A stretch of DNA of 17,322 nucleotides from Myxococcota bacterium (GTDB lineage Bacteria; Myxococcota; JACRCW01). Position numbers and translations under genes: made by a program. The stretch lies in assembly GCA_040752415.1 (NCBI GenBank), contig JBFMGU010000222.1:1-17322 (forward strand). Reading direction: 5' to 3'. The notes under the pieces are model-generated. The model saw nothing but the letters and a program-made list of their open reading frames with translations, was not told where the DNA came from and searched no databases. Below, piece by piece: positions 1 through 17,322 of the stretch (positions are counted from its first letter, which is position 1; each line of letters opens with the position of its first letter).

Positions 1-1
1 G

Positions 2-874
2 TCGCGCCGTCCACCCACGGACCCGGAGGTGCCGGTTCTCGTCGGGAGCACCGTGGCCCCGTCGGCACCACCCACCGCGGCGGCCCCACCCGCGGCCCCC
101 GCGTGGCCGGTGGCGTCGGGATGGCCGGTGGCACCCATCGCCGCACCCCGGGCCGCGACACCGCCTCCTCCGCCCTCGCCCGTCGCGCCACCGCCGCCCG
201 TGCCGTTCATGGCGCCCATCCGGTTCAGCATCCCGGACGGACAGGGCGAGAAGCTCCTCGCCGCCGACGAGTTGTGGAAGCTGATGGTGGCCAAGGGCGG
301 GGACATGCGCACCATGGTGACGTCGTCAGGTCACGGCTCGCTGGCCATGGGCGCGCTGGGCTGGCTCCTGATGCTGGATGGCTGGACGCCGGTCAATGAG
401 CCCGCGGAGAGCTTCTCCCTGGCCAAGGGCGACGTGGCCGCGCTGCGCGACCAGCTCCGTCGCTACGGGGAGCAGAAGGCGAGCGGTGCGTTGTGGCTCT
501 CCGGGCCGCAGGGCCAGAAGGCGGTGATGTACGTTCTGGCCGGTGAGCTGCGGTACGTGTGGAATCCCGTCGACACCCAGCACGCGCTGCCCATTCTCCT
601 CGACGAGCCCGCGCAGATGGGACCGGTGCTGCAGGGCATGATCGGCAGGCGCATCGTGATGTGGAAGGCGCTGCGGGAGTGCGTCCCCATCCCAGTGGGG
701 GCGGACATCCTGGCGCGCCGGTTCCGCTCCTTCCTCCTGGGCCGGGTGCGGGCGCTGTGGGGCTGGCACAAGTTCACCTGGCGTTTCGCAACGGGCACCG
801 GCGCGCCGTACGAGCTGCCGCCGGGGAGCGAGATCAGCCTGCTCAGCGGGGACATCCAGGGAGGCGGCGGTTGA
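2..874 (+). CDS. 5'-truncated protein: Pro-rich linker, GYF_2-like segment and DUF4388/PATAN-like C-terminal domain; probably the tail of a Ser/Thr kinase
   Basis: The frame is open from base 2 to TGA at 874. The C-terminus (SGALWLSG...GELRYV...WGWHKFTWRFATGTGAPYELP) aligns by eye with the tail of the kinase at 4736-6376 (TGALHIKG...GALVYV...THWHGARYTFRSGTPPPYALP). Confidence 0.75.
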   Translation, partial: SRRPPTDPEVPVLVGSTVAPSAPPTAAAPPAAPAWPVASGWPVAPIAAPRAATPPPPPSPVAPPPPVPFMAPIRFSIPDGQGEKLLAADELWKLMVAKGGDMRTMVTSSGHGSLAMGALGWLLMLDGWTPVNEPAESFSLAKGDVAALRDQLRRYGEQKASGALWLSGPQGQKAVMYVLAGELRYVWNPVDTQHALPILLDEPAQMGPVLQGMIGRRIVMWKALRECVPIPVGADILARRFRSFLLGRVRALWGWHKFTWRFATGTGAPYELPPGSEISLLSGDIQGGGG

Positions 875-1126
875 GCTTGCCTGCAACTCAGCATCTGCTC
901 GCGTGAGCCGTTCCACGGGCCCTGCTCGATGATAAGAGCGGTCGAGGTCCAGGGGAGCCTGGCACGCCGAGGTCATCACCGGGCTCCCTCTCCCGTGGAC
1001 CTGCTCTGCGCGGCGGCGGCCGAATCGGAGGAGCGGAGATCTGGCACATCGACGCGGATCATGACGTGATCGCCGCGGTGACCCGTCAGCCGGTGCGTCG
1101 GCTCGACGCCGGGTCGTGACGTCGCA

Positions 1127-1193
1127 CCCGAACCCCTCGCTTCCGGCAGCGCGGGTGGTGGCGCCCGGGGCCACACGTCCCAGGCCACGGCCC
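1127..1193 (+). repeat. Direct repeat copy 1 (left of the TA module)
   Basis: Hand alignment with 1795-1862 gives 58/69 identical columns, including the exact 20-mer CACGTCCCAGGCCACGGCCC at 1174-1193. Confidence 0.9.
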
Positions 1194-1268
1194 TGGTCTG
1201 GTGTGCAAGCCGTATCGGAGCGCTAGACTGCAGGCATCGGCCACGCCGCTCCGGACGATAGCGCGCCG

Positions 1269-1505
1269 TTGCTGCTCAACCTTCCAACCCACGTCAAGGA
1301 AGGGCTCCGCAAGCTGGCGGAGGACACCAACCGCAGCGAGACCGCCTTGGCCGCGGAGGTTCTGGCCGCGTTCGTGGACGAGCAGCGCTGGGTCGCTGAG
1401 GTCAACAAGGGGCTTGCCGCGTTGGATGAGGGGCGGCGCAACCGACTCGAGGATTTCAAGAAGTCTTTCTACGAGAAACTGGCCGCGCGTCGGACGCCGA
1501 AGTGA
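1269..1505 (+). CDS. CopG/ribbon-helix-helix type II antitoxin (start uncertain)
   Basis: LLLNLP..VKEGLRKLAEDTNRSETALAAEVLAAFV...EVNKGLAALDEGR is a typical RHH antitoxin pattern. It overlaps the toxin by 4 bp (GTGA). Confidence 0.85.
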   Translation: MLLNLPTHVKEGLRKLAEDTNRSETALAAEVLAAFVDEQRWVAEVNKGLAALDEGRRNRLEDFKKSFYEKLAARRTPK

Positions 1506-1789
1506 AGGCCGTCTTCATTTCGGACCTCGCGCAGCAGGACATCGAGGATATCCACGCCTACATCGCGCGCGACAACGAGGTTGCGGCGGACCGCATCGCG
1601 CGGCGCAACTTCGAGGCCACCGATCAGCTCGAGCACTTCCCAGAGATGGACCGTGTCGGCAAGGCATCGGGCACGCGGGAGCTCGTGGTGGCGGGGACGC
1701 CGTACGTCGTGGTCTATCGGGTTCGCTCGGACGACATCGAGATCGCTCGCGTGATCCATCACGCCAGGGATTGGCCGCGCGCCAGGTAG
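1502..1789 (+). CDS. RelE/ParE family type II toxin
   Basis: 95 aa with AQQDIEDIHAYIARDN..AADR, FPEM.R.G...GTRELVV..TPYVVVYRV....IEIARVIH.ARDW. Confidence 0.9.
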   Translation: MKAVFISDLAQQDIEDIHAYIARDNEVAADRIARRNFEATDQLEHFPEMDRVGKASGTRELVVAGTPYVVVYRVRSDDIEIARVIHHARDWPRAR

Positions 1790-1794
1790 CCAAC

Positions 1795-1862
1795 CCCGAC
1801 CCTTCGCTTCGGCCAGGGAGGGTGGTGATGCGCCCTGGGTCCCACGTCCCAGGCCACGGCCC
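1795..1862 (+). repeat. Direct repeat copy 2 (right of the TA module)
   Basis: Begins 5 bp after the toxin stop. The same 20-mer core is at 1843-1862. Confidence 0.9.
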
Positions 1863-1888
1863 GGTTGCTCCACCCCGCGCCTTCCCGG

Positions 1889-1917
1889 TTGGGTCCAGGC
1901 GCCTTCAGGACTAGGCT
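1889..1917 (+). promoter_or_regulatory. Candidate sigma70-type promoter for sctV
   Basis: TTGGGT (1889-1894), 17-bp spacer, TAGGCT (1912-1917). Confidence 0.35.
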
Positions 1918-1956
1918 GCTCCCGCCCCGGATGGCATGGCAGTCCATGGAGGCGTC

Positions 1957-4110
1957 GTGAAGCAGTTCATTGAAATCATCAAGGCCGGCGGCCTTGCCAC
2001 GGTGATGAAGCGCTACGCCGACGTCGCTCTGGCGGGCGTGGTGGTCCTCATCCTCAGCATGTTCATCATGCCGGTCCCGCCGCTGGTCCTGGACCTGCTC
2101 ATCACCATCAACGTCTCCGTGTCCATGGTGATGCTCCTCATCGCCATCTACATCCCCAACGCGCTGGCGCTGGCCTCCTTCCCCTCCATCATCCTCGTCA
2201 CCACGCTGTTCCGGCTCGCCATCTCCATTGCCTCCACCCGCCTCATCCTCCTCACCGCGCACGCCGGAGAGGTGATCCAGGCGTTCGGCCAGTTCGTCGT
2301 CGGCGGTAACTTCGTCGTCGGCGCGGTGATGTTCCTGCTGCTCACCCTGATCAACTTCCTCGTCATCACCAAGGGCAGCGAGCGTGTGTCGGAAGTGGCC
2401 GCGCGCTTCACCCTGGACGCCATGCCCGGCAAGCAGATGTCCATTGACGCGGACCTCCGCGCCGGTGCCTTTGACCTCGACGAGGCCCGCAAGCGCCGCA
2501 ATGACCTCGGTCGTGAGTCGCAGCTGTTCGGCTCCATGGACGGCGCCATGAAGTTCGTGAAGGGCGACGCCATTGCCGGCATCATCATCACCGTCATCAA
2601 CATCGTGGCCGGCCTGATCATCGGCGTGATGCAGATGGGCATGACGGCCGGAGAGGCCATCCAGACCTTCGCCATCCTCACCATCGGCGACGGGCTCGTG
2701 GCCCAGATCCCCGCGCTGCTCATGGCCACCTGCGCCGGTCTCGTGACCACGCGCGTGGCGTCCGAGGAGGAAGGCGCCAACCTCGGTCAGGACCTCGCCG
2801 GTCAGATCCTCGCGCAGCCCAAGGCGTTCGCCATTGCCGCGGGCTTCCTCATCGGCATGGGCATCGTGCCCGGCATGCCCACCGTGCCGTTCTTCCTCAT
2901 TGCCACCACGCTGGCGGGCCTCAGCTACGGCCTCTTCAAGGCGCAGAAGCTCAAGGGCGGCGCGGGCGGGCCGGTGGCCGACGTCGTGGCGGAGCGCGAG
3001 GAGAAGGCGGAGGAGCAGAAGAAGGAGGCGGTGCAGAAGGCCAAGGCGCAGGAAGGCCAGAGCCAGCAGATGCTGCCGGTGGTGACGCCCATTGCGCTGG
3101 AGGTGGCGTCCGACCTCATCCCGCTCGTCGACGACGCCACGGGCAGCAAGTTCCTCAACGAGATGATCCCGATGATGCGCGACGGTCTCTTCTATGAGCT
3201 CGGCGTGCGCTACCCCGGCCTGCGCGTGCGCGGCAACGAGGGTGACCTGCCCAAGGGCGCGTACATCATCATGATCAACGAGATTCCCCTCGTCATGGGC
3301 ACCGTGGACCTGGGCAAGATCCTGGTGAACGACACGCCCGAGCGCCTCCGCCTCCTCAACATCCCCGGCGAGCCCGCCACCAACCCGGCCAACGGCAACG
3401 ACTGCGCGTGGGTGAGCGTGGAGAACAAGGAGCTGTGCGAGCAGGCCGGTCTGACGACGTGGGATGCCTCCGGCTTCATGGTGCTGCACCTCTCCGCGGT
3501 GCTGCGCAAGAACGCCAGCGAGTTCGTGGGTATCCAGGAGACCCAGAACATGCTGGAGCAGCTGGAGATGGCCTTCCCGGCGCTGGTGAAGGAAGTGGTG
3601 CCCAAGGCGGTCAGCCCGTTCCAGCTCACGGACATCTTGCGGCGTCTCGTCGAGGAGGAGATCTCCATCCGCGACCTGCGCTCCATCCTGCAGGCGCTGG
3701 CGGAGTGGGGTCCCGTCGAGAACGACACCGTGATGCTGACCGAGTACGTGCGCGCCGCGCTCAAGCGGTACATCAGCCACAAGTACACGCGCGGTCAGAG
3801 CACGCTCATCGTGTACCTCATCGACCCGCAGATCGAGGAGACGGTGCGCTCCTCCATCCAGCACACCAGCTCCGGCAGCTACCTGGCATTGGAGCCGGAG
3901 ATCACGCAGGAGATCCTGGCGGCGGTGCGCAATGAGATTGGCAACCTGCCTCCCAGCGCGCAGCAGCCGGTGATCCTGACGACGATGGAAATCCGTCGTT
4001 ACTTCCGCAAGCTCGTCGAGCTGGAGTTCCCGCACCTCGCGGTGCTGAGCTACCAGGAGCTCTCGCCGGAAATGAACATCCAGCCCATTGCGCGTATCAG
4101 CCTGGGCTGA
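1957..4110 (+). CDS. sctV: Type III secretion export-gate protein SctV (LcrD/InvA/FHIPEP family), non-flagellar type
   Basis: Multi-TM N-half with ERVSEVAARFTLDAMPGKQMSIDADLRAG. SctV-type motifs: ESQLFGSMDGAMKFVKGDAIAG, LTEYVRAALKRYISHKY, GSYLALEPE, VLSYQEL. GGAGG at 1948-1952 favours GTG 1957; ATG 1936 is the alternative. Confidence 0.92.
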   Translation: MKQFIEIIKAGGLATVMKRYADVALAGVVVLILSMFIMPVPPLVLDLLITINVSVSMVMLLIAIYIPNALALASFPSIILVTTLFRLAISIASTRLILLTAHAGEVIQAFGQFVVGGNFVVGAVMFLLLTLINFLVITKGSERVSEVAARFTLDAMPGKQMSIDADLRAGAFDLDEARKRRNDLGRESQLFGSMDGAMKFVKGDAIAGIIITVINIVAGLIIGVMQMGMTAGEAIQTFAILTIGDGLVAQIPALLMATCAGLVTTRVASEEEGANLGQDLAGQILAQPKAFAIAAGFLIGMGIVPGMPTVPFFLIATTLAGLSYGLFKAQKLKGGAGGPVADVVAEREEKAEEQKKEAVQKAKAQEGQSQQMLPVVTPIALEVASDLIPLVDDATGSKFLNEMIPMMRDGLFYELGVRYPGLRVRGNEGDLPKGAYIIMINEIPLVMGTVDLGKILVNDTPERLRLLNIPGEPATNPANGNDCAWVSVENKELCEQAGLTTWDASGFMVLHLSAVLRKNASEFVGIQETQNMLEQLEMAFPALVKEVVPKAVSPFQLTDILRRLVEEEISIRDLRSILQALAEWGPVENDTVMLTEYVRAALKRYISHKYTRGQSTLIVYLIDPQIEETVRSSIQHTSSGSYLALEPEITQEILAAVRNEIGNLPPSAQQPVILTTMEIRRYFRKLVELEFPHLAVLSYQELSPEMNIQPIARISLG

Positions 4111-4137
4111 GGACTCATCCCCGGTCTATCGGTTCCT

Positions 4138-4362
4138 CGGACGTCGTGAGCGGACCTCGACCTGGAGTGCGGCGGGCCCTCGCCGCCCTGGTCAGCGCCG
4201 AGCGGTTTGCTCGCCCTGCCAACGGTCCTTCACCCGAGAGCGACTCAGCCGCCGATTTTTCCGTCGTTGGCGGCCTCCTGGCCGTGAGGGGGGCTCGGTG
4301 GGCTCTGGCCAGGGCGGTGACAGGCGACCGCGCTCCAGGTCGAGGTCCGTTCACGACGTTTG
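4138..4362 (+). repeat. Long intergenic inverted repeat; candidate structured RNA or MITE-like element
   Basis: 4141-4172 pairs with 4328-4359 (30 WC + 2 G.U). 4180-4199 pairs with 4301-4320 (17 WC + 2 G.U + 1 mismatch) in the same register. Inner hairpins at 4199-4213 and 4248-4274. Confidence 0.9.
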
Positions 4363-4483
4363 CTTTCCCGATGGGCGCCATCTCCTGGCGGACCCGCCCA
4401 GTCATCCCTCAGGGGGATGGCAGCTCACGATCCGTTCCGTACGCTTCCATTTGGCGTGGCCACTTCCACGCGCGGAGGTAGGG

Positions 4484-4732
4484 ATGAAGAATCTGTTTGC
4501 AGCAGTGGCGCTCACGTTGGTGACGAGCACAGCGGTGGCGCAGGGCGTCCCGGGGCAGAAGAAGAATGAGCCGGTCCAGACCTACGACTTCTCCGTCATC
4601 GTTCTCGACGGAACTCGCACCGTTCCGGGTTGTGACTACATCCCAGCCCGGAAGCGAACCAAGTTCCGCAACATGATCGAGGTCCGTGCGAACTTCCACC
4701 CGGAGATGAACCAGAGCGCGTCGTCACTCTGA
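4484..4732 (+). CDS. Small secreted CglF/GltF-like protein (82 aa; adventurous gliding family)
   Basis: GGAGG at 4474-4478, signal peptide ending AVA-Q, then TYDF...LDG...PGCDYIPARKRTKFRNMIEVRANFHPEMNQSASSL. This matches the CglF pattern as I recall it (DF..D.IEG....PDG.Y..ARK..KH..LI.IR..F...M.QS...L). Confidence 0.75.
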   Translation: MKNLFAAVALTLVTSTAVAQGVPGQKKNEPVQTYDFSVIVLDGTRTVPGCDYIPARKRTKFRNMIEVRANFHPEMNQSASSL

Positions 4733-4735
4733 CCT

Positions 4736-6376
4736 TCACGGCAGCGCGTAGGGCGGCGGTGTTCCTGACCGGAATGTGTACCGCGCCCCGTGCCAGTGCG
4801 TGATTTCCTCCAGCCGCAGCGCATTCATCTCCGCCATCGCGTTGCGCACCTCCGCCATCGTGCGCACCCCGGTGCGAACGGCCGCCTCCCAGACCGGCAC
4901 CCCGCGCTCCAGGCTCATGCGCAATGCGGCGGTGACCATTTCCTCGTCGTCAGGAAGCAGCGCGTGCAGCACGCCGCGGTGCACGTCCGGTTGTTGCACG
5001 TAGACCAGCGCGCCTTCCCGGAAGAACGCCAGCGCCTCACGCAGGCCCTTGATGTGCAGCGCACCCGTCGAGCGCATGTCGCGCAGGCTTGTGAGCAGCT
5101 CGTCGGGCTCGGTGAGCTCGCCGGCAATCCCGGTTTCCCGGTACGGCGGCAGCGGCACGTAGGGATCCAGCATCCACAGGCGCGCCACGTCGGAGAGCGT
5201 GAGGGGCGGGAGGCCCGGAGCACGCAACGTCGTCGAGCGCGGAATGAGTCCCGCACCCAACCGCGCCAGCAGCTGCAATCCCGCCATGGGCCCAGGCGGC
5301 GAGCCCATCCCGCCCACCTCCACCTGCCCCTCACGTTCCCGCAGCGACGAGAGCTTCGCGCTGACGGTGCGCGGCTCCGTCGGCAGCATGGTGGCGGAGC
5401 GTTGCGGACGAGCCAGCGACGTCAACGTCTCCGGCCGCAATCCCTCGACGTAGCGGTCCACGCGCAAGGCCAGCTCCGCCTGGAAGTCGACGGAGAACCG
5501 GTCCAGCACGTGCGAGACCTGCTCCTCCAGCTCCCGCGCGGTCTGCACGCGCTGCGCCGGGTCGCGCTCCAACGTGCGCATCACCAGCCGGTCCAGCTCG
5601 ACGGGAACCTCCGGGTTCAGCTCCCGCACCGACGGAATGGGCGCCTCCAGCACCGCGCGCATCACTTCGTATTCGGTCTTCAGGTTGAACAGCCGCTTGC
5701 CGGTGAGGAGCTCCCACAACGTCACGCCCGCGCTGAAGATGTCCGCGCGCTGGTCGAACGGTTTCTCCGAGAGCATCTCCGGGCACATGTAGCTGAGCTT
5801 GCCCTTCACCTCTCCGGTCAGCGTCCGACGCACCTGGTTGTTCGCCCGCGCCACGCCAAAGTCGCCCAGCTTGGCCTCGCCCCGACGGGTGAGCAGGATG
5901 TTCCCTGGCGTGACGTCGCGGTGGATGATCCCCAGCGCCCGCCCCGAGGGATCCCGCGCCGCGTGCGCGTAGGTGAGCCCCTTGAGCATGCAGGAGCCCA
6001 GGTACACGGCAACCGCCAGCGGCAACGCCTCCCGACGACGAGCCGCGCCCTCCATGAGCTGCCCGACGTCGCCGCCGTCCATCAGCTCCAGCACCATGGC
6101 AATCTCACCGTCGGGCAGTGAGAGCAGCTCCCGCACCTGCACCACGTTGGGATGACGGAGCTGGACCGAGAGCCGCGCCTCGTCGTCGAACATGGCGCGC
6201 AGCCGGTCGTCGGTGCGCAGCGCGGTGAGGAGGCGCTTGATGACCACCAGGCGTGGCGTCACGTCGGGGTCGGAGTGTTCCGCCAGGAGCACCTCCGCCA
6301 TCCCGCCACGCCCTAACCGCGACAACACGGCCCACGGGCCGAGCACGTACGGTTGAAACGGGTCGCGGACGCTCAC
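4736..6376 (-). CDS. Cytoplasmic Hanks-type Ser/Thr protein kinase with GYF_2-like and DUF4388-like C-terminal regions
   Basis: LGRGGMAEV, VVIKRL, HRDVTPGNILL, DFGVA, GKLSYMCPE, ADIFSAG; no TM segment. Start is GTG 6376 (GGAGG 12 nt upstream) or 6412. Confidence 0.93.
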   Translation of the reverse strand: MSVRDPFQPYVLGPWAVLSRLGRGGMAEVLLAEHSDPDVTPRLVVIKRLLTALRTDDRLRAMFDDEARLSVQLRHPNVVQVRELLSLPDGEIAMVLELMDGGDVGQLMEGAARRREALPLAVAVYLGSCMLKGLTYAHAARDPSGRALGIIHRDVTPGNILLTRRGEAKLGDFGVARANNQVRRTLTGEVKGKLSYMCPEMLSEKPFDQRADIFSAGVTLWELLTGKRLFNLKTEYEVMRAVLEAPIPSVRELNPEVPVELDRLVMRTLERDPAQRVQTARELEEQVSHVLDRFSVDFQAELALRVDRYVEGLRPETLTSLARPQRSATMLPTEPRTVSAKLSSLREREGQVEVGGMGSPPGPMAGLQLLARLGAGLIPRSTTLRAPGLPPLTLSDVARLWMLDPYVPLPPYRETGIAGELTEPDELLTSLRDMRSTGALHIKGLREALAFFREGALVYVQQPDVHRGVLHALLPDDEEMVTAALRMSLERGVPVWEAAVRTGVRTMAEVRNAMAEMNALRLEEITHWHGARYTFRSGTPPPYALP

Positions 6377-6474
6377 CCCGCGGATGTTCCTCCCGACGGG
6401 TTGGCCCGGCAACTGTCTTGACGTTTTCCGTCACCCCGCGATCCCCGCTATGACGGGAACCACAGGAGGCACGC

Positions 6475-7149
6475 ATGCCCGCACGGGGTCACTTCACGCC
6501 GGAGCTCTTCCGTTTCATCAACGACCTGAAGAAGCACAACGACCGCGCCTGGTTCGAGGCCAACAAGCCCCGCTACGAGCAGCACGTCAAGGCGCCCCTG
6601 CTCGCCTTCATCGGTGACTTCGGCGGCAAGCTCCCGCGCTTCGCGCCCAGCTACCTGGCGGACCCGCGCCCCGTCGGGGGATCCATGTTCCGCATCTACC
6701 GCGACACGCGCTTTGCCAAGGACAAGAGCCCGTACAAGACGCACGCCTCCGCGCACTTCCGCCACCAGCTGGCGACGAAGAACGTGCACGCGCCCGGCTT
6801 CTACCTGCACCTGGAGCCCGGCGCGTCGCTCTGCGGCGTGGGCATGTGGCACCCCGAGCCGGAGCCGCTCAAGCTCATCCGCGACCGCATCGTGGCCAAG
6901 CCCAAGGAGTGGAAGGCGGTGCGCGAGGCCTTCGAGATCGAGGGCGACACGCTCAAGCGTCCCCCCGCCGGCTACGACGCGGCGCACCCGTTCATCGACG
7001 ACCTCAAGCGCAAGGACTTCATCACCTCGGTGAGCTTCAAGGACGCCGAGGTGACGCGCGCGGACTTCCTGGAGCGTTTCACTGAGGCGTGCCAGGAGCT
7101 GGCGCCGCTCAACCGCTTCCTGGTGCAGGCGGTGGGACTGAAGTGGTGA
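6475..7149 (+). CDS. DUF2461 (TIGR02453) family protein
   Basis: HNDRAWFEANKPRYE, MFRIYRDTRFAKDKSPYKT, PGFYLHLEPG, LKRPPAGYDAAHP..DDLKRKDF; GGAGG RBS upstream. Confidence 0.92.
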   Translation: MPARGHFTPELFRFINDLKKHNDRAWFEANKPRYEQHVKAPLLAFIGDFGGKLPRFAPSYLADPRPVGGSMFRIYRDTRFAKDKSPYKTHASAHFRHQLATKNVHAPGFYLHLEPGASLCGVGMWHPEPEPLKLIRDRIVAKPKEWKAVREAFEIEGDTLKRPPAGYDAAHPFIDDLKRKDFITSVSFKDAEVTRADFLERFTEACQELAPLNRFLVQAVGLKW

Positions 7150-7256
7150 GCGCGGAATGCGCATGCCCCGCCGGATGATTAGTTATCGCGCCTTGTGTCG
7201 GAGGACGGGGGCATGCATGGTCAGGCAGGATTGCGCGTTGTACCGGGAGGAACCGC

Positions 7257-8267
7257 ATGAGTGAGCGTGTTGCCGTCATTGGCGCCGGAAGCTTTGGCAC
7301 GGCCCTGTCCAAGGTCTTCGCGGAGAACGGGCACCAGACCACGTTGTGGGGTCGGGATGAGCACGTGGCGGAGCACATCCGCACCCATCACCGCCACCCG
7401 CGCTACCTCCAGGGCGTCCAGCTCCCCGCCGGCCTGCGCGCCACCTCCAACCTCGACGAGGCCGTCGCCGACGCCCAGGTCCTGGTCAACGCCGTCCCCA
7501 GCCAGGCGGTGCGCGAGACGTTTGGTCCGCTGGCCAAGACGCTCAAGCCCGGCACCGTGCTGCTGAACGCCAGCAAGGGCATCGAGGTCGGGTCGCTGAT
7601 GACCATCTCCCAGATCTTCGAGGAGATCTTCCCGACGGAGATGCACGCCTCCTTTGCCTACCTCTCCGGCCCCTCGTTCGCGCTGGAGCTGGCGCGGCGC
7701 GTCCCCACCGCGGTGACCATCGCCTCGGTGAGCCATGAGACCGCGGCGCGCATGCAGCGCATGATCAGCAACGACTACTTCCGCGCCTACACCACCGACG
7801 ACGTGCTGGGCGTGGAGCTGGCCGGCGCGCTGAAGAACGTGGTGGCCATTGGCGTCGGATGCGCGGAGGGCCTGGGCCTGGGGCACAACGCGCGGGCGGC
7901 CATGATCACCCGCGGCCTCGCCGAGATGGCGCGCCTGGGCGTGAAGCTGGGAGCGCAGCCCATGACGTTCGCGGGATTGGCCGGCGTGGGCGACCTCATC
8001 CTGACCTGCACCGGTCAGCTCAGCCGCAACCGCACCGTCGGGTACGAGCTGGGGCAGGGCAAGAAGCTCGACGAGATCCTGCAGAAGCTGGGCATGGTGG
8101 CGGAGGGTGTGAAGACGGCCAAGAGCGCCCATGACCTCGCCAAGCGGGAGAACGTGGACATGCCGCTGGCCGCCGCCGCCTACCAGATCCTCTACGACGG
8201 ACGTCACCCGCGCGACATCCTCTACGAGCTGATGGGTCGCGCCCTGCGCAAGGAGACCGACGGATGA
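7257..8267 (+). CDS. gpsA: NAD(P)H-dependent glycerol-3-phosphate dehydrogenase
   Basis: GAGSFGTAL, ASKGIE, LSGPSFA, GALKNVVAI, GVGDLILTCTGQLSRNR, VAEGV. Confidence 0.97.
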   Translation: MSERVAVIGAGSFGTALSKVFAENGHQTTLWGRDEHVAEHIRTHHRHPRYLQGVQLPAGLRATSNLDEAVADAQVLVNAVPSQAVRETFGPLAKTLKPGTVLLNASKGIEVGSLMTISQIFEEIFPTEMHASFAYLSGPSFALELARRVPTAVTIASVSHETAARMQRMISNDYFRAYTTDDVLGVELAGALKNVVAIGVGCAEGLGLGHNARAAMITRGLAEMARLGVKLGAQPMTFAGLAGVGDLILTCTGQLSRNRTVGYELGQGKKLDEILQKLGMVAEGVKTAKSAHDLAKRENVDMPLAAAAYQILYDGRHPRDILYELMGRALRKETDG

Positions 8268-9367
8268 GCATGCTCTCGCAAGGACTCCTGGTGGCCGCGC
8301 TGGCGTTGGGCGCGCCGCCCGCGTTGGACCCCGAGCAGATGGTGACGGCGGGCGAGACGTACGTGCAGAGCGGGCAGGGTAAGAAGGCCGCGCCGCTCCT
8401 CAAGAAGGCCATCGAGACGGGGAAGCTGACGCCGGAGCAGCACGCGCGCGCGCTGTGCGCCATGGGCATTGCGCGCAGCCAGGTCGACGACCACGACGGG
8501 GCCATCAAGCTCTTCGAGGAGGCCATCAAGGTCCACCCCGATCACGAACGCGCGTACCTGATGCTCGGTATGACCTACGACATCTCCGAGCGGTTCCAGG
8601 AGGCGCGCGCCGCGTACCAGAAGGGCGTCGACCGCTTCCCCAAGTCCGCCGCGCTCTTGCGTGAGCTCGGCGCCACGGAGCTCCTTCTTGGCGACGCGCA
8701 AGGCGCGGTCACGCATCTCGAGAAGGCCGCCGCCAAGGACACCGAGGACCCCGAGCTGCTGCGGGACCTGGGTGAGGCGCTGTTGCGCACCGGCAACGCG
8801 GAGAAGGCCATCAAGATCCTCGAGGACGCGCGCTCGCTGGACCCCGGCAACGCGCACATCGCCGCCACCCTCGGTGACGCACACGCCGCCGCGGGCAACA
8901 GCGCCGACGCCATCAAGGCCTACGACAACGCCGTCTCCCTCGACTCCGCGCACGCACCCGCGTGGTTCCACAAGGGGCTGATGCTCGCCAAGACGGGCGA
9001 CCAGGCCGGTGCGGTGGTGGCATACCGTCAGGCGCTGAAGGTGGATCCCAACAACCTCAAGGCGCGGGCGGCGCTGGGCGTGGCGTTGGGGCGCATCAAG
9101 GGGCAGGAGACGGAAGCGGTCAACGTGCTGCGCCAGGTCACGCAGAAGGATCCCAGCTTTGCGGAGGCGCACGCGCAGCTCGGTCTCCTCCTCGAGAAAC
9201 AGGGGGACCTCGCCGGCGCGGAGCAGTCGTTGCAGGCCGCGGTGTCGCGACGGGAGCAGGACCCCGCGCTGTGGGATGACCTGGCCCGCGTGCAAGGCAA
9301 GCGCGGCAAGAAGAAGGAGGCCACGCAGAGCCAGAAGACGGCCAGCAAGCTCCGGGAGGGCAAATGA
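8264..9367 (+). CDS. Exported tetratricopeptide-repeat protein
   Basis: Hydrophobic N-terminus followed by many tandem 34-aa TPR motifs (e.g. AYLMLGMTY....RFQEARAAYQKGVDRFP); ATGA overlap with gpsA. Confidence 0.88.
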   Translation: MSMLSQGLLVAALALGAPPALDPEQMVTAGETYVQSGQGKKAAPLLKKAIETGKLTPEQHARALCAMGIARSQVDDHDGAIKLFEEAIKVHPDHERAYLMLGMTYDISERFQEARAAYQKGVDRFPKSAALLRELGATELLLGDAQGAVTHLEKAAAKDTEDPELLRDLGEALLRTGNAEKAIKILEDARSLDPGNAHIAATLGDAHAAAGNSADAIKAYDNAVSLDSAHAPAWFHKGLMLAKTGDQAGAVVAYRQALKVDPNNLKARAALGVALGRIKGQETEAVNVLRQVTQKDPSFAEAHAQLGLLLEKQGDLAGAEQSLQAAVSRREQDPALWDDLARVQGKRGKKKEATQSQKTASKLREGK

Positions 9368-10923
9368 CGCTGCTTCACGTCGTGGCAACCAGTGCGCTGT
9401 TGTTGGCGGGGCCCAAGGACGGAGAGCTGCAGGTTGACGCGGTGGTGAACGGGAGCCCGCAGACCACCGGCTGCACCGTGCGCGTGTATCCCGGCGGTGG
9501 ACAATCCAGTGAGAAGGAGGAGGGCGACGCGCCCGTCGTGGAAGGAGAGGCGGGCAAGGCCCTCACCGTTCCCGCGGGCAAGTATGACGTCGCCACCGTG
9601 TGCAACACCGAGCGGCTCACGCTCGCTTCGTTCTCGCCGGGGGTGACGGTGAAGGCGGGAAAGACGCAGAAGGTCCCCGTCAACCTGGAGAGCGGCGGCA
9701 TCATCCTGCACGCCATGCTCAACGGCACCCGCATCAAGAGCGAGGTGGCTGTGCTCTTCCCCGGCACCAACTACGAGGTGGCGCGCGGCCAGGGCAGCAA
9801 CCGCATCGAGCTGGCCACCGGCACCTATGACGTGCGCATGACCGCGGAGGTCGAGGGGGACGTCGCCACCGTGCTGCTCGAGAAGCAGGAGGTGAAGGCG
9901 GGCCGCCCCACGCCGCAGCAGGTGGACATGAGCCCCGGGAAGGTGGAGCTCACCGTGCGTCGCAACGGCAAGGTGGGGGAGGGCGCCGGCGCCATTGCGC
10001 TGCCCGGCCAGGCCCGACGCATCAAGGAGTTCTCCACCGGGGAGCCCGTCTCGCTCGCGCCCGGCAACTACGACGTCATCGGCTCGCTCTCCAGCAGCTT
10101 TGACTTCGCGGAGAAGCGCCAGCGTCGCGTGGTGGTGAAGCCCGGCGTCATCACCAAGGTGGACCTGGACCTGCCGCGCGGCACCATCCGCACCACCTGC
10201 GAGCTCGACGGGAAGGAGACCGTGGCCACGGTGTACGGCTACATGCCCGGCGCGGAGGACTACTTCAACAAGGCGGAGTGCGGTCAGACGCTGGAGCTGG
10301 CGCCCGGGAAGTACCACCTGAAGTTCGAGCTGGATGCCGAGAAGGCCGGCTACAAGGTCCTGGGTGGGAGCAAGGCGCCGGAGATCTGGGTGCGCAACTT
10401 CGTCGTCGACAAGAGCAAGGAGAAGCCGGCCAAGGCGGACTTCACGCCGGCGCGTCTCAAGGTTGCCGCCAAGAAGAACGGCCAGCCCACCGACGCCGCG
10501 GTGACCGTGGTGCAGACCGGCACCGGCACGCTGGGCGGCGGTCCCTCCGGCGAGGTCCTCCCCATCCCGCCCGGTCGCTACGACCTCGAGGTCCTCTTCC
10601 CCGGCAAGCGCGCGCCGTCCAAGGAGACGGTGCGTGGCGTCGAGTGCAGGCCGCACAAGGAGTGCGTGGTCGAGGTCAACCTGGAGCGCGCCACGTTGGT
10701 TCTCGAGGTGTTCCAGGCCGGGAAGCCCGCCTCGCTCGCGGAAGTGGTCCTCTACAAGGGCGGGAGCGAGGTGCCGTACGTGAAGGGGCGCAGCGGCGAG
10801 GAGCTGGAGGTCCCGCCCGGCGACTACATCCCGGAAGTGCGCCTCGGCGACGCCAAGCGCCAGGTCAACAAGATGCGCCTCCGCCCCGGCGACCAGGAAA
10901 CCCGCAAGGTGGAGCTCCCGTGA
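9364..10923 (+). CDS. Exported protein with six tandem beta-sandwich (PEGA/prealbumin-like) repeats
   Basis: Signal peptide, then six motifs ~85 aa apart: VPAGKYDV, LATGTYDV, LAPGNYDV, LAPGKYHL, IPPGRYDL, VPPGDYIP. ATGA overlap with the TPR gene. Confidence 0.8.
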   Translation: MTLLHVVATSALLLAGPKDGELQVDAVVNGSPQTTGCTVRVYPGGGQSSEKEEGDAPVVEGEAGKALTVPAGKYDVATVCNTERLTLASFSPGVTVKAGKTQKVPVNLESGGIILHAMLNGTRIKSEVAVLFPGTNYEVARGQGSNRIELATGTYDVRMTAEVEGDVATVLLEKQEVKAGRPTPQQVDMSPGKVELTVRRNGKVGEGAGAIALPGQARRIKEFSTGEPVSLAPGNYDVIGSLSSSFDFAEKRQRRVVVKPGVITKVDLDLPRGTIRTTCELDGKETVATVYGYMPGAEDYFNKAECGQTLELAPGKYHLKFELDAEKAGYKVLGGSKAPEIWVRNFVVDKSKEKPAKADFTPARLKVAAKKNGQPTDAAVTVVQTGTGTLGGGPSGEVLPIPPGRYDLEVLFPGKRAPSKETVRGVECRPHKECVVEVNLERATLVLEVFQAGKPASLAEVVLYKGGSEVPYVKGRSGEELEVPPGDYIPEVRLGDAKRQVNKMRLRPGDQETRKVELP

Positions 10924-11531
10924 CGACGGCGGGCGTGGTGCTGTGTGGTGGGCACTCGTCGCGGTTCGGGGCTCCCAAGGCGCTTGCTCCGCTCCTCGGG
11001 AAGCCTGCCGCCGCGCACCTGCTCGACGCCATGACCCGCGCCGACCTGCGGCCCGTCGTCGCCGTGACCGGGGAGGGCGGCGCGCCCGCGGAGGCCCTGC
11101 GCGCCCTGGGCTACTCCCTCGTCATCGACGACACCCCGCTCCGTCCCTCCGGTGCCTCCGGTCCCTTGTGCGGCGTGGTGGCCGCGCTGGGTGAGCTCGA
11201 GTGCCCCGTGGTCTTCTGGCCGGTGGATTGTCCCGTGCCGCCACCCGCGCTGCTGGTCGAGCTGGCCGCGGGGAGCGGCGCCGTCTCCGTCGAGGGGAAT
11301 CCGCTGTGCGCGCGCCTGGAGCCGGCCCACCTGCCCGAGGCCCTAGCCATGCTTTCACAGGGACGAACGGGGGTGCGTGATCTGCTCGTGCAACTGGGCG
11401 CGAGCACGTTGGCAAAGGCGCGGGTGAACGCGCATGATCCCCACGCGCTGCACACCTGCTGCTTCAACACGCCGCAGGAGCTTCACGCAGCGGAGGAGCG
11501 CGTGCGGGCCACCCGTGCGCTGGAGCGGTGA
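10920..11531 (+). CDS. mobA: MobA-like molybdenum cofactor guanylyltransferase / NTP transferase
   Basis: GTG 10920 overlaps the upstream stop. GVVLCGGHSSRFG.PKA, GPLCGVVAAL, VDCP, FNTPQEL. Confidence 0.75.
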   Translation: MTTAGVVLCGGHSSRFGAPKALAPLLGKPAAAHLLDAMTRADLRPVVAVTGEGGAPAEALRALGYSLVIDDTPLRPSGASGPLCGVVAALGELECPVVFWPVDCPVPPPALLVELAAGSGAVSVEGNPLCARLEPAHLPEALAMLSQGRTGVRDLLVQLGASTLAKARVNAHDPHALHTCCFNTPQELHAAEERVRATRALER

Positions 11532-12295
11532 TGCGGCTGAACTCGTTTGGCCTCAGTGACCTCGGCAACAAGCGCCGCAACAACGAGGACCGCTTCCTGC
11601 GGGATGACCGGCGGGGCGTGTACATCGTCTGCGACGGGATGGGCGGGGCCGCGGCGGGGGAGGTGGCGTCGGGAAACAGCGCGGCGCTGGTCTACTCCGA
11701 GCTCATCCGCCAGCAGGAGGTGCTGGACGCGTTCCATGCCGGCGTCGAGGACAGCGTGCTGCAGCTGACCGTCACGCTGGAGACCGCGGTGCGCGCCGCC
11801 AACCGGGAGATCTGGGACAAGGGCCGCGCGGATCCCGACCGCAAGGGCATGGGCTCCACCCTCAGCGCGCTCTGCCTGGGGAAGGACACCGCGGTGGTGG
11901 CCCACGTCGGGGACAGTCGCGTCTACCAGCTCCACGCCGGTGAGGTGGCCGTTCTCACCGACGACCACACCTGGGTGGCCGACCAGGTCCGCAAGGGCCG
12001 GATGACGCCGGAAGAGGCCAAGACCAGCAAGAAGCAGAACCTGATCCTGCGCGCGCTGGGGACCAGCAAGGACGTGCAGGTGGACACTCGCGTGGTGCCC
12101 GTCTTCGAGGGAGACCGCTTCCTGCTCTGCTCCGATGGTCTGCACGGCTACTTCACCAGCGACGACGAGGCCCGCACCCTGCTCGGCAAGGGCAACAACC
12201 TGCAGCGCCTGGGCTGGGAGTGCATTGCGCTGGCGCGGGAGCGTGGCGGGAAGGACAACATCACCGCTGTCCTCGTCGAGGCGTTGGCCGGTTGA
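11531..12295 (+). CDS. PP2C/PPM-family Ser/Thr phosphatase (Stp1/PrpC-like)
   Basis: GNKRRNNED, VCDGMGG, GMGST, AHVGDSRVY, LTDDHT, LLCSDGL, GGKDNIT. Start is ATG 11531 or GTG 11528. Confidence 0.95.
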   Translation: MRLNSFGLSDLGNKRRNNEDRFLRDDRRGVYIVCDGMGGAAAGEVASGNSAALVYSELIRQQEVLDAFHAGVEDSVLQLTVTLETAVRAANREIWDKGRADPDRKGMGSTLSALCLGKDTAVVAHVGDSRVYQLHAGEVAVLTDDHTWVADQVRKGRMTPEEAKTSKKQNLILRALGTSKDVQVDTRVVPVFEGDRFLLCSDGLHGYFTSDDEARTLLGKGNNLQRLGWECIALARERGGKDNITAVLVEALAG

Positions 12296-12316
12296 GGCCA
12301 GGGCCCAGGAGCCTCC

Positions 12317-12394
12317 TCAGCGCAGCGCCAGCCACAGCGTCGCCGCCACGGCGGCCAGCGCCATCCACCACTCCCGCGTGCCCCATGCGCCCAT
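12317..12394 (-). CDS. Putative 25-aa single-TM peptide MGAWGTREWWMALAAVAATLWLALR
   Basis: GGGAG 8 nt upstream of the ATG, G/C at almost every third codon position, one hydrophobic helix; it sits in an otherwise empty gap. Confidence 0.5.
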   Translation of the reverse strand: MGAWGTREWWMALAAVAATLWLALR

Positions 12395-12449
12395 CGGTCG
12401 ATCTCCCATCGGAGGATGCTGTCCCACCCCTGGTGGGGCCGCCAAGGCG

Positions 12450-12458
12450 TGCTAGGGT
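12450..12458 (+). promoter_or_regulatory. Candidate extended -10 element (TGcTAGGGT) for the 12518 gene
   Basis: TGn plus a TAnnnT hexamer ~60 bp upstream of ATG 12518. Confidence 0.3.
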
Positions 12459-12517
12459 TCGGCGGACGTGCTTGGCGGAGGCGCTCCCTTGGTGATGCCC
12501 TCTGCAGAGGAGCTGGG

Positions 12518-13426
12518 ATGAGCATCCAGGGAGGCGGCAAGGTTCCACCCGGAAGTGCAGGCAGGACCCACGGCGCGGATCGGCCACGTCGGGCCGCGGA
12601 GAAACGCCAGGCCCGCGAGGCCGGTGAGGCGCAAGAGGCCAAGGCTCCCAAGCGTGCCACCAACAAGGACGTCTTCGAAACCTCCACCCGCGCGCCCATT
12701 GCCACGCCGGGCACCGGCACCGCGCTGCCGCCGGGCATGATGAACACGCTCCCGCCCGGCACGCGGCTGGAGGACCTGGTGGGCACGCCCAGCCAGATCA
12801 AGCAGATGGCGGAGGCCATTTCCGCCCACGCCAAGCGCCTCTCCGGGGAGTTCGACGGCCTGCGCACCGACGCGCAGCAGGTGGTCAACAAGCTGGCCGC
12901 GCAGGGCTTCTCCGCCGACGCCGTGGCCGACAGCCGCGCCGAGCTGGGCGCGCTGCGCAAGCAGATGGCCCACCTGCGCGGGAAGATCGCCGCCGACGGA
13001 CGCCGCCTCAAGCTTCTCAAGGCCGCCGCCCACAAGCTCGGTGACGCCAAGCTCAGCGAGAAGCTCTCCGGCCAGCTCAAGAAGATCTCCGACATGGAGC
13101 GCGGCTGGGGTCGGGCGTTCCTGGCGTTGGGCATTGCCGGCACCCTCACCGCCCAGTCCGACGAGGCGCGCGCCGCCACCCGCGTCAACCTGGGCGCGGG
13201 CGCGCAGCAGGGCGTGGACCGTCACGCGCTGGGCACCTATCTCGCGCAGCTGGCGCCGGGCACCGCGGCCAGCCAGCTCCTGGTCTCCCTCCTCGAGGAA
13301 GGGCCGCTGGCCCCCAACTCCCGCCTCATTGCGGAGGCGTACGCGGAGCTGCACGCGGATGTGCTGGCGGGCCGTTTCGGCAAGTCCCTCCAGAGCCTTG
13401 GCGTGTGGCGCCAGGCCATGGGCTGA
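12518..13426 (+). CDS. Hypothetical helical protein (302 aa): disordered N-terminus and central helical hairpin
   Basis: GAGGAG RBS before ATG 12518; coding-like codon usage; amphipathic heptad pattern at ~12785-13100. Confidence 0.75.
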   Translation: MSIQGGGKVPPGSAGRTHGADRPRRAAEKRQAREAGEAQEAKAPKRATNKDVFETSTRAPIATPGTGTALPPGMMNTLPPGTRLEDLVGTPSQIKQMAEAISAHAKRLSGEFDGLRTDAQQVVNKLAAQGFSADAVADSRAELGALRKQMAHLRGKIAADGRRLKLLKAAAHKLGDAKLSEKLSGQLKKISDMERGWGRAFLALGIAGTLTAQSDEARAATRVNLGAGAQQGVDRHALGTYLAQLAPGTAASQLLVSLLEEGPLAPNSRLIAEAYAELHADVLAGRFGKSLQSLGVWRQAMG

Positions 13427-13497
13427 AGCGTTCCGGTTGGCATCCCGGTCCCGCGCCCCTTCCCTGACGGCGCGCGCGGACCCACGCCAGGCGTCCC

Positions 13498-14700
13498 ATG
13501 AGCAACCTGCTGCTCTCCGACGACGAGATTGCGCTGCTGCGCTGGACCTGCGAGCTCTTCTTCGTGCCGGAGAGCCCCGTCCATTTCATCGACGCGGAAG
13601 CGCGTGAGCCGCGGGACTTTGCCCAGACCTACCATGAGCTGCTGCAGAAGGGCGTCCTCGACGAGGCCAGCTTCCGCCTCACCGACGCCGCGCTCAACCG
13701 CCTGGCCCCGCTCACGGAATGCGACGCGCGCGTGCTGCTCCTCCTCCCCGGAGACCGCGACCGCCTCAAGGCGCGTGACTACTACCTGCTCGACGAGATC
13801 GCGGTGGAGTACGAGGAGCTGGACCAGGTGCACAGCGTGGGGTCGGACCTGGACCAGGGGGAGCTGGTCACCACGTTGGCGCGCCGCTTCATGCCCCGTC
13901 GCGCCGCGGGCGACTACCTGAACCTCAAGCTTTCCCCGTCGGAGTTCATGATGATGGCGGTGTTGTGCCATCGCGTGCGCAAGGGGCAGGGCCCGGTGGC
14001 GGTGGACGCGTTGGTGGCGGAGCTTCGTCCCGCGTTGTCGGAGGGGCGTACCGACGGGCTGGCCGGGGTGAAGAAACAGGCGCGGGAGCCGCTGCGCACC
14101 CCGGAGGTCCGACACCGCGCCGCCGCGCTGCTCTCGGTGGCCGCGCATGAGCCTTCCCCCGCCAAGGACGCCACCGCGCGCAGCCAGCACCCCGTGGCGG
14201 CGTCGGAGGCGGAGGCCACGCTGGTGGCGCGTCGACAGGGATCCCACCCGCTCTCCCCGCCGGAGGACGAGGTCACGGCGCTGGACGCCCCACCGCCCAA
14301 GAAATCCTCGACGCTGCGTAAGGTCGGCGACGTCACGGACCTGGCGGAGGGCGCGCTCAAGGGCCTGCTGGACAAAGGCGTGGCGCTGCGCACGGACCGG
14401 GGCGTGGAGCTGCGTCCCGCCGTGGCGGCCTTTGCCCAGGGCGTCAGCGAGCGGAGCCGCCACACCTTCGTCCGCTTTGACTACGGCGACGACGAGTGGC
14501 TGGTGCGCGAGACCAGCTTCCTCGCCGTGGAGGGCAGCCTGTTCGTGGTGGCCGCGGAGGACGGCGGCGGGCTGACGGTGATGGAGCTGGACGGGCGTCG
14601 GCTGGAGACGTGGCTGAACCGCGCCGTGGGGCCATTGCCGGAGGGCAAGGACGACAATGCGCCCGGCCGGTCGGCCAAGGACTTCCTGCTTCGGGCATGA
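13498..14700 (+). CDS. Hypothetical cytoplasmic protein (400 aa) with internal duplication, possibly EspG-like
   Basis: Strong coding signal. Two related segments (YHELLQKGVL..ASFRLTDAALNRL and LKGLLDKGVA...GVELRPAVAAFA) are separated by a low-complexity insert. The fold call is by eye only. Confidence 0.75.
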   Translation: MSNLLLSDDEIALLRWTCELFFVPESPVHFIDAEAREPRDFAQTYHELLQKGVLDEASFRLTDAALNRLAPLTECDARVLLLLPGDRDRLKARDYYLLDEIAVEYEELDQVHSVGSDLDQGELVTTLARRFMPRRAAGDYLNLKLSPSEFMMMAVLCHRVRKGQGPVAVDALVAELRPALSEGRTDGLAGVKKQAREPLRTPEVRHRAAALLSVAAHEPSPAKDATARSQHPVAASEAEATLVARRQGSHPLSPPEDEVTALDAPPPKKSSTLRKVGDVTDLAEGALKGLLDKGVALRTDRGVELRPAVAAFAQGVSERSRHTFVRFDYGDDEWLVRETSFLAVEGSLFVVAAEDGGGLTVMELDGRRLETWLNRAVGPLPEGKDDNAPGRSAKDFLLRA

Positions 14701-14743
14701 GGCGGGCACCGCACCTGCGCGGGGATGCGATAGACTGAGGGCC

Positions 14744-15967
14744 ATGACTGTCCCCCAGCGCTCCCCAGGCTCCCTGGCGTTCTCCGTGGTGTTCGCCGTT
14801 GCGTGCGGCGCGGCCCTGTCCCACTGCGGCCGGGTCTCGTACATCGAGGACGGCATGGAGGGTGACGCGGGCCAGCCCGTGGTCAGCAGCAGCAGCCGCG
14901 GCGGCGGCAGCACTTCCTCCAGCGGCGGGACCAGCACGTCACAGGGCGGGAACTCGTCGAGCGCGGCGGTGTCGTCGTCGAGCAGCGGCGGGGGCAGCAA
15001 CAGCAGCAACGGCGGCGCCGGATGTCCCGGCCAGCCCCAGCGCCCCGACGCCGGCCCGCCGCCGGAGTACGATCTCGTCGCCGAGGACTTCACCGCGGAG
15101 TTCGACACGGCGTGGACAGGGGGCAACCCGTCCAACTGCGCCGGTTGTCACGCTGGTGTTGGAACCTCCTACGACTTCAGCCCGGTCTTCCCCACCGACC
15201 GCACCACCGACCCGGCGCGCGCGGTGAATTCGTTCCGCACCTACTGCACGCCGTGGGACGGCACCGTGCCCTCGCCTGTGCAGCCTGACGGTGGCCTGCA
15301 CAAGGCGCGGATCATCTGCCCGCTGCTGCCCCTCGAGGCGGGCAGCGATGATCTGTGCAGCCACGGCGCCGGATTCCCGGTCAACAACCAGACCCTGGAC
15401 GACGTGCGGAACCTGGCGCTCCCGTGCATCAACGCCGCGGACCGCTACTGGACCGCCTACGGCGCCTGGCAGCAGCGCGTGGCCGAGGCGCAGGCCTTTG
15501 ACGCCGGCCCCTGCATCCTGCCGGACGCGGGCGGCGGTGCCTCGTCCTCCTCCGGCGGCGGTGTTTCATCCAGCGGCGGCGGGGGCAGCACCTCTTCCTC
15601 CGGCGGCGGCGCCCTCCCGGACTGCCCCGGACCCGACACCTACGCGGCCTACAACCCGGTCTGGGACGTCTTTGGCCCCCCAGGTGAGATCTGCCTGGGC
15701 TGCCACACGCCAGGCGGACACGGGCCCGTGGACTGCTTCCTGGGGTCCAGTCGCAATGAGGCCCACGCCACCATGTGCGGCTACCGCTACCAGGACGACC
15801 GGACCAGCGTGGGCCCCTACGAGAGCAGCATGTTCTACCGGGCCATGTACGAGGACGCCCGCTACAACTGCCCCTCCGCCGACACGCCCCACTCCGGCTT
15901 CTACGAGAGCGACCCCAACTTCGACGCCGTGGTCCGTGCCTGGTACGCCGCCGCCACCGGCCAATAG
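14744..15967 (+). CDS. Cys-rich exported (lipo)protein with two CxxCH motifs; putative di-haem c-type cytochrome
   Basis: Signal ending ...AALSH-C; CAGCH at 15137-15151 and CLGCH at 15692-15706; each domain is preceded by a Ser/Gly linker. Confidence 0.75.
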   Translation: MTVPQRSPGSLAFSVVFAVACGAALSHCGRVSYIEDGMEGDAGQPVVSSSSRGGGSTSSSGGTSTSQGGNSSSAAVSSSSSGGGSNSSNGGAGCPGQPQRPDAGPPPEYDLVAEDFTAEFDTAWTGGNPSNCAGCHAGVGTSYDFSPVFPTDRTTDPARAVNSFRTYCTPWDGTVPSPVQPDGGLHKARIICPLLPLEAGSDDLCSHGAGFPVNNQTLDDVRNLALPCINAADRYWTAYGAWQQRVAEAQAFDAGPCILPDAGGGASSSSGGGVSSSGGGGSTSSSGGGALPDCPGPDTYAAYNPVWDVFGPPGEICLGCHTPGGHGPVDCFLGSSRNEAHATMCGYRYQDDRTSVGPYESSMFYRAMYEDARYNCPSADTPHSGFYESDPNFDAVVRAWYAAATGQ

Positions 15968-16015
15968 GAGATCTCCGCCTCCGTCGTTTTTCTGATGTAC
16001 GACAGGGTGGGATAT

Positions 16016-16023
16016 GCCGATAA
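16016..16023 (+). promoter_or_regulatory. Sigma28 (FliA/WhiG)-type -10 element GCCGATAA
   Basis: Perfect 8-mer in the intergenic region, 47 bp before ATG 16071; no canonical TAAA -35. Confidence 0.4.
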
Positions 16024-16070
16024 TGCCCTCTTGGACCATCCCCTGCCCGGGGGTGGCCGCGGGAGATGGC

Positions 16071-17322
16071 ATGTCCATGAGCATGGTGCACAGGCCCCTG
16101 GGGCAGCTGCTGGTTCAGGAACGCCTCATTGACGAGTCCACACTGGGTGACCTGCTGCGCGAGCAGCGGCAGACGCAGCGCCCGCTGGGGCGCCTGGTGG
16201 TGGAGAACGGGCACTGCACGGAGAAGGACGTGTGGCGCTGCCTGGCCAAGCAGCATGACCTCTCCTGGGTGGACCTGGGCGACGCCTCTCCGCAGCCGGA
16301 GGCCATCTCGCTGCTGACGCCGGAGGTGGCCAAGGAGCTGGGCGTGCTGCCGCTCTCGGTGCGGTGGGAGGGAAGCGCGCGGCGGCTGCTGGTGGCGGTG
16401 CGTGAGCCCCAGGACGTGCGCGCGGTGCCGGCGCTGGCGGAGCAGACGGGATGTCGCGTGGAGGCCGCGTTGTGCGACCCCGCCCAGCTGCGCCTGGCCC
16501 TGGACCGCTACATGGATGCTCGCACCGTGCTGGGCAACCACTCCACCGACGAGGATCTGCTGCGTCCCATCGGGGATGTCGACGAGGTGGATACCGGGAT
16601 CCGTCGCGCGGTGGACCAGGATCTGCGCGCGGCGGGCGTGCCGGAGGACTCCCTCGTCGCCGCGCAGCCGGTGCTGGACCCGGAGGACGTGGAAGCCCTG
16701 CTGCTGGAGCCCGGTGACTTCGACGAGCTGCTGGAGGCCGAGCCGGAAGCGGTGGCCGCGGCCATGGAGGTCCTCGAGGCCGACGAGGTGGGCGCCCATG
16801 AGGAGCCCGCGGCCGAGGGTGAGCCGGTGATCCTGCTGGAGCATGGTCGCAATGCGCCGCGCGCGCCCAGCCCCGGCGTGGATGACGTCTTCCCGGACCC
16901 CGTGGAGCTGCCCGCGCTCCCCGCTGACGACGAGGTGATCTCCCTGCGCAACCAGGTGGCCGGTCTGCGCGCCCGCCTGGAGGAACTGACCCTGCAGGTG
17001 GCCGAGGTGGAGCCGCTGCGTCGTCGGGTGCGGGAGCTGGAGGCCGAGCTGGCCGCCGCGCGCGGGAACAGCTGGGGCCGGGTGGAGGCCGTGGAGGTGG
17101 AGCCGCGTGCCGACCGTGCCGTGCGCGAGGATCCCACGCCGGTGATGCGCGCCGGTCGCGTGATCCAGGAGGACCCCACGCCGGTGCTGCGCCCGTCCCG
17201 CGGGGCGCGCGGCGTTTCCACGTCGGGGACCACGGCGCAGCCCGAAGGTGTGTCCCCCGCGCTGCAGGCCTCCGACCCCACCGCCGACCGCACCCTGGAC
17301 CGCCCCGCCCCCACCACCGACC
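16071..17322 (+). CDS. 3'-truncated MshEN (T2SSE_N) domain protein with acidic linker and coiled coil; absent from the ORF track
   Basis: Translated by hand and open to the window end: RPLGQLLVQERLIDESTLGDLLREQRQTQRPLGRLVVENGHCTEKDVWRCLAKQH...LGVLPL...LLVAVREP...QLRLALDRY. GGGAG RBS at 16061-16065. Confidence 0.85.
   Translation, partial: MSMSMVHRPLGQLLVQERLIDESTLGDLLREQRQTQRPLGRLVVENGHCTEKDVWRCLAKQHDLSWVDLGDASPQPEAISLLTPEVAKELGVLPLSVRWEGSARRLLVAVREPQDVRAVPALAEQTGCRVEAALCDPAQLRLALDRYMDARTVLGNHSTDEDLLRPIGDVDEVDTGIRRAVDQDLRAAGVPEDSLVAAQPVLDPEDVEALLLEPGDFDELLEAEPEAVAAAMEVLEADEVGAHEEPAAEGEPVILLEHGRNAPRAPSPGVDDVFPDPVELPALPADDEVISLRNQVAGLRARLEELTLQVAEVEPLRRRVRELEAELAAARGNSWGRVEAVEVEPRADRAVREDPTPVMRAGRVIQEDPTPVLRPSRGARGVSTSGTTAQPEGVSPALQASDPTADRTLDRPAPTTD

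Follow-up and report, generated by a model that had tools for sequence, protein, structure and literature searches.

The hairpin downstream of sctV

In the window, by which we mean the whole 17,322-nt stretch of DNA that has been analyzed, the gene for the type III secretion export-gate protein SctV is followed by a giant hairpin, and the question arises whether a structured RNA has been selected at this locus or whether the palindrome has reached it from elsewhere. The first-pass annotation favored the former, taking the + strand fold to be under selection as an RNA, be it an sRNA, a stem downstream of sctV that RNase III would process, or the leader of the following ORF, and named a MITE as the alternative. 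A recount of the pairing has confirmed the hairpin at 4138–4362 in the register i+j=8500. Its outer helix is longer than originally counted, with 35 instead of 32 consecutive pairs (4138–4172 with 4328–4362), and is separated by a 7 × 7 interior loop, located at 4173–4179/4321–4327, from an inner helix that had been given 20 positions and in fact comprises 16 consecutive pairs (4180–4195), followed by mismatches up to about 4203. An extra helix of 9 pairs (4124–4132/4368–4376) lies beyond the limits that had been set for the hairpin, and the cap hairpin GCCGCCGAT/GTTGGCGGC at 4248–4274 has been recovered in the MFE fold.

As RNA, the + strand folds with −160.5 kcal/mol (z = −10.5; none of 200 shuffles was as good) and the − strand with −140.6 kcal/mol (z = −8.0). 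This difference speaks for a + strand RNA, as do the six G.U/U.G pairs and the complete lack of A.C oppositions in the + strand helices, and the position of the hairpin in a co-directional gap makes co-transcription with sctV possible. The strand-specific G.U pattern that had been described is present in the helices; two C.A oppositions, 4173/4327 and 4178/4322, lie inside the interior loop, and the transition mismatches of this copy overall (6 vs. 2) do not reach significance. Neither promoter-like nor terminator-like sites have been found across 3900–4800, which counts against an RNA gene. The earlier remark that the hairpin belongs to no recognized RNA family holds, as Rfam has returned nothing above threshold. 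The sole match in a scan of 3800–4800 at E ≤ 1 was RF04159 (MIR1437, a plant miRNA precursor), for which 36.5 bits were obtained and 168 are needed to reach the gathering threshold; the element is not a member of this family, and the match arises only because both are long, nearly perfect hairpins.

A dispersed family of palindromic repeats

The genome to which the window belongs (11.0 Mb in 520 contigs, 96.8% complete, 68.9% GC) contains many relatives of the hairpin. Searching it with the 225-nt stretch has yielded 94 matches, and blastn with the left arm 234 arm matches, which resolve into 85 inverted pairs, i.e., complete copies, and 64 unpaired arms, on more than 100 contigs. Altogether the genome holds at least ∼110 copies, and as 47 of the 64 unpaired arms are situated less than 300 nt from a contig end, the repeat evidently breaks this assembly. 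When copies are aligned together with their flanks, conservation extends 57–58 nt outward beyond the hairpin to termini of the form GGGGCTGCGTCAG(A/G)ACAAG, and GGGGCTGCGTCAG is present at both ends in inverted orientation. A length of 292–293 bp has been found for 22 of the 41 copies in which both termini could be recognized (range 278 to 360); the lengths show no 3-nt periodicity, the centre varies with indels, and the elements are non-coding. The hairpin at 4138–4362 is the inner part of such an element, its long helices arising by pairing of the two inverted arms.

The mean identity per column, profiled over 95 terminus-anchored arms, divides each arm into segments. Positions 1–25 from the terminus, of which 1–12 served as the search seed, are 77–88% identical; an outer module at about 26–45 reaches about 62% and occurs in at least two types, A and B; the core at about 46–100 is 85–93% identical; and the centre, beyond about 105, drops to 56–65%. 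Centres from 81 copies fall into clusters of 59, 13, 2, and 2 members plus five singletons. Among 70 copies, the outer modules are combined as AA in 22, AB in 15, and BB in 9, with 24 other or untyped, so that the modules are non-complementary in 15 of the 46 copies for which each end could be assigned to type A or B. Arms that are unable to pair in their outer segment are therefore common, which argues against a fold maintained as RNA.

The arm core has the layout GCGG.CCACGACCTGGAGTGCGGCGG-loop-CGCCGCCCTGG.CAGCG and includes a small hairpin, in which one subfamily shows a compensated change from C-G to T-A (TA in 4 arms, the intermediate CA in 3). A variant core explains some of the irregularities of the giant hairpin in the window, where the left arm has a canonical and the right arm a variant core. 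The 7 × 7 interior loop results from the canonical small-hairpin loop on the left opposing the variant loop on the right, and the non-Watson-Crick positions 4173/4327 (C.A) and 4182/4318 (G.U) are the two sides of the C-G to T-A change; they stem from this difference between the cores and not from compensation at the RNA level. Wobble bias is likewise absent from the family: arm mismatches on the + strand of 70 copies (4 dropped at contig edges) amount to 378 of G.U-type vs. 340 of A.C-type, and those on the sense strand, counted over the 31 copies in co-directional gaps, to 151 G.U vs. 154 A.C (p = 0.91).

The strong conservation of the core between an outer module and a centre that are both exchanged among copies has led us to consider two further possibilities. 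The ∼55-nt core may be a selected protein-binding or RNA-processing module placed between interchangeable ends and centres, a reading of the alignment that we regard as tentative and rather unlikely. Alternatively, the repeat could be of mobile origin and domesticated, the host keeping copies at gene 3′-ends for a function of core or hairpin, e.g., as a transcript-end or stabilizer hairpin or as a binding site of a nucleoid or other protein. The identity profile and the compensated pair in the small hairpin would both fit such a role; core conservation could, however, also reflect transposase binding or recent spread, and a single compensated pair is weak evidence.

Target sites and genomic context

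The flanks of 155 termini have T at −3 in 80 cases and A at −1 in 102, with −2 unbiased, which describes a T-N-A trinucleotide. Identical 3-nt flanks have been observed for 8 of 41 complete copies, compared with a mean of 2.3 and a maximum of 8 in 2000 shuffles, and of ten copies with T.A on both sides, the middle base is the same in seven, complementary in two, and different in one. The last alternative offered by the first-pass annotation, a MITE, has proved right, as has the sign by which it was to be recognized, many dispersed copies with target duplications, here probably of 3 bp. The family would insert at T-N-A trinucleotides and duplicate them. One nested insertion, into a second repeat family, reads GAACACC-GAA-[295 bp]-GAA-CCCCCC, and 72 uninterrupted GAACACC-TNA-CCCCCC sites of that second family occur genome-wide. 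For most copies, including that of the window, no intact duplication is visible, and several have inverted instead of direct flanks, e.g., TCA...TGA.

Some copies (C122:703-994, C124:49335-49627, and C84:7545-7841) carry an additional inverted layer of ∼52 nt, giving an onion-like palindrome. The extra layer begins again with GGGGCTGCGTC and ends with GGCGAACACC-TNA, and the TNA flanks of these copies are inverted (TCA...TGA, GAA...TTC) and not direct. A palindromic host of ∼100 bp for these nested copies has been considered and rejected, given that no empty GCGAACACC-N-GGTGTTCGC palindrome is found in the genome.

Of the 155 termini, 14 directly adjoin the stop codon (12 TGA, 2 TAA) with which a long GC3-rich ORF ends, and no other offset within ±60 nt of stop codons collects more than 4 termini. 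In a genome of 69% GC, TGA or TAA stop codons often provide the TNA sites that tolerate an insertion, and copies therefore accumulate at gene 3′-ends. The distribution over intergenic gaps is biased: of 74 core-paired elements, 31 lie between co-directional genes, 28 between convergent and 5 between divergent ones, with one inside an ORF and 9 at contig edges, against a background of 3149 co-directional, 1106 convergent, and 1085 divergent gaps (chi-square p = 1.3 × 10−5). The share of convergent gaps is thus 44% for the copies and 21% for the background, that of divergent gaps 8% and 20%, respectively. Such enrichment and depletion would be anticipated if the host retained the repeats at gene 3′-ends, but the same bias is also expected from purifying selection against hits in promoters combined with the targeting of stop codons, and we consider domestication unlikely.

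The copy at the sctV locus

The gene sctV (FHIPEP family, Pfam PF00771, E = 5.5 × 10−237) occupies 1936–4110 on the + strand, including its TGA stop at 4108–4110, the presumed T-N-A target that adjoins the element. In the relative G002, SctV shows 93% identity across the C-terminal 300 aa and has the same ending, ...QPIARISLG*. As the C-terminus is the same in this ortholog, the TGA is native and the element starts immediately after it. A left terminus at 4103 (TGGGCTGAG, consensus-like) has been rejected, since 4103–4110 is native sctV coding sequence according to the G002 ortholog. In G002, the identical C-terminus is followed by ∼180 nt of unrelated DNA without any match to the element and then by a convergent LRR gene, so the comparison provides an sctV that lacks the element, with downstream synteny lost at the stop. 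The window element would thus be described as inserted directly after the sctV stop codon, and its absence downstream of the ortholog counts against a processing stem or other RNA that belongs to sctV. Any effect of the element on sctV at the RNA level would be putative. Clean empty sites have not been obtained from G002 at two further loci, which matched on one flank only.

G002 SctV shows its 93% identity although G002 belongs to another family of the same class, and two other G002 loci match at just 67–73% nucleotide identity; judged from these sequences, this type III secretion gene may either be conserved to an unusual degree or have been exchanged.

Following the stop codon, a stretch at 4111–4127 probably represents the left terminus in decayed or shortened form, as local alignment of the arm consensus reaches only 4128 and 17 nt are present ahead of the ATCGG landmark where the family has 25 nt. 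The left arm (4128–4207, +) combines an A-type outer module with a canonical core at 4150–4204, in which 53 of 55 positions agree with the consensus of the family. Its small hairpin at 4169–4186 (+) consists of GCGGCG, a 6-nt loop, and CGCCGC, and is found in this exact version in 167 of 236 arms. The variable centre (4208–4295) forms local hairpins such as that at 4248–4274 and is of a type that, in the clustering of 81 copies, is common only to C121:2912-3145. The right arm (4296–4397, −) has a variant core of the GCGGTC..CCTGT..CACCGC type, which the consensus core search (E ≤ 1 × 10−3) did not retrieve; the alignment of this arm with the terminus of the consensus runs to 4397. No duplication is recognizable: TGA stands on the left, and on the right CCC follows 4397, with TCA at 4402–4404. 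The nearest relative, again C121:2912-3145, is merely 74.6% identical (238 of 319 aligned positions), which indicates that the window copy is old.

The small ORF further downstream (4487–4732, +, 81 aa) lies outside the element; it has a signal-peptide-like N-terminus and no Pfam family at E ≤ 0.001. Two open frames run through the GC-rich palindrome itself, at 4146–4481 (+) and 4115–4405 (−), with 111 and 96 aa. Both are almost certainly spurious, though gene prediction programs will probably report them as hypothetical proteins.

Distribution in other genomes

The family has not been found outside its own genome within the genomes searched. Blastn with 4100–4400 has given no match in 40 relatives, of which one belongs to the same family, two to the same class, and all others to the same phylum. 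A covariance model built from 44 arms for the core (A1/R1), for which stricter filters were set and 31 candidates in each genome were scored, has given none in 150 sampled genomes of the phylum. This restriction argues against an RNA conserved with sctV. Together with the recurrence of the element at least ∼110 times elsewhere in the genome, which leaves the proposed selection for a + strand RNA fold (novel RNA, RNase III stem, or leader) unsupported, it has largely refuted a structured RNA as the identity of the element, and we regard that explanation as highly improbable.

The exact core pattern with a free loop has been searched for more widely and occurs in a single record among the GTDB species genomes, a Phycisphaerae MAG (JBDKRA010000053.1, L042:395-445), and in none of the metagenome contigs. 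The match comprises 26 specified bases (CCTGGAGTGCGGCGG, 6 free bases, CGCCGCCCTGG), is the only one in 596 Gb, and consists of a short hairpin followed by a T-run directly after a stop codon. The recurrence may be due to chance or to a shared module.

The presumed mobilizing enzyme and related repeats

From the 3-bp T-N-A duplication, we infer cut-and-paste mobilization by a DDE transposase of the IS5/Harbinger type, which would be supplied in trans. No transposase with matching termini has been found in the 520-contig, 96.8%-complete assembly; as repeats are often unassembled, the enzyme may have been missed. PF01609 has given two matches. The one on C499 is a DUF772/DDE_Tnp_1 protein of 417 aa, the one on C279 a fragment, and both lack matching termini and inverted repeats. 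PF13359, PF13340, and PF13586 have given none each in the genome.

An autonomous partner has been sought by pairing termini up to 6 kb apart. No transposase lies within the candidates C18:24333-26520, C434:10156-11215, C86:6428-10534, C257:43176-47521, and C457:22608-25308, which span other repeats or ordinary genes. Another one, C108:13257-14094, has turned out to be another palindromic non-coding element of 838 bp with inverted arms of ∼270 nt, starting with the GGGGCTGCGTCAGAACAAG terminus that it has in common with the hairpin element. It belongs to a second, larger palindromic family headed by the same 13–19-nt terminus, which accounts for 42 of 201 terminus matches genome-wide. C108:13257-14094 also contains a GAACACC-TNA-CCCCCC site, the kind of site into which the 293-bp element has been inserted at least once. 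The outer termini of the MITE family are common to two other repeat families in total, and one terminus on different families is expected if a single transposase acts in trans.

A different route of spread would be that of a REPIN-like REP doublet, in which inverted cores are propagated as ssDNA by a single-copy Y1 enzyme (RAYT) and no target duplication is made. The architecture fits, with two inverted, near-invariant units of ∼55 nt that have internal hairpins and surround a less conserved spacer; exact duplication is missing in many copies, and the genome encodes two Y1_Tnp genes (PF01797). The flanks of these genes are, however, devoid of the core motif and the repeat found there is a different one, with the reservation that the upstream flank of the gene on C12 is cut by the contig end. 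Moreover, the conserved outer termini and the T-N-A flanks with a same-base duplication in 7 of 10 copies point to a DDE-type cut at the ends of the element, and we judge REP-like spread to be improbable.

The Y1 genes themselves have repeats of other kinds nearby. On either side of the RAYT-like gene at C24:5900-6232 stands a palindromic repeat based on CCTGCCAATCTCATTGGCAGG. This locus, C24:5470-6400, has copies on C36, C171, and C93, and the stretch C24:5200-7000 produces 300 blastn match lines genome-wide; gene and repeat together resemble a REP/REPIN-RAYT system of their own. The second Y1 gene sits at a contig start and is followed closely by a tandem duplication of ∼105 nt (C12:422-632) with 87% identity.

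Relation to known mobile elements

The family resembles IS5-derived MITEs (IS1031/IS427/ISL2) and the PIF/Harbinger “Tourist” MITEs, which are also small and non-coding with TIRs and many dispersed copies and likewise have a T-N-A target; the 3-bp duplication that they make is probably shared as well. The IS1031 and IS427 groups prefer TNA targets. The family described here differs from all these MITEs in its unusually long arms (>100 nt), in having the strongest conservation in a subterminal position, and in that no IS5-type transposase with these termini has been found in the assembly. Canonical Harbinger transposons make 3-bp duplications and are grouped with the IS5 family (PMC12730594).

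Among hairpin-forming repeats, the Correia elements (NEMIS) of Neisseria are similar in habit. These MITEs are present in 100–300 copies in transcribed intergenic DNA, measure 100–155 bp with inverted repeats of ∼26 bp, duplicate TA, and form mosaics of subtypes with interchangeable ends; RNase III cleavage and IHF binding have been documented for them. The family described here has in common with them the hairpin and the interchangeable ends but is ∼293 bp long and targets TNA. REPINs consist of two inverted imperfect-palindrome units that form a long hairpin and are extragenic, RAYT-mobilized, and present in hundreds of copies. Unlike these, our family has defined outer termini and probable TNA duplications, and the Y1 genes of its genome are not flanked by the repeat. 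The ERIC/IRU sequences of enterobacteria are imperfect palindromes in intergenic positions near gene ends (127 bp for ERIC) with no defined TNA target; they are alike in their habit near gene ends and unrelated in sequence.

Identity and significance of the element

Taking these observations together, the segment 4111–4397 of the window is best explained, with a probability of roughly 0.8, as an old and partly decayed copy of a ∼293-bp palindromic, non-autonomous MITE. The elements are short and non-coding, have terminal inverted repeats, and occur in many dispersed copies with unique flanks; the family is a new one of the TNA-targeting, IS5/Harbinger-like type. Being a copy of a dispersed MITE, the hairpin is to be classed with ordinary selfish DNA instead of with RNA genes that occur once. 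Against this assignment count the failure to find an autonomous partner or a clean empty site, the restriction of exact duplications to 8 of 41 copies, the inverted flanks of several copies, and the missing duplication of the window copy. In addition, the best conservation resides in the subterminal core of ∼55 nt and not at the extreme ends, a peak that is unusual for transposase-binding repeats.

In the parts of the literature that were accessible to our search, no relevant paper on MITE or REP elements of myxobacteria has come up, nor one on a stop-codon-landing habit of TNA MITEs for Myxococcota. The repeat accounts for a conspicuous hairpin, which an annotator unaware of it would take for a new RNA, and its practical effects are spurious ORFs and assembly breaks at about 47 contig ends. 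If the core were indeed a selected module, elements homing to stop codons would deliver a ready-made 3′-end hairpin to genes, and the Phycisphaerae match would be in keeping with such a module moving between phyla or recurring in them. For the MITE family as such, the genome adds a well-populated example of TNA-targeting elements whose insertion falls precisely on a stop codon and restores it.
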